Shown piece after piece: positions 1-64,000 of a stretch of 64,000 nucleotides of DNA (its first letter is position 1; the number at the start of each line of letters is the position of its first letter). Position numbers and translations under genes: made by a program. The notes beneath the pieces were generated by a model. The model saw only the letters and a list, made by a program, of their open reading frames with translations, made no database searches and was not told where the DNA came from. This DNA comes from Candidatus Woesearchaeota archaeon (GTDB lineage: Archaea; Nanobdellota; Nanobdellia; Woesearchaeales; JAFGPW01), in the NCBI GenBank assembly GCA_016935985.1, contig JAFGPW010000005.1, positions 46,815 to 110,814 of the forward strand, in the 5' to 3' direction.

Positions 1-1370
1 GTTTCTGCCTTCGACCCTGCCGGCGCAGACGAGAAGACCTCGCCGATGCAGAAGAGGTTCTGCGGGTACTCGTACTGCCGGTTCGACTCGAGCACCCCGA
101 GCACGCTCGGCAGCACCCAGGCGCGCAGGGTGTCGTAGTCGGCGGTGAGCGCGTTCTTGAGCGGGACGAGAGGAATATCCGCCCGCATGCGCGCCGTCTG
201 CGAGGCCTTGTCGGTGATGTTGTAGGTGGAGGTCTCCATGAGACCGAGCCCGACGAGTATCTCCCCGACCTTGCGCCTGAAGACCGCGGACGGGTCCTCA
301 GCGCCGATGGTCGAGACGTTCGGGATCTCGGGCTCGAAGTTCTCGTAGCCGTAGGCGATCGCGACGTCCTCGGCGAGGTCGACCTGGTGCAGGATGTCGG
401 CACGGTACGCCGGGATGAGCACCCTCCCCTTCTCATGGCCGTGACCCATCCGCGCGAGGAGCGCGACCATCTCCTTCTCGCTGAGCGAGAGCCCGAGCCT
501 GCGGTTGATGTAGCCGCAGTCGAGCGCCATCGCCCGCGGGGCGAGGTCAGGCGTGACGACGGTCCGGTCAGGATAGGCGACCCGCATGGCATGTATCTCC
601 CCGCCCATGTCGGCGAGCGCGCAGACGATCATGTTCAGGCACTGCTGGAGGGTGGGAAGGTCGTGGCCGCTGCACTCGATGAAGACCTCCCTCGTCCTCT
701 CTGAGATCTTGCCGGTGAGGTGGGAATTGATGATAGGGGGCATCGAGAGGATCGACCCTCTCGCGTCGATGAAGAGAGGATACCTCTCGGCTCCCTCGAG
801 GAGGCGGGCGTAGTCGCGGCCCTTCGGGTGCTTGGAGAGTATCTGCCTGCCGGAAAGCTCTGAGGGATATTCGAGCGGCCGGAACCTGAACGAGTCCGGC
901 GCCTTCGCTGTGTAGGTGATGGGGAGCGCGATGCCCTCGAGCGGATAGATGCCGATCGCCGCCTTCTTCCGGTTCCTGCCGAACGTGACGTGCAGCTTCT
1001 CTTGGATCTGGATGACCTCCTTGATCCGCTCGTCGTCGAAGGAGAGACCGACAACGATCGCGCACGCCGTGTACGGCCTGATGCGAGCGACCTCCTTCGT
1101 GACCGTGACCCGATAGTCCTTCTTCGGTTTCTCAACGAGGTACTGCTTGAGCCCTTCCTTCGCGCCGATGAACGCGGCGAACGCCCGAGCGAAGCCTTGC
1201 TCGGAGAGCATGTCCGGCCGGTTCGGGAACACCTCGACCACGATCTCATTACCCCCGATCCTCTCGAGGTCGGTGCCGAGCATGCTGATGCGGTCCTTGA
1301 GCCGCTCGAGCGGGAGCCGCTTCCCGACGAGCTTCTCGAACACGTCCTTGTTGAGCGTCACGGTCGGCAT
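1..1370 (-). CDS. pheT: Phenylalanyl-tRNA synthetase beta subunit (3' end runs off window)
   Basis: Read manually from ATG at 1370: MPTVTLNKDVFEKLVG...VEVFPNRPDMLSEQGFAR...QIQEKLHVTFGRNRKKAAIGIY...YRADILHQVDLAEDVAIAYGY; directly downstream of pheS. Confidence 0.95.
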   Translation of the reverse strand, partial: MPTVTLNKDVFEKLVGKRLPLERLKDRISMLGTDLERIGGNEIVVEVFPNRPDMLSEQGFARAFAAFIGAKEGLKQYLVEKPKKDYRVTVTKEVARIRPYTACAIVVGLSFDDERIKEVIQIQEKLHVTFGRNRKKAAIGIYPLEGIALPITYTAKAPDSFRFRPLEYPSELSGRQILSKHPKGRDYARLLEGAERYPLFIDARGSILSMPPIINSHLTGKISERTREVFIECSGHDLPTLQQCLNMIVCALADMGGEIHAMRVAYPDRTVVTPDLAPRAMALDCGYINRRLGLSLSEKEMVALLARMGHGHEKGRVLIPAYRADILHQVDLAEDVAIAYGYENFEPEIPNVSTIGAEDPSAVFRRKVGEILVGLGLMETSTYNITDKASQTARMRADIPLVPLKNALTADYDTLRAWVLPSVLGVLESNRQYEYPQNLFCIGEVFSSAPAGSKAE

Positions 1371-1399
1371 GGTAATATCATATCCTTTTCATAGGGCTT

Positions 1400-2953
1400 T
1401 CATCGCATCCAGTAGCGCATCTCACGCAGCTGCTTCAGGTCGTTGAGGTACAGGTCGCGGATGTCCTGTATCCCATAGTATTCCATGATCGTCCGGTCGA
1501 AGCCCGGCCCCCAGGCGAGCACCGGGATATCTTTTCCCAGGAGCGGCTCGACGACCTCGGGCCTGAATATCCCCGCGCCGCCGAGCTCAATCCAGATCTT
1601 CTTCGCCGGATGGAGAACATCGATCTCGACCGAGGGCTCGGTGTAGGAGAAGTACCCCGGCCTGAACCGCGCGTCGGGAAAACCCATCTTCATGAAGAAC
1701 TGCTTGAGATAGCCGAGCAGGTGCCTGAAGTTCGCATCAGGGTCGATCACGATCCCTTCGGTCTGATTGAACTCGAAGAGGTGCGACCAGTCCATGGTCT
1801 CGTTCCGGTAGTTCCTGCCGAGCGCGAAGTACTTGCCCGGCACCTTGACCGTGCCTTTCGCGAGCGTGAGCGCCGAGAGCACCGTCGTGTGCGTGCGGAG
1901 AACGTTCCTCTTCGCCTCCTTAGGGTCCCAGGCGTACTGCCATCCCGCGCTCCCTTCGGTCCCTGTCTCATGGGACCTCCGCACCGCGTCGACGACCTCC
2001 TTCTCGGGAAGCGTCCCGAACTCCGGCTCGCCGACGAAGAAGGTGTCCTGCATCTCCCGCACCGGATGGTCCTGCGCGGTGAAGAGGGCATCGAAGTTCC
2101 AGAAGCTCGTCTGGACAATCGGGCCGGTCATCTCCTCGAAACCCATGTCGAGCCAGACGCGTTTCGCGTAGTCGATCGCGAGGTTGACGAAATGCCGTCT
2201 CGCAGGATAGCGCTTCGGGACGTTGATCGCGACGTCGAACTGCCTGAAGACCTTCCTCTTCCAGACGCCGGAGGCGAGCATCTGAGGGGTCAGGCGCTCT
2301 GCCGGCGGCGGCGGCGATCCCCGCTTCTCGACAGAGAGGAGCGATAGCTGCCTGCCCAGCGGCGTGAGCGACACGACGCGCCTTTTCCGGATGACGACCC
2401 GCACCAAGCGCTTGCGCTTCCTGAGCGCGTCGAGCGAGTATCTCTCCTCAGGCGAGAGCTCGGCGATCTTGCGCTCGCCCTTCGCGAGGCTCTTGAGGAA
2501 CTGTTCCTCGAGCGAGTCCTTATCGACGAGACGCCTGCCCTGGTCGGTGAGGGAGATCTCGCCCTTCTCGATGGTCGCCGCCGCCTTCCCCTTCAGGATG
2601 CCGAGCGCGATGTCACGCTCATCCTTGGCGAGCTCTTCCCTCCGCACGAGGTCCTCCATAGGGATCGGCTTCTTCGCGAGGAGCAGCAGGAGCTTGCGCT
2701 CAGGGAGCCCCTCCTTCGCGACACGCCTGCCTTCGCTGTCGAGGCTGACGGTCTCGGAGATGTCGGCGGCGAGCGAGACCGCCCTGCGGTTGGCAAGCCA
2801 CTGCAGCGCCCGCATCACCTCGACCTCCTTGAGGCTTGAGGCTCTCACCAGGCCGTCGAGCGTCGTCTCCTTCCTGAGATGCGGCAGCACCGCCCGCTCG
2901 AGCGGATGGAGATTCGCGAGCAGGCGGACGAGATCGTCGGATGTGTCGGCCAT
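1400..2953 (-). CDS. pheS: Phenylalanyl-tRNA synthetase alpha subunit (archaeal type)
   Basis: FWNFDALF..QDHPVREMQDTF, LRTHTT, YRNE...HLFEFNQTEG, YFSYTEPS, ELGGAGIFRPEV. Confidence 0.97.
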   Translation of the reverse strand: MADTSDDLVRLLANLHPLERAVLPHLRKETTLDGLVRASSLKEVEVMRALQWLANRRAVSLAADISETVSLDSEGRRVAKEGLPERKLLLLLAKKPIPMEDLVRREELAKDERDIALGILKGKAAATIEKGEISLTDQGRRLVDKDSLEEQFLKSLAKGERKIAELSPEERYSLDALRKRKRLVRVVIRKRRVVSLTPLGRQLSLLSVEKRGSPPPPAERLTPQMLASGVWKRKVFRQFDVAINVPKRYPARRHFVNLAIDYAKRVWLDMGFEEMTGPIVQTSFWNFDALFTAQDHPVREMQDTFFVGEPEFGTLPEKEVVDAVRRSHETGTEGSAGWQYAWDPKEAKRNVLRTHTTVLSALTLAKGTVKVPGKYFALGRNYRNETMDWSHLFEFNQTEGIVIDPDANFRHLLGYLKQFFMKMGFPDARFRPGYFSYTEPSVEIDVLHPAKKIWIELGGAGIFRPEVVEPLLGKDIPVLAWGPGFDRTIMEYYGIQDIRDLYLNDLKQLREMRYWMR

Positions 2954-3050
2954 GCCAGGGCAGGAGCCGATGACAGTATAAAAAGGTATTGGTCAGAAGG
3001 GAAGAGGGAAAAGAAGAGAAAAATGACGGGAACAGAAATTTGTTCCCTGC

Positions 3051-3866
3051 TCACTTCGCGAGCTCTTTCGGGACCTTGAGCGACTTCCAGGCGAGGTTGA
3101 AGAGCTCGTTGAGCGCGTTCGCGAAGAACGGCGTGTTCACCCAGATGCCGATATCATAGGTCGGGTGCACCTCGGAGTCGTCCATGATCATGAAGATAAG
3201 CTCTTTGCCGTCGACGATGCTGAATCGCGCCTTGGAATCGGTGTGCCTGACCTCAGCGACCTCGCTGATGTCCTTTGCCGCAGCCATCGCCTCTTTCGTG
3301 AGGGGAGCCGCGATCCTGATCTTGACACCGCGCTTCCTGAGCAGCTCGAAGGTGGGCTTGAGCCCTTCCACCTTCCGGATGAGCCCCTGCGTCGTCGTCA
3401 TCATGGACACCGACTCCTCAGCGTTCCTGATGGTCAGCTCGAGATGGTTATAGAGGTTATGCCTGCCGCGAAGCGAGCCGGAGAGGTCGGATGGCTCGAC
3501 GAGCTCGACCCCCTGGCTGTGGAGCGAGTTGAGCTCGTTGAGGATCTCGGTCTCCCGAAGCTCCTCGAGGCGCTTGACCCGGTCTTCCGCCTCGATCTTC
3601 ATGTTCTTCTTGACCCGCTCGAGGACCTCCGACGGCGGGACCGCGATATACTTGATCGGCTTTCCCAGCTTCATGATGACGAATCCCTTCTTCTCCAGGG
3701 ATTCGAGCACATCATACGATCGGGAACGAGGGACATTCGCGATATCAGACAGCTCGCCCGCGGTCGAGACTCCGCGTGACAGGAGCGCAGCCCATATCTT
3801 TACTTCATACAGGTTCAGAGAAAAATAGCGTCGCAGTTTACTCAAAAACTCTTCTTTCACTATCAT
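3051..3866 (-). CDS. TrmB-family transcription regulator/chromatin protein (copy 1)
   Basis: TrmB wHTH (LNLYEVKIWAALL...TAGELSDIANVPRSRSYDVLESLEKKGF) and PLD-like C-terminal domain (RKRGVKIRI...ARFSIVDGKE). Confidence 0.9.
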   Translation of the reverse strand: MIVKEEFLSKLRRYFSLNLYEVKIWAALLSRGVSTAGELSDIANVPRSRSYDVLESLEKKGFVIMKLGKPIKYIAVPPSEVLERVKKNMKIEAEDRVKRLEELRETEILNELNSLHSQGVELVEPSDLSGSLRGRHNLYNHLELTIRNAEESVSMMTTTQGLIRKVEGLKPTFELLRKRGVKIRIAAPLTKEAMAAAKDISEVAEVRHTDSKARFSIVDGKELIFMIMDDSEVHPTYDIGIWVNTPFFANALNELFNLAWKSLKVPKELAK

Positions 3867-4259
3867 GTATCTCCCCCCCTCTTTTTTGCGAGTGTTAACT
3901 CGGCTCTATGGCAAAAACGGAGGACTACTATTAAAATATTACGTTTTTTTACTGCTCGTGAGTGCGTATCTCAGCCAGAGGAGGCCATTTCTTCCCTTTC
4001 GAGTCGAAACAAGTAATTTCCGAGTAGTAAATTTATTTATCTCTATGCGATGATGATGCTTCAGGAATATAAAAATTTTTTCTTTTGAACAGTGGTAAAA
4101 ATTCAATCGCCGAAAATAACCATGGATTGGTCATTAGATGATGACAAACATTCTGCAGAATTAAACAGTGGTGCCGGCAGGTCATCATTGGGCAAGAAGT
4201 GATGCCTCGCAGAGGCAGGAAGAAGGAAGGGATGAAAAAAATGATGCAGGCGAGCCTGA

Positions 4260-6248
4260 TCAGATAAGCAGCCCGCCATAGGCGAGGAAGAGCGGCACGA
4301 AGATGAGCGCGACGATGCTCATGAGCTTGATCAGGATGTTAAGGGACGGCCCTGAGGTGTCCTTGAACGGGTCGCCGACCGTATCCCCCACAACCGCCGC
4401 CTTGTGCGGATCCGACCCTTTGCCGCCGAGGTTGCCCTCCTCGATGTATTTCTTGGCGTTGTCCCAGGCGCCGCCTGAGTTCGCCATGAACACCGCGAGC
4501 AGGAACCCGGTCGCGATCGTCCCTACGAGCAGCCCGCCGAGCGCCTCGAGGCCGAGCAGCAGCCCGACCGCTATCGGGACGAGGATCGCGAGCAGGCCGG
4601 GGACCACCATCTCGTAGAGCGCTGCATGGGTCGAGATCATCACGCACCGCCTGTAGTCAGGCTTCACTTTCCCCTGCATGAGCCCCTTGATGGTTGTGAA
4701 CTGGCGCCGCACCTCAGTCACCATCTGGAACGCGGCCTTCCCCACCGCGCGCATGGTGAGCGCCGAGAAGACGAACGGCAGCACCGCGCCGATGAAGAGG
4801 CCGACGATGACCACCGGCTCGGTCACCGATATCACCGTGATGCCGGCGACGCCCGTGAACGAGGCGAAGAGCGCGAGCGCGGTGAGCGCGGCCGAACCGA
4901 TCGCAAAACCCTTGCCGATCGCGGCTGTCGTGTTCCCGACCGCATCGAGCGCCTCCGCCCGCTTGCGCACCTCAGGGCCCATCCTCGCCATCTCGGCGAT
5001 GCCTGCCGCGTTGTCGGCGACAGGGCCGTAGGTGTCGGTCGCGAGCGTGATGCCGAGGGTCGAGAGCATACCGACTGCGGCGATCGCGATGCCGTAGAGG
5101 CCAGCGAGCTGGTAGGCGACGAGGATCGCGACGCAGACCGCGAGCGCCGGGATGACGGTCGATATCATCCCCACCGCGAGGCCGTCGATGATGTTCGTCG
5201 CGGCGCCGGTCTTCGAGGCCTCGGCGATACCCCTCGCCGGCTTCCTGTCCGCCGAGGTGTAGTATTCTGTCGAGAGCCCTATCACGATGCCGGAAGCGAG
5301 CCCCACGAGCGCCGCCCAATAGACGTCGAGGGTCGCGAACATCGAGCGGACGAGGAAGAAGGATCCGATCGCCATCAGGATCGCCGCCGCGAAGATGCCC
5401 CGGTTGAGCGCGGCATGGATCCTGCGGTCATCCTTCACCCTGACGAAGAGTGTGCCGACGATCGAGCAGGCGATGCCGAGACCAGCGAGGAGCAGCGGCA
5501 GCATGACGCCGCCCTCCCCCGAGATCGCGACCATGCCGATCACCATCGCGGCGATGATGGAGTCGACATAGCTCTCGAAGAGGTCGGCTCCCATGCCGGC
5601 GACGTCACCCACGTTGTCGCCCACGTTGTCGGCGATCACCGCAGGATTGCGCGGGTCGTCCTCAGGGATGCCTGCCTCCACCTTGCCGACGAGGTCCGCC
5701 CCGACGTCCGCCGCCTTCGTGTAGATGCCGCCGCCGACGCGCGCGAAGAGCGCTATCGACGACGCGCCGAACCCGAAGCCGTACACGATGTTCGGGTCGC
5801 GGAAGATGAGGTAGAGGATAGTGACTCCGAGGAGACCGAGGCCCACCACGATGTTGCCCATCACCGCGCCACTCGAGAACGCCACCTTCAATCCGTCGCC
5901 GAGCGACCTCTTGGCGGCGACCGCAGTCCGGAAGTTGGCCGCTGTCGCGATCCGCATGCCGAGGTTCCCCGCGAGCACGGAGAATATCGCGCCGAACACG
6001 AACGAGACGGCGATGCCCCAGCCGTCGGGCCTGATGAGCGTGCCGAGCACGAGCGCCACCACGACCACGAAGACCAGGAGTATCCTGTATTCGCTCATCA
6101 GGAAGGTCATCGCGCCTTCCCGGATGGCGCAGGCGATGTCCTGGACCTCCGTGGGCCCCTTGTCGTTGCGCGAGATCCTCCAGGAGAGGAATCCCGCATA
6201 GGCGAGCGCGAGCGTGCTCGCGAGAATCGCATAGCCATATACCATCAT
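4260..6248 (-). CDS. hppA: Membrane-bound pyrophosphatase, K+-dependent, probably Na+-translocating
   Basis: [49 protein letters not shown]; many TM helices. Confidence 0.95.
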
Positions 6249-6406
6249 CCACTACCCCCCATGATACCGTATCAATGCCGCCCGACGCGCTGGAAATCAG
6301 GCACGATACCGTGTGCCAGGCAGGAGGGGTCACTGGAGGGGAGATATAAAAAGGTTGCGGGAAACAGACGGCAAAAGGGGCGATACAAGGGATGATAGGG
6401 GGCCTC

Positions 6407-7480
6407 TCACGTGCTGAAGACGTAGCGCAGGAGCGCGCCGATGCCGCCGACGCCGTCCAGGCGCCTGCCCGCGTCGTTGGCGGACTCTATGATATGGACC
6501 GTCCCTTTGCCTGCCTCGGCGGCGAGCATCGCGCGCTCCACCTCGCCGTAGCTGCCCTTCTCCCGTGATGAGGCGATCAGGCCGTCGGTGACGAGGAGAG
6601 CCTCGACCGCGCCTGCGACAGCAGCTGCCGTCACCTGCTCCCTGCCATAAGCCGCTTTCCCGCCAGCGGCTATCCCGGCGAAGAGGAGGTCGACCTGCCT
6701 GAGCTGGGCGGCCGCATGGGAATCGGCGAGCGCCACCGCGGTCTCGGGGCGCCTGAGAACCTCGTTGACGCCCGGCTCTCCGACATGGTTCGTGGTCGCG
6801 GCGAGGATCTTCCCCTTGAGCGAAGCGTCGGTGATGCCTGCGATGAAGTCCTCCTTGAAGAAGCCAGGCGAGGCGACGATGATCCTCGCCGGATCGTGAC
6901 GCCGGGCGAGTTCCGCGAGCTTCTTCTCGAGCTCGAGGTAGAGGTTGTTCCGGGTGACCGAAGGGTCGCCCTTCTTCGGGACTGCCGCAGTGAGCGAGAC
7001 GAGGGTCTCGAAGCCCTGCCGCGTGATCCGAGCGACCATCGCCTCCTCGCGGTCCATGACGCAGACGAGGACTCCAGGGCCCCTGCGCCCTTCCGCCTCC
7101 TCGAGCCTGGCCAGCTGGAAGGAGAGCCAGCGGCGCTTGGTGAGGGTCACTGTGGTGCCGGGGGTGATCGCGAAGGAATGGTGCGTGCCGCGAGGGATGT
7201 CCTCAGGGCCGTCGGTGATGGTGCCGAGGGCCCGCAGGGTATCGCCGTGCGTGAAGGCCTCGACCTTCTCGACTGTGATCGTGAGCCTGACCGGCTTCCG
7301 TGATGCTACCTGGCCTCGCTCGTCGGGCTCGCCTGATCTCATCTTGCGCAGCGTCCTTCCGCTGAGACGGTCGCCGGGATCAATCGCCTGGGAGAGGTAC
7401 CAGAGGTCATCGATATCCTCGACCGTGAGCGTGACCTCCCCTTCGCCGTCCTTCGCTATCTTGCGGGCGATCCGTTTCAT
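6407..7480 (-). CDS. pelA: Pelota/Dom34 ribosome rescue factor
   Basis: DDLWYL, VEKVE...LRALGTI...HHSF, ASPGFFKE, AAYGREQV, GGIGALLRY. Confidence 0.93.
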   Translation of the reverse strand: MKRIARKIAKDGEGEVTLTVEDIDDLWYLSQAIDPGDRLSGRTLRKMRSGEPDERGQVASRKPVRLTITVEKVEAFTHGDTLRALGTITDGPEDIPRGTHHSFAITPGTTVTLTKRRWLSFQLARLEEAEGRRGPGVLVCVMDREEAMVARITRQGFETLVSLTAAVPKKGDPSVTRNNLYLELEKKLAELARRHDPARIIVASPGFFKEDFIAGITDASLKGKILAATTNHVGEPGVNEVLRRPETAVALADSHAAAQLRQVDLLFAGIAAGGKAAYGREQVTAAAVAGAVEALLVTDGLIASSREKGSYGEVERAMLAAEAGKGTVHIIESANDAGRRLDGVGGIGALLRYVFST

Positions 7481-7659
7481 GGGATGATGATTCTGGGGCA
7501 GGGTATAAAAGGGTTGCGGCGACCCGGCAGGGGCGGGGGAGCATCCCCTTGGCGTGGTGGTGAAAATAGAAAAACATTTAAAGAGAGAAGGCGAGAACAG
7601 GAGTACGCGGGAGCCAGGCGACTCGTCTGAGCTCTCAAGACCCCCGATGGTGATACGCT

Positions 7660-8841
7660 ATGCATAAGAGAGGCCAGTCCGGCTCCGGAGCCGCAACCCT
7701 TGTCCTTATCATCACAGGCCTGATTATCCTCTATGTCCTGTTCCTGCCGGCTGACGTCCGCGAGGACCTCCTCGAAGGGAATGAGAGCCAGGGTAACATC
7801 CTCGGCGAGGACAAGAACCTCACGCTCCTCTGGGAGAGCCCAGGCAGGCTCGACTACCTGAAGCTCGACGAGTATGAGCACAACATCCCGTCGGTCTACC
7901 TTTCGACGTCCACGAGCTCCCAGATGCTCAAGCGCATCAACTCGGTCTACGTACGGAACGGAATGTTCGACACCCAGTTCAAGAACACGACCTTCTCGGC
8001 GGACGACGTCGAGAACCTCGACAACATCCTGCTCACCTTCTCGGCGACCAAGCGCAGGGGGACCCTCTCGGTCCTGCTGAACGGCGAGACGGTCTACGAG
8101 GCTCCGCTCGCGAGCCAGACGCCGCCGCCGATCCATCTCGAAAAAAGGCTGCTCAGGCAGGAGAACACCCTCGAATTCCGCGTCTCCGGCGTCGGCTGGC
8201 GTTTCTGGAGCACGAACGAGTACGTGCTCGAGGACGTGATGATCGTGGGCGACGTGACGGACATCACGCAGCAGAAGTCCCGCAACGTCTTCACGCTCTC
8301 GGACACTGAGCATTATAACCTCAACGAGGCGCGCCTGGTATTCCTGCCCGACTGCACGCCGTCGGCAGTGGGGACGCTCAACGTCTACATCAACAACAGG
8401 AACATCTATTCGGCGAAGCCCGACTGCGGTTCGCTCCGGCCGATCGAGTTCTCGACCTCGCTCCTGAACGCCGGGGAGAACAACGTGGTCTTCTCGAGCG
8501 AGAAGGGGAGCTTCCTCATCGACCGGATAGCGGTGAAGACCGAGCTTAAGGAGATCGTCTATCCGGTCTACTACTTCGACATCAACAGCTCGCTCATCAG
8601 GGATATCATGGACGACAGGGTCGATGTCAACCTCTCGATCGAGTTCATAGACGACAACAAGAACAAGCGCGTCGAGCTCAACGTCAACGGCCATCGGACC
8701 TTCATCGAGACCGACGAGCCCCTCTACTCGCGGCTCCTCGACCGCTATGTCGAGGAGCGCAACAACTGGATCCAGTTCATCCCCTACCGCGACGCGATCG
8801 ACATCGTCGAGTTCAGGGTCATACTCGAAGAGAAGGATTAG
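7660..8841 (+). CDS. Secreted beta-rich protein with class III (prepilin-like) signal peptide
   Basis: MHKRG/QSGSGAATLVLIITGLIILYVLF; GGTGA SD-like sequence upstream; beta-strand-rich body with N-x-S/T sequons. Confidence 0.7.
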   Translation: MHKRGQSGSGAATLVLIITGLIILYVLFLPADVREDLLEGNESQGNILGEDKNLTLLWESPGRLDYLKLDEYEHNIPSVYLSTSTSSQMLKRINSVYVRNGMFDTQFKNTTFSADDVENLDNILLTFSATKRRGTLSVLLNGETVYEAPLASQTPPPIHLEKRLLRQENTLEFRVSGVGWRFWSTNEYVLEDVMIVGDVTDITQQKSRNVFTLSDTEHYNLNEARLVFLPDCTPSAVGTLNVYINNRNIYSAKPDCGSLRPIEFSTSLLNAGENNVVFSSEKGSFLIDRIAVKTELKEIVYPVYYFDINSSLIRDIMDDRVDVNLSIEFIDDNKNKRVELNVNGHRTFIETDEPLYSRLLDRYVEERNNWIQFIPYRDAIDIVEFRVILEEKD

Positions 8842-8894
8842 GGCACGCGATAGTCATCGCTTCTCGGCCCGCGCAAAAAAAGAGGTCGCCATGT

Positions 8895-11057
8895 ATGGCA
8901 GGTGAAGAAAGCAGCGCGAAGGATAGGGCACGGTTTCTCGAGGCGATGCGCGGCAGGGCGCAGTACCACGCCCAGAACATCAAGGTCAACGTGAACGAGC
9001 GCTTCGACGGCCTGAAGGAGGCCTTCCGCCAGAAGATCAGCGCCCCGAAAGAGTTCATCCAAAACAAAATCGAGGACCATCGGGAGCGGCAACGGCTGTA
9101 TTCTCTCATCAGCTCCGGGACCGAGGAAGAGAGGCGTGAGGCGCACGCCGCGCTGCAGCAGATGAAGGCCGAGGACAGTGAGGCGAGGAGCGAGCGGTGG
9201 GCATCCCGTCGGGAGTCAATGCGTGAGGGCATGGCGAGCGCCCGAGCGGCGGCGAGCGCGGTCGGCTCGAGGGTCGCGAGCGGGGCGGCTGCCGGCTGGC
9301 ATGGCGCGAAGCGCGCCGGGAGTGCCATCAACCGCATCACGAACGTCACGAACGTCAAGGACACGGTGGTGGCGGCCGGCCAGTGGACATTCCAGAAGCT
9401 CGCGTTCCTCGGGCTCATCCTCATCATCGTCTTCCTCGTCGCCTACTTCGGCCCCTGGGTGTGGGTGAACTACGGCACCCAGGTCCAGGATGCTATCCTT
9501 GACCTTCCCAACTTCGTCAACAACCTCTGGCAGAAGACGGACAAGCAGATACAGGACACCTGGGAAAAGCAGTTCGCGTACGCGACCGGCGACTACTTCA
9601 CCGGCGAGGTCGAGGACTCGTTGGAGGAGCCCATCGGCGTCTACCTGGAGGATATGGAGCAGGCGGACCAGAACTACAAGGAAGGGGAGCCCGTGATCGT
9701 CTGGGCGACGGTGCGGGCGAAGACGCTCCGCGACACGCCGGTCACGATACTGTTCAAGTGCAACGCGACCGAGTACGGCCACAAGACGCGAGGGGCGGTG
9801 GTCCCGGACCAGATCATCGTACTCACGCAGGAGGAGGAAGACGTGCTGTGCACCTTCGACAACGACAATCTCCTTGAGGGCGGCGTCCAAAAGGTACTCA
9901 TCGCCGCCAACTTCACCTTCAAGACCATGGCGTACGTCAGGACCTACTTCATGGACCAGGACCGGCTGCGCAGCATGCTCAGGGAGGACATCGACATCGC
10001 CGCCTACTTCGGGCTCATCGACCTCAATCCGATAGCCATCTACACGCCTGGCCCGATCTCCCTTGGTATGGACACCAAGGAGCCGCCGATCGGCATCGCC
10101 ACGACCGGCCAGGGCTACGGCGTCAGCAGGCTCGGCGTCACCATCGACAACGCGCAGGACGGCGTCGTCAAGAAGATCAGGAGCGTCAAGATTTATGTCC
10201 CGGACTCTATGGACATCAACATCGGCGCCGGCACGCCCCAGGACAGGGGACTGTGCTCGCACGCCTTCGTCGCGAGCCCGATCCAGGACCAGCCGGGCTA
10301 CAACGCGTATGAGCTCTCGCAGGAGGAGCTCGACCGGCCCAAGGAGTTCGACACCTTCCAGTCCTTCTCCTGCAGGGTGAACATCCAGGACCCGCAGGGG
10401 GTGCTCAACGGCCAGCCGATCGCGATCCAGTACTTCAAGGCGGTGGTGGAGTACGACTACGAGCTCCAGGAGACCATCAATGTCAGGGTGATGGAGGACC
10501 ACAACGACTACATCCAGGACACCAAGGACAATGCCAACTGCAACAACCGGGTGAACGACGGCGAGACCTGCGGAAGCAGCACGTACAAGGTGTGCGACTT
10601 CGACGAGACGGCGCTCACCGGCAACTGCGTCTCCAAATGCGTCTACTGCGGACGGCCGGAGAACGAGCAGAAGACCATCTGCACCGTAACGCGCACGAAC
10701 ATCGGCCCGGATTGGGATTGCCTGTGCCGGACCTGCCCGACCCAAGGGGAGTATGCCGACGATTGCGTCAAATTCCTCTGCCCCGGCTCGCCAGTCTGCT
10801 GCTCCGAGGAGATGGCGGCGAACGAGACGATGCGGGCGGTCAACATCTCGAACGGCTTCGCCTGCCTCTACGACACCCAGTGCACGAGCGGCCACTGTGG
10901 GACCTGCCCTGGCCAGGGCTGCCGGTTCTGCTGCGACACCAGCCAGTGCGCCGCTACCGGCCAGCCTAACTGCGTGCCGGACGGCTTCACCAAATGGTTC
11001 GGCGGCACCGAATTCACCTGTAGCGGAGGCGCGTGGAGCGGAGGCGCGCAAGGATGA
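8895..11057 (+). CDS. Membrane-anchored surface protein: charged cytoplasmic N-terminus, one TM, beta domains, Cys-rich C-terminus
   Basis: 720-aa ORF with coding-like codon usage; TM LAFLGLILIIVFLVAYF; Cys-dense last ~170 aa. Confidence 0.75.
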   Translation: MAGEESSAKDRARFLEAMRGRAQYHAQNIKVNVNERFDGLKEAFRQKISAPKEFIQNKIEDHRERQRLYSLISSGTEEERREAHAALQQMKAEDSEARSERWASRRESMREGMASARAAASAVGSRVASGAAAGWHGAKRAGSAINRITNVTNVKDTVVAAGQWTFQKLAFLGLILIIVFLVAYFGPWVWVNYGTQVQDAILDLPNFVNNLWQKTDKQIQDTWEKQFAYATGDYFTGEVEDSLEEPIGVYLEDMEQADQNYKEGEPVIVWATVRAKTLRDTPVTILFKCNATEYGHKTRGAVVPDQIIVLTQEEEDVLCTFDNDNLLEGGVQKVLIAANFTFKTMAYVRTYFMDQDRLRSMLREDIDIAAYFGLIDLNPIAIYTPGPISLGMDTKEPPIGIATTGQGYGVSRLGVTIDNAQDGVVKKIRSVKIYVPDSMDINIGAGTPQDRGLCSHAFVASPIQDQPGYNAYELSQEELDRPKEFDTFQSFSCRVNIQDPQGVLNGQPIAIQYFKAVVEYDYELQETINVRVMEDHNDYIQDTKDNANCNNRVNDGETCGSSTYKVCDFDETALTGNCVSKCVYCGRPENEQKTICTVTRTNIGPDWDCLCRTCPTQGEYADDCVKFLCPGSPVCCSEEMAANETMRAVNISNGFACLYDTQCTSGHCGTCPGQGCRFCCDTSQCAATGQPNCVPDGFTKWFGGTEFTCSGGAWSGGAQG

Positions 11058-11998
11058 CTTTCCCGAAGCGACTCCTGCTGGCGGCGCTGCTTCTCGGGCT
11101 CGTCGTCCTCGCGGCTGGCTGCACCGGCGGCTTCCCGTTCGCGGAGAAGCGGGAGGCCGGCCTCTCGAGCTACAACTTCAGGACCGGCACCTTCGGCCTC
11201 ACCATGGAGTTCCTGAAGGGGAGCCCACCCGCCTATATCTTCGAGGACACACCATTCGACCTCTCGATAAAGCTGCAGAACCTCGGAGCGTACGAGATCA
11301 CCGACGGCGTCATCGTCCTCGGCCTCGAGGATGACTATGTCTCCCGGACCGGCAGCGAGCCCACGGCGATCGAGATACGGGGGAAGAGCATCTCCGAGCC
11401 ATACGGCGAGGTCCAAATCCGCACCTACGGCCTGCGGAGCGACTATGTCGATGACTACTCCGAGACCCACCACTCGGTCATCATGGCGACCGCGTGCTAC
11501 CGCTACCGGACCGAGGCGTCCCCCACGGTCTGCATCGACACCGATGTCTACAACCTACGGCCCGGCCCGAAGCCGTGCAGCGCCTCCACGCTCACCTTCG
11601 CCGGCCAGGGCGCGCCGGTGGCAGTCACGCAGGTCGAGCAGCAGATGGTGCCCTCTGGCGACTACCTCATACCACAGTTCATCATCACGGTCGAGAATAA
11701 GGGCGGCGGCACCATCATCGACCCCTACCGCGTCTCTGAGATATGCTCTTCCACCGGCACCACGGTCGAGGACTGGAACACCATCTACCTCGAAGCGTTC
11801 ATGGGCGACCGTCTGCTCGACTGCAGGCCGAACCCCCTGCGCATGCGGTCAGGTCTGGACACCATCCGATGCTACTACCAGCAGGGCTTCCCGAAGGAGG
11901 ACCCCACCTATTCCACGACCCTCGACCTCAGGCTCGACTACGGCTACAGCTTCACCGTCTCCCAAGGAATGACTATCGAAAAGGCCGGCATCCGCTGA
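11054..11998 (+). CDS. Putative lipoprotein, paralog 1 of tandem family
   Basis: ATGA overlap with the upstream stop; MTFPKRLLL...LAAGC lipobox; ACY.Y.T..C / QGAPVAV / N.GGG motifs. Confidence 0.8.
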   Translation: MTFPKRLLLAALLLGLVVLAAGCTGGFPFAEKREAGLSSYNFRTGTFGLTMEFLKGSPPAYIFEDTPFDLSIKLQNLGAYEITDGVIVLGLEDDYVSRTGSEPTAIEIRGKSISEPYGEVQIRTYGLRSDYVDDYSETHHSVIMATACYRYRTEASPTVCIDTDVYNLRPGPKPCSASTLTFAGQGAPVAVTQVEQQMVPSGDYLIPQFIITVENKGGGTIIDPYRVSEICSSTGTTVEDWNTIYLEAFMGDRLLDCRPNPLRMRSGLDTIRCYYQQGFPKEDPTYSTTLDLRLDYGYSFTVSQGMTIEKAGIR

Positions 11999-12017
11999 AA
12001 AAAGAAAAGGTTTATAA

Positions 12018-13028
12018 ATGGCAAACGCGGGAAAGAGAGTGATGAAGCATACGTATCTGGCAGGCATCACGCTCGTCGTGATGCTCCTCATGCTCACCGG
12101 CCAGTCCTGCGCCGGCACTGGCACAATCGGCTGGGGGAACTCCCAGGGCGGCAACGCCGACTACGACTACCGGACCGGCTCACGCGGGCTCATGTTGCAG
12201 TTCATACGGAACGCGCCGCCGCCGGAGATCTTCGCTGGCGATGGCACCAATTTCCAGATCGAGGTGCGCAACGTCGGCACCTACCCATCTCCGGAATCGG
12301 GATCCTCGCTCGACGGCAAGATCGTCGTCGGCGGATTCGACAGCACCGCGTTCTCCAACAGCATCAGGAACGGCGACTCGCAATCGCTTCCCGGGAACAT
12401 CCTCATCGGCAAGAGCCAGTTCAATCCGGAGGGGAGCTACGCGATCGTCAGCTTCCCGACGAGCGGCGTCGCGACGGTCGACGTCCCGCAGAACCTGAAC
12501 TACTACGACCCGTGGATCATCGCTTCGGCATGCTACCATTACACCACGACCGCCGGCGCGAACGTGTGCATCGACCCTGACCCGTACACCATCCAGCGCG
12601 AGAACGAGGTGTGCACCGTACGCGACGTCTCGCTCGGATCACAGGGGGCGCCGGTCGCCATCACCTCGGTTGAGGAGGACGTCATGACGAACAGGATCCT
12701 CTTCAAGATCAACATCGCGAACGTGGGCGGCGGCACTATCGTCGGCCCTGACTACTACAGCGAGTGCCCGTTCAACCTCAGGAACGAGATGATTGACATC
12801 GTCGACGTGCATGTTAGCTCGAGCAGCCTCGGCACCGCCTCCTGCCAGCCGAACAACGGCCAGGACCTGCGGCTCCTGAACGGGAGAGGCGTGCTCTACT
12901 GCTACTTCACCGCGCCCGCGTCGACCGGTCCGGCGTATGAGACCCCCATACAGATCGACGTCGACTATGTCTACATGGACAGCATAAAGACGCGCGTCAA
13001 GATATTCTCGGCGCCTGCCTCGAACTGA
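12018..13028 (+). CDS. Putative lipoprotein, paralog 2 (start could be 12042)
   Basis: Signal ending LTGQSC; YRTG..GL...F...PP, ACYHYTT..CID, QGAPVAI, NVGGG. Confidence 0.8.
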   Translation: MANAGKRVMKHTYLAGITLVVMLLMLTGQSCAGTGTIGWGNSQGGNADYDYRTGSRGLMLQFIRNAPPPEIFAGDGTNFQIEVRNVGTYPSPESGSSLDGKIVVGGFDSTAFSNSIRNGDSQSLPGNILIGKSQFNPEGSYAIVSFPTSGVATVDVPQNLNYYDPWIIASACYHYTTTAGANVCIDPDPYTIQRENEVCTVRDVSLGSQGAPVAITSVEEDVMTNRILFKINIANVGGGTIVGPDYYSECPFNLRNEMIDIVDVHVSSSSLGTASCQPNNGQDLRLLNGRGVLYCYFTAPASTGPAYETPIQIDVDYVYMDSIKTRVKIFSAPASN

Positions 13029-13218
13029 GAGGCAGGCGTCATCAGGTCGCCGTTCTTCGGCAAGGACGCTCCCTCTCGAGCGCACGAAGGGAAAAATTTA
13101 TATATAGTATAAACCAGAGAAAGAGAATACAGTTGAGGAACTACCATCCAGTCGGTATCACGGCCGGATGCGTGGATGAGGGACTGCTGTTTATACAGGA
13201 AAAGAGGAGGTTTGCAAA

Positions 13219-14196
13219 ATGGCGAACAGATATCTAATTGGTCTTGTCGTGCTCGTATCGCTGTTCTTCGTGACCGGCCAGGGCTGCGGCGCAGGAACTG
13301 GCGGCAGCGGAGGCGGAGGCGGCGCCGGCTTCGTCGGTGGATCCGACGGCCTTGCCATGGATTTCCTGACCGACTCGCCGCCAGGGGAGGTATTCGACCA
13401 GAACACCTATCCCTTCGACATCACCATCCGCGTCGAGAACAAGGGCGAGGATGACGTCGGCGCCGGCGAGTACAAGCTCGGCATCGAGGGCTTCTCGCCT
13501 GACGATTTCGGCCAGACGCAGGCGGTCATGATGGGCTGGCCCACTACCGTTCTCGAGGGCGCGAGGAAGGACGCCGGCGGAAACCTCATCGATGGAACGA
13601 TTGAGTATTTCAGCTTCCCGTACGGAGGCGGCATGTTCTCCTACCAGGGGCAGGTCGTGAAGTCAGAGATCTTCACCGTGCGCGCGAAGATGTGCTACAC
13701 CTACGAGACCACCGCGACCGCGCTCCTGTGCTACCGCGAGGACACGCTCGGCATCAATGACGAGGGCGTGTGCGAGGTCGACGGCACCAAGAGCGTCGAC
13801 AGCTCCGGCTCGCCGATCCACGTGACGAGGCTCGACGAGACGAAGCAGGGATCGGACACCATCCGGTTCACCTTCGACGTCGCCCATCGCGGCACCGGCA
13901 AGATCTACGGGCCTGCCGCCGACCAGAACGACCTCTGCACGCATGACGTGCAGAACGAGGATCGCGTCCTCGTGACCGTCGACACCGGCATGGCAACGGC
14001 CCCGGTCTGCTCAGGCCTCGGGAACTCGAACACCGGCGAAGTGACGCTCCAGTCAGGCGGCAAGAGGACAATCACCTGCTCGCAGGAGGTCGGGGCGGTC
14101 ACCGGCTCGTACGAGAAGGTGGTGACGATAACGCTCAAGTACGATTACGAGCAGTCGAAGGACACGAGCCTCATCGTCAAGCCGTCTGAGCAGTGA
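13219..14196 (+). CDS. Putative lipoprotein, paralog 3
   Basis: GGAGG SD; signal ending VTGQGC with Gly linker; GL.M.F...PP, CYTYETT..C, SGSPIHV, YDY. Confidence 0.8.
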   Translation: MANRYLIGLVVLVSLFFVTGQGCGAGTGGSGGGGGAGFVGGSDGLAMDFLTDSPPGEVFDQNTYPFDITIRVENKGEDDVGAGEYKLGIEGFSPDDFGQTQAVMMGWPTTVLEGARKDAGGNLIDGTIEYFSFPYGGGMFSYQGQVVKSEIFTVRAKMCYTYETTATALLCYREDTLGINDEGVCEVDGTKSVDSSGSPIHVTRLDETKQGSDTIRFTFDVAHRGTGKIYGPAADQNDLCTHDVQNEDRVLVTVDTGMATAPVCSGLGNSNTGEVTLQSGGKRTITCSQEVGAVTGSYEKVVTITLKYDYEQSKDTSLIVKPSEQ

Positions 14197-14238
14197 AGGC
14201 CGAAACGCCCTTTTTTCTTCCTTTTTCTTCACTCTTTT
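14197..14238 (+). terminator. Oligo-T archaeal terminator
   Basis: CCCTTTTTTCTTCCTTTTTCTTCACTCTTTT directly after the stop, between convergent genes. Confidence 0.55.
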
Positions 14239-14262
14239 CCCATGCCTTAGGCAAGGGGAGAA

Positions 14263-16050
14263 TTAGTGGATGGCCTCTTTCAAGGCCTTCTCGATGTTCT
14301 CATGGTGGTAGCCCGAGTTGGCGAGCGAGTGCCTGATTTGCTCTGGAGAATCCATGTGCTCGAGCGCGATCCTGATTAGCGGGACCATCTCCTCGACCTG
14401 CTCGTCGTCGGTAAGATGGAGCTCGAAGCGGTCACCCTGCCCTTCTGGCGCAGGCGCAGGAGACGCAGGCTTCCCCCTTATAGGAAGGATATCACGGGCA
14501 GGCGAGGGCATGCCTGCCATGCGCTCTCCGTCAGGCGGCCCCTGCTCGGCTTCGGCACGCGGGACCGGACTGCCGGGAAGAGGCCCGATCGGCCGCAGCG
14601 CCGCAGGCATCGGCGCGCCGCGCGAGGCCTCGGCGATCAGGAGGCGGTCGCGCAGCTTCTGGACGACGTTCGAGAGCACTTCGATCTTGGTCTTGAGGTC
14701 GAGCTGCTGCTTCGTGTGGTCCTCGATGATCCTCCTGATGCGCGCCTCATGCCGCTCCTTGTTCTCCTGGATTATGTGGAGATAGGCCTGCTCGCGCGCG
14801 GCGAGCGTCTGGCGAGCCTCCGCCGCCCTCGCCTGCGTCTCGGAAAGCGCCCGTTTCGCCTCCGCGAGCTGCGAGGCGATCCCCGCCCCGGATTCGGCGA
14901 CGAGCCTCCCCTTCTCCTGCTGGACCACGAGGTCGGTCTTGAAGCGCTCGAGCACCTTGTTCTTGTTGAGCAGCTGCCGCTTCAGCATCCAGAGGTACTT
15001 GCCCTTGGTGAGCAGGTCCTTCGCGAGCACCTCCTGGTTGCGGCCGAGCTCCTGCTTCGCCCTCTCGAGCTCGGCGATGCGCGCGTCCCTCCCCTTGACC
15101 TGGTCGCGGACTGCTGCGGCGAGCTCCTCCTGGACCTTCAGCCGCTCCTTGTAGTCGGCGACAATCTCGTCGTGGGCGTCGAGGTAGGAAGACATCTCCG
15201 CGAGCTTCGCGCCCGCCTCCTTGAGACGGACCTCGGCCGCCGCTGTCGCTGCCTGCTCGTCGCGCAGGAGCTTCTTGCCATCGAGCATCTCCAGCTCCTT
15301 CGCGACGAGCTTCGCCTTGAGCACCTCGAGCATCGCCGCGGCCTTCTCGCCCACCTCGGCGACATTCATCAGCCGGTTCTGCATCGCGAGGCGGTCCGCC
15401 CGCCCTTCCTCTACCGCCTTCACGAGCGCCTCCCTCTCGTCGGTCAGCGAACCGGCGCTCTTCTGGAGCGCGGCGATCTCGGCGTCCTTCTCGCGCAGCG
15501 CCCTGATAAGCCGTCCGATCTCCGCGTTCCTGAAGGCGAGGTTCTCCTTCAGCCGCCCGATCCCCTCCACGAACTTCGGCAGGAGGTGCGCCTTCGCGAT
15601 GAGTTTCTCGAACTGCCGCTCCCGTGCCTCAGCCATGCGCTGGTGGCTCTCGAGGTTCTTGGCGAGCTCCTGGATGAGGGCGTTCTTGAGGTTGATGGTG
15701 TCATAGAACTTCTGGAGGCGCTTGTCCAGCTTCTCGAGGATGATGGATTTCTTGATGCTCCTCTGCTTCAGGAACGATAGGTCGGCGTCGAGGCGCTGGA
15801 TAATCGCCTCCTTCTCCATGAGCTGGCCGGTGAGCGCCCGCGCGGTCTCGTCAGGCGCCAGCTCGGCGGTCTTCTCGCGGAGCACCTCGAGCTCGTCGTT
15901 GAGCTTGAGGATCGTCCGCTTGTTCTCCTCGAGAGCGGCTGAGAGGGTCTTGTTGAGGCCCATCGCCTTCTTGGAATCCGCCGCGATCTGAGAAATCAGG
16001 TCTGCGGTCGCAGCCTTCGGCTGCGTATGCTGCTGTGTCTTACGCGGCAT
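14263..16050 (-). CDS. Long coiled-coil protein with Pro-rich linker and small C-terminal helical domain
   Basis: Probable start MPRKTQQ at 16050 overlapping the rfcS end; heptad-rich E/K/L/A sequence; no Walker motifs. Confidence 0.75.
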   Translation of the reverse strand: MPRKTQQHTQPKAATADLISQIAADSKKAMGLNKTLSAALEENKRTILKLNDELEVLREKTAELAPDETARALTGQLMEKEAIIQRLDADLSFLKQRSIKKSIILEKLDKRLQKFYDTINLKNALIQELAKNLESHQRMAEARERQFEKLIAKAHLLPKFVEGIGRLKENLAFRNAEIGRLIRALREKDAEIAALQKSAGSLTDEREALVKAVEEGRADRLAMQNRLMNVAEVGEKAAAMLEVLKAKLVAKELEMLDGKKLLRDEQAATAAAEVRLKEAGAKLAEMSSYLDAHDEIVADYKERLKVQEELAAAVRDQVKGRDARIAELERAKQELGRNQEVLAKDLLTKGKYLWMLKRQLLNKNKVLERFKTDLVVQQEKGRLVAESGAGIASQLAEAKRALSETQARAAEARQTLAAREQAYLHIIQENKERHEARIRRIIEDHTKQQLDLKTKIEVLSNVVQKLRDRLLIAEASRGAPMPAALRPIGPLPGSPVPRAEAEQGPPDGERMAGMPSPARDILPIRGKPASPAPAPEGQGDRFELHLTDDEQVEEMVPLIRIALEHMDSPEQIRHSLANSGYHHENIEKALKEAIH

Positions 16051-17005
16051 GGTGTCGTATGGCGAACTGGGCGAGGAGCGCCTCGAGCTGGAGGAACTCG
16101 TCGCTCCCTTCGACCATCCTGAACTCGATCTCGCCGCACTTGTCGACGAGGGTGATCTTCCGCTCCGAAGGGATGTCGAGGTCCCAGACGGCCTTCTGTA
16201 TCTGCTTGATGACATCGGTCCCCGAGAGCCCATGGGCGGTCATGGTGGCGAGCAGGAGATCCCGCGCCTCGACGAACCTGCCGGCGAGCGCATGCGCGAG
16301 AATCTGGGCTATCTCCTTCGGCTGGGCGACGGACGCGACCGCGTAGACGAGCTCCTTGGTGATCCGTTTGGATGAGGCGGCGCAGCTCTGCAACAGGTTC
16401 TCGAGGCGCCTGCAGTCGCCGCCCGATACCTCGCAGAGCGCGCTTCGCGCGTCGGCTGCCACCGTGAGCCCCTCTGCCTTCGCGATCGCGTCGACGATCG
16501 GGGCGAGGTCTGCGGCATCGAGAGGCCTGAAGCGGAACACCGTGCACCGGCTCTGGATAGGGTCGATGATCTTGCTCGAGTAGTTGCAGGAGAGGATGAA
16601 ACGGGTCGTCTGGGTATAGTTCTCCATGGTCCGACGCAACGCCTGTTGGGCCTCCTTGGTGAGCGCGTCGCACTCATCCAGGTAGATGATCTTGAACGGG
16701 ACGTCGCCGATCGCCCGCGTCCGCGCGAAGTCCTTCACTTTGGTCCGGATCACGTCGATGCCGCGCTCATCCGACGCGTTGAGCTCGAGCAGGTTCTGCC
16801 GCCAACCCTCGCCGAAGAGCGTGCGCGCGACGACGAGGGCGAGCGTGGTCTTCCCGACGCCTGCGGGCCCTGAGAAGAGCAGGTGCGGCATGTTCTTGCC
16901 CTCGACGAACCCCGACACACGGCGTACGACCTCGGCCTGGCCCGTGACCTCGCCGAACGTCTTCGGCCGGTACTTCTCAGTCCAGATGGCGTGCTGCTGA
17001 TCCAT
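16040..17005 (-). CDS. rfcS: Replication factor C small subunit
   Basis: WTEKYRP, GPAGVGKTT, LELNASDERGID, LDECD, IQSRC. Confidence 0.97.
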   Translation of the reverse strand: MDQQHAIWTEKYRPKTFGEVTGQAEVVRRVSGFVEGKNMPHLLFSGPAGVGKTTLALVVARTLFGEGWRQNLLELNASDERGIDVIRTKVKDFARTRAIGDVPFKIIYLDECDALTKEAQQALRRTMENYTQTTRFILSCNYSSKIIDPIQSRCTVFRFRPLDAADLAPIVDAIAKAEGLTVAADARSALCEVSGGDCRRLENLLQSCAASSKRITKELVYAVASVAQPKEIAQILAHALAGRFVEARDLLLATMTAHGLSGTDVIKQIQKAVWDLDIPSERKITLVDKCGEIEFRMVEGSDEFLQLEALLAQFAIRHHAA

Positions 17006-17097
17006 GGTGCGGGTAAGGGAAGGGTCCTATAAAAACATTGCGCGCTTGCCGTGGAGCGGCCGGACAGGCAGTGAGAAAGAGGGGAAAAAGGAAAAGA

Positions 17098-17361
17098 TCA
17101 GATGATATCCTCTTCGGCGATGACCATGAAGTCGCCGATGGCGATCACCGCTGAGAACGGGATGAGGATGTTGCCCTCCTTGTCCTTCTCGAGCTCGAGC
17201 TTCTCGGTGTAGGAGGTCGGGTTCGTGAGCATCATGTGGATGAGCTCGCCGCTCCTCGTCTCGAAGATTATGTCGCCCACCTCGCCGAAGCGCTTGCCGG
17301 TCTTTGAGACGACGGTCTTCCCGATCAGCTGCCTCGAGAACTTCTTGTCTTCTTCAGCCAT
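17098..17361 (-). CDS. PRC-barrel protein (possible CdpB-like cell-division protein)
   Basis: LIGKTVVSKTGKRFGEVGDIIFETRSGEL...LIPFSAVIAIGDFMVI. Confidence 0.85.
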   Translation of the reverse strand: MAEEDKKFSRQLIGKTVVSKTGKRFGEVGDIIFETRSGELIHMMLTNPTSYTEKLELEKDKEGNILIPFSAVIAIGDFMVIAEEDII

Positions 17362-17597
17362 AGCATACCACCCTTACCGTGTGAAATCGTGATGTGTTGT
17401 GACACGCATCACGGCCGTCAGGAGCCTGATGTGTATCAAATAGTGAATACACGCCCTCCTATTTAAAGGTTTCGAACCCCCAGGAGCGCCCTGGCAAGCG
17501 TTTCCCGACGGGAGCGGGCGGCGGCGGCGGCCGTATCCGCAAAGGATATAAAGAGCCGCCGGCTCTGTATGGCGCACGGCATCTAAGGTGACGCCCT

Positions 17598-18674
17598 ATG
17601 GACATCGACGGACGGCTCGGACTGGTTCGGCAGGTCGGGGAGGAGATCGTGACAGAGGAGGATCTCAAGGCGCTCCTCGCAGAAAAGCGGCGGCCCATCG
17701 CCTACGACGGCTTTGAGCCCTCAGGCAGGATCCATATCGCCCAGGCGGTGCTCCGGGCGACGAACATCAACAAGATGACCCGGGCAGGATGCCGCTTCAC
17801 GATGCTCCTCGCCGACTGGCACGGCTGGGCGAACAACAAGATGGGCGGCGACCTGGAGCGCATCAGGACCGTCGGCAGGTACTTCATCGAGGTCTGGAAA
17901 GCCTCGGGGATGGATCTCGACAACGTCAGGTTCGTCTGGGCGAGCGACCTCGTGAAGGAGGAGGCCTACTGGCGCCTGGTCATGCGGATCGCGATCCAGT
18001 CGACCCTCAAGCGAATCCTGCGATGCGGCCAGATCATGGGGCGGAAGGAGTCTGAGGTGCTGCAGGCCTCCCAGATCCTCTACCCGTGCATGCAGGCGGC
18101 GGACATCTTCCATCTCAAGGCAGACATCTGCCAGCTGGGCATGGACCAGCGCAAGGTGAACGTGCTCGCCCGCGAGCTCGCCCCGCGGCTCGGCGAGAGA
18201 AAGCCGGTGATAGTCTCCCACCACATGCTCATGGGCCTTCAGCGGGTCGAGACCGCGGCGAACGACGCCGCTGAGCGCGCGATCGAGATGAAGATGTCGA
18301 AGTCGAATCCCGACTCGGCCATCTTCATGACCGATTCCGCCGACGAGATCAGGAAGAAGCTGCAGAAGGCCTACTGCCCGGAGAAGCAGGTGCGCGACAA
18401 CCCCCTGCTCGAATATGCCAAGTACATCGTCTTCGAGCGCTTCCCTGATCTCACGGTCGAGCGGCCGAAGAAGTTCGGCGGCGACATCACGTTCTCCGGC
18501 TATGCGGCGCTCGAGAAGGCGTATGCGGAGGGCAGCCTCCACCCGATGGACCTGAAGGGAGCTGTCGCGGTCGCGATCGACGAGGTCATCGCGCCGGTGC
18601 GCAGGCACTTCGAGCGCAGCAGCAAGGCGCGGGAGCTCCTCGAGCAGGTGGACGGGTTCCAGGTCACCCGTTAG
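17598..18674 (+). CDS. tyrS: Tyrosyl-tRNA synthetase
   Basis: AYDGFEPSGRIHIAQ, YPCMQAADI, GMDQRKV, KMSKS. Confidence 0.96.
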   Translation: MDIDGRLGLVRQVGEEIVTEEDLKALLAEKRRPIAYDGFEPSGRIHIAQAVLRATNINKMTRAGCRFTMLLADWHGWANNKMGGDLERIRTVGRYFIEVWKASGMDLDNVRFVWASDLVKEEAYWRLVMRIAIQSTLKRILRCGQIMGRKESEVLQASQILYPCMQAADIFHLKADICQLGMDQRKVNVLARELAPRLGERKPVIVSHHMLMGLQRVETAANDAAERAIEMKMSKSNPDSAIFMTDSADEIRKKLQKAYCPEKQVRDNPLLEYAKYIVFERFPDLTVERPKKFGGDITFSGYAALEKAYAEGSLHPMDLKGAVAVAIDEVIAPVRRHFERSSKARELLEQVDGFQVTR

Positions 18675-18739
18675 GGCCAGCGTCACAACCACCGTCGGTT
18701 TAACAAAGTTTAAATACGGTCGACTGTTTTCTAACCCCT

Positions 18740-20176
18740 ATGAAAGACGACTTGGACGCGGATATCGCAGAATTCGCGGTCGAAAAGGCGCGGGAGGCAG
18801 GCGCCTCCTTCGCTGAGGCGCGCATGGTCTCGACCGAGGGCTCGAACTTCCTCCTCAAGAACGGCAACCTTGAGATCTCTGAATTCAACAAGGTGAGCGG
18901 GCTCGGCCTCAGGTTCATCAAGGACGGCGCCATGGGATTCCTCTCCTCGAACGTCCTCTCACGCGACAACCTCAGCAGGATGATCAGGCGGACGCTCGCC
19001 ACCATCTCTAAGTCACGCATCAACGAGCGGGTGCCCTTCGCCGAAGGGAAGGCTGTGGTCGACCGTTATACGGTCCCGCAGAAGCGGAACCTGCTCGATG
19101 TCGACCCGGCGGAGAAGACCGGCCTCCTGTTCGAGATCGAGAAGTTTCTCGCCAGCGGAACGGCGAAAGTCCCGGGGAGGTACCTCTCGCTCGGCGACTC
19201 GGTCCAGGAGAAGCTACTCCTGAATTCCGAGGGGACGAGGATCGAGAGCGTGACGCCACGGGCCTCTTTCTTCTACTTCCTGACCATCGCCCACGGCGAC
19301 ACGAGCGTGCAGCGCTACTGGCAGCACGGCAATGCGGGCGGCTGGGAGTTCGTGGAGGGGTGGGGCCTCCCCCAGAAGATGGCGGAGGAGGCAAGCGCGC
19401 TCGACCGGAACGCGCGTGAGGGGGCTGCAGCCCCCACCGGCAAGCTCGATGTCGTATGCGGCCCAGAGGTCGTCGGCATCATGGTGCACGAGAGCGTCGG
19501 CCATCCCTATGAGGGCGACCGCATCCTCGGCCGCGAGGCGGCGCAGGCGGGCGAGTCGTTCGTGAAGAGGGGCATGCTCAACACGCGCATCGGCTCCGAC
19601 GTCGTGGACGTCTCCGACGACCCGCGTATCGAGCACAGCTTCGCGTACTACAAGTACGACGACGAGGGCGTTCCTGCAGTCGAGAAGCGGCTGATCACGA
19701 AGGGCATGATACGCGAGTTCCTCCACAACAGGAGCACCGCCGCCGCCCTCGGGACGGTGAGCAACGCCGCGAGCAGGGCGACCGACTATGACCGCGAGGC
19801 GATCGTCCGGATGTCGAACACCTTCCTCAAGCCCGGCGACCATTCCGAGCAGGAGCTCATCGAGGGTATCACGCGCGGCGTGTACATCAAGAACTTCACC
19901 GAGTGGAACATCGATGACCGCAGGCTCAACCAGAAGTACGTCGGCGCCGAATGCTTCCTCATCGAGAACGGCAGGCTCACGAGGCCGGTCATCGCGCCGG
20001 TGATCGAGATCGACACGCCGACGCTGTGGGGAAGCGTGGATGCGGTCGCCGACAACATAGAATACCATGCCGGCACCTGCGGCAAGGGCGAGCCGATGCA
20101 GGGAATCCCTGTCTGGTTCGGCGGGCCCTCGATGCGCCTGAGGAACATCACCTTCGGAGGCGGGACCGGTGGATGA
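18740..20176 (+). CDS. tldD: TldD metalloprotease subunit
   Basis: HESVGHPYEGD (HExxxH), YDDEGV, RMSNT, GTCGKGEP. Confidence 0.93.
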   Translation: MKDDLDADIAEFAVEKAREAGASFAEARMVSTEGSNFLLKNGNLEISEFNKVSGLGLRFIKDGAMGFLSSNVLSRDNLSRMIRRTLATISKSRINERVPFAEGKAVVDRYTVPQKRNLLDVDPAEKTGLLFEIEKFLASGTAKVPGRYLSLGDSVQEKLLLNSEGTRIESVTPRASFFYFLTIAHGDTSVQRYWQHGNAGGWEFVEGWGLPQKMAEEASALDRNAREGAAAPTGKLDVVCGPEVVGIMVHESVGHPYEGDRILGREAAQAGESFVKRGMLNTRIGSDVVDVSDDPRIEHSFAYYKYDDEGVPAVEKRLITKGMIREFLHNRSTAAALGTVSNAASRATDYDREAIVRMSNTFLKPGDHSEQELIEGITRGVYIKNFTEWNIDDRRLNQKYVGAECFLIENGRLTRPVIAPVIEIDTPTLWGSVDAVADNIEYHAGTCGKGEPMQGIPVWFGGPSMRLRNITFGGGTGG

Positions 20177-21503
20177 CGGAAGGTTCATGGAGCGGCTGAT
20201 GCGCTCGCTCCAGGGGGCGGGCGCCGACGACGTTGTCATATCCTCCATCAACGATGACTCCATCCAGCTCAAGTTCGCGAACAGCACAATCTCCACCACC
20301 AAATCCTGGAACACCCAGGATATCGTCGTCTTCGCGGCGGTCAGGGGGCGCACGGTCTCCACGTCCATCAAGGATCTCTCGGAGGCGAGCCTGCGCACGG
20401 CGACGAAGCGCATCATCGCGTTCGCGGACTCACTCGCGCCGAACAGGGAATATGAAGGCATCGCGAAAGGGCCCTTCTCCTACGCAGAGGTCGAGGGATG
20501 CTACGACCCGAAGGTCAGGTCCTTCGGCGAGGAGGCGCCGCTCCTCGTCGAGCGTGCGATCCGCGCGGCCGCCGAGGAGGGCGTCGCGCGGTCCGCCGGG
20601 ACGCTCCGGGCGAGCGCGGTCACCGCCCGTCTCATCTCGTCCGGCGATGTCGACGTCACCGAGGATCAGAGCGGCCTGTACTTCTCGTTCAGGGCGATGA
20701 AGGACGACGAGGCCTCAGGCCATGCGATCAGCGTCGGGCGCTCGCTCGGCGGCTTCGATACCGAGGCTGCCGCCACCCGGGCCGCGCGGATCGCCATGAT
20801 GGCGCAGAGCCCCAAGACCATCGTGCCGGGAAAGTATGAGGTGCTCTTCGACCACCTCGCGATCGCAAACCTCCTCTCGGTCGCCGGATCGGCGGCGAGC
20901 ATCTTCTCTGTCGAGAGCGGGCTCTCGTTCTTCAAGGGCAAGCTCGGGAAGAGGGTCGCGTCGCCCATCGTGTCACTCTATGACGACCCCCGGCTCCCCG
21001 GCGGGTTCGGATCGTCGAAGTTCGACGCGGAGGGCGTGCCGACGCGCACGACCCCGATCATCGAGGACGGCGCCTACAGGAACTATCTCCACAACACGTC
21101 GACGGCGAAGCGGTACAAGACCGAGACCACCGCGAACGCGGGGATCATCTCGCCGTCGCCCCATCAGGTCGTGATGTCCGCCGGCGACGCCTCGCGCGAG
21201 GAGCTCATCGGCAGGATGAGGAAAGGAATCTACATCACGAACGTCTGGTACACACGGTTCCAGAACTACGAGACCGGTGCGTTCTCGACGATCCCCCGCG
21301 ACGGCGCGTTCTACGTCGAGGACGGTGAGATCAAGCATCCGGTGAAGGGCATCAGGCTCTCAGAGAACATCCTCAACATCCTCGCGCAGGTGCAGGGGAT
21401 ATCGAAGGAGCGCAGGCAGGTGCAGGGGTGGGAGGTCGACGTGCCGGTTCTCGCTCCGCTCGTCCTGACGCAACCTTTAAATATCACGAGGCCCGGCTCG
21501 TAG
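20169..21503 (+). CDS. tldE: TldE/PmbA subunit
   Basis: FDAEGVPT, YLHN..TA; no HExxxH; overlaps tldD. Confidence 0.9.
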   Translation: MDDGRFMERLMRSLQGAGADDVVISSINDDSIQLKFANSTISTTKSWNTQDIVVFAAVRGRTVSTSIKDLSEASLRTATKRIIAFADSLAPNREYEGIAKGPFSYAEVEGCYDPKVRSFGEEAPLLVERAIRAAAEEGVARSAGTLRASAVTARLISSGDVDVTEDQSGLYFSFRAMKDDEASGHAISVGRSLGGFDTEAAATRAARIAMMAQSPKTIVPGKYEVLFDHLAIANLLSVAGSAASIFSVESGLSFFKGKLGKRVASPIVSLYDDPRLPGGFGSSKFDAEGVPTRTTPIIEDGAYRNYLHNTSTAKRYKTETTANAGIISPSPHQVVMSAGDASREELIGRMRKGIYITNVWYTRFQNYETGAFSTIPRDGAFYVEDGEIKHPVKGIRLSENILNILAQVQGISKERRQVQGWEVDVPVLAPLVLTQPLNITRPGS

Positions 21504-21539
21504 GCACCGACGGCAGGGTCGCGCAGGAAGGACACCATC

Positions 21540-22880
21540 ATGACATCCAAGGAGAAGCTCGAGAAGGTCATGTACAGCTACACGGCCGAGACGAACCCGC
21601 TCGAGGACGAGAACAAGCTCCTGCGGGAGACGATCAACGGCCTGAAGAACGAGCTCGACCGCTACCGCCAGCCGCCGCTCATGGTCTGCGAGGTGAAGGA
21701 GGCGTACCACGACAAGACCGCGCTCGTCAAGGTGCCGAACGGGAACGAGTTCTTCGTCACCGTCTCGCGCGAGTGCGGGCCCATCAAGGCCGGCGACTCG
21801 GTACTCGCCGAGCAGAAGAACCTCACCGTCGTCAAGAGGATCGACACGACGAAGAACTTCTCTGTCGAGCAGTTCGTGATCGTCGAGAAGCCGGATGTGT
21901 CCTGGGGCGATATCGGCGGCCTCGATGGGCAGGCTCGGGAGATCCAGGAGGTGATCGAGCTCCCGCTGAAGAACCCCGACCTCTTCAAGCGGGTCGGCAT
22001 CCAGCCGCCGAAGGGAATCCTCCTGTACGGGCCGCCGGGGACCGGCAAGACCCTGCTCGCGAAGGCGGTCGCCGCGTCGACGAACAGCACATTCATCGAG
22101 ATCGTCGGGTCTGAGCTCATCCAGAAGTTCATCGGCGAGGGAGCGAAGCTCGTGAAGGAGATCTTCCAGCTGGCTCGCGAGAAGGCGCCGTCCATCATCT
22201 TCATCGACGAGCTCGACGCGCTGGCGGCGCGGCGGATTGAGGTGGGGACCTCCGGCGAGCGCGAGGTGCAGCGGACGTTCATGCAGTTCCTCGCCGAGAT
22301 CGACGGGTTTAAGCACCTGGGCAACGTCAAGGTCATCGGCTGCACCAACAGGAAGGACATCCTCGACCCCGCTGTGCTGCGGCCGGGCAGGCTCGACCGG
22401 CTCATCCACGTCGACAACCCGAACAAGGAGGCACGCGAGCAGATCTTCATGATCCATACGAGGACCATGAACCTCGACAGGGACATCAGCCTGCCGAAGG
22501 TCCTCGCACGCATGGATGGGTTCTCAGGAGCTGAGGTGAAGGCGGCGTGCACCGAGGCAGGATACTTCGCGATCCGGCGCTACCAGGAGAGCGACTTTGA
22601 GGAGAGGCTCGTCGGCCTGAACAAGAAGATCAGGGAGTGCCAGGCCCAGCTGCGGGTCAGGATCGTCGAGAACCTGAAGGGTGTGACGAGGAGGCGGATG
22701 GAGGCGCAGCGCAGGGAGGTCGAGCGCAATCTCGAGCTGACCAAGAACCGCAAGTACCGCCTCCTCGCCCAGATGAAGAGGGGCATGGTCATCTCCGAGA
22801 AGGATATCCTCGACGGCATCGAGAAGGTCAAGCAGGAAGAGGAGCGTGAGGGGAAGGATTACCTGCGCATGTTCGGCTGA
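21540..22880 (+). CDS. pan: Proteasome-activating nucleotidase (PAN) with C-terminal insertion
   Basis: Coiled coil + PP + OB domain; GPPGTGKT, KFIGEG, FIDELD, REVQRT, RPGRLDR; ends MFG. Confidence 0.92.
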   Translation: MTSKEKLEKVMYSYTAETNPLEDENKLLRETINGLKNELDRYRQPPLMVCEVKEAYHDKTALVKVPNGNEFFVTVSRECGPIKAGDSVLAEQKNLTVVKRIDTTKNFSVEQFVIVEKPDVSWGDIGGLDGQAREIQEVIELPLKNPDLFKRVGIQPPKGILLYGPPGTGKTLLAKAVAASTNSTFIEIVGSELIQKFIGEGAKLVKEIFQLAREKAPSIIFIDELDALAARRIEVGTSGEREVQRTFMQFLAEIDGFKHLGNVKVIGCTNRKDILDPAVLRPGRLDRLIHVDNPNKEAREQIFMIHTRTMNLDRDISLPKVLARMDGFSGAEVKAACTEAGYFAIRRYQESDFEERLVGLNKKIRECQAQLRVRIVENLKGVTRRRMEAQRREVERNLELTKNRKYRLLAQMKRGMVISEKDILDGIEKVKQEEEREGKDYLRMFG

Positions 22881-22930
22881 CCGCCCGGCCGCAGCTATTG
22901 CTTTGGGAACCCGATCCGCAATGAGAAGAG

Positions 22931-23007
22931 GGTGTGTGCTCATAAGTTACTTCCGTTCGTCATCTCCCGAGGGATCCGTGGGTGTTCACTCAATCACCGC
23001 ACACACC
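22931..23007 (-). ncRNA. Box C/D guide sRNA, predicted to direct 23S Um2552
   Basis: 9-bp terminal stem GGUGUGUGC/GCACACACC; C=GUGAUUG with D=AUGA; D'=CGGA with C'=AUGACGA; D' guide GUGAACACCCA; own TATA box at 23029-23036. Confidence 0.8.
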
Positions 23008-23028
23008 GCAGGGAAGAATCGGGCGGCG

Positions 23029-23042
23029 TATATAAACCTTAT
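23029..23042 (-). promoter_or_regulatory. BRE/TATA promoter of the sRNA
   Basis: AAGGTTTATATA on the minus strand, TATA start ~29 nt before the stem start. Confidence 0.65.
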
Positions 23043-23056
23043 CCCTGACCCGCACA

Positions 23057-24082
23057 TCATCCGACGACGAGATCATAGCACACGCGGTAGGTGCGCGGCG
23101 ACTGCTGGCCGCACCGAGCCACGCGCCGCATCGAGCAGCTGACACCCGCCCTCTCCGCCTCCTCGCGGATCCGCGCCGCACCTGCTGTCATGATCTCGTC
23201 TTCGGGCAGGAACATGTAGAGATGGATGACCGTCCCCTTCCGGCTCGCCGCGAACGCGACGCCGAGGAAGTCCTCGGCATCCTTAGGCAGCGGCATGATG
23301 ATCCGGTCGAACGTCCGCCCGAGCCTCGGCACATAGTCGCGCGCGTCGCCGCAGTGCGGCGTTATGTTCGTGATCCTGTTCTCGGCGATGTTCTTCATGA
23401 GCAGCCGGATCGCGGCGGGGTTGATGTCGTTCGAGACTATCTCTGCCGCCGCAGTGTTCTTCGCGATCACGCAGTCATAAGGCCCGACGCCGCAGAACAT
23501 GTTGAGGATGCGCTCTCCGGGCTTGACCTGCGTATAGATGCGCTTGCGCTCGGTCGACAGCCGCGGCGAGAAGTACACCTCCGCGACATCAGCCCATATC
23601 CTGACGCCGTGCTCGCGGTGGAGCGCGAGCGTCTTCCTCTCGCCGGCGAGATGGACCATCCGCTGCACCCGACAAGGCCCTTCATGGGCGCCGCCTTTCC
23701 TGAGCACGGTGGCTATGGTTCGCTGCTCGGCGAGGAGCGCCTCCGCGATACCGCGCTCGCGCGGCACGAGCCTGTCAGGCACCTCGAGGATCGCGATGTC
23801 GCCGACGACATCGTACGCTGTCTTGAGGACCCGCCGCTCCGCCGGCGAGAGGGTGGCGGCGACGCGCTCCTTGAAGGACGTCCTCCGCGGCAGCCGCTCG
23901 AGACGGATGCGTGACGCCTTGACCTCAGGGAACCTGCGCCTCACCGACGCTGCGTCGGTCACCGCGAGGAGGACCGCATCCTGCGTGCTCCGCACGCGAT
24001 AGCCGCGATCGAGCAACCCTTCCCGGATGCAGAAGCCGCGCACCTCCTGCGCGAGCCTTTTCGGGACTGCGATTACTGCCAT
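23057..24082 (-). CDS. trm5: Trm5/Met-10 family tRNA methyltransferase
   Basis: YDVVGDIAI, HREHG, VYFSPRLSTER, MFCGVGPY, DINP.A, FDRIIMPLP. Confidence 0.88.
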   Translation of the reverse strand: MAVIAVPKRLAQEVRGFCIREGLLDRGYRVRSTQDAVLLAVTDAASVRRRFPEVKASRIRLERLPRRTSFKERVAATLSPAERRVLKTAYDVVGDIAILEVPDRLVPRERGIAEALLAEQRTIATVLRKGGAHEGPCRVQRMVHLAGERKTLALHREHGVRIWADVAEVYFSPRLSTERKRIYTQVKPGERILNMFCGVGPYDCVIAKNTAAAEIVSNDINPAAIRLLMKNIAENRITNITPHCGDARDYVPRLGRTFDRIIMPLPKDAEDFLGVAFAASRKGTVIHLYMFLPEDEIMTAGAARIREEAERAGVSCSMRRVARCGQQSPRTYRVCYDLVVG

Positions 24083-24150
24083 GAGGGACCGAAAGGCGGC
24101 CAGGGTATATAAATCCTGATATGATTGGAGCATACAAGGGGGTCGAGCCT

Positions 24151-25188
24151 TCAGAAGAACTCTGAGAGCCCCTTCTGGGCGCGGGCGCCCTCGATCTCCC
24201 TGATCTGGCTGAGGGAGCGGAGGATGTTGTCCTTGGAGAAGGCGTGCCGGTCGCAGAGGACCTCGATCACCTTGTCAGGGTCAGGCGCGCGCCAGGCGAG
24301 CGTATAGTCGCCGCGTGTCGGCATCTCAGCGATCGTCTTGAACACTTCCTGCCAAGGGGTCCTGAACTGGCCGTCCCAGCCGGCTGAGGAGAAGAGGGCG
24401 CCAAGGTCGTCGCCATGCTCCTTCACGAGGGCGAGCGCCCCCTTCGGACCGATGCCCCGTATGCCGCCGACGTCGTAGTCGGTCCCGACGAGCATCGCGA
24501 GCGCGATGAGCTGTTCCTGCGATATGCCGAGGGCCCGCAGGTTCTCGGAGAGCAGCAGCAGCTCGGGAGCGACCGTCTCGAACGCGAGCCTCCCCGGACG
24601 CTTCTTCCTGCCGTGGATCGAGAGGTTGCGCACCACACGGGGGCTGCCGAAGAGGAGCGCGTCAGTGTCCTGCGAGACCGCGGCGTAGGCGCTGCCGTCG
24701 AGGACCATCCGGGCCGCCTGCGCCTCTCCCTCCGACGGCGCCTGGACGACCGGGAGCCCGAGCGCCGCAATCAGCTCCTTCGCCTCGTCCACCATCTCGT
24801 GCGTGAGCCGCGCGGTCCGCTGTGCGTACTTGCGCATGCCATCGACATCCTCCTCCTGCTTCGCTTCCTCGTACTTGCGGGCGGCCTCATCCTTCAGGCC
24901 TTTCCTGCGCTCGCGCTCCTGGCGCTTGAGATCAGGCGCTTTCCCGTCGAAGACGAAGCCGAGCCTGAGCCCCTGGCTCATCAACCCCGTCGTCCGTGAT
25001 ATCAGGCCGGCAAGGTGGCTCGTCACCGCTCCCTCGCTGTCGACCAGATACGTGCCGTCGCGCTGCCTGATGGTCGTCAGGAACTGGTAGAGCTGGTTGT
25101 ACCCGTCGACGATGAGGGCCTTGCCTGCGAGCGCCCCGATAGGTATCTCCTTCGCCCGTATGATGTCGCGGAGGTTGGTGCCCATCAT
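24151..25188 (-). CDS. fen: Flap endonuclease 1
   Basis: DGYNQLYQFLTTIRQRDG, VFDG, APSEGEAQAA, SQDTD.LLFG, GTDY, PIP box QKGLSEFF. Confidence 0.97.
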   Translation of the reverse strand: MMGTNLRDIIRAKEIPIGALAGKALIVDGYNQLYQFLTTIRQRDGTYLVDSEGAVTSHLAGLISRTTGLMSQGLRLGFVFDGKAPDLKRQERERRKGLKDEAARKYEEAKQEEDVDGMRKYAQRTARLTHEMVDEAKELIAALGLPVVQAPSEGEAQAARMVLDGSAYAAVSQDTDALLFGSPRVVRNLSIHGRKKRPGRLAFETVAPELLLLSENLRALGISQEQLIALAMLVGTDYDVGGIRGIGPKGALALVKEHGDDLGALFSSAGWDGQFRTPWQEVFKTIAEMPTRGDYTLAWRAPDPDKVIEVLCDRHAFSKDNILRSLSQIREIEGARAQKGLSEFF

Positions 25189-25201
25189 CCTATGCCTCCC
25201 T

Positions 25202-26194
25202 TCATAGCCGCTTGTACGCGAGCCCCCTGAACTCGGTCGCGAGCATCTGGTTCGCCTTCCCGGTGAGCTCGCCGGTGGTGAGATAGAGGACAGGGAGCTT
25301 CTTCGTCTGGCCGACGAGGTATGCCGATGAGAGGTCGCCGTCGTTCGATTTCTTCTTGTTCTTCGCCTTGCAGAAGTAGGTCAGCATGCCGATCGGCGAC
25401 GGCACGTCCACCGTCGCCTCGATATCGGCGTTCTTGCGCACTACCTTCAGGTCACGGATCACGACCTCGTTCTTCCTGAAATAGTCGCGGACCTGCCTGA
25501 GAAAGGGATCGTCGCCGGTGCGGTCGATGAAGGATAGGTCCTGGCGCGAGGCTTCCTGCCGCCGTTCCTTCTGCTTCTGCGCGGGGAGCGCGGACCGCTT
25601 CTGCTGCTTCTGCGGCGGATCCCGCCGCTCCGTCGGTTCCTGCCGCGCCTGCTGCCCGACATCCTGCTCAGGGGATTCCGGCCAAGGCGCCGGCTGCGGC
25701 TCCGGCCGCCCGGGCTCAGGATGCCGGGACGGCTGCACAGGAGGGGGAGCCGTGAGGTTCAGAATCTCCCTCACCCTCGCCGTCGCATCCAGGGTGGAGA
25801 GCGAATGGAACTTCCAGAAGAGCTCTTCCTGGCCGCCCAGGCTCACCTGGATCGGCCGCGCGAAGTCCTTGATGTTCCTGAGGGATACTCGGAGCAGCGG
25901 CTCCTGGCCCTTGTCCCTGATGACCCCTTTCTCCTTGAGCAGGTCGAAGGTGCGCTGGTCCTTCTCGTTGAGCTTTCCCTTGAAGGCGTCGAGCCTGCGC
26001 TCGTGCTCGGGGAGGTAGTAGAGGGGGGATCCGCCCACCTTGAGATGGGAGATGCGGATCTTTCCCTTGGACGAGAGCTCTGAGAGGGTCGCGGATGCGG
26101 TGAGGGTGTCCCGCCCGATGTGCTTCGCGACATCGATGGGCAGCACCGGCCCCTTCATGCGTATGAACGAGAGCACATCATCGAGGGAGAGCAT
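25202..26194 (-). CDS. Hypothetical protein: N-terminal wHTH, Q/P-rich linker, restriction-endonuclease-like C-terminal domain
   Basis: GPVLPIDVAKHIGRDTLTASATLSELSSKGKI; C-terminal DIEA...YFCKAKNKKK...LYLTTGEL. Confidence 0.7.
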   Translation of the reverse strand: MLSLDDVLSFIRMKGPVLPIDVAKHIGRDTLTASATLSELSSKGKIRISHLKVGGSPLYYLPEHERRLDAFKGKLNEKDQRTFDLLKEKGVIRDKGQEPLLRVSLRNIKDFARPIQVSLGGQEELFWKFHSLSTLDATARVREILNLTAPPPVQPSRHPEPGRPEPQPAPWPESPEQDVGQQARQEPTERRDPPQKQQKRSALPAQKQKERRQEASRQDLSFIDRTGDDPFLRQVRDYFRKNEVVIRDLKVVRKNADIEATVDVPSPIGMLTYFCKAKNKKKSNDGDLSSAYLVGQTKKLPVLYLTTGELTGKANQMLATEFRGLAYKRL

Positions 26195-26243
26195 GCCGCT
26201 GCGGTACGCGGCAGAATATAAAAAGGTTTGGTGGTTCGGCTGA

Positions 26244-26777
26244 TCAGGGCCTGAGCCAGCGGATCTCGTAGTAGGTGACGTCAGACTCGTCGTCGACGAC
26301 AGCGATCAGCAGCCGCTTCTTGGTGCTGTGGGCGACGCGGTTCTTCGCCGCGAACTCGTACCACGAGAACGACGATCCCTCCTTCACCGGATAGACGACC
26401 CATTTGGCATGCCCCTTGCCTGGCTTCACGCCGCGGTCATAGACCCGGAAGTCGGCGCCGAACTTGAGCGCGGTCTTGACAGTGTAGCCGCGGTCGCGCA
26501 GGTCGCGCAGCACGCAGTAGCGGGGCCAGAGACCGGGCTCATCCCGCTTCACCTTCCTGAGGAGCTGGTCGAAAGAGGCTTCCTTCCGCCGGCTGTCGAG
26601 GAGCGTGATACGCTTCTTCTCGAGGAGGTAGAGCGCCTCTATCCCTGAGAGGTCGAGCCTGCCGTCAGGCGAGAGCGCGCCGAAGGCGCTTCCGTTGTAG
26701 AGCGCCTGCGCCTCATCAGAGGGCTGCAGGTAGACCGAACCCCTGATCAGGTAGGCGACAGCAGGTGGCCGTGACAT
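26244..26777 (-). CDS. endA: tRNA-splicing endonuclease
   Basis: LSGIEALYL, DLRDRGY.VKTALKFGADFRVY, H, RVAHSTKKRLLIA; start at MSRPP after a TATA box. Confidence 0.93.
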   Translation of the reverse strand: MSRPPAVAYLIRGSVYLQPSDEAQALYNGSAFGALSPDGRLDLSGIEALYLLEKKRITLLDSRRKEASFDQLLRKVKRDEPGLWPRYCVLRDLRDRGYTVKTALKFGADFRVYDRGVKPGKGHAKWVVYPVKEGSSFSWYEFAAKNRVAHSTKKRLLIAVVDDESDVTYYEIRWLRP

Positions 26778-26825
26778 AGGGGCTTGAAGGTCGGGATAGG
26801 TATAAAAGGTTTGTGCCGGGAAAAT

Positions 26826-26845
26826 ATTAATTTCAATATTGACAA
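26826..26845 (-). promoter_or_regulatory. Palindromic motif copy 1 (TTGTCAATATTGAAATTAAT)
   Basis: Between divergent endA and rnz promoters; matches copies at 45228 and 49486. Confidence 0.6.
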
Positions 26846-26890
26846 TTAATAAGAAAAGCATTAAATAGATGCAAGGGCATTCCTCGGAGA

Positions 26891-27784
26891 ATGATAGAAG
26901 TGCTGTTCTTGGGCACCTCCACCATGGTGCCGACGAAGGACCGGAACCATTCGGCGATACTGCTTGCCTACAAGGGCGAGGCGCTCCTCTTCGACTGCGG
27001 GGAGAACACCCAGCGTCAGCTCAAGATCGCAGGGGTGTCTGCCTCCACGATAGTCCGCATCTTCATCTCGCACTGGCACGGCGACCATGTGCTGGGGCTT
27101 CCTGGCCTGATCATGACCCTCGGCCAGCAGGGATACGCAGGAACGCTCGAGATCTACGGTCCGAAAGGCTCGAAGCGGCACATCGCAGCGATGGATGACA
27201 TCACGGTCGACCGGATTCGCATCAGGATGCGGGTGATCGAGGTCTCGGAAGGCGTCGTCTATGAGAACAGCGCGTATAGCGTCTTCGCCCACGCGCTCGA
27301 CCATGGTCCGCCCTGTTTCGGCTACCGCTTCCAGGAGAAGGACCGGCGCAGGATCAAGGTCGCGGCAGCGAGGAAGATCGGCATCCCTGATGGTCCTGAC
27401 CTCGGCAGGCTCCAGCGCGGCGAGGACATCCTGTTCAGGGGGAAGAAGGTGCCGGCCGATTCGGTGACATATGTGGTGAAGGGCAGGAGCGTCGCGTACG
27501 TCGCTGACACCGGCCTGTGCAACGGCGCCCGCGTGCTCGCGAAGGACGCCGACCTCCTGATATCTGAAGCGACGTACAAGAACGATCTGGAGGAGAAGGC
27601 GTCTGAGTACCGTCATCTGACCGCCCTCCAAGCAGCGCAGCTCGCCTCGCACGCAGGGGCGAAGCGGCTCGCGCTCACCCATTTCTCGCAGCGCTACAAG
27701 ACGACCGACGACATCCAGGCAGAGGCATCAGAGATCTTCCCAGGGGTCGTGTGCGCGTACGACTTCATGAGGCTCAGGGTCTAG
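26891..27784 (+). CDS. rnz: Ribonuclease Z
   Basis: FLGTS..VPT..RNHS, FDCGENTQRQ, HWHGDH, GP exosite, DTG, EAT, LTHFSQRY. Confidence 0.95.
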   Translation: MIEVLFLGTSTMVPTKDRNHSAILLAYKGEALLFDCGENTQRQLKIAGVSASTIVRIFISHWHGDHVLGLPGLIMTLGQQGYAGTLEIYGPKGSKRHIAAMDDITVDRIRIRMRVIEVSEGVVYENSAYSVFAHALDHGPPCFGYRFQEKDRRRIKVAAARKIGIPDGPDLGRLQRGEDILFRGKKVPADSVTYVVKGRSVAYVADTGLCNGARVLAKDADLLISEATYKNDLEEKASEYRHLTALQAAQLASHAGAKRLALTHFSQRYKTTDDIQAEASEIFPGVVCAYDFMRLRV

Positions 27785-29588
27785 AAGGGACCCTGAGCGG
27801 AAGCACGTCGATCGTGTAAAGATGATGGGGATCGATCCCGCTGGAGCAATGCGTGCACCTCGGCCCGAGCCCGAGGCGACGGTAGGTCTTCTTGATGTTC
27901 TCCAGGGAATTGTAGAGGATATGGAAGTCCTGGGGATTGAACCGGGCTGCATCCTGCGGGGATATGTCTCCAGACCCCATCTTCTCCCTGAGGGCCCGCC
28001 TGATCCTCGACCTGGCAAGAAGCGTCGCCTGACGGTTGAATTCGTCGATGCCATAAGATATGCCGGAGACCGGGTCGTAGGCATGAGGGACCTTTTTGAG
28101 GACCTGGACCGCGAAGAGTCTACGGCGGTCCGCGAAGTCCATGCCGTCATGGCAGCCGAAGAGGATCGGCGAATAGCCGATCGCCATCGTGATCCTCTTC
28201 GCCCCTGCCCGCTTGAGGTCGAAGTACGCGTCGAGGATTGTGTTGAACCGCACGATGCTGTCGTCAGTGATGACCGCGTTGCCTCCGCGCTCCTCAATGA
28301 CCTCCTCGTTGATCACCCTGCGCTTCCGCCTGCGGCCTTCCTCCTGGATGAAGAGCCTGACCGACTCTCCAGGGAAATCCTTCGGCTTCTTGATCGCATC
28401 GTAGGGCATGACATGGAGGAAATGGACGAGCCCCTGCGCGTAAGAGTCGCCGGAATGCTGCATAGGGATGATGACCGAGACGCCCTTGAGCTGCTCCTCG
28501 TAGGACTCGGCGAACTCCTTCATGCTCTCATGCCTGATCTTGTCGACGACGACATCCCAGTCATACGACTTGCTCATCGTCGACTTGAAGTAGAACTCGC
28601 CGAACTCACACCCCAACCCCTGCTCTTCGAGCAATCGCGACGAACCTTTGAATGCCGATGAGGGCCGCGGCCTGACGGCCCGCACAGACACCAGGTCCTC
28701 GAGGCGTTCTGAAGGCATCCTGATGATCTCGCCGGGCAGCACGTGACGGACCGGCCGTATACCGTTGCCCGACACCTTGGTGGTGAGCTCCCTGAAGAGA
28801 ACGGTCTCGCTCCCGATGATGATGCCGTTCCCCTCCGGAGAGTCGAGCGACGCTATCGAGAGCGGCGTCACCCCTGCGGCGCTCTTGAAGGCATAGACCG
28901 CGTTCGGCCTGTTGACATAGAGTATCGACGCCTGGGTCCCCTTGAAGGAGAGCTGGCGCTGTATCGCCTCCTCGACAGAATAACCCTTCGCGATGAGGAG
29001 CAGCAGGTGCTCGGCGAGGACCGCGGTGTCGATCTCAGCCTGGTAGGAATACTCCTTAAAGGTATCGGATATCGCCGCCGTCTTTGTGAAAGTGAGGTAA
29101 GGCCTCAGCCCAGGGTCCTTGAGCAGGTCGCTTATCTCCCGCTGGATCGGCCTGAGCCGACGCTCGTTGTAGTTGCCGTTGCTGACGAACGCGATCTCGA
29201 GGTCGCCGTACGCGAGCCTGATTGGCTGGGTGTTCTGGAGCAGCTTCCTCCGCTTCTCACGTATGCTCTCTGCCTTCTCGTGATGGAAGGTCGTGTATTT
29301 CGTCTGCATGAGGAACCAGCGCGCCTTGCGCTCCTCCTGCATGTCATTGAGCTTCTGGATGGAGCTCTTCTTGTGGTAGGTGCCGGCAGGTATCGATTCG
29401 CTGATGATCCCCGCCTCCCTCACCGTCTCCATGCGCTTCTTCGCAGGGTCATCTAAGGAGACGAGGGGGTTGATGCCGGTGATGCCATGGGACTGCTCGC
29501 CGCGCTGCGAGAGGATGAGGGCTCCACGTTTTGCCAGGTAGAAACTCAGGCCTTGATTGTCAGTGAGCACGCCCCCTATCCCACACAT
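27774..29588 (-). CDS. Divergent amidophosphoribosyltransferase-like protein (Ntn glutaminase + PRTase)
   Basis: MCGIGG, QRGEQSHGI, SNGN, GSET, DDSIVR, GCHDGMD, CTHC; several key motifs altered. Confidence 0.75.
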   Translation of the reverse strand: MCGIGGVLTDNQGLSFYLAKRGALILSQRGEQSHGITGINPLVSLDDPAKKRMETVREAGIISESIPAGTYHKKSSIQKLNDMQEERKARWFLMQTKYTTFHHEKAESIREKRRKLLQNTQPIRLAYGDLEIAFVSNGNYNERRLRPIQREISDLLKDPGLRPYLTFTKTAAISDTFKEYSYQAEIDTAVLAEHLLLLIAKGYSVEEAIQRQLSFKGTQASILYVNRPNAVYAFKSAAGVTPLSIASLDSPEGNGIIIGSETVLFRELTTKVSGNGIRPVRHVLPGEIIRMPSERLEDLVSVRAVRPRPSSAFKGSSRLLEEQGLGCEFGEFYFKSTMSKSYDWDVVVDKIRHESMKEFAESYEEQLKGVSVIIPMQHSGDSYAQGLVHFLHVMPYDAIKKPKDFPGESVRLFIQEEGRRRKRRVINEEVIEERGGNAVITDDSIVRFNTILDAYFDLKRAGAKRITMAIGYSPILFGCHDGMDFADRRRLFAVQVLKKVPHAYDPVSGISYGIDEFNRQATLLARSRIRRALREKMGSGDISPQDAARFNPQDFHILYNSLENIKKTYRRLGLGPRCTHCSSGIDPHHLYTIDVLPLRVPSRP

Positions 29589-29662
29589 CGTTCAGGGAGA
29601 GAACGGCTCGCGCTATTTAATCTTTTCTATCGAGTGATAACACAAAGAAGGGGATTGGTGAA

Positions 29663-29869
29663 TCAGCGCGCGGCGAGCTTGATGTCACCTGCCTTCACCG
29701 TCTTCCTGCCTGCGTGGATCGCGAGCTTCACCGCGTTCGCCGCAATCTCCTCCGCGATGTCTTCGAGGACCGACTTCAGCGCCGCCTTCGCCTTGTCAGA
29801 GACACGGTCTGCTCCGCCATTCTTGAGAATGCGATCCATCGCGGCCAGTGGAATGAGTCGTTTGGTCAT
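29663..29869 (-). CDS. Archaeal histone
   Basis: IPLAAMDRILKNGGADRVSDKAK...AIHAGRKTVKAGDIKLA; GAGGGGTG SD. Confidence 0.95.
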   Translation of the reverse strand: MTKRLIPLAAMDRILKNGGADRVSDKAKAALKSVLEDIAEEIAANAVKLAIHAGRKTVKAGDIKLAAR

Positions 29870-30093
29870 CGTAGGCACCCCCTCGAAAAGCATCGATTCA
29901 CGAGTCTTTTCGTACATCAGAGCGAAATCCATGATGTATAAAAAACTTTCTCTTGCCTCCGGCCTCTGCTCGGCGTGCGAAGCGTGATTCTGTCCCGGAC
30001 GCGCCGCAGCCACCTGATCGGGACTGTGCCCCATGAGCGATGTTCCATAAAGAATAGGTCCCCCAAAGGTTTAAATCGAAGCGAAGAGAGCCT

Positions 30094-30495
30094 ATGCGTA
30101 TGAGCAGGAAAAGCATCGGCACCGCCGCCGAGCGCCAGCTGGTCGGCATGTTCTGGCAGGCCGGATGGGCGGCGGTACGGGTCGCCGGATCGGGGTCATC
30201 GCAGCACCCGAGCCCGGATGTCGTGGCAGGAGACGGCACCAGGAAGCTCGCTATCGAGTGCAAGGTAACCGAAGCGAAGGCCAAATATTTCCCAATCGAT
30301 GAGATAGCGCAGCTCGAGACCTTCGCGCGGACCTTCGGCGCTGAGCCGTGGATCGGCATCAAGTTCAAGACACTCACCTGGTATTTCCTCGCGGTCGAGG
30401 ATCTCGATCGGACCGGCACCCAGTTCTCTGCGAGCCTGCTTGCCGCCAAGCGGAAGGGACTCCTCTTCGAGGAGCTGATTGGCATCGGCAGATGA
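30094..30495 (+). CDS. hjc: Holliday junction resolvase
   Basis: G..AERQL, RVAGSG...PDVVAG...IECK. Confidence 0.92.
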   Translation: MRMSRKSIGTAAERQLVGMFWQAGWAAVRVAGSGSSQHPSPDVVAGDGTRKLAIECKVTEAKAKYFPIDEIAQLETFARTFGAEPWIGIKFKTLTWYFLAVEDLDRTGTQFSASLLAAKRKGLLFEELIGIGR

Positions 30496-30719
30496 ACTCA
30501 TTATCGGCAAGTGACGATAACGGCCTTAAGTTTTTCCGAGAAGCCTGATTCAACCGTATTTTTATGTATTTGACTTTATTAAAACCGGATTCTCCAGGCA
30601 ATCGGCGGTTCAAATAACCGAAAAGTTTATAAAGGATAATCACGAGAAAATGTATCAGTGTGTTTGTTGGGGAGCAAGCGACACTACCAACACAAGCCAG
30701 TTTCGAGTCCGGAGGTAGT

Positions 30720-31238
30720 ATGAAAATTTCAACCGCTGTACTAGAAGGGGTCATCAAGGACGTCGCCGGTGAGGATGTCATCCCGCTAGTCAGGTCTCTC
30801 AAGAACAAGAAGAACATCTCCGAGTTCAAGATCGCGGAGAACATCAACCGCGAGATCAACGAGACGCGGAACATGCTCTACCGGCTATATCATGCCAATC
30901 TCGTCTCCTTCACGCGCCGGAAGGACAAGAAGAAAGGATGGTATATCTATTACTGGACCTTCAACGCAAAAAGGGTCAAGTACCTCGTGACTGACCTCAA
31001 GCGGAAGAAGATCGACCGCCTTCGGGAGCGCCTCGAGCGCGAGCAGGCGAGCCATTTCTTCGCCTGCAACAACCGTTGCATCAGGCTGGACTTCGAGCAG
31101 GCGACCGACTTTGAGTACAAGTGCCCTGAGTGCGGGAGCCTCATGCATCAGGAAGACAACCAAGCGCAGATCGCCGAAATCTCATCCGAGATTGCGCGGC
31201 TCGAGAAGGAACTCAGGGCGACCCCTACGGGCGGATAG
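30720..31238 (+). CDS. tfe: Transcription factor E alpha
   Basis: SEFKIAE...ETRNMLYRL...GWYIYYW, Zn ribbon C...YKCPECG; GGAGG SD. Confidence 0.93.
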   Translation: MKISTAVLEGVIKDVAGEDVIPLVRSLKNKKNISEFKIAENINREINETRNMLYRLYHANLVSFTRRKDKKKGWYIYYWTFNAKRVKYLVTDLKRKKIDRLRERLEREQASHFFACNNRCIRLDFEQATDFEYKCPECGSLMHQEDNQAQIAEISSEIARLEKELRATPTGG

Positions 31239-32148
31239 GGCTTTTCTGCCTCTTGCCGAACGCTTTGAGGAAAGGATATTCCTTGAGCGCTGCCCTGATG
31301 AACTGTCTAGGGGGATGGACGCCGAGCTCTGAGACGATGCCGGTGACGAGCCGGGAATCGATATTCTCGAACGCGTAATTATCGATCTTTATCCCCTTCG
31401 GCGCCGCCGACCACACCTCTTCCGATGATCGCCGCTCGATCTCCTCATCATACCCAAAGAGCGTGTGCGGGTCCAGCTTCCAGGAATTGGTGCAGATATA
31501 GACCGGGATGCGCCGCCGGTGGGCGACCTCGCAGGCGAGCTCAGACCCTATCTTGTTGATGATCTTCGTCGGCGTGATGGCGTCGCAGCCGAGGAGCGCG
31601 ATGTCGCATTGCTTGAGCGCGTAGCGCATCGCAGAATCGACGAAATGGATGACCGGCACTCCTGCCGCCGCGAGTTCGGCGGCGGTGGTCCGTCCTTGGT
31701 AGAGGGGCCGCGTCTCGGTGTTGCGGACCGTGAAGCGCATCCCCTGCGCGTGGGCCGCCTTCAGCACTGCGACGACGGTGGAGCTATGGCAGTGGGTGTA
31801 CGCTGCTTCCTTTCCCCGCAGGAGCGGGACGCCGTACGCGACGATCCGCTGATCCCCCCTACTGAAATGGAGGATTATCGACCGGACGCGTGCCTGCATC
31901 TCCTCCAGGGTCGTCTCCTCAAACCCATGGAAGATATAGCTGAGCACGTTCCTCAGGAACGGCTCCGTCGGCCTGGCCGCCTCGAGGAGTTTCCTGTCAG
32001 CGAGCAGCCTCTGCCTGAGAGAGGCGAACGATGAGACACGGCCTGATGATAGCATATGATTGATTGCCTGCACTGCGGAGAGCGCGACGTGTTCGGCCCC
32101 TTGGACCTTCAGCGCCTTGATGTCCCTGACAAGCTGTGCGATGGTCAT
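31225..32148 (-). CDS. Ribose-1,5-bisphosphate isomerase (eIF2B-like family)
   Basis: KVQGA, RPTEP, THCHSSTV, ETRPLYQG, GCDAI, NKIGS. Confidence 0.8.
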   Translation of the reverse strand: MTIAQLVRDIKALKVQGAEHVALSAVQAINHMLSSGRVSSFASLRQRLLADRKLLEAARPTEPFLRNVLSYIFHGFEETTLEEMQARVRSIILHFSRGDQRIVAYGVPLLRGKEAAYTHCHSSTVVAVLKAAHAQGMRFTVRNTETRPLYQGRTTAAELAAAGVPVIHFVDSAMRYALKQCDIALLGCDAITPTKIINKIGSELACEVAHRRRIPVYICTNSWKLDPHTLFGYDEEIERRSSEEVWSAAPKGIKIDNYAFENIDSRLVTGIVSELGVHPPRQFIRAALKEYPFLKAFGKRQKSPIRP

Positions 32149-32202
32149 GTGAATAGGAGAAATGGTGCGGTTGGCATAAGGAAAGGAAAAAATAAAGAGG
32201 AC

Positions 32203-32430
32203 CTATTTCTTCTTAGAGGCGCCCTTCCTGCCTGAGAGCTTCGTCTCGATGCGCCGCTCTTCGGCCTCTATCTTGAGCTCCTCTTTCGCGATCTTCTCGG
32301 TCATCTTCTCTATGTTGATGTCAATCCTCGCAATCCGCCTCTCCAGCAGCACCAGGACGCGGAGACTGTAGACGATCGCGGCGAGCGTACCGATGATGAT
32401 CGCTAGAATGATAACCTGCAGCTCTGCCAT
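32203..32430 (-). CDS. Small membrane protein with coiled-coil tail
   Basis: GGAGGT SD; N-terminal TM followed by a charged helix. Confidence 0.7.
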   Translation of the reverse strand: MAELQVIILAIIIGTLAAIVYSLRVLVLLERRIARIDINIEKMTEKIAKEELKIEAEERRIETKLSGRKGASKKK

Positions 32431-32550
32431 TTTGCACTGGACCTCCTTTTTTTCAAAATAGGTAATGGTAACTAGGACTGATTATGGAGGTCCTTATATA
32501 AAAATCTTTCCCTCATTGACGAGGATAAAAGAAATGACTGGCGGGTGGGT

Positions 32551-33369
32551 TCAGCCTTTGACTGTCTTTACCGGCTGCACGGTCTTCCACATGACGTCAA
32601 ACATCGACTCGATCGCCGAGGCGAAGAGCTCGGTGTTCACCCAGACGCCGACATCGTAGGAGGGATGGACATTCGCGTCATCGAGCAACATGAAGAGCAG
32701 CTCTTTGCCATCGACCACACAGAAGCGCGCCTTGAGTCCCTTGACATCCCTGACCTCAGCTATCCCTTTGAGCCTGTCGAAGTGATTAGCCGCTCCTTTC
32801 GAGAGGGGGGCGGCGATCCTTATGCTGACCCCGCGCTTCTTCGCCTTCTCGAGCTGCACCTTGAAGGTTTCCACCTTCCGCATGAACCCCTGATCCGAGG
32901 TCACGATCATGATGGAGGTCTCCGCTGACTTGATCATGGTGTCAAGATGCTCGTAGAGGTTGCTCCTTCCCCTGAAGGAACCGGTGATGTCAGAAGGCTC
33001 GACGAGGTCGACCCCTTGGTTGTGCAGGAGGGTGAGTTCAGAAAGAACCTCACTTCCCTTGAGATCATCGAGCAGACGGGTGCTTGTCGCCGAATCCTCG
33101 ACGATCTTCTTCTTGACCCGTTCGAGGACCTCCGACGGCGGGACCGCGATATATTTGATCGGCTTGCCGATCTTCATGATGATGAACCCTTTCTTCTCCA
33201 GGGATTCGAGCACATCATAGGATCTGGATCGGGGAACGTTGGCGATGTCAGATAGCTCACCGGCAGTCGAGACTCCGCGGGAGAGCAGCGCGGTCCAGAG
33301 CTTGCTCTCATAGGTGTTGAGCCCGAATGCCTTGAGCTTGTTCAAAAAGTCCTTCTGCACAATCATCAT
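32551..33369 (-). CDS. TrmB-family regulator/chromatin protein (copy 2)
   Basis: Paralog of 3051-3866 with identical ALLSRGVSTAGELSDIANVPRSRSYDVLESLEKKGF. Confidence 0.9.
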   Translation of the reverse strand: MMIVQKDFLNKLKAFGLNTYESKLWTALLSRGVSTAGELSDIANVPRSRSYDVLESLEKKGFIIMKIGKPIKYIAVPPSEVLERVKKKIVEDSATSTRLLDDLKGSEVLSELTLLHNQGVDLVEPSDITGSFRGRSNLYEHLDTMIKSAETSIMIVTSDQGFMRKVETFKVQLEKAKKRGVSIRIAAPLSKGAANHFDRLKGIAEVRDVKGLKARFCVVDGKELLFMLLDDANVHPSYDVGVWVNTELFASAIESMFDVMWKTVQPVKTVKG

Positions 33370-33419
33370 GGAACCCCGCAATAGTCGATGTATGGAGTGT
33401 AATGGGAAAGGGGAAGGCC

Positions 33420-33890
33420 GAGGTAATATAAATATGTTTCTAATTTTACTATATGACAGTGATAAAAAAATTATCATAAGGGGAGACACCATGATTTCGT
33501 GTGGAAGGGTCTGTTTCAAATGGAGTAATCTCCAGCAACAACCATGATGCTGTGAATAATATATAGTAAGATATATTTTATAAAATATATTACTAAAAAG
33601 ATATATTATCATATATATTATATATTTATTTCTATATAGAAAATAAATAATAAGAGAATGACCTGATTTTAATTAGACGAGAATCCTATGCAATGATACG
33701 AAAATCCTTCACCTTCATCTCTAACACACACACTCAAACATCATCAATGGCGTCTTATGAGTCACTTCAGGTTCTTCACAGGAAGATTACCTACTCCTCT
33801 CCTTTCCCTATCTCCACAAGAAATGAAGGGGTGTCATGCACTATGCAGAATGCAAATGCATATATACCCCCGCTTCATCTGGAAACTCTC
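33420..33890. other. Probable replication origin (oriC): ORB elements and AT-rich DUE
   Basis: ORB-like TCTCCACAAGAAATGAAGGGGT (33811-33832, +), TTTCCAGATGAAGCGGGGGT (33866-33885, -), mini-ORBs TTCCACACGAAATC and CTCCATTTGAAAC (33493-33525, -); very AT-rich 33555-33675; adjacent to cdc6. Confidence 0.85.
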
Positions 33891-35099
33891 ATGAAATCGA
33901 ACTCCCTTACCCCTTTCTTCGAATCATTCCTCAAGAAGGATTCCCTGTTCCTCGACAAGACGGTGCTGCAGAGCGTCTACACGCCTGACACGATCCTGCA
34001 TCGAGACGACCAAATCAAAGTCGTCGCGAACATCCTCGCACCGGCGCTCAGGCTCGACAAGCCATCGAATCTCTTCATCTACGGCAAGACCGGCACCGGA
34101 AAGACCCTGACCATCAAATTCGTATCGTCCCAGATGGAGGAGATGGCGCGCTCCCAAGGCATCCCGCTTCATATCCGCTACCTCAACTGCAAGCTCAAGA
34201 AGATCGCCGACACAGAATACCGGCTCGTCGCGCAACTTGCCCGCGAGCTCGGCAAGGCGATACCGCCGACAGGGCTCCCGACAGACGAGGTCTACAAGAT
34301 ATTCTTCGACGCCGTCGACACGGAGCGGAAGCTCGTCATCCTCATCCTCGACGAGATAGACCAGCTCGTCACGAAGGCGGGGGACGAGATACTCTACAAC
34401 CTCACCAGGATCAATTCAGAGCTCAAGCAGAGCCAGATATCCCTCATCGGCATATCGAACAGCCTCGTCTTCACCGACCATCTCGATCCGCGCATCAAGT
34501 CATCGCTCTCGGAAGAGGAGGTCGTCTTCCCCCCCTACAACGCGCTTCAGATACAGAACATACTCAAACGCAGGGCGCGGCTCGCGTTCAAGGAAGGCGT
34601 ACTCTCCGAAGGGGTCATCGAGAAATGCGCCGCCTACGCGGCGAGGGAGCACGGCGACGCGCGGCGGGCTCTCGAGCTCCTCCGGGTCGCGGGCGAGGTG
34701 GCGGAACGGAACCAGCGGGAGATCGTGATGATAGCAGACATCGACGAGGCCGAGGATAAGATCGAGCGGGACCGCATCATCGACATCGTGAGGACCCAAC
34801 CGAAGCAGTACCAGCTCACCCTCGCCGCGATACTCTCATCCCATCAGCACACCAAGGACAGCATGGTCACCGGCGACGTGTACGACACCTACAGGCGCCT
34901 CTGCATCAAGGCGGGACTGCGGCCGCTCACCCAGCGGCGGGTCTCGGACATCATCGCCGAGTTCGACATGCTCGGCCTCATCAACACCAAGGTCGTCTCG
35001 AAGGGGAGATATGGGAGGACGAGGGAGATAGTGTTCTCAATACCAGGGGAGATCATCCCCCGGGTGCGCGCGATACTCGACGAGAACTATGTACCATGA
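33891..35099 (+). CDS. cdc6: Orc1/Cdc6 replication initiator
   Basis: YTP..ILHRDDQI, GKTGTGKT, ILDEID, GDARRAL, wHTH SKGRYGRT. Confidence 0.96.
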   Translation: MKSNSLTPFFESFLKKDSLFLDKTVLQSVYTPDTILHRDDQIKVVANILAPALRLDKPSNLFIYGKTGTGKTLTIKFVSSQMEEMARSQGIPLHIRYLNCKLKKIADTEYRLVAQLARELGKAIPPTGLPTDEVYKIFFDAVDTERKLVILILDEIDQLVTKAGDEILYNLTRINSELKQSQISLIGISNSLVFTDHLDPRIKSSLSEEEVVFPPYNALQIQNILKRRARLAFKEGVLSEGVIEKCAAYAAREHGDARRALELLRVAGEVAERNQREIVMIADIDEAEDKIERDRIIDIVRTQPKQYQLTLAAILSSHQHTKDSMVTGDVYDTYRRLCIKAGLRPLTQRRVSDIIAEFDMLGLINTKVVSKGRYGRTREIVFSIPGEIIPRVRAILDENYVP

Positions 35100-36643
35100 C
35101 CCCGGCGCAGGAATCGGTCGCGGAACAGAAGCGGTTCGTCGCGGAACTGCTCAAGAGGGGGATCCTAATGAGCGACGACTTCCTCGACGAGGCCGGCGGC
35201 CGCTCAGCCAAGCTCGTCCTCGAACGGCTCAGAAGCGACCTGCCTGACGACGACCTGCTGGTGATCGACCGCCAGACCGCCTCATCGCTCGCCGGGATCA
35301 CCCTAGAGACCGGATCCCCTGGCCGCCAGGCCCAAGCGATACGCGCAGCCGGTGCGCCAGGACGAGGTCCGGCAGCGGATGCAGGCGACGCGCGCGTGAC
35401 GGTTGTCAGGTCGTTCGTCGAGGAGTCAAAGAAGCGCGAGATACAGGATTTCATCGATTACTTCTCGATCCGGTACGCCTCGATCCAGCGACTGCTCGCC
35501 TCGCGGCACGAGCTCTCGAACCCGATGGCGATCGCCCGCGTGCTCGCGAAGCGGGAGAAGGAAGGGGTGAGCATCATCGGCATGGTGAAGGAGATATCCC
35601 ACACCAAGAACAAGAACCTCATCCTCACCGTCGAGGACCCGACCGGCGAGATACAGGTCCTCATCAGCAAGAACAAGCCGGAGCTCTACGACCAGGCCTT
35701 AGACATCGTGCTCGATGAGGTCATCGGCATCGTCGGCGTCTCGGGAGAAAGAATCGTCTTCGCGAACAATGTCGTGTGGCCCGACGTGCCGGCGCTCGTG
35801 GAGCAGAAGTCCTCGCCGCGCGAGGGGAATGTCGCGTTCATCGGCGACCTGCACCTCGGCGCGAAGACCTTCCTGTACGAGAAGTTCGACAAGCTCATCA
35901 AGTGGCTGTGCGGCGAGATGGGCAGTGACGCGCAGCGGGAGCTCGCCTCGAGCATCAAATACCTCATCTTCGTCGGGGACCTCGTCGAAGGTGTCGGGAT
36001 CTATCCCGGCCAGGAGGACGATCTCGTGATCAAGGACATCTACCTGCAGTATGACGAGTTCACGAAATTCCTGCTCAGGCTCCCGAAGGACAAGAAGATC
36101 ATCATTTGCCCCGGCAACCACGACGCGATGCGGGTCGCAGAGCCCCAGCCGCCGCTCTATCCGGACTTCGCCGAGGCTCTCTACAAGCTCCCGAACGTCG
36201 TGATGGTCTCCAACCCGAGCCTGATCAACATCGATGCCGGCGGCGGCTTCCCCGGCTTTGACGTACTGCTCTACCACGGCTATTCATTTCCCTTCTTCGC
36301 CGACAACGTCGAGAGCATCCGGCGAAACGGCGGGCAGCGGCGCGTCGACCTCATCATGAAATTCCTCATGAAGCGCCGGCACCTCGCTCCGACGCAGGGG
36401 TCGGCTCCCTATGTCCCCTACACAACCGAGGACCCCCTGTTCATCGACTCGGTTCCTGACTTCTTCGTCTCGGGCCACATCCACCGGACCTCGGTCACCA
36501 CCTACCGGGGCATCACGATGATCAACGCGTCCTGCTGGGTGGGGAAGACCGACTACCAGGAGAAGATCGGGCTCGAGCCCGAGCCGGCCCGGGTGCCGAT
36601 CGTGAACCTCAGGACGCGGCAGGTGAAGGTGCTCAAGTTCTGA
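35096..36643 (+). CDS. polB: DNA polymerase D small subunit DP1
   Basis: OB domain EDPTG; GDLHLG, GDLVEGVGIYPGQ, PGNHD, YHG, RRHLAP, GHIH. Confidence 0.95.
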   Translation: MTPAQESVAEQKRFVAELLKRGILMSDDFLDEAGGRSAKLVLERLRSDLPDDDLLVIDRQTASSLAGITLETGSPGRQAQAIRAAGAPGRGPAADAGDARVTVVRSFVEESKKREIQDFIDYFSIRYASIQRLLASRHELSNPMAIARVLAKREKEGVSIIGMVKEISHTKNKNLILTVEDPTGEIQVLISKNKPELYDQALDIVLDEVIGIVGVSGERIVFANNVVWPDVPALVEQKSSPREGNVAFIGDLHLGAKTFLYEKFDKLIKWLCGEMGSDAQRELASSIKYLIFVGDLVEGVGIYPGQEDDLVIKDIYLQYDEFTKFLLRLPKDKKIIICPGNHDAMRVAEPQPPLYPDFAEALYKLPNVVMVSNPSLINIDAGGGFPGFDVLLYHGYSFPFFADNVESIRRNGGQRRVDLIMKFLMKRRHLAPTQGSAPYVPYTTEDPLFIDSVPDFFVSGHIHRTSVTTYRGITMINASCWVGKTDYQEKIGLEPEPARVPIVNLRTRQVKVLKF

Positions 36644-36660
36644 CTCAGAGAGAAGGCGAC

Positions 36661-39600
36661 ATGGCAAAAGACGAGCCCGACCGGACCGAGCAGCGTATCA
36701 CGGCCTATTTCCGGGAGATGGAGCGCCAGGTGAAGGAAGCGCACGGCATAGCGACCGCCGCCAAGCGCAAGGGATACGACCCGCTCCGCGAGGTGGACGT
36801 CAAGCTCGCGAAGAACATGGCAGAACGGGTCGTCGGCTTCATCTCCATCGTCGCGCCGCAGCTGCAGGACTCCGGGCTCACCGGCCGGATTCAGGAGCTC
36901 GAGAAGCAGTACGGTATCCTCGCCTGGGAGGTGGCGCTCATCATCGCCGAGGAGGTCGCGAAGCAGAAGTTCTGCTCCTTCAAGGACGAGCGCGAGGCGA
37001 TGGAGGTCGGCATCAGGACCGGGTTCGCCTACCATACCCTCGGGATCGTCGCGGCGCCGCTCGAGGGGTTCATCGAGCTCCATATCAAGGAGCGCGCCGA
37101 CGGCGGGAGGTATGTCGCTCCCTTCTACGCGGGGCCGATCCGGGGCGCCGGCGGCACCGCCGCCTCGGTCTCGGTCATCATCACCGATTATGTCAGGACC
37201 AAGATGGGGTATGGCGCTTACGACCCGACGGAGGACGAGATAAGGCGGTACATCACCGAGATCAATGACTACCACAGCCATATCACGAACCTGCAGTACC
37301 ACCCCTCAGATGCCGAGATAGATTTCCTCGTCCGGCACCTGCCGGTCGAGATCAACGGCGATCCGACCGAACAGTTCGAGGTGTCGAACTACAAGGGGCT
37401 GCCGCGTGTCGAGACCGACCGCCTGCGTGGCGGCGTGTGCCTCGTGATCGCGGAGGGGATATCCCAGAAGGCGCCGAAGATTTGGAAGCGCCTCTCCAAA
37501 TGGGGTAAGGACTTCGGCCTGAACTGGGGATTCATCGAGGAGTTCCTGAGTCTCCAGAAGAAGATCAAGGCGCAACAGAGGATCGAGGGGAAGAAGGACG
37601 CGGGATCGAAGATATCGCCGAACTACACCTACATCAAGGACCTGGTCGCCGGACGGCCAGTGCTCACCCACCCGATGGCCGACGGAGGCTTTCGGCTGCG
37701 GTACGGCAGGAGCAGGATCAGCGGCTTCTCGGCGGCGGCGATCAACCCGGCGACGACATACCTCCTCAACCGCTACATCGCGACCGGCACCCAGCTGAAG
37801 GTCGAGCGGCCAGGGAAAGCGTGCTCGGTCGTCCCCAACGATTACATCGAAGGCCCGCTGGTCGAGCTCGCTGACGGGACGGTGAAACGGATCGAGAGCG
37901 AGAGCGAAGCGAAGGAGGCGGCACCGAACCTCGTGAGCATCCTCTACCTCGGCGACATACTCTTCAACTACGGCGACTTCTCGGAGAACGGCCACGTGCT
38001 CGCGCCCGCCGGCTATGTCGAAGAGTGGTGGGTGCTCGATCTCGAGAAGGCGGTGGTCGACCTCTTCGGCAACCTCGACACCGACAAGCTCGCCGACCTC
38101 CTCGACATACAAAAGGAGACGCTCGACCGGATCCTCGATGACCCCCGGGCGCGGAACGTCCCGCCGGGCCTGCTCATACGGGTGTGCGGCAAGCTCGGCA
38201 TCCCGCTCCATCCGCGCCTGCTCTATTACTGGAAGGGGTTCCCCCTCGACAGCATGCGGCAGCTGTACGCGGCGATCGGCACGGCGGCGATCAAGACCGG
38301 CCAGGACGGGCCTGAGAAAATCGTCATCCCCTACACGCAGGAGACGAAAGGGCTGCTCGGGCTGCTCGGCGTCCCGCACCTGCTCGTCGCGGGCGAGAAC
38401 ATCGTCATCGGGCATGACGACACCGTCGCGCTCCTGCACACCCTCGGCATCGTAACTGCGGACGATATCCCCCTGCGCCTGGCATCGCTGCCGGAGAGTT
38501 CAGGCGCCGGCCTGCTCGCCCATCTCAGCGCCGTGTCAGGGACGGCCATCAAGGACCGGGCGGGGACCTTCATCGGCGCGCGCATGGGACGGCCTGAGAA
38601 GGCGAAGATGCGCAAGCTCGTCGGCGGGCCGCACGCGCTCTTCCCTGTCGGGACCGAAGGCGGCCGGCTGCGTAGCTTCCAGTCCGCGCTCGCGGCAGGC
38701 AAGGTGACCTCCGACTTCCCCATCTACCGGTGCGCCTCCTGCGCCCAGGACACCATCTACGCGGTCTGCGAGTCGTGCGGCAAGGAGACCTCCCGTCTGT
38801 TCATCGCGCCTGACGGGACGGTCACCGCCACGAGGGACGACGACAGCATCCCCTACCGGAGGACCGCCATCGACATAAACAGGCACTTCAAGGAGACCCT
38901 CGCCATGCTCAGGATGAAGACCTTCCCCGACCTCATCAAGGGCGTGCGCGGGACGAGCAACAAGGACCACGTCCCCGAGCACCTCGCGAAAGGGATCCTC
39001 CGCGCCAAGCACGACGTCTACGTCAACAAGGACGGGACCACCCGGTACGACATGTCCGAGGTGCCGATCACCCACTTCCGGCCCGTGGAGATAGGAACCC
39101 CGGTCGAGCGCCTCAGGGAGCTCGGCTATACCCATGACCTGCATGGCAGGGAGCTCAGCGACCCGAACCAGATCGTCGAGATCATGCCCCAGGATGTCAT
39201 CCTGCCAGGAAGCGATTCCATGTTCGACGAGTCAGCCGCGCGCGTCCTCTTCAGGGTCGCGAACTTTGTCGACGACCTCCTCGTCGGCCTCTACGGCCTG
39301 AAGCCCTTCTACCGGCTGACGTCGGCGGACGACCTCGTCGGCCACCTCATCGTCGGCCTCGCGCCGCACATCTCCGCCGGGATGGTCGGCCGCATCATCG
39401 GGTTCTCGAAGACGCAGGGCTTCTTCGCCCATCCCCTCTACCACGCGGCGCTCCGCAGGGACTGCGACGGCGACGAGGCGTGCGTCATCATGCTCATGGA
39501 CTGCCTGGTGAACTTCTCGCGGCTCTACCTGCCGAACAACCGCGGAGGGCGCACGATGGACGCGCCGCTGGTGCTCACCTCCAAGCTCGTGCCGACGGAG

Positions 39601-40230
39601 GTGGATGACCAGGTGCATGGGATCGATGTCGTCTGGAGGTATCCGCTCGAGTTCTACCGCGCGTGCGAGGAGATGAAGAACCCTTGGGACGTCGAGATCG
39701 AGCAGCTCGCCCGCCGCCTGCACACGCCGAAGGAGTATTACGACTACGGCTTCACCCACCCGACGACGGGCATGAACCAGGGCGTGCGCGTCTCCGCCTA
39801 CAAGACTCTGCCGTCGATGGAGGAGAAGCTGAAAGGACAGATGGAGCTCGCCGAGCGCATCCGGGCCGTGGATGCGAGCGACGTCGCCCGGCTCGTCATC
39901 GAGAAGCACTTCCTGAAGGACATCAAAGGCAACCTCCGCAAGTTCTCCATGCAGCAGTTCCGCTGCGTCGACTGCAACGAGAAGTACCGCAGGCCGCCGC
40001 TCGTCGGCAGGTGCACCGCCTGCGGGGGCAAGCTCCTCTTCACGATAGCGGAAGGGTCAGTGATCAAGTACCTGGAGCCGGCGATATCCCTCGCCGAGAC
40101 GTACCACGTCCCGCCGTACCTCATGCAGACGCTCGAACTCCTGAAGCGGATGATCGAGAGCAACTTCGGGAAGGACAAGGACCGTCAGGAGGGTCTCGGC
40201 AAGTGGTTCGGCGAGCAGGGCGCGGCATGA
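36661..40230 (+). CDS. polC: DNA polymerase D large subunit DP2
   Basis: AGPIRGAGGT, GGFRLRYGR, IGARMGRPEKAK, KDGTTRYD, LAPH, RRDCDGDE, C-terminal Zn finger and PIP box; no intein. Confidence 0.97.
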   Translation: MAKDEPDRTEQRITAYFREMERQVKEAHGIATAAKRKGYDPLREVDVKLAKNMAERVVGFISIVAPQLQDSGLTGRIQELEKQYGILAWEVALIIAEEVAKQKFCSFKDEREAMEVGIRTGFAYHTLGIVAAPLEGFIELHIKERADGGRYVAPFYAGPIRGAGGTAASVSVIITDYVRTKMGYGAYDPTEDEIRRYITEINDYHSHITNLQYHPSDAEIDFLVRHLPVEINGDPTEQFEVSNYKGLPRVETDRLRGGVCLVIAEGISQKAPKIWKRLSKWGKDFGLNWGFIEEFLSLQKKIKAQQRIEGKKDAGSKISPNYTYIKDLVAGRPVLTHPMADGGFRLRYGRSRISGFSAAAINPATTYLLNRYIATGTQLKVERPGKACSVVPNDYIEGPLVELADGTVKRIESESEAKEAAPNLVSILYLGDILFNYGDFSENGHVLAPAGYVEEWWVLDLEKAVVDLFGNLDTDKLADLLDIQKETLDRILDDPRARNVPPGLLIRVCGKLGIPLHPRLLYYWKGFPLDSMRQLYAAIGTAAIKTGQDGPEKIVIPYTQETKGLLGLLGVPHLLVAGENIVIGHDDTVALLHTLGIVTADDIPLRLASLPESSGAGLLAHLSAVSGTAIKDRAGTFIGARMGRPEKAKMRKLVGGPHALFPVGTEGGRLRSFQSALAAGKVTSDFPIYRCASCAQDTIYAVCESCGKETSRLFIAPDGTVTATRDDDSIPYRRTAIDINRHFKETLAMLRMKTFPDLIKGVRGTSNKDHVPEHLAKGILRAKHDVYVNKDGTTRYDMSEVPITHFRPVEIGTPVERLRELGYTHDLHGRELSDPNQIVEIMPQDVILPGSDSMFDESAARVLFRVANFVDDLLVGLYGLKPFYRLTSADDLVGHLIVGLAPHISAGMVGRIIGFSKTQGFFAHPLYHAALRRDCDGDEACVIMLMDCLVNFSRLYLPNNRGGRTMDAPLVLTSKLVPTEVDDQVHGIDVVWRYPLEFYRACEEMKNPWDVEIEQLARRLHTPKEYYDYGFTHPTTGMNQGVRVSAYKTLPSMEEKLKGQMELAERIRAVDASDVARLVIEKHFLKDIKGNLRKFSMQQFRCVDCNEKYRRPPLVGRCTACGGKLLFTIAEGSVIKYLEPAISLAETYHVPPYLMQTLELLKRMIESNFGKDKDRQEGLGKWFGEQGAA

Positions 40231-40236
40231 GGGGCC

Positions 40237-40512
40237 TTACCGCCTGATTTCGAACCCCCGGTACTGCTCGCCGCTATCACGCCGCTCGACCGCGACACCG
40301 TCGACCCTGGCGAGGAGGGGGCCCCTGCGTATCCCCACGATGAAGGCCCTGATATCCCTCTCGTCTCCCTGGCAGGCGATCTCGACCCTGCCGTCGCCGC
40401 GGTTGCGCACCCAGCCGCGGACACCGAGCCGGCCTGCCGCATGTCGGGCGAAGTACCTGAACCCGACGCCCTGGACCCTGCCCGAGACGACCAGCCGCTC
40501 TTCCGGTGCCAT
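40237..40512 (-). CDS. acyP: Acylphosphatase
   Basis: SGRVQGVGFR, GWVRNRGDGRVE, GP..ARV. Confidence 0.93.
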   Translation of the reverse strand: MAPEERLVVSGRVQGVGFRYFARHAAGRLGVRGWVRNRGDGRVEIACQGDERDIRAFIVGIRRGPLLARVDGVAVERRDSGEQYRGFEIRR

Positions 40513-40579
40513 CGGCCAGCCCCAGGCAATAACTATTTATATTAGTTTTCCCGGTGATGACCGGTAAAGAGGTGCCAGC

Positions 40580-40825
40580 ATGCCAACAATCCGCGCAGAG
40601 ACCCTTCTCATCATCAGGGAGGCGATCAAGCTCCTCGACCGGGTGAAGGAGAATCGGGCGACCAAGCGCGAGATCATCAGCCATCTCGAGCGGGTGATCA
40701 GGCTCGGCGTGAAGGAAGCCGAGCAGGAAGAGGTCATCTACGAGGATCTCGAGCGGGCTGAGGATGACATCAAGCGCGGCAAGGATCCCTTCTCCGAGCT
40801 CGATGACATCGGCAAGCAGCTCTAG
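40580..40825 (+). CDS. Small helical hypothetical protein
   Basis: GAGGTG SD, upstream TTTATATT, coding-like composition. Confidence 0.65.
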   Translation: MPTIRAETLLIIREAIKLLDRVKENRATKREIISHLERVIRLGVKEAEQEEVIYEDLERAEDDIKRGKDPFSELDDIGKQL

Positions 40826-41124
40826 GGATCCCCGGCGAGCATGACCTGGACGCACGGGACGCCCCTGACGGTCAGCACCGTGCCCTTCTCGACGAGGCCG
40901 GCATCGCGCGCGAGCCCGACGCATTCCTCCCCCACCAGGTTCACTATATAGGCCCGGGAGAGGAGCATCCTGAGCCGCTCGGCGTCGGCCTTCTTGCCGT
41001 GATAGAACGACGGCCGAACCTCGAGCACCCGTTCGCCCTCCTCATAGGTCTTCCCGAGGTGCCCCTCGTCGCATGCGGCGAGCATCATCCTGCCGCCCCC
41101 GGCGTCATGGGTCTTGTAGAACAT
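40822..41124 (-). CDS. DUF424 family protein
   Basis: LAACDEGHLGK...FYHG...IVNLVGEECV...GVP. Confidence 0.85.
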   Translation of the reverse strand: MFYKTHDAGGGRMMLAACDEGHLGKTYEEGERVLEVRPSFYHGKKADAERLRMLLSRAYIVNLVGEECVGLARDAGLVEKGTVLTVRGVPCVQVMLAGDP

Positions 41125-41141
41125 CGTGGGACCGTCAGATC

Positions 41142-41549
41142 TCAAATCTTGTTCCGCAACGCGCGCTTCGAGCCGCACGCCTGGCAGCGCATGAACAGGA
41201 AGCTGCCCTCCCTCAGCAGCTTGGTGTCGGGCTTGCCGCAGTCGGCGCACACGACATAGGCGTTCGCGTACTGGCGGACCTTGTCGTTGATGCGCGAAGC
41301 CGGTATCTTCGCCTGGAATATGGCCGCGTTCTTCTTCACGTCGGCCCGTGTCGCGAGCTCCTTCGTGATGAACTTGATGAGGTGGGGCAGCGGCCGATGC
41401 AGCGTATCAGCGATTTGGTGGATGTTGCTGATGATGGTCTTCGCACCCTGGAGCTGGCCGCGGACTTTCGGTATCTCGAACCGTTCCTTCCGCTTGATCG
41501 ATTCGGGCATGTTGTCCTGAGCCCTCTTGAGCATGGCTTCATACTCCAT
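41142..41549 (-). CDS. eif2b: Translation initiation factor aIF2 beta
   Basis: YEAMLKRA...ERFEIP, KTIISN, KELAT, YVVCADCGKPDT...CQACG. Confidence 0.93.
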   Translation of the reverse strand: MEYEAMLKRAQDNMPESIKRKERFEIPKVRGQLQGAKTIISNIHQIADTLHRPLPHLIKFITKELATRADVKKNAAIFQAKIPASRINDKVRQYANAYVVCADCGKPDTKLLREGSFLFMRCQACGSKRALRNKI

Positions 41550-41604
41550 GGTTGTGCGAGAACAAGGGACCATATATAAAGCTTTGGGCGCCTCTTGCGG
41601 GCGC

Positions 41605-42273
41605 TCACTCGAGCACCTTGAGGCGTCCGGGACGCACTTCGAAGACCTCCCCCTCTTCGAGGAGCTGGCGGATGGCACGCTCGGCGTCAGGGGAGCCCGC
41701 CTCGGTCGCGACGACGCCCGTCGGCGCGCCTTCGCCGGCATCATGCTTGCGCACCAGCTCGCACACCTTCTGGTAGATGTCGCCAGCGCCCGCATCATCG
41801 AACTCCTCGGCCTCAGGCGCCTGCGCCGCTGAAGGGGCTGTTGGCCGCGGTTCCCTCTTCGGCGTCCTGATCGCCGCGAGCCGCAGCTCGAGCAGCCGGG
41901 CATCCACCCAAGCGTAGTCATCGATCCGCTTCACGATCTCAGCCATGAGATAGCGCTCGCCGCCGTACTCGCGCGGACGGCCGATCACATTGATGACATC
42001 GCCCACCCCGAGCCCGGCGAACGCATCCTCGTCGCCGAAGCTCCTGACCGGAATCGTGCCTGAACGGTCGTCGATCACGGCCGAGCGCATCCGCTCCGGC
42101 ACGTCGCCGGAGAGGGATATGATGACGCCGAGGACGTTCGCCCGCGAGACGCTCTCGCCCGCCTCGGTCTCGACGCGGTTGGGCTCCCACCCCTCCTCAC
42201 GGACATACCTACCGGTGGCGAGCTCAGCTATCGTCATGTGCTTCGCCACCTGGCGCCTCCGCTGTTCAGGCAT
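41605..42273 (-). CDS. RPA32-like OB-fold ssDNA-binding protein with C-terminal wHTH
   Basis: SRANVLGVI, IDDRSGTIPVR, VIGRPREY...AEIV; LLEEGEVFEVRPG. Confidence 0.85.
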   Translation of the reverse strand: MPEQRRRQVAKHMTIAELATGRYVREEGWEPNRVETEAGESVSRANVLGVIISLSGDVPERMRSAVIDDRSGTIPVRSFGDEDAFAGLGVGDVINVIGRPREYGGERYLMAEIVKRIDDYAWVDARLLELRLAAIRTPKREPRPTAPSAAQAPEAEEFDDAGAGDIYQKVCELVRKHDAGEGAPTGVVATEAGSPDAERAIRQLLEEGEVFEVRPGRLKVLE

Positions 42274-42307
42274 CCGTCCTGTCCCCCAACCGTCCCTGAC
42301 GCGCGGG

Positions 42308-44323
42308 TCAGATCTTCTGGATGAACCCCTTCCTGGGCTCGAAGATGTCGCCGCTGCGCTTGAGCTTCTCGATGGATTCCTCGACCGCCTCCTCGCTCAT
42401 TCCGCGGTCGAGCGCGGCCTGCACGACGTCGGCCACCGGGATGGTCTTCCCCAGCATCCGCTCCATCTCGTTGATGATCTCCTTTATCCCCACGATCTTG
42501 CTCCGCTCCGAGGCCGATACCCCTGTCGAGATGCGGTCGATGTCGATCCTGCCTGTCTCGGGGTCGACCCCGACCGCCGCGAGGCAGGTCTGCAGCAGGT
42601 CGATCGCGCGCTTGGCGTCCTCACGCGACACCGTCCCTGAGAGCCGGATCTTCGCCGACGCCTCGGCGAGCCGCACGAGGGCTTCGAGCTGGCGCGCGGA
42701 GATAGGGATCGCCTTGATGTCGCCCTCGGTCGAGCCGCTCCCGCGCATCTTGACATAATAGTCCTTGAGCTCCCCGAGCGCTATGTCGGAGAGCCTCGGC
42801 TTGAGCTGCCGCGCGTACGCGAGGTACTTGCGCAGCGTCCTGGTGTCGATCTCAGCGCCGATCGAGTCGGGCTTCTGGTGCAACCGGAGTATGAACGAGG
42901 CCATCGACTCATCCTTGTCCTTGTCAGGCAGGTCGCGGATCGGGAAGATCAGGTCGAAGCGATTGATCAGCGTCGGCGGAAGGTCGATCTGCTCGGCGAT
43001 CATGCCATAGGGGTCGAACCTGCCGAACTTCGGATTGGCGGCGGCGAGCACTGTCGTCTCTGACCTGAGCGTCGCCTGGATGTTCGCCTTGGAGATCGTG
43101 ATCGTCTGCTGCTCGAGCGCCTCGTGCATCGCGCTCTGGTCCTCAGTGCTCATCTTGTCGAGCTCGTCGATCATGCAGATGCCCCTGTTCGCGAGGACCA
43201 AGGCCCCTGCCTCCAGGCTCCAGCCGGAGAGGAACTCGTCCTTGACGACCGCCGCCGTGAGGCCGGCCCCAGACGCGCCCTTGCCGCTGACGTACCGCGA
43301 CTTCGGCGCGACGACATCCATGCGCTTGAGCAGCTGCGATTTCCCCGACCCCGGATCGCCGATGAGGAGCACGTGCAGGTCGCCCCTGGTGACGACGCCG
43401 TCGCTGCGGGTCTTCCTGACGCCTGAGGCGAGCTGGAGGAGCAGCGCCTCCTTGATCTTGGTATGTCCGTAGATCGACGGCGCTATCGACGAGACGAGCC
43501 GGTCGATGAGCTTCGGGTCCCGGGAGATCTCCTTGATGGTCTCCAGCTCCTCCTCGGATATCTCGAGCGTCGAGAACTCCTCCTCCACCGGCTCGACATA
43601 GTTCGCCTCGATGAGCAGGTCGAACCGCGTCGACTGGCTGCCGGTCCTCGAGATGATCGGCACCTCCTTTATCACGCCGTTGATGAGGATCCTCGAGCCG
43701 GGGTTGGTCCGCTTCTCGGAGATGGGGCTGACGAGGTCCGCCTTGAGGAGGATGTTCATGCGCTTCGGCTGCTCGCCGCCCTCGAGGTCCTCAGGGGACT
43801 CCTCGAGGACGATGCCCTGCGCGTCGACGAGCTCCTTGTGCACCAGGCGGAACTTGCCCTTGCGGCCGCAGCCGCATCGGGTCGGCTCCTTGAACTTGGA
43901 GTCGAGCTGGAGCACCGAGATGATATTGCCGCAGGACGGGCACTCGAACTTGGCGGCGGTCACCTGCGGCCTGACGTCGCTCTTCTGGCGCACGATCCCG
44001 TCGACGGTGATGAAGCTGCCGATGTGGGTCGAGCGGATGTTCCTGATCAGCACCTTCTGCGATTCGGGCAGGTTCGTGAACCTGATGCGGAAGTTCTTGA
44101 GCTTCTCGGGAAGGTCGAAGTGCTCGGCTGCGATCTCGCATCCCCGGATTCCCTCATCAGGACGCTCGATGACGAGTTCGGCGAGCTCAGGGTTGTACCT
44201 GAGCAGGTCGGAGAAGTCGATGACCAGGAAAGCAAGGCCTTTGGAGATCGTGCTGAGCAGCTCGACCTTGTAGTTCGTCTCCAGGAACTCCTGGAAAGAT
44301 TGTATCTGCTCCGATGCATCCAT
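42308..44323 (-). CDS. mcm: MCM replicative helicase
   Basis: Zn finger, SIAPSIYG, GDPGSGKSQ, IDELDKM, AAANP, NRFDL, ARQLE. Confidence 0.97.
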   Translation of the reverse strand: MDASEQIQSFQEFLETNYKVELLSTISKGLAFLVIDFSDLLRYNPELAELVIERPDEGIRGCEIAAEHFDLPEKLKNFRIRFTNLPESQKVLIRNIRSTHIGSFITVDGIVRQKSDVRPQVTAAKFECPSCGNIISVLQLDSKFKEPTRCGCGRKGKFRLVHKELVDAQGIVLEESPEDLEGGEQPKRMNILLKADLVSPISEKRTNPGSRILINGVIKEVPIISRTGSQSTRFDLLIEANYVEPVEEEFSTLEISEEELETIKEISRDPKLIDRLVSSIAPSIYGHTKIKEALLLQLASGVRKTRSDGVVTRGDLHVLLIGDPGSGKSQLLKRMDVVAPKSRYVSGKGASGAGLTAAVVKDEFLSGWSLEAGALVLANRGICMIDELDKMSTEDQSAMHEALEQQTITISKANIQATLRSETTVLAAANPKFGRFDPYGMIAEQIDLPPTLINRFDLIFPIRDLPDKDKDESMASFILRLHQKPDSIGAEIDTRTLRKYLAYARQLKPRLSDIALGELKDYYVKMRGSGSTEGDIKAIPISARQLEALVRLAEASAKIRLSGTVSREDAKRAIDLLQTCLAAVGVDPETGRIDIDRISTGVSASERSKIVGIKEIINEMERMLGKTIPVADVVQAALDRGMSEEAVEESIEKLKRSGDIFEPRKGFIQKI

Positions 44324-44378
44324 GGTCGGTCCTCGAGCCTTGCCAGTAGTGCGATACGTTTATATGCGGCGAAGGCAG

Positions 44379-44921
44379 TTACTTGACGACCTTCTTGAGA
44401 TTCTCGACGAGTATATCGAGGGCCTCGTTCACCGCAGTCTCGGACTTGGTGCCGGTGCACACGACCTTCCCGTTCGAGAAGAGCAGGAACGTCGCTTTCG
44501 CCGCAGGCAGCTTGTACACGAGCCCCGGGAACTGCTCAGGCTCGTACTCAGTGTTCTCGAGCTTCATCGCGAGCACGTTGAGGTTCAGGTCCATGCCGAT
44601 CGTGCCTGAGGCGACGATGTTCTGGATCTTGATCTCCGGCTCGATGGTGATCTTGATGCCGATCTTCTCGAGGCTCTTGATGATCTTCTTGATGCTCAAG
44701 CGCACATTGTCCATGGTCCGCGCGCCGGTGCACACGATCTTGCCCGACGAGAAGATCAGCGCCGAGGTCTTAGGGTCCTTGATCCTGATGACGAGCCCCG
44801 GGAACTGCTCGGGATTGTACTCGGTGTTCGAGAGCGTCGCCGCCATCTTCTCGAGCGGGATATCATGCTCAAGCGACGTCGAGACGACGATATTCACCAC
44901 TTGGATATCACGTTTTGCCAT
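44379..44921 (-). CDS. tbp: TATA-binding protein
   Basis: Two repeats of NIV..YxPEQFPGLV..LIFSSGKIVCTG. Confidence 0.97.
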   Translation of the reverse strand: MAKRDIQVVNIVVSTSLEHDIPLEKMAATLSNTEYNPEQFPGLVIRIKDPKTSALIFSSGKIVCTGARTMDNVRLSIKKIIKSLEKIGIKITIEPEIKIQNIVASGTIGMDLNLNVLAMKLENTEYEPEQFPGLVYKLPAAKATFLLFSNGKVVCTGTKSETAVNEALDILVENLKKVVK

Positions 44922-45052
44922 TGCGAAAGCACCCCCTTGCTAGCAACCGTAATGAAATTGTTGTGGTTGTTTATAAGGGGATATTTAAATCATATATAAA
45001 TACTTTTATTTTGCAACCGCTGTGTCCTGATGCGTAGGTTCTGCACTGCATG

Positions 45053-45155
45053 CCTCCATCATTTCCGCTGGAAATAGCCTGCCAGGCTCTCCTGCAGCTG
45101 TTTGAGGGCTCCCTGCCAATTTATATATCTTACCCTCCTCCATTTCCAGTGGAAG
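45053..45155 (-). promoter_or_regulatory. Two ORB-like Orc1/Cdc6 binding elements
   Basis: Minus strand: TTTCCAGCGGAAATGATGGAGG and CTTCCACTGGAAATGGAGGAGG. Confidence 0.65.
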
Positions 45156-45227
45156 CCCATCAGCATCAGCATTCCACGAGTATAACCAGTAGCGCCCTGT
45201 GGTCAGGAAGGGTTTCCCTGCAACATC

Positions 45228-45247
45228 TTTTCAATATTGAAATAAAT
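45228..45247 (+). promoter_or_regulatory. Palindromic motif copy 2 (TTTTCAATATTGAAATAAAT)
   Basis: Perfect 14-bp palindrome 45229-45242 upstream of the TATA box of the isc operon. Confidence 0.6.
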
Positions 45248-45291
45248 ATAATCACAGCCTTCACCCGACCTGCGTAACCTTTATATATTAT

Positions 45292-45305
45292 TTAACTATC
45301 GTTAA
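45292..45305. promoter_or_regulatory. Putative operator TTAAC-N4-GTTAA
   Basis: Inverted repeat between the TATA box (45280) and the regulator start, a repressor-type position. Confidence 0.4.
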
Positions 45306-45326
45306 CACGCCGTCCGAGGTGATCGC

Positions 45327-45680
45327 ATGGTCGAAATGCCCCAAGAGATCGAGGTGTGGTATGTCATCCCTACAATCAGGCGCGAGCTCTCGAAGAACAT
45401 GAAGGCGAGCGGCCTCACGCAGCGCAGGATCGCCCGGCTCCTCGGCATCACCGAGGCGGCGGTCTCGCAGTACCTCAAGCACAAGCGCGCGAAGGGGATC
45501 GAGTTCGGCGACAGCCTGAAAGAGCACATCGCCGCTTCGGCGAAGGCGATCCTCGGCGGCGCCGACCCGCTCTCCGAGATCCAGCGGATCTGCGGCCGCA
45601 TCAGGAAGAACAAGACACTCTGCGAGATCCACCGCAAGTACTCGAAGGTGCCGCGCAACTGCGAGGTGTGCTTCCAATGA
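45327..45680 (+). CDS. HTH transcription regulator with C-terminal Cys/His cluster
   Basis: PQEIEVWYVIPTIRREL...LTQRRIARLLGITEAAVSQYL; C...LCEIH...CEVC. Confidence 0.85.
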   Translation: MVEMPQEIEVWYVIPTIRRELSKNMKASGLTQRRIARLLGITEAAVSQYLKHKRAKGIEFGDSLKEHIAASAKAILGGADPLSEIQRICGRIRKNKTLCEIHRKYSKVPRNCEVCFQ

Positions 45681-46879
45681 GGGCCTACCTCGACAACGCG
45701 GCGACGACACGGGTCGCTCCCGAGGTCATCGAGCGGATGGGCATCTTCTTCTCGACGGCGTACGCGAACGCGTCGTCCCTGCACGCGCAAGGGATGGAAG
45801 CGAAGCGGGCGCTCGACGAGGCGCGCGCAGCGATCGCCGCGATGATCAACGCCTCGCCCGAGGAGATCATCTTCACGGGCGGCGGATCGGAGTCGAACAA
45901 CCTCGCGCTCAAGGGCGTCGCTTTCCTGCAGAAGGAAAAAAGGCATATCATCACCAGCGCGATAGAGCACCCGTCGATCCTCGGCACCTGCGCCTTCCTC
46001 GAGAAGCAGGGCTTCTCGGTCACCTATCTCCCGGTCGGCCGCGAGGGCTTCGTCAGCGCCGGGGATGTCGAGAGTGCGATCACGGATCAGACCGCGCTCG
46101 TCTCGATCATGCACGCGAACAACGAGATCGGAACCATCCAGGACCTCGACCGCATCGGGAAGGCATGCGCGGCGAAAGGCGTGCCGTTCCACACCGACGC
46201 CGTCCAGAGCTTCACGAAAGCGCCAATCGACGTCACGCGCATGGGCCTCTCGCTCGTATCGCTCGCCTCGCACAAGATCCACGGGCCGAAAGGCGTCGGC
46301 GCGCTCTATGTCAGGAAAGGGATGCGGCTCCAGAAGCAGATCCACGGCGGGCATCAGGAGAACGACAGGCGGGCAGGCACCGAGAACCTGCCGGGAATCG
46401 CCGGCTTCGCGCACGCGGCGTCCCTCCAGACGCCCGAGCACATCACGAAGATGGCGGAGCTCCGGGACTACACTATCACCGAGATCGAGCGGCGCATCCC
46501 CGACGTGATCGTGAACGGCAGCAGGGCGCGGCGCCTGTGCAACAACGTGAATGTCATATTCAAGTACATCGAGGGCGAGGCGCTCCTCTTCACCCTCAGC
46601 CAGAAGGGCATCGCGATTTCCACCGGATCGGCCTGCTCCTCGCGGTCGCTCCGGCCGAGCCATGTCCTGCGGGCGATCGGCCTCCCCCACGAGGTCGCCC
46701 ACGGCTCCTGCAGGGTCAGCATCTCGCGCTACACGACGAAGCAGGAGATTGACTATTTCCTTGACACCGTGACGGCGGTGGTCGCGCAGCTGCGCGAGGT
46801 GTCGCCGTTCACGAAGATGGGCAAGTATGAGGCCTACACCGACGATGACCATACTCACGAAGGACATCCTGCTGCATGA
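45677..46879 (+). CDS. iscS: Cysteine desulfurase (IscS/NifS)
   Basis: YLDNAATT, HANNEIG, HTDAVQ, SHKIHGPKG, STGSACSS. Confidence 0.96.
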   Translation: MRAYLDNAATTRVAPEVIERMGIFFSTAYANASSLHAQGMEAKRALDEARAAIAAMINASPEEIIFTGGGSESNNLALKGVAFLQKEKRHIITSAIEHPSILGTCAFLEKQGFSVTYLPVGREGFVSAGDVESAITDQTALVSIMHANNEIGTIQDLDRIGKACAAKGVPFHTDAVQSFTKAPIDVTRMGLSLVSLASHKIHGPKGVGALYVRKGMRLQKQIHGGHQENDRRAGTENLPGIAGFAHAASLQTPEHITKMAELRDYTITEIERRIPDVIVNGSRARRLCNNVNVIFKYIEGEALLFTLSQKGIAISTGSACSSRSLRPSHVLRAIGLPHEVAHGSCRVSISRYTTKQEIDYFLDTVTAVVAQLREVSPFTKMGKYEAYTDDDHTHEGHPAA

Positions 46880-47354
46880 GATCGCCGAGGGCCACCTCAG
46901 GATCGAGCCGTTCGACCCCGAGCAGGTCGGTCCCGGCTCGATCGACCTCACCCTCTCGAGGGACTTCCGGGTCTTCGAGGAGGGGAAGACCATCAGCGTG
47001 ACCGACACGATCGACTACCGGGCGTACACCCGGCCCGTCCATGTCGAGGACTACATCGAGATCCTGCCCGGCCAGACAGTGCTCGGCATGACGCGCGAGC
47101 GCATCTTCATGCCCCGTGACCTTGTCGGCTGGCTCGAGGGGCGCAGCAGGTTCGCGCGCATCGGCCTGCTCATCCATGTGAGCAGCAACTTCGTGCACCC
47201 CGGGGTCGAGAACCGCCAGGTGCTCGAGATCAGGAACGTGTCGCCGAACCGGCTGCGGCTCTTCCCCGGGACGCGCATCTGCCAGCTGGTGGTGGAGCGT
47301 GCGGAGGGCGAGGCCTCGTACGAGGACCAGTTCAAGGAGCAGACCGACCTCTAG
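46845..47354 (+). CDS. dcd: dCTP deaminase
   Basis: PGSIDLTL, LEGRSRFARIGL, VHPG, VLEIRN, PGTRICQL. Confidence 0.88.
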   Translation: MTILTKDILLHEIAEGHLRIEPFDPEQVGPGSIDLTLSRDFRVFEEGKTISVTDTIDYRAYTRPVHVEDYIEILPGQTVLGMTRERIFMPRDLVGWLEGRSRFARIGLLIHVSSNFVHPGVENRQVLEIRNVSPNRLRLFPGTRICQLVVERAEGEASYEDQFKEQTDL

Positions 47355-47360
47355 AGGTGC

Positions 47361-47747
47361 ATGATCATGTATTCCAGGAAAGTCATGGAGCATTTCGCGA
47401 GCCCCCACAACGTGGGCGAGATCCCCGACGCTGACGGTGTCGGCAAGGTGGGGAACCCCGTCTGCGGGGACGTCATGTTCGTCTACATCAAGGTCAAGGA
47501 CGGCCGGCTCGAGGATGTCAGGTTCAAGACCTTCGGCTGCGTCTCGGCGATCGCCACGAGCTCGATGGTCACCGACCTCGCGAAGGGGAAGACGCTTGCC
47601 GAGGCTGAGAGGATCACCCGCGATGACGTGGCGGATGCCCTCGAGGGCCTGCCCCCTATCAAGATGCACTGCTCGAACCTCGCGGCTGACGCGCTCCATG
47701 CCGCGATCGAGGACTACAAGAAGAAAAGAAAAGGGTCGGCAGGCTAG
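47361..47747 (+). CDS. iscU: Fe-S scaffold IscU/NifU
   Basis: HFASPHNVG, GNPVCGD, FKTFGC, LPPIKMHCS. Confidence 0.95.
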   Translation: MIMYSRKVMEHFASPHNVGEIPDADGVGKVGNPVCGDVMFVYIKVKDGRLEDVRFKTFGCVSAIATSSMVTDLAKGKTLAEAERITRDDVADALEGLPPIKMHCSNLAADALHAAIEDYKKKRKGSAG

Positions 47748-48091
47748 CCGCCGTTGAGCTCCCTCGGCCTGAAACCGGCGAGGTCGTAGTCGAAGATCTC
47801 ATAGAAGTCCCCGATCTCGCCGCCCTCCTCCTCGATCGTCGCGGCGACCTCCTTGCAGTAGCAATGGGCGCAGACCCTCATCTCCCTGCCGCAGATGACG
47901 CACGAGGAGCCCTCATGGGCAAAGCCGGTGAAGATTCGCGTGGTCTTCTTGATCAGGGGGATCAGCTTCGAGGATCTCCCCTGCAGCCAGTGGACCATCT
48001 CGGCCTCTAGGCAGTGGATGCACACCGGGTTGGTTATCGCCTCGTTGCAGACGAGGCACTGTCCCTCGAGTTCTGCACTCATCTCATTCAC
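47744..48091 (-). CDS. Small Cys-rich, probably Zn-binding protein
   Basis: Four CxxC pairs (CLVC, CIHC, CVIC, CAHC); GAGGTG SD. Confidence 0.7.
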   Translation of the reverse strand: MNEMSAELEGQCLVCNEAITNPVCIHCLEAEMVHWLQGRSSKLIPLIKKTTRIFTGFAHEGSSCVICGREMRVCAHCYCKEVAATIEEEGGEIGDFYEIFDYDLAGFRPRELNGG

Positions 48092-48388
48092 CTCTCGGTT
48101 TCCTGTGCAGGTCCCGCGTCGACGCGTCCGGAGAAAACCAGAACCGCCGCCACAGAACCCGCGAACGTTCGCGACGGTTCTCAGCAGCGCTTGATGGTCA
48201 TGACGGAAAACAGAATGACAGCCGGCGACCTATGCAGCGAGAACCATCGATACGAATCCCTCGCGCCGGTTGTCCTGTCCATTGCTCCATCCTGCGGACG
48301 GACTACTATAAATAACTTTGCCTGTTAACCTGGAATGAGGTTCCGGTCCTGCGGAAGGTTAAAATAGTGCCGGACCTCCCGGCGCTGC

Positions 48389-48583
48389 ATGATCGTCTAC
48401 CTCGAGAGCACGGAAGAGGAGAAGCGCATCAGCTTTTCCGGAACGGTGAAGATGCTGCTCGCCGAGCTCCGCATCAACCCGCACACCGTGCTCGTCGCGC
48501 GCTACGGGCAGCTCCTTGTCGACGACGACACGGTCTCTGACACCGACAGGATCGAGATTCTCTCCGTCATCTCAGGTGGCTAG
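48389..48583 (+). CDS. Ubiquitin-like sulfur carrier (ThiS/MoaD/SAMP)
   Basis: 64 aa, beta-grasp pattern, C-terminal ISGG; adjacent to ncsA. Confidence 0.9.
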   Translation: MIVYLESTEEEKRISFSGTVKMLLAELRINPHTVLVARYGQLLVDDDTVSDTDRIEILSVISGG

Positions 48584-48585
48584 CG

Positions 48586-49476
48586 ATGCGCTGCTCGCGG
48601 TGCGGCGCGAAGGCGGTCTTCTCCCCGCCCCCCTCCTGCGCCAGGCACCTGATCGCCGCCGTCGAGCGCGAGGCCGCGCGGACGATCAGGGAGCGCCGCC
48701 TCCTCAGGAAAGGCGACCGCGTCGCGGTCGCGGCATCAGGCGGCAAGGACTCGACCGCCTGCCTCGCGATCCTCCATAGGCTCGGCCATGACGTCACCGC
48801 GATAGCGATCGATGAGGGCATCAAAGGCTACCGCGGGCGCACGCTCGAGGACCTGCGGCGCTTCACATCGGAGAACGGCATCCCACTCGAGGTCCACTCG
48901 TTCGAAGAGGAGTTCGGCGCGACGCTCGACAGCATGCTCGCGAGGACGAAGGAGAACCCCTGCACGGCCTGCGGCATCCTCAGGCGCTACCTGCTCAACA
49001 AGCACGCCCGGCGCTTCGACGCGATCGCCACCGGCCACAACCTGGACGACGAGGCGCAGTCGGTGCTGATGAACCTGCTGCGCAACCAGATAGGCCCGCT
49101 CACCCGATTGGGGCCGGCGACCGGCACAGTCGCTGACCCGAAGTTCGCGCGGCGGATAAAACCCCTCTACTTCATCCCTGAGCGGACGGTCGCTGCGTAC
49201 GCCTTCCTCAGCCGCTTCGGCGTCCGCTTCTCAGAATGCCCATATGCCTCGACCGCCTATCGGGCGGATGTCCGCGACCTGCTCAACCGGCTCGAGCAGC
49301 GGCAGCCCGGGACCACGCGGACGGTCATCGACCGCTTCCTCGAGCTTCTTCCTGCGCTGCGCGAGCGATACGCCCCTGATGGCGAGGTCGCTTCCTGCAA
49401 GGTGTGCGGCGAGCCGGCGCGAGGGAGCAGGTGCAGCGCCTGCGCGCTCGTCGAGAGGGTTGTCAGGATAGAATGA
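48586..49476 (+). CDS. ncsA: tRNA 2-thiouridine synthase (NcsA/TtuA/Ctu1)
   Basis: Terminal Zn fingers, SGGKDS PP-loop, CTACGILRR, TGHNLDD, RIKPL, ECPY. Confidence 0.9.
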   Translation: MRCSRCGAKAVFSPPPSCARHLIAAVEREAARTIRERRLLRKGDRVAVAASGGKDSTACLAILHRLGHDVTAIAIDEGIKGYRGRTLEDLRRFTSENGIPLEVHSFEEEFGATLDSMLARTKENPCTACGILRRYLLNKHARRFDAIATGHNLDDEAQSVLMNLLRNQIGPLTRLGPATGTVADPKFARRIKPLYFIPERTVAAYAFLSRFGVRFSECPYASTAYRADVRDLLNRLEQRQPGTTRTVIDRFLELLPALRERYAPDGEVASCKVCGEPARGSRCSACALVERVVRIE

Positions 49477-49485
49477 GTCTTATTA

Positions 49486-49505
49486 TTTTCAATATTGAAA
49501 TGAAT
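49486..49505 (+). promoter_or_regulatory. Palindromic motif copy 3 (TTTTCAATATTGAAATGAAT)
   Basis: Perfect 14-bp palindrome 49487-49500, ~20 nt upstream of the TTATATA of rpp30. Confidence 0.6.
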
Positions 49506-49551
49506 TATCAGCCGACACTGTTATATAGAGCTTCCCACCTTTCATAGCATC

Positions 49552-50214
49552 ATGATCGACATAGCGCTGCCCAAAGGGAATGAGCGGGAGCTCGTCGGCA
49601 TGGCCGAGCGGCTCGGCCACGATGGCCTTGTCCTGCTCTACCCCTACCGGAAGGATGTGGCTCCCTTGCGCACGCGCATCGTCTCGCTCCAGAGGACATC
49701 CCGGCCCGTCCTCCACCTCGGCCTTTCCTGCAGGCAGGACCAGCTGAAGGACGCGCGGCAGAAGGCGGACATCCTCTTCGGCGACCCGGCGCAAGGGGCG
49801 CGCCTCCTCATCGAGGCGAAAGGATGCGACGCGGTCTACGGCCTGCCATATCACGCGAGGAACGATGGCATCTACCACCGGGCAGGCGGGCTCGATCATG
49901 TGATGGCGAAGGCCGCCGCTAAGGGAGGCACGCTCATCTGCATCGGCCTCGCGCCGCTGGTCTCGACCTCCTCGCCCGCCTCCCTTCTCGCCCGCCTCAG
50001 GCAGAACGTCATGCTCTGCAGGAAGTATAAAGCGTCGTACGCGGTCGCCAGCTTCGCCTCTGCGCCGTACCTTCTGCGGGGGCGCGCCGAGCTCGCGGCG
50101 TTCGCTTCCGTCCTCGGCGGCGACGGCGCGGCGGTGCGGGCGCTCGCCGGGAAGCTTTCCGAGAACAGCAGGCTCAAGCACCGCATCACCGACGGCGTCT
50201 ACAGCAAACCTTAA
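49552..50214 (+). CDS. rnp3: RNase P protein Rpp30 (PHP fold)
   Basis: MAERLG, GLDHVMAKAA, RQNVMLCRKY, SFA..PYLLR. Confidence 0.8.
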   Translation: MIDIALPKGNERELVGMAERLGHDGLVLLYPYRKDVAPLRTRIVSLQRTSRPVLHLGLSCRQDQLKDARQKADILFGDPAQGARLLIEAKGCDAVYGLPYHARNDGIYHRAGGLDHVMAKAAAKGGTLICIGLAPLVSTSSPASLLARLRQNVMLCRKYKASYAVASFASAPYLLRGRAELAAFASVLGGDGAAVRALAGKLSENSRLKHRITDGVYSKP

Positions 50215-50255
50215 ATACCATCGCCTGCCAGGGATACGTTGGAAAAAGAGGTACC

Positions 50256-53200
50256 ATGAGGCATCCCAGATCGCGCTATCTCGAACGCTTGATTCTCCTC
50301 TGGACAGCCCTCAATCTCCTCTCCCTCCCGCTCGGCCTCGCCGGCGAACACGCCGGGAAATCGGTCTCGTCCCAGGTCACGCCGACGCTCGATGCCGGCC
50401 CCTTCTCTGCGGTCGTGCCCGTCACGCTCAACAGGTATGGGCAGGAGCCCGCCACAATCACGACGGATGCCTCAGGCGGGCTCCTCATGCTCTACCTGGC
50501 CCTGATCGCGGCAGGGCTCGTCATGGCGGTCAGGCAGCCGGCGTCGCGCGCAGGCCAGATATCCGTCTTCCTCCTCATCGGCATCATAATCATCGCTGCC
50601 TTCTCGAGCGTCTTCTACCTCTCGCAGTACCTCACCAAGCGCAAGTTCGACACCGAGATAAGCAGGATGATCGAGGACTCGCTGCACGCATCGGCGTTCG
50701 AGAAGTATGTCCAATGGTGCGTGCAGGAGGCGACGGAACGGGGGCTGCTCCTCATCGGCATGCAGGGCGGCGTCATCTACGCCGACCAGGGGGGGTTCAT
50801 GCAGCCCGACAGGACCGTGCCGTTCATGGTCTACAACGAGACCTATCGCGTCGCGCTCGGCATCAGCGAGCCGAGCTACACCAATTACCCTCCCCTGCCG
50901 CCGATGGCGGCCCCCGGATACCCCCTTGACCTGCCGCTTCTGACCATTCCTGAGATCCCGCCCTTCTTCACCCAGAGCGGCGACGACTTCTCGGACGGCC
51001 ACTACAAATCCTACTACGGCTGGCGGACGATGCCGAACCTCTGCGACAAGTACGGGCCGAACCAGTACAACCCGAAAATGCCGAGGCTCAGCTGCGAGGA
51101 CACCACCTACCACAACATCAACACCATCCAGCAGCAGCTTAACCACTACATCTCCAGCCAGGTCGGGGTCTGCTCCAACTTCACCGCGTTCGCCGAAGCG
51201 TTCGGCTACAACGTGACGAAAGGGAACATCAGCACCTCGGTCATCCTGGGTCTCGACGACGTCCAGGTGCGGGTCACCTACCCTATCGTGATCTCAGTCG
51301 CCGGGAAAGAGCCCATCACCCAGTTCATCAAGTTCGAGGAGAACCCGAAGATACGGCTCAAGCGCATCTACAACCTCGCGAACGCGGTCGCGAAGCGCGA
51401 CGTCCGTGACATCGAGTTCAACCTGAGCAGCGACTTCATCGACGTCCCTGACTGCCGGTTCTACACCTCGGTCGGCGAGTCGAGGAACTGCTACCGGACC
51501 TACTTCGACATCCGGCGGTACGACCGCCTCGAGGTCTGTCCCGGCTGCGCCGGCGACACCGGGCATGCCGACATCTTCCAGATCACCGACACCGAGACCT
51601 TCCTCTACGGCAAGCCCTACATCTTCCAGTTCGCGGTGGAGAACCGGATCCCCGCGCTCGACCCGATCTGGGAGGACACGATCAACAACACCATCTGGGA
51701 CATCCTCGTCTATGAGGGTGACACCATCCAGATACAGCCGTTCGGCTACGACCCTGACGAGGACGGGCTCGTCTACAACTACTCCGGCTGGAAGGAGACC
51801 TACGACGAGACCTTCGTCCAGAACCTCCCCGGATGCTCGGCGTTCACGCCGTCGAACTGCATCCTGCGCAACGATTCGGCGCAGCCCCACAACTGGATCT
51901 TGTCCGGGCCGTACGTCACGCCGAGCTACCCCTGCAACGGATCCGACGGCTACCGGCGCTGCGCCGAGTACACGACGACCGCGGCCGACGTCGGCTACCA
52001 CGAGCTCAACGTCTCCGTGTGCGACCATGAGGGCCTCTGCGACTGGCAGGTCGTGCGCATCATGGTGGATGACATCCCCTACTCCGAGCCGCAGGGGAGC
52101 AACTATTTCTCGGACATTCTGGACACTGACGCCTCGATCGAGGACCCCTACCTCCTCGACGCGACCGGGAGCACCGACTTCTTCCTCGCGAACCTCACCT
52201 TCAACTGGTACGACAACCTCGAGCCCTTCAACATCACGACGCCTTTCTCGCAGCTCGTGCTGCCCGAGACCATCAGCATCCTCACCATCACGGATTGGCC
52301 CAACTACTTTACGGAGCTCGGCTCGCACCAGGTGAACCTCACCCTCACCGACAAGCTCGGGCTCGTCGACACCCAGGCGCTCGACATCATGGTACACCAG
52401 TGCCTGCCGCACCGCTACCCCGGCTCCGCGCCCTACCCCTTCAACAACCTCACCTTCGACGACATCCTCTACCCGGAGAACGTCGGCGACCCGTTCCAGG
52501 CCGACCACACCTGCTGCCAGGACGACCTGGACCCGGCGCCCTTCACCTACTTCGACAACACGACGCCCTGCTACTCGGCGGTCTTCTACGGAGGCAACAA
52601 GAGCTACGAGACATTCTTCCCCTTGTCCCTCGAGCCGGGCGTGACGCACACCATCGAGTACCCGAACATTACCTCTGGCCAGATCACTGCCTTCGACGCG
52701 CAGAACGACATCTACGAGTTCGACTTCCGCCGCAACTGCCCCGGCGACCGCGGGAACGCCTGCATCGGCCCGGCGAACGAGACGCGGACCGTGATCGAGG
52801 AGTGCAACGACCTGAACACGACGCGCGGCGACACCCAGCGCTGCCAGGGGCCGTGCGCGGCTGAGGCGGACGACCCGTCGTGCGCGCTCACCAACAATTC
52901 CTCGGCCCTCTCATGCCAGAACTTCACCGCAGGGCAGACGTTCGAATTCACCTATCTCGGCGATCCCTCAACGCCGTATGTGAACAATAATATTATTCCC
53001 ACTTTCACCAGGAGCGACGGGATCTGCAACCCGCTGCTCCGCTGCTCGTCTGGCATCGGGCCCGGAAGGTATGCCGCCGGCGGTGATTACCTGTTGATAG
53101 GGCAGTGCAGCGCGGGAGACTGCACCTATGGCCGGGATGTCGGAGGGCTCTCATCGTGCTCAAGCCTGCTCGGCAGGCAGATTCCCAACGCGCGGCCTCC

Positions 53201-55847
53201 CTGGACGACCAACAACACGCCGACCGTGTGCGTCGAGAGGCATGACAGCTGCAACGGGACGAATTCCACGCGCCCGACCTCGGCCCCGACCTCGAACAAC
53301 GCCTGCACCTCGTATGAATATGCCTGTGCGACCAGCGGCAACCCCGCGGCCGACGACTGGTGCAACCGCTCGGAAATTACCAACCTCGACGCCAACATCA
53401 CGTACCGCTCTGCCTGCGAGAGCTCCTGCAGCCTCAGCTGGACCGACGCGGGAGAGGTGGTGGGCGAATACACCGTCGCCGAGGTCGGGAACCATGCCCA
53501 GGAGTGCTGCGGCGACGACTCGGGCGAGCTCCCGCGCTGGTGCGTCGCGCTTTCCGGGACGAACGTGCTCGGCTGCAGCGGCGGCTCGCTCTGCTGCAAT
53601 GACGCCACCGACTGCCCGAACACCTACTGGCGGAACTGCACGTCCGCGACGCAGTGCGCCGAGACATCGGCAGGGCAGTACTCCTACTGCCTCGCCAACG
53701 GCACGTGGCAGGACATGGATACCAGCCAGGCCCTCTGCGAGACCGTGAGTCCCGGGTGTGGGGGCTTCCATTGGCTCACCGACTACTGGGCAGGAACGAT
53801 CCGATGCTGCGGCGACGACGGCGTGAATGACGACTATTGCATCGCCCTCGGGAGCGACATGTGCCTTGACGGCGTCTCGACAGGGACCTGGGACGCCGAC
53901 GCCGGCCAGGCGGAATGCAATTGCCGCAACACGAACGGCGAAGCGGACAACGGCCAAGCCGACGTCTGCAACTATGCCGGCGAGGAGGATTGCTGGATTC
54001 CTCTCGCGACAACGCTCGACAACGTCCTCTACGGCGGCGGGAGCGACTGCTGCGAAGCAGGCGATACGTTCTGCTACGCGGGTGAAGGCGTCTGCGACAG
54101 CGGTGTCTTCAGTAATGTCGGTGATGCGACCCAAAACACCTGTGACTGCCGCAACAGCAACCGCACCGGCGAGGCGTGCGACTCCCCTGGCGAGCAGAGC
54201 TGCTGGTTCATTGACCTCCTCAACAACGGCCAGTGCTGCGATGGGACCGATTACCTCTGCGCTAGTGGCGGCGGCGCCTGCGTCAATGGGAGATTCTACA
54301 GCAACCCCGACGCAGCGCGGTATGTGTGCGAGAACTGCTCATCCCAACGCTGGGCCCCCTCAGGCCATCAATCACATCTTACCCAAGCGGGACTATGGGA
54401 GATGCCGAACGGGTTTGCGAATCCCTCCTGCTGTGGCGACGAGTCGAATGAGTTATATGTCACCAATACCAGCATCTACAACACCAACCCCCTGTACCCA
54501 ATGTATGGGCCTGGGAGGTGCTGCGATGCATCGATGTTTTCAAATCCCAACACGATTTGCATCGACTTCGACGGCAACTGCCGAGGGGAATGGGGTCACG
54601 AGGTGACGTGCAATGACGGCCAGGACAACGACTGCGACGGCCTCTACGACTGCATGGATCCCAACTGCTCGCTGCAGGCGTGCACGGTGGGGGTCTCGTT
54701 CGGCAACTGTCAGCGCGAGTTCCACGAGCAGCAGTACGTCTGCGTCACGCAAGCGAACTCCTGCGCCTTCAACGACAGCGGCACGCTCGAGTACCGGCCT
54801 GCCAGCTATCGCGAATGCTGGGAGGACAACTCGAGCCGCAAGACCTGCCATCTCGACGGATTCTGGGAGGCGAACTACTCCTGCTGGAACACCAACTGCA
54901 ACCCCGGCGAGGGCAGCCCGCTCTGCGGCTTCGTCAACAGCACGAACGCGGTGTGCAACCCCGGGCCTCTGAACACCGACGGCTGCGGCTACTCGACCTG
55001 CTACGACTGTGGCCCCCACCAGTCGGCCTACAACTATGCGCTGCCGTCAGGATCGCAGTTCTTCTGCGGGACAGTGTGCAACGCCGCGTGCCAGGACGGG
55101 TTCCAGTGCGATGACAACGGCGACTGCGCCGACGTCTGTAACAACCCCAATGTCCTGGAGATTATGGGCTGCAACTCCTCATGCATGTGCGAAGCGACCC
55201 CGTTCGTCTGCGACTCCTGGACTGTCGAGCTTTACACTTCGGCGCACGAGTGCGGCGGCACCGGCAATTCCTACCGCTACTGCTGCAACTACGACGCTGG
55301 CGCCTACACCTGGGAGCGGTTCAACAACCTCAACGAGGACACATCTGCTGAGTGCAGCGACGGGTATGACAACGACTGCGATTCAGATGCGTTCGGCTTC
55401 AACAGCACCGACTGCAACGATTCGAGCTGCTGGTCGCAGTGGACGACCGACGACACGCTCTGCTGCCAGAACCCCTCCACCTGCCGAAATGCGGGCCTCT
55501 ACAATTACAGCTGCCCTGCCGACCATCAGTGCGACTGCGTGGGGATGGATCCTCTAGGGACCTTCACGAATTTTGCAACAATCGAAACCTGCATCGAAGC
55601 AGGTGCGAGTATCTTCGGAAAGACCTTTGTATGGGACGTCACGGCTGCAGGGGATTATGAATTCAGCGCAGATTTCGAGCATCCGAACCCAGCGTATGAT
55701 TGTACAAGTCTCACTTATATTACCATCCCGGGTGTTGGTACGGTGAGCGATGGGAACAGCATATTTACTGTATCTGCAGGTTCTTATGTGGGTACAATCT
55801 ATAATTCACGGCCCTATGACTGCCCCCTCTCTGTCATAATCAGCTAA
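50256..55847 (+). CDS. Giant (1863 aa) Cys-rich surface protein with prepilin-like motif and Ig/PKD-like domains
   Basis: Long uninterrupted ORF; RAG/QISVFLLIGIIII; cadherin/PKD-like DPDED.L.Y segment; CCGDD and C.DG.DNDCD repeats; many sequons. Confidence 0.85.
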   Translation: MRHPRSRYLERLILLWTALNLLSLPLGLAGEHAGKSVSSQVTPTLDAGPFSAVVPVTLNRYGQEPATITTDASGGLLMLYLALIAAGLVMAVRQPASRAGQISVFLLIGIIIIAAFSSVFYLSQYLTKRKFDTEISRMIEDSLHASAFEKYVQWCVQEATERGLLLIGMQGGVIYADQGGFMQPDRTVPFMVYNETYRVALGISEPSYTNYPPLPPMAAPGYPLDLPLLTIPEIPPFFTQSGDDFSDGHYKSYYGWRTMPNLCDKYGPNQYNPKMPRLSCEDTTYHNINTIQQQLNHYISSQVGVCSNFTAFAEAFGYNVTKGNISTSVILGLDDVQVRVTYPIVISVAGKEPITQFIKFEENPKIRLKRIYNLANAVAKRDVRDIEFNLSSDFIDVPDCRFYTSVGESRNCYRTYFDIRRYDRLEVCPGCAGDTGHADIFQITDTETFLYGKPYIFQFAVENRIPALDPIWEDTINNTIWDILVYEGDTIQIQPFGYDPDEDGLVYNYSGWKETYDETFVQNLPGCSAFTPSNCILRNDSAQPHNWILSGPYVTPSYPCNGSDGYRRCAEYTTTAADVGYHELNVSVCDHEGLCDWQVVRIMVDDIPYSEPQGSNYFSDILDTDASIEDPYLLDATGSTDFFLANLTFNWYDNLEPFNITTPFSQLVLPETISILTITDWPNYFTELGSHQVNLTLTDKLGLVDTQALDIMVHQCLPHRYPGSAPYPFNNLTFDDILYPENVGDPFQADHTCCQDDLDPAPFTYFDNTTPCYSAVFYGGNKSYETFFPLSLEPGVTHTIEYPNITSGQITAFDAQNDIYEFDFRRNCPGDRGNACIGPANETRTVIEECNDLNTTRGDTQRCQGPCAAEADDPSCALTNNSSALSCQNFTAGQTFEFTYLGDPSTPYVNNNIIPTFTRSDGICNPLLRCSSGIGPGRYAAGGDYLLIGQCSAGDCTYGRDVGGLSSCSSLLGRQIPNARPPWTTNNTPTVCVERHDSCNGTNSTRPTSAPTSNNACTSYEYACATSGNPAADDWCNRSEITNLDANITYRSACESSCSLSWTDAGEVVGEYTVAEVGNHAQECCGDDSGELPRWCVALSGTNVLGCSGGSLCCNDATDCPNTYWRNCTSATQCAETSAGQYSYCLANGTWQDMDTSQALCETVSPGCGGFHWLTDYWAGTIRCCGDDGVNDDYCIALGSDMCLDGVSTGTWDADAGQAECNCRNTNGEADNGQADVCNYAGEEDCWIPLATTLDNVLYGGGSDCCEAGDTFCYAGEGVCDSGVFSNVGDATQNTCDCRNSNRTGEACDSPGEQSCWFIDLLNNGQCCDGTDYLCASGGGACVNGRFYSNPDAARYVCENCSSQRWAPSGHQSHLTQAGLWEMPNGFANPSCCGDESNELYVTNTSIYNTNPLYPMYGPGRCCDASMFSNPNTICIDFDGNCRGEWGHEVTCNDGQDNDCDGLYDCMDPNCSLQACTVGVSFGNCQREFHEQQYVCVTQANSCAFNDSGTLEYRPASYRECWEDNSSRKTCHLDGFWEANYSCWNTNCNPGEGSPLCGFVNSTNAVCNPGPLNTDGCGYSTCYDCGPHQSAYNYALPSGSQFFCGTVCNAACQDGFQCDDNGDCADVCNNPNVLEIMGCNSSCMCEATPFVCDSWTVELYTSAHECGGTGNSYRYCCNYDAGAYTWERFNNLNEDTSAECSDGYDNDCDSDAFGFNSTDCNDSSCWSQWTTDDTLCCQNPSTCRNAGLYNYSCPADHQCDCVGMDPLGTFTNFATIETCIEAGASIFGKTFVWDVTAAGDYEFSADFEHPNPAYDCTSLTYITIPGVGTVSDGNSIFTVSAGSYVGTIYNSRPYDCPLSVIIS

Positions 55848-55915
55848 ATTCACCACTCCACGATTACAAAAAAACGAAAGCTTTAAATACTCTTCTCTCG
55901 CCTCTTCCTCTCAAA

Positions 55916-56431
55916 ATGAGCCGCCTTGAGAAGATTGCGCTCACCGGCCTCTTCGTCTTAGGTGTCGGCGCCGGCGCAGCGAGGTCCCAGACCGTCTCCG
56001 GGACGGTCGTGAACTACAACGAGAATATCCCGGTCTCCGGGATAGAGCTCTATCTCGACGGCGCGATCAAGGACACCACGAACGCGCAGGGCACCTTCGG
56101 CTTCCCGGTCTCGGTCGTCAGGGACGATTCGCCCGTCATCCCGAAGGACTTCACGCTTCGGCTCTTCCCGAACCCCTTCAACCCGGCGGCGATCATCGAG
56201 TACACGGTCCCGTACCAGGGCGACATCTCGATCGTCGGGTACAACACCCTCGGCCAGCGGGTCTATGCCGAGGACCTCAAGAACCAGATGACCGGCACCT
56301 ACAAACTCCAGTTCGACGCATCCAAGTACGACCTCGCCTCGCAGATCCTCTTCTTCCAGGTCCTGCTCGATCCTAAAGACGCGTCGAAACCGCCTCTCGT
56401 GAAGATAATCAAGGGGGCGTATGTGAAATGA
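55916..56431 (+). CDS. Secreted protein with carboxypeptidase-regulatory-like and T9SS type A sorting-like domains
   Basis: Signal peptide; TVSGTVV...DTTNAQGTF; IPKDFTL..FPNPFNP...IEY.VP...I..YNTLGQRV. Confidence 0.7.
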   Translation: MSRLEKIALTGLFVLGVGAGAARSQTVSGTVVNYNENIPVSGIELYLDGAIKDTTNAQGTFGFPVSVVRDDSPVIPKDFTLRLFPNPFNPAAIIEYTVPYQGDISIVGYNTLGQRVYAEDLKNQMTGTYKLQFDASKYDLASQILFFQVLLDPKDASKPPLVKIIKGAYVK

Positions 56432-58050
56432 GGTTCCGTGACGCGTTCCTCATCGCGTACCTCTCCCTGTTCTTCGCGGCTGCGCCGCTCGCCTCTGGCG
56501 GCCCTTCGAAGAAGGAGCAGGCGAAGCAGCAGGCCGGCCACGTCCTCACGCTCAAGGATCCCCAAGGCAGGTTCTACACCTGGGAAAAATTATTCCCCGA
56601 CACGCTCATGCTGCCTGACACGATCGGCATCTTCGAGAAGAAGCCGTCAAGCGGCGCGTATCCGGACAACCTCGCCTCCATCGTCGACCAGCTCGCGCCC
56701 GACACCTCGTTCGCACGCTGGAACTCGACGCCGGTGCCGGTGTTCTACGGGAGCAACGTCTCTTCCGGCGTCCCGTTCGACTCGATCGGACGCGCGTTCG
56801 GCGAGGGCATCAACGCAGGGACCGGCAGGGGAATCGTCGCAGAGGGCGCGGTCTCCGACTACGGCATCATCTTCCAGTACGCAGACTCAAGCTCGATCAG
56901 CATCGCGCGCAATCCGGACGGCTCGCCGCAGCTCGCGGTCGTGACCGTGCAGAAGGACCTCTACGATCCTGCTGCGGCAATCGCCCGGCTCTACGCAGCT
57001 GCCCTCGGCTTCCGCTGGTCGCTTGACCGGACGAGCGTCTCAGGCGGCGCGAGCGCGTTCTCGCCGCTCGACGTCCAGTCGCTCGCGACGTTCTTCGCGC
57101 ACCCCTTCGGCTACGACCTTCGGCCGAGCTGGGGCGACAGCGCGCGCGGCGACGTCGAGAAGCCGACGATGGCGCTTGACGCTCCAGCCCAGGCGACGGC
57201 GAACGCGCCGGTGGCGCTCGACGCCTCGGCGAGCACCGACAATACCGGCATCGTCGAGTACCAGTGGGACACCGACTACAGCGGCTTCTTCGACCCTGAC
57301 ACCGCCACCACGACATCGACGCTCGAGCACGTGTTCACGAATCCCGAGCCGTCTGACCGGACGATTATGGTCGTTGGCAGGGACGCGAACGGCAACAGGG
57401 GCTACGCCGGGAAGGACATCTCTGTCATCGCGAGCCCGACAGCGCCGGTGTTCGGGGGATATCATGTCCACTCTGCAAGTCCAAACCTCACTTTGAATAT
57501 TCAAAATATCTTTTCAGACCTCTCAAACCCAATACCTCTCTTTACCTATTTCATCATTTCAACAGACTTCCCAAATTTAGGAATAAATCCTTCGAACGGT
57601 GTGATGGGGAGCACATTCTACCTCCCCGACTCCATGGCAGGGAAATCCTACTACGCGGTCGTCGCCGCTGACAACGGGAGCGAGGTGACCACCGCGACGA
57701 TCGACTGGATCGTGAACAGGTACCGGCACGTCATCGACGTCTTCTACCTGAAGGGCGGCCAGACGCAGACGGAGCAGCTCAACGGCACTGACCGGCTAAC
57801 CGACTACGCGCGGAACGTCGTCACGCCCGCCGGATTCTTTGCCTATAGCATACAGTCGACGCCGCAGGAACTCCAGGAAGTGGCTGACCGCATCGTACAG
57901 CGGCCTGCCTGGGCAGAAGAAGACCTCCTCCACTACAACTTTACTACTATACCCAGCTGGCCGAATATATCGGCGACCATGGATTCGGTCTTCCAGAACA
58001 TCTCTCCGTACGAACTCAGGGGGATTGGTTTCACCGTCTCCAGCAACTGA
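56428..58050 (+). CDS. Secreted protein with PKD domain
   Basis: ATGA overlap; signal peptide; VALDASASTDNTGIVEYQWD. Confidence 0.7.
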   Translation: MRFRDAFLIAYLSLFFAAAPLASGGPSKKEQAKQQAGHVLTLKDPQGRFYTWEKLFPDTLMLPDTIGIFEKKPSSGAYPDNLASIVDQLAPDTSFARWNSTPVPVFYGSNVSSGVPFDSIGRAFGEGINAGTGRGIVAEGAVSDYGIIFQYADSSSISIARNPDGSPQLAVVTVQKDLYDPAAAIARLYAAALGFRWSLDRTSVSGGASAFSPLDVQSLATFFAHPFGYDLRPSWGDSARGDVEKPTMALDAPAQATANAPVALDASASTDNTGIVEYQWDTDYSGFFDPDTATTTSTLEHVFTNPEPSDRTIMVVGRDANGNRGYAGKDISVIASPTAPVFGGYHVHSASPNLTLNIQNIFSDLSNPIPLFTYFIISTDFPNLGINPSNGVMGSTFYLPDSMAGKSYYAVVAADNGSEVTTATIDWIVNRYRHVIDVFYLKGGQTQTEQLNGTDRLTDYARNVVTPAGFFAYSIQSTPQELQEVADRIVQRPAWAEEDLLHYNFTTIPSWPNISATMDSVFQNISPYELRGIGFTVSSN

Positions 58051-58438
58051 GCATCTCCGCTGTCGTCATGACCGGGACCAGCGACTGCTTCTTGAGATGC
58101 GAATCGTCCGACCAGAGCACGCTTCCGGGATGAGCGAGCGCGCACGCGATGAAGGGGGCGTCGTCAAGGTCGATAGGGCCGACACAGCGGAGGGACATCT
58201 CACGATGCTTATCCAATGTTTCGTGCGGGACCAGGCGCACTCTGCCCATCACGAGCCGCATGAGCAGGTCGAAGTCAGGCCCATTCATCCGAGACTTTCG
58301 CATGAGGATGTCCCGGTGCCGCTCAGCCTCCTCGACGATGTATGCCGGAGCGACGAATTCCTGGTCCATAGAAAAGAGGAGCGTCCGGGTCAGCGAGTCC
58401 CTGATGAGCGCGGAGAAGAGGACGTTCGAGTCGACCAC
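58031..58438 (-). CDS. vapC: PIN-domain toxin (VapC-like); start uncertain
   Basis: VDSNVLFSALI, EE, DLDDAPFIACAL, LWSDDSHL. Confidence 0.85.
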   Translation of the reverse strand: MVDSNVLFSALIRDSLTRTLLFSMDQEFVAPAYIVEEAERHRDILMRKSRMNGPDFDLLMRLVMGRVRLVPHETLDKHREMSLRCVGPIDLDDAPFIACALAHPGSVLWSDDSHLKKQSLVPVMTTAEMLSCWRR

Positions 58439-58665
58439 TACTGTTTTTCCATGAACCGCTTCCCCGCTTCCCGCTTGACCAGCCGTGAGAACGATGCCAC
58501 ATCCGCCTCTGAAAGAGCGCTCTTCTTCGCGAGCGCGTCCGCGAGCCTGAGGAGCTCCAGCTTCTCCTGTATCGCGCGTCGCGCGACCTCGCTCCATCTG
58601 ACGTCAGGGAACGCCCGCATCTCCTTATGGAGATCATCCGGCAAAGATAGCGTCATGTTCGCCAT
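58438..58665 (-). CDS. vapB: RHH antitoxin (VapB-like)
   Basis: MANMTLSLPDDLHKEM...VRWSEVARRAI; GGAGTGA SD; directly upstream of the PIN gene. Confidence 0.85.
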   Translation of the reverse strand: MANMTLSLPDDLHKEMRAFPDVRWSEVARRAIQEKLELLRLADALAKKSALSEADVASFSRLVKREAGKRFMEKQ

Positions 58666-58676
58666 GTGGATCACTC

Positions 58677-58708
58677 CACATAGATATGTGATGCCACATA
58701 TTTATGTC
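58677..58708. promoter_or_regulatory. Tandem palindromic TA operators ACATA-N2-TATGT
   Basis: CACATAGATATGTG (58677-58690) and CACATATTTATGTC (58695-58708), overlapping the vapBC promoter. Confidence 0.7.
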
Positions 58709-58842
58709 TTTCGCCTAAAAGCCGGAAATGGAGATACTCGACTCTCGTGCTTATCGTGTCTTTGGTCTTGGTCGCCGGAAATCTTCCGATTCATGAGAAG
58801 AAAGGCAATTTTTAAATAGCACGTCTACGCCAATACCGGGCC

Positions 58843-61800
58843 ATGGGTAGAAAAAAGAGGTTCATAATAGGTATTGGGCTCTTTCTCCTCTTCCTTCCGC
58901 AGCTCTACGCGCAGATCGATCCCAGCGCGACTGAAGTCACCATCTGTCCGGACGACTGGAGCGAATCGCTGGCGGTCAGTCACTGCGTCAACACTTACCC
59001 GATTGATTATGATCTGGCTGCGACTGACCTCGACTATGGATGTCAAACCGGACAGACGCGCCGCTATGTCTACGGTCCCGGCGCAGAGCTCGCTTGCGAT
59101 GAGCTCGGCGTCACGCTCTGCTGCGAGGTGGGAGAGAGGAGGATTCCCGCAGGGACTGACGCATGCGTGAACGGCTATGATGAGGACAGCGATGGTAGCG
59201 TCGACTGCGATGACAATGACTGCGAAGTCGTCTCCGTGTGCTCCATGTCAGAGCCGACATTCACCGGCTCCTCGCGGATCATCCCGATGTATGAGGACGC
59301 AGTCCTCAACTTCGAGGCCGATGTCACGGGGACCACCATGAGCCCCTCCGAATCCATCACTATCCAGCTGCTCGTCTCAGGCGCATCCTTCGATGTCCGG
59401 ACCTGCACCTCGACGGCATGCGGCATCCACGAGATGGACGTCTACGGATCGATGGCCGACGGGTCGACTGGATCTGTCTTCAGTCTTAGGGCTGGCGTGC
59501 CGCGCAGCTACTTCACCGCGCAGCGCTACTACTACGGCTTCCGCATCCTCCGGCAAGGGACGATAATCAACCATATCCAGGCGACCTACACCGACCTCAC
59601 CGGCTGCTACAACCGCACAACAAACGCATGGTACCGTCCGAACTACCCCCAGCAGACGAGGACATGCGGCTCGTCGATCGGCATCTGCACCGTCGGTACC
59701 CAGTACTGCACCGGCTATGAGGTCTGGAGCACCTGTACGGGCACGCTCCCCGGAACCGAGACCTGCGGCGACGGCATCGACCAGGACTGCAGCGGCGCCG
59801 ACCTCGCCTGCCCCCCTCCGCCGACCGCCTGCACGGACGAGTGCGACGTCCTCGGCCAGACCTTCTGCTACAGCAACAACCTCTACACCTGCATCACCGG
59901 CAGCGACGGCTGCTACGACCGGAGCATCGTCGAGAGCTGCGCCAACGGCTGCGCGGACAGCGCCTGCATCCCGGCAACGGACTGCCAGCACGAGTGCGGC
60001 ACGACCGGCACCCTCTCCTGCAGCGCGTCAGGCGACCTCTACATCTGCCGGGCGGATGCGGCAGGATGCCGCTCCTGGGAGCTCTCGCAGGACTGCACCG
60101 GCCCGTGCATCAACACGACGGTCCCGCCGTACTGTGTCGATTGCGCCAATCCCTGCGCCACCGAAGGCGCCTTCGAGTGCCTCACGGCGACCTCGTCGCG
60201 CTCTTGCACGCGCAGCCTGACGATCGATTCATGCCTGCAGTGGGTGCCCGACACCTGCGATACCTGCTATGAAAGCTCAACCGATCCGAGCGTGAGCCGC
60301 TGCTACGACGAGTGCCCGGCGAGCGGCACCTGTTCCGAAGAGAGGGTGTGCAGGGATGCTGATGGGACCGAGTACCCGATGCAAAGGATCGCGGGCATCC
60401 TCTGCTGCCTCGAGGGGGCCTGCCAGGACGAGGATTCGGCAGCCGCCTGCACCGAGCCGAGCGAAGGCACCGCCGTGCATCAGGGCCTGCCCTATCCCCC
60501 CCGCTGCGACGGGGACTACCGCGTCACCTTCTCCTGCGCCGACGACGGCTCGCTCGTCACCACTACCGCGACGACGCCGTGCGAGTACGGCTGCGTCGGC
60601 GGCACCTGCCAGCTCGCGCCGCCGACCGTCACGCTCACCGACGCCCAGAAGCTGCGGAGGATTGTCGAGGACCTCCCGGCGCAGGGACGATGGCGCGAGA
60701 ACGATTACATCGACCTCATCGACTACATCCGGCGGCGCAACCAGGGGCTCGACCTCGCGGCGCTCCAGGTGGCCATCCTCTCGACCAGCACCGGCACGCT
60801 CACCGAGATCGGCATGGGAGGTGTCTGGCAGACCGGCTTTGACTCAGCAGGCACCTACGACACCACGCTCCGCCTCAGGATGGGCAACGTGACCAACCAG
60901 ACCTCGTTCAGAATCATCGTCGAGGACATCAACCGGGCGCCGAAGCTCGAGATGGACGACACGCTCTCCCCCTACGTCGGCAGGGAAGGAGAGCGCCTCA
61001 CGATACCGTTTGTGGCTTCTGACCCCGACGGGGACCCGCTCTCCTTCGACTTCACGCCGACCGTCCAACCCGGCAGGGAGAACGACCCGAAGCCCGCGTT
61101 CCAGATCGTGGGAAGCTCCATCGTGTGGGACGACCCCTGGCCGACCAAGCTCTATGTGGAGTTCCGGGCGAGCGACGGCATGGTCTCCACCCAGCCTGAG
61201 GTGTTCGAGATCGAGATACGGCCTCGCTCGGCCCTCGCCGACATCACCCTCGGCGAGGGGGAGGACGACCGGCTCGTGCGGCAGGGGGCCGACGAGGGGT
61301 TCGAGGAGGCGGCGGGCGAGGCGGGCCTCTCCGACCAGCAGCGCCGCGAGCTCATGGGGAATCCGGACGGCCGCGCCCAGCTCGTGGACACAATCAACCA
61401 GCGCCGCGAGGAGGATGCAAGGAGGGTCATCGACCTCGTCGTCGCGAAGGACCCTTCCATCAACAAGAAGGTCCAGCTCGAGCGGTTCAAGGAGACGCGG
61501 CCGAACATCAGGATAACGAAGGAGCCGACGGTCGACCGCGAGCGCAAGGAGACGACCGTGACGATCCGGCTCGAGCCGAAGCGGGTGATGTACAACGTCA
61601 CGATCCTCGAGGACATCCCGAAGGAGGTCGCCGAGAGCGCGGACGAGCTCGTCTTCTCCGTGCAGCCCATAGTCATCGAGGCGGATCCGCTCATCATGTG
61701 GCAGTTCGAGCGCCTCGAGGCGCCGGTCGAGCTCTCGTACACGGTGAAGAAGGAGCTCGAGACCGTCAACACCTCGACGGTGCCTATCGCCGAGCTCGTG

Positions 61801-62112
61801 ACCCTCGAGGAGGTCAGCCAGCCCCAGGTCCTCTGGCGGCTCGCCATCATCCCGGTGGTCGGCATCATCCTGATATTCTTCGCGCGGTTCCAGCATCACG
61901 GCGGGAGCATCACGAAGGCGGAGAAGGCGATCGAGAAGGAGTCGAAGGAGATCGCGAACTACCTCGAGAAGCTCGCCGACTACGTCGCGCTCGAGCTCGA
62001 GCGCGGTTCGCCGGACATGGAGATCAGGACCCAGCTGACCGTGATGGGCCACCGCATGGACATGATCGACCAGGCCTTCCGGAAGGCTCGCGGCCGCGTG
62101 AGGCCCAAGTGA
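58843..62112 (+). CDS. Cys-rich surface protein with Ig/cadherin-like domains, C-terminal TM and cytoplasmic tail
   Basis: Signal peptide; C.NG.DED.DG..DCDD.DC and ETCGDGIDQDC motifs; NRAP...ASDPDGDPLSF; TM near C-terminus. Confidence 0.85.
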   Translation: MGRKKRFIIGIGLFLLFLPQLYAQIDPSATEVTICPDDWSESLAVSHCVNTYPIDYDLAATDLDYGCQTGQTRRYVYGPGAELACDELGVTLCCEVGERRIPAGTDACVNGYDEDSDGSVDCDDNDCEVVSVCSMSEPTFTGSSRIIPMYEDAVLNFEADVTGTTMSPSESITIQLLVSGASFDVRTCTSTACGIHEMDVYGSMADGSTGSVFSLRAGVPRSYFTAQRYYYGFRILRQGTIINHIQATYTDLTGCYNRTTNAWYRPNYPQQTRTCGSSIGICTVGTQYCTGYEVWSTCTGTLPGTETCGDGIDQDCSGADLACPPPPTACTDECDVLGQTFCYSNNLYTCITGSDGCYDRSIVESCANGCADSACIPATDCQHECGTTGTLSCSASGDLYICRADAAGCRSWELSQDCTGPCINTTVPPYCVDCANPCATEGAFECLTATSSRSCTRSLTIDSCLQWVPDTCDTCYESSTDPSVSRCYDECPASGTCSEERVCRDADGTEYPMQRIAGILCCLEGACQDEDSAAACTEPSEGTAVHQGLPYPPRCDGDYRVTFSCADDGSLVTTTATTPCEYGCVGGTCQLAPPTVTLTDAQKLRRIVEDLPAQGRWRENDYIDLIDYIRRRNQGLDLAALQVAILSTSTGTLTEIGMGGVWQTGFDSAGTYDTTLRLRMGNVTNQTSFRIIVEDINRAPKLEMDDTLSPYVGREGERLTIPFVASDPDGDPLSFDFTPTVQPGRENDPKPAFQIVGSSIVWDDPWPTKLYVEFRASDGMVSTQPEVFEIEIRPRSALADITLGEGEDDRLVRQGADEGFEEAAGEAGLSDQQRRELMGNPDGRAQLVDTINQRREEDARRVIDLVVAKDPSINKKVQLERFKETRPNIRITKEPTVDRERKETTVTIRLEPKRVMYNVTILEDIPKEVAESADELVFSVQPIVIEADPLIMWQFERLEAPVELSYTVKKELETVNTSTVPIAELVTLEEVSQPQVLWRLAIIPVVGIILIFFARFQHHGGSITKAEKAIEKESKEIANYLEKLADYVALELERGSPDMEIRTQLTVMGHRMDMIDQAFRKARGRVRPK

Positions 62113-62151
62113 CAACAAAATATATATAGAACGGCGCCGTTTCGGCCCGGC

Positions 62152-64000
62152 ATGGGGGGCAGGACCGATAGCGGCAGCCAGCGGAAGGATTCGAGGCGAA
62201 ACCTCTCGCTTGTGAAACTATTTTCACAGCTGTTCTCCGAAACGCCCGCATGGGCCGCCTACCTCCCGCACACCATCGTCGTCCTCGTCATCCTGCTCGC
62301 CGCCTGGCTCGTCATCACCGGGACCGCTTCGTTCCCCTCCACCGCGGCGCTCGTCCTGCTCCTCGCGGCAGCGGTCGCCCACCGGCTGAAGAGGCCCGAC
62401 TGGCTGCTCGTCCCGCTCGTCGCGCTCATCGGCGTCGTCATCCGCATCCAGAACCTGCCGCTCCTCAAGGGGCAGTACCCGCTCGCCCTCGACCCCTTCA
62501 TCTTCCTCAGGTACGCCCGCGAGCTCGTCGAGAACGGCGCGATCCCCGCGGTCGACACCCTGCGCTATGTCCCGCTCGGGTTCGAGACCGGCTCAGAGCT
62601 CCTCTCGGTCTCGTATATGAGCGCTTGGCTCTACAAGCTCCTCTCCCCCCTCATCCCTGGGCTCACCATCGAGTTCGCGCACATCATCTACCCAGTCATC
62701 TTCTTCGCGCTCGGCATCGTCGTGTTCTACCTGCTCTGCCGCGAGCTCTTCGACTCCAGGGTCGCGTTCACGGCTTCCCTCATCCTGTCAGTCTTCCCCG
62801 CTTACCTCTACCGCACCATGGCAGGCTTCGCCGACAAGGAGGCGCTCGGCATCCTCCTCATGTTCCTCTCGATCTACCTCTTCGTCCTCACCCAGAAGCG
62901 CGAGCGGCGCTGGCAGGCCGGCCTCTTCGGCGCTCTCTCCGGCATCGCCGCCGGCGGGATGGGGCTCACCTGGGGCGGCACCACCTTCCTCTACATGATT
63001 GTCGGCGCGTACGCCTTCGCGCTCATCTTCCTCGGCAAGATGCGTTTGCGCGAGACCATCGCGCTCGTCTCGTGGGCGGTCCCCGCCTACCTCATGGTGG
63101 CGTTCCTCACCCCGCGCTACGGCGGCATCGTCGGCGTCCTCTCCTCGCTCAACTTCGCGATCCCCTTCCTCGCCCTCCTCTTCCTCATCGCCGACCGGCT
63201 GACCGGGCCGCTCACCTCGCGCCTGCACCAGGCGGCGACCGCGTTCCTGAAGGACGGATGGCAGGCGGCGAAGACTGCGCTCGGGCAAAAAGAAGCTTCC
63301 CCATCACGCATCTCGCCGCACGTCCTCGTCCTGCTGCTCGTCATGATCGGCGGCATCGGCGCGCTGGTGCTGCTCGGCCCGGAGAAGGTCTTCGGCATCA
63401 TCGTCCAGATAAAGGAGCAGATCCTGCACCCGGTCGGCACTGGCAGGCTTACGGTCACCGTCGCCGAGAACCGGCAGCCGTACTTCTCCGACTGGTGGGA
63501 GCAGTTCGGATACTTCTTCTACTTCTTCTTCATAGGATCCATGTACCTCTTCTACCGGATGGTCGCCCCTATCAAACGCTACCGCGTGCCGCTCACCCTC
63601 GGCTACGTCGTCTTCATCACGCTCTTCATCTTCAGCAGGAACCGGGCGGGGACGGTGCTCAATGGCGTGACCCCCTTCTCCGCGTTCCTCTTCTTCGGCT
63701 CGGTCATCGGCTTCGCGCTCCTCTTCTATGCGCTTATCATCCGCTCATCGACGCGGGACGACGCCTCGTTCAGGGGATTCGCGGCGATCCCCTCCGGCCT
63801 GCTCCTGACCCTCATCTGGTTCATCATCATGATCCTCGCCGCGCGCGGCGCGATGCGGCTCTTCTTCGTCTTCTCGCCCGTCATCGCGCTCGTCGCAGGA
63901 TACCTCATCGTGGATGTCATCACGCGGTCCTTCGCCATCAAGGACCGCATCTACAAGTGGACCGCGCTCATCATCGTGCTCGTGCTCGTCGTACCGACCG
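62152..64000 (+). CDS. aglB: Oligosaccharyltransferase AglB (STT3 family), truncated by window end
   Basis: Read manually: LALDPFIFLRY, DTLRYVPLG, YLYRTMAGFADKE, TVAEN; many TMs; TATA box at ~62120, probably leaderless. Confidence 0.9.
   Translation, partial: MGGRTDSGSQRKDSRRNLSLVKLFSQLFSETPAWAAYLPHTIVVLVILLAAWLVITGTASFPSTAALVLLLAAAVAHRLKRPDWLLVPLVALIGVVIRIQNLPLLKGQYPLALDPFIFLRYARELVENGAIPAVDTLRYVPLGFETGSELLSVSYMSAWLYKLLSPLIPGLTIEFAHIIYPVIFFALGIVVFYLLCRELFDSRVAFTASLILSVFPAYLYRTMAGFADKEALGILLMFLSIYLFVLTQKRERRWQAGLFGALSGIAAGGMGLTWGGTTFLYMIVGAYAFALIFLGKMRLRETIALVSWAVPAYLMVAFLTPRYGGIVGVLSSLNFAIPFLALLFLIADRLTGPLTSRLHQAATAFLKDGWQAAKTALGQKEASPSRISPHVLVLLLVMIGGIGALVLLGPEKVFGIIVQIKEQILHPVGTGRLTVTVAENRQPYFSDWWEQFGYFFYFFFIGSMYLFYRMVAPIKRYRVPLTLGYVVFITLFIFSRNRAGTVLNGVTPFSAFLFFGSVIGFALLFYALIIRSSTRDDASFRGFAAIPSGLLLTLIWFIIMILAARGAMRLFFVFSPVIALVAGYLIVDVITRSFAIKDRIYKWTALIIVLVLVVPT

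Follow-up and report, generated by a model that had tools for sequence, protein, structure and literature searches.

RlmE (FtsJ/RrmJ) is a protein-only 2'-O-methyltransferase that acts on U2552 of 23S rRNA, and in yeast the RNA-guided methylation of the first A-loop nucleotide is directed by snR52 with the (Snu13) machinery. The standard archaeal C/D RNP model provides for a continuous guide duplex of at most 10 bp. Modification of the A-loop at U2552/G2553 is described as always present in the portion of a 2021 review that was available to us (PMC7994747), and for five of seven archaea, N. equitans among them, methylation of U2552 guided by an sRNA has been predicted (PMC4644070). Those archaeal U2552 C/D sRNAs rely on the same fibrillarin-Nop5-L7Ae guiding in other lineages, and we compared them with the present locus by guide only.

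The locus described here lies in a stretch of 64,000 nucleotides, called the window throughout, on contig C5 of a genome of 10 contigs and 1.40 Mb with 62% G+C and 92% completeness. Among named records, the fibrillarin of this genome is nearest to those of Nanoarchaeota, Woesearchaeota and Nanoarchaeia MAGs (45-57% identity), which fits DPANN. The element at 22931-23007 on the minus strand is very probably a gene for an archaeal box C/D sRNA with two guides, in a DPANN archaeon of the Nanoarchaeota/Woesearchaeota type. It is a genuine and ordinary kind of guide RNA, and its 77 nt represent a new family of a known kind (Table 1).

Two N. equitans sRNAs bear directly on it, as far as the accessible parts of Dennis et al. 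2015 (PMC4644070) describe them. The sRNA sR10 (NeqsR10) has the same D' guide core, AGTGAACACCC, followed by the D' box, and is likewise predicted to act on the nucleotide that opens the A-loop (E. coli U2552). NeqsR10 differs from our element in that its boxes are canonical (GTGATGA, CTGA), its D'-C' linker is short and forms no hairpin, and its D guide, AAAATCCACACA, is unrelated to the D guide found here. The likeness to NeqsR10 is thus limited to a guide core constrained by its target and may reflect either common descent or convergence on an invariant target. The D guide of NeqsR14 (AAGGAGTAGCTG before CAGA) complements AGCUACUCC of the N. equitans 23S rRNA and addresses the same site as our D guide, with N+5 at the U equivalent to E. 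coli U2438; in contrast, its duplex is uninterrupted, it has no extra guide base, and the sRNA carries no A-loop guide. In the same source, guides for the two targets that one RNA covers here are found on separate RNAs, with canonical boxes and duplexes free of interruption. Compared with RlmE, the predicted product, Um2552 in the A-loop, is the same, but RlmE is a stand-alone enzyme that uses no guide RNA. Um2552 guides have thus already been described in five of seven archaea, and the family does not overturn current understanding. Among the titles and abstract openings of the open-access literature, we found no description of C/D sRNAs in DPANN archaea outside N. equitans or of the Woesearchaeota type.

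Table 1. Features of the predicted sRNA gene and its neighbours, with positions counted from the first nucleotide of the window.
Feature	Position	Strand	Remarks
Whole box C/D sRNA	22931..23007	-	77 nt; covariance model R1, 88 bits, E 4.8e-22
TATA box, TTTATATA	23029..23036	-	Centre about 26 nt upstream of the first stem base (23007)
Terminal stem, 5' arm, GGTGTGTGC (RNA GGUGUGUGC)	22999..23007	-	9 bp, C-stem of the terminal kink-turn; from the fold
Unpaired G between 5' stem arm and box C		-	From the sequence
Box C, GUGAUUG (DNA GTGATTG)	22991..22997	-	Departs from consensus RUGAUGA by U at position 6 and G at position 7
D' guide, 12 nt, AGTGAACACCCA (RNA AGUGAACACCCA)	22979..22990	-	A at 22983 is the N+5 base, predicted to face 23S U2552
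Box D', CGGA	22975..22978	-	Departs from consensus CUGA by G at position 2, the partner of C5 in box C'
D'-C' linker, TCCCTCGGGAG	22964..22974	-	3-bp hairpin with tetraloop (UCC-CUCG-GGA) and one free G
Box C', AUGACGA (DNA ATGACGA)	22957..22963	-	Position 5 is C
D guide, 13 nt, ACGGAAGTAACTT (RNA ACGGAAGUAACUU)	22944..22956	-	A at 22948 is the N+5 base, predicted to face 23S U2438
A in D guide	22952	-	Bulged or mismatched base
Box D, AUGA (DNA ATGA)	22940..22943	-	Departs from consensus CUGA by A at position 1, the partner of U6 in box C
Terminal stem, 3' arm, GCACACACC	22931..22939	-	From the fold and covariation
Trm5/Tyw2-type tRNA methyltransferase gene (context)	23057..24133	-	Pfam PF02475, 141 bits; upstream, same strand
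Proteasome-activating (PAN-type) AAA ATPase gene (context)	21540..22880	+	Pfam PF00004, 143 bits, and PF16450; convergent, downstream

The boxes and the 9-bp terminal stem read exactly as they had been parsed on the minus strand in the first-pass annotation. A single detail was revised at the flank of box C, where the A that follows the box, set apart from the guide in that parse, is now counted as a guide base. This gives spacers of 12 nt from C to D' and 13 nt from C' to D, and this spacing is kept across the alignment of the family. The whole-molecule folding energy is ordinary (z = -1.16).

The prediction that the D' guide addresses U2552 could be followed into the organism's own 23S rRNA. 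This rRNA is represented by a fragment, its 3' end, in the first 350 nt of contig C10, which we located by motif and confirmed with Rfam (RF02540 positions 2634-2987, 333.7 bits), the general genome search having returned no 23S match. The fragment begins CCAAGGGTGGGGGTGTTCACCCATC, and its A-loop carries GGGGTGTTCAC, the very sequence that had been expected at this place. The guide segment GUGAACACCC forms 10 bp with GGGUGUUCAC (duplex -19.3 kcal/mol), the guide base adjoining box D' faces a G, and the fifth guide base upstream of D', the A at 22983, lies opposite the first U of UGUUC. The duplex accordingly holds at least about nine contiguous Watson-Crick pairs around a paired N+5 (A-U), and N+5 falls on U2552. 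The E. coli 23S record that we used is one base short in this region, so that the first A-loop U aligns at 2551; the standard name U2552 is taken from PMC4644070 and from the names of the RlmE models. Among relatives, GGTGTTCAC is present at the A-loop in all eight 23S sequences, and in the four genomes tested, the A-loop ranks first among 23S sites for the D' guide of that genome. The D' guide core GUGAACACC is invariant or nearly so in 49 aligned homologues, and certain relatives, G009 and G016 among them, have a D' duplex of just 8-9 bp.

For the D guide, the tentative target of the first-pass annotation, about U2438, proved right in its place and wrong in its sequence. That annotation had assumed AAGUUACUUC; the relatives' rRNA reads AAGUUACUCC, and the pairing therefore needs either an A.C mismatch or a bulged guide A. 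We read this target in the 23S sequences of relatives, as the organism's own assembled fragment does not reach 2434-2444. An uninterrupted target was dropped because the perfect complement, AAGUUACUUCCGU, was not found outside the sRNA gene. The organism's own genome contains no perfect complement of the D guide except the gene itself, the sole exact match among the matches listed for five genomes is the sRNA gene of G028, and no complement with up to two mismatches lies on the sense strand of the 23S rRNA of eight relatives. The best 23S site for the D guide is identical in four of four relatives, namely AAAAGUUACUCCGG, which pairs with the guide A next to GG bulged and gives duplexes of -10.5 to -16.2 kcal/mol. 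This site aligns to about E. coli 2432-2445, with the pairing at 2434-2444 and the N+5 A (22948) facing U2438. Read without a gap, the register has 7-8 contiguous pairs (in the window 8, then A.C, G-C, G.G and C-G); with the A at 22952 bulged out, it has 8 + 3 pairs, and N+5 is an A-U pair.

Across the 49 homologues, the CGG and AGUAACU parts of the D guide are invariant or nearly so, and the sole variable inner column is the proposed bulge position (A in 41, T in 7, G in 1). In a sister order of the same class, homologous sRNAs have GUAGCU in the guide (G155, G162, G163, G199 and G242), and the 23S sequences in which the site is assembled carry AGCTAC in three of three cases, reading AAAGCTACTCC. 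In the order of the window's genome, the guides have GUAACU and seven of eight 23S sequences read AAAGTTACTCC (AGTTAC); the eighth, that of G013, lacks the exact 15-mer, and this genome also lacks the sRNA. The predicted D target site is confirmed by this guide-target covariation, with GUAACU/AGUUAC here and GUAGCU/AGCUAC in the sister order. Together with the conservation of the D guide and the 13-nt D spacer (against 12 nt for D'), the covariation favours a real pairing in the bulged register. The extra D-guide base is itself polymorphic: there is none in G155 and G096, an A in G162 and G163, a U in G199, and two A in G083. We regard the conserved one-base interruption of the D duplex as mildly new. 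A tRNA target was also considered for the D guide and rejected, with the best duplex at -9.1 kcal/mol and scattered pairs among 21 own tRNAs, parsed from ARAGORN output that clearly missed some tRNAs. In the annotated 16S genes of four relatives (partial in G018 and G022), no target better than the 23S site was found; the sole comparable duplex in any locus, at L048 position 722 (-15.5 kcal/mol), falls some 780 nt before the start of the 16S gene of G016.

A guide RNA of this type calls for the archaeal core proteins, and the first-pass annotation had proposed looking for these and for an absence of rlmE. Fibrillarin, Nop5 and L7Ae are all encoded and all score above the Pfam cut-offs, with fibrillarin (263 bits) and Nop5 (151.7 bits) adjacent on contig C4 and L7Ae (93.3 bits) on contig C8. 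No rlmE was found in the 92%-complete genome, in which the RlmE/FtsJ models gave only 22-29-bit matches over about 40 positions. The best-scoring match lies in a 198-aa protein whose own best families are the generic Methyltransf_31/25/UbiE; the best to TIGR00438 has 27.7 bits over 40 positions, in a generic Methyltransf_31/25 protein.

If the sRNA directs methylation of U2552, it should rarely share a genome with RlmE, and a near-exclusive distribution of the two is what we found in the order. Full-length RlmE-like (FtsJ-domain) proteins are present in 10 of 151 genomes (E<=1e-12); the two of these that were scanned match the whole TIGR00438 model at 189-194 bits, below its curated 300-bit cut-off. 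Eight of the ten RlmE-like genomes have no sRNA match and two have one; among the genomes lacking an RlmE-like protein, 128 have a match and 13 have neither sRNA nor RlmE (Fisher p = 1.4e-6, a test that treats related genomes as independent and so overstates the association, although only G013 and G142 among the RlmE-like genomes belong to one family). There are exceptions. The RlmE-like genome G096 has just a 27.9-bit sRNA match, whose D' guide bears no relation to the A-loop; RlmE and a strong sRNA occur together in G083; and G028 has no RlmE and an sRNA that keeps the D guide with another D' guide. Fibrillarin is present in 140 of the 151 genomes, and the sRNA is missing in 8 of the 11 genomes without fibrillarin versus 13 of the 140 with it (p = 4.7e-6, relatedness again ignored). 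Three of the ten RlmE-like genomes are without fibrillarin and a fourth has a gene with an in-frame stop; of the 141 other genomes, 8 are without it. The 151-genome sRNA and fibrillarin tallies include the unpublished genome G131 and the RlmE tally the unpublished G111, and the conclusions are independent of both.

The near-exclusive distribution of sRNA and RlmE across the order is mildly new, and it clearly shows, by comparison of genomes, a guide RNA and a protein enzyme taking each other's place for the universally conserved Um2552. A bolder reading, which we consider doubtful, is that in these reduced DPANN genomes all of the fibrillarin-Nop5 machinery is kept largely for this one dual-guide RNA, with RlmE lineages losing the guide and often fibrillarin, and that the extra D base is a tolerated or even required one-nucleotide bulge that lies outside the standard model.

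Most likely, the sRNA directs methylation at two sites of the catalytic centre of the large rRNA. In the mechanism that we propose, the terminal C/D boxes and the internal C'/D' boxes would each fold into a kink-turn in which the tandem G.A pairs are kept, and the 3b.3n and 4b-4n pairs behind them could change as long as they stay paired. L7Ae would bind these kink-turns, with Nop5 and fibrillarin completing the RNP. The D' guide would settle on the A-loop (helix 92) and place fibrillarin on U2552, and the D guide, with one base bulged or mismatched at position 9, would pair with 2434-2444, about 114 nt upstream in domain V, and place a second fibrillarin on U2438. In this order, the RNA would thereby do what RlmE does elsewhere. 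Transcription, RNP assembly and both methylations are steps that we infer from sequence.

The same two pairings could serve a different purpose, with the C/D RNP acting mainly as a folding chaperone of rRNA whose guides keep 2434-2444 and 2549-2558 of domain V together while the ribosome is assembled, and with methylation only at the D' site or at neither. About 114 nt separate the two target sites, which belong to a single domain, most members have a break in the D duplex at guide position 9, and the available part of a study of Pyrobaculum describes sRNAs with conserved non-methylating pairings and with paired guides less than 100 nt apart (PMC6009581), all of which would suit a chaperone. 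On the other hand, the N+5 pair is Watson-Crick (A-U) at both sites, and the near-exclusivity with RlmE-like enzymes argues that Um2552 itself is selected. The D duplex is, moreover, uninterrupted in G155, in G096 and, in the supplement of PMC4644070 as far as it was available, in N. equitans sR14. We consider a role mainly in folding to be quite improbable and retain the reading of the RNA as a guide for two methylations.

The boxes themselves depart from the textbook consensus, and the first-pass annotation had described both pairs of boxes as doubly compensated. This description holds well beyond the window, as the same positions covary across the 49 homologues and the U-A of the window in C/D and its C-G in C'/D' are ordinary states of the family. 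Kink-turn numbering designates the G.A pair as 1b.1n and the A.G pair as 2b.2n in the part of PMC6009581 available to us, which sets positions 5 and 6 of box C opposite positions 2 and 1 of box D. At C6-D1 (4b-4n), the 49 sequences have UA in 28, GC in 11, CG in 8 and UC in 2, so that the pair is Watson-Crick in 47 and its commonest form is U-A and not the textbook G-C. At C5.D2 (3b.3n), they have UU in 21, CG in 8, GC and AU in 7 each, and UA, GU and CA in 2 each. The internal motif behaves alike, with GC in 25, UA in 15, AU in 6, CG in 2 and UC in 1 at C'6-D'1 (4b-4n), a standard pair in 48 of 49, and with UU in 26, AU in 8, UA in 6, CG in 3, GC in 2 and four others at C'5.D'2 (3b.3n). The cores are near-invariant: 48 of the 49 homologues keep RUGA of box C and likewise its GA, and box D keeps its GA in 46-48.

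In the window, the terminal C/D boxes have the tandem G.A pairs closed by a 9-bp stem that a kink-turn requires, and D' (CGGA) with C' (AUGACGA) supplies what is required of a second, internal K-motif. The D'-C' linker is a paired hairpin, in the family commonly capped by loops of the GNRA or UUCG type, and this predicts a closed kink-turn and not a K-loop for the internal motif. Variable K-motif positions, and sRNAs with non-canonical K-motifs that models had missed, are reported for Pyrobaculum and Pyrococcus in the available part of PMC6009581. The present family amounts to a natural covariation data set in which the G.A pairs are fixed and 3b.3n and 4b-4n are free if paired, and we regard this clean natural covariation as mildly new.

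The sRNA occupies the gap between the convergent ends of the Trm5/Tyw2-type and PAN-type genes. The TATA box claimed for it in the first-pass annotation is there, with a consensus sequence (TTTATATA) at 23036-23029; counting both strands, the 1.40-Mb, 62% G+C genome contains this 8-mer 161 times. A TATA-like word is found at -45..-10 in 32 of 49 aligned homologues, which is weak support since most of these genomes are A+T-rich. The sRNA is probably transcribed from its own TATA promoter. It might otherwise have no gene of its own and be cut from the 3' untranslated tail of the upstream Trm5/Tyw2 mRNA, as only 49 nt separate it from the stop codon of Trm5, which precedes it on the same strand, and in 24 of 47 relatives' loci a Trm5 homologue is likewise found upstream on the strand of the sRNA. 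This origin is very improbable, given a consensus TATA box at the right distance in a genome of such high G+C content (62%) and the retention of the sRNA in the 23 of 47 loci where Trm5 is elsewhere or not within 1.5 kb. Synteny around the sRNA is partly kept, and the PAN gene is downstream and convergent in 22 of the 47 loci. The T-run downstream of the sRNA is weak in the window (CTCTTCTC). Two metatranscriptomes from the study of a source-like DNA run, available as assembled contigs only, were mapped on 22400-23600: a single RNA contig fell at 23162-23314, inside Trm5, and the second run had no contig mapping there. Public DNA runs included a source-like run and a run of another study with an identical 213-nt contig over 22826-23038.

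The first-pass annotation had expected that scanners based on consensus would miss the element, and Rfam 15 gave no gathering-level match in the 64-kb window. The best match at E<=10 was to sR1 (RF01152), at 10.1 bits against a gathering threshold of 45 (E = 5.2); cmscan aligned C, D', C' and D to the sR1 model, which has the general box order in common with the element. A search of relatives with a covariance model, which had also been suggested, uncovered a conserved family with covariation. A blastn search with the intergenic region, run on 60 same-order genomes that each represent another family, matched 18 at E<1e-3. For the most part, the matches cover the sRNA and not its flanks, and the two weakest reach only the 3' part (C' box and D guide). 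Covariance model R1 was built from a MAFFT alignment (A1) of 27 homologues, 26 copies from relatives and the window copy. It finds the sRNA in 130 of 151 genomes sampled from the order, mostly in one copy per genome, and in 100 of the 115 high-quality genomes of the order, and it also matches five genomes of another order of the same class. No paralogue was found in the organism's own genome at E<=10, the single match being the window copy.

Alignment A2, the 49 sequences referred to above, was fitted to the model. It has changes on both sides in all 16 modelled pairs, with 80.9% of cells paired versus 58.0% in shuffled alignments. Its covariation score of 0.605 (shuffled, 0.212) is reached in 0 of 500 shuffles, slid controls stay at or below 0.178, and the MAFFT alignment A1 agrees (0.609 versus 0.243, 0 of 500 shuffles). 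In A2, all nine pairs of the terminal stem have changes on both sides and the inner six are 80-100% paired; the linker hairpin (helix 4) is 98% paired, with changes on both sides in all three of its pairs. This order-wide conservation is mildly new, and it adds a well-supported C/D sRNA family to the annotation of DPANN archaea. That the motifs met by chance or belong to a protein-coding frame, with no RNA gene present, has next to nothing left to recommend it: the boxes are short and degenerate, a 139-aa ORF (22524-22943) formally starts at an ATG inside box D and the sR1 score is low, but the 77 nt are conserved across the 130 genomes where the flanks are not and carry compensatory changes throughout the modelled pairs, and the ORF runs antisense through the PAN gene and was disregarded.

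A structural descriptor of the guide RNA gene (C and C' as RTGA, D and D' as nnGA, Watson-Crick pairing at 4b-4n, spacers of 11-13 nt and a stem no shorter than 4 bp) matches this single site in all of the 1.40-Mb genome; the reversed genome, used as a control, has no match. Together with the covariation in relatives, this makes the element more than a chance arrangement. A looser genome-wide C/D scan gave 615 matches versus 157 in its control, and a scan without the stem requirement gave 98 versus 10; in both, the matches lie mostly in coding sequence.

The D guide of the window sRNA, ACGGAAGTAACTT, which is predicted to target 23S U2438, is also the D guide of two sRNAs in genomes of relatives, namely the second sRNA of G016 (L183) and the sole sRNA match of G028 (L184). 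Both of these loci carry a D' guide different from the A-loop guide of the window sRNA, and therefore the U2438 guide also travels without the A-loop guide. We also found that G016's own D guide has a 10-bp perfect complement (duplex -15.5 kcal/mol) at position ~722 of L048, a locus from the same genome, roughly 780 nt upstream of the 16S rRNA gene.

Coordinates of the features discussed in this part
Feature	Location	Strand	Remarks
Second sRNA of G016	L183 = G016:C1:110554-110650		canonical boxes
Sole sRNA match of G028	L184 = G028:C1:428177-428269		canonical boxes
tRNA match, 131 nt	L041:818-948 = own genome C4:97317-97447, outside the window		Rfam tRNA, 39.5 bits
23S rRNA 3' end, last ~350 nt	L040:1-350 = start of own genome contig C10, outside the window		Rfam RF02540 positions 2634-2987
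139-aa ORF	window 22524-22943	-	start codon is the box D ATG

On the rRNA side, the whole-genome family search returned no 23S match in the organism's own genome. The 3' end of the gene lies at the start of one contig (see table), and the remainder of the rRNA operon is unassembled. Elsewhere in this genome, the tRNA match on contig C4, at which ARAGORN called no tRNA, was judged by eye to be a tRNA-Ser(GCU)-like gene; its variable arm would be long, and it would hold an intron of ~47 nt. This intron contains AAGTTACT, an 8-mer identical to the core of the D-guide target, which we take to be chance.

Across the 151 genomes sampled from the order, the searches for the sRNA, fibrillarin and RlmE-like proteins all found nothing in G017 and G144, two family f18 members with very small genomes (0.6-0.7 Mb; completeness 98% and 91%, respectively). 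The fibrillarin match of G046 contains an in-frame TAG, and those of G057 and G104 an in-frame TGA. As G046 encodes an RlmE-like protein and gave no match to the sRNA, its fibrillarin may be decaying.

The 139-aa ORF that begins within the sRNA crosses the PAN ATPase gene in antisense orientation; it is almost certainly not a gene and was disregarded. Finally, window positions 22826-23038, sRNA included, are matched by an identical 213-nt contig in a DNA run that comes from another study and bears another habitat label, and thus a near-identical organism occurs in a second data set.
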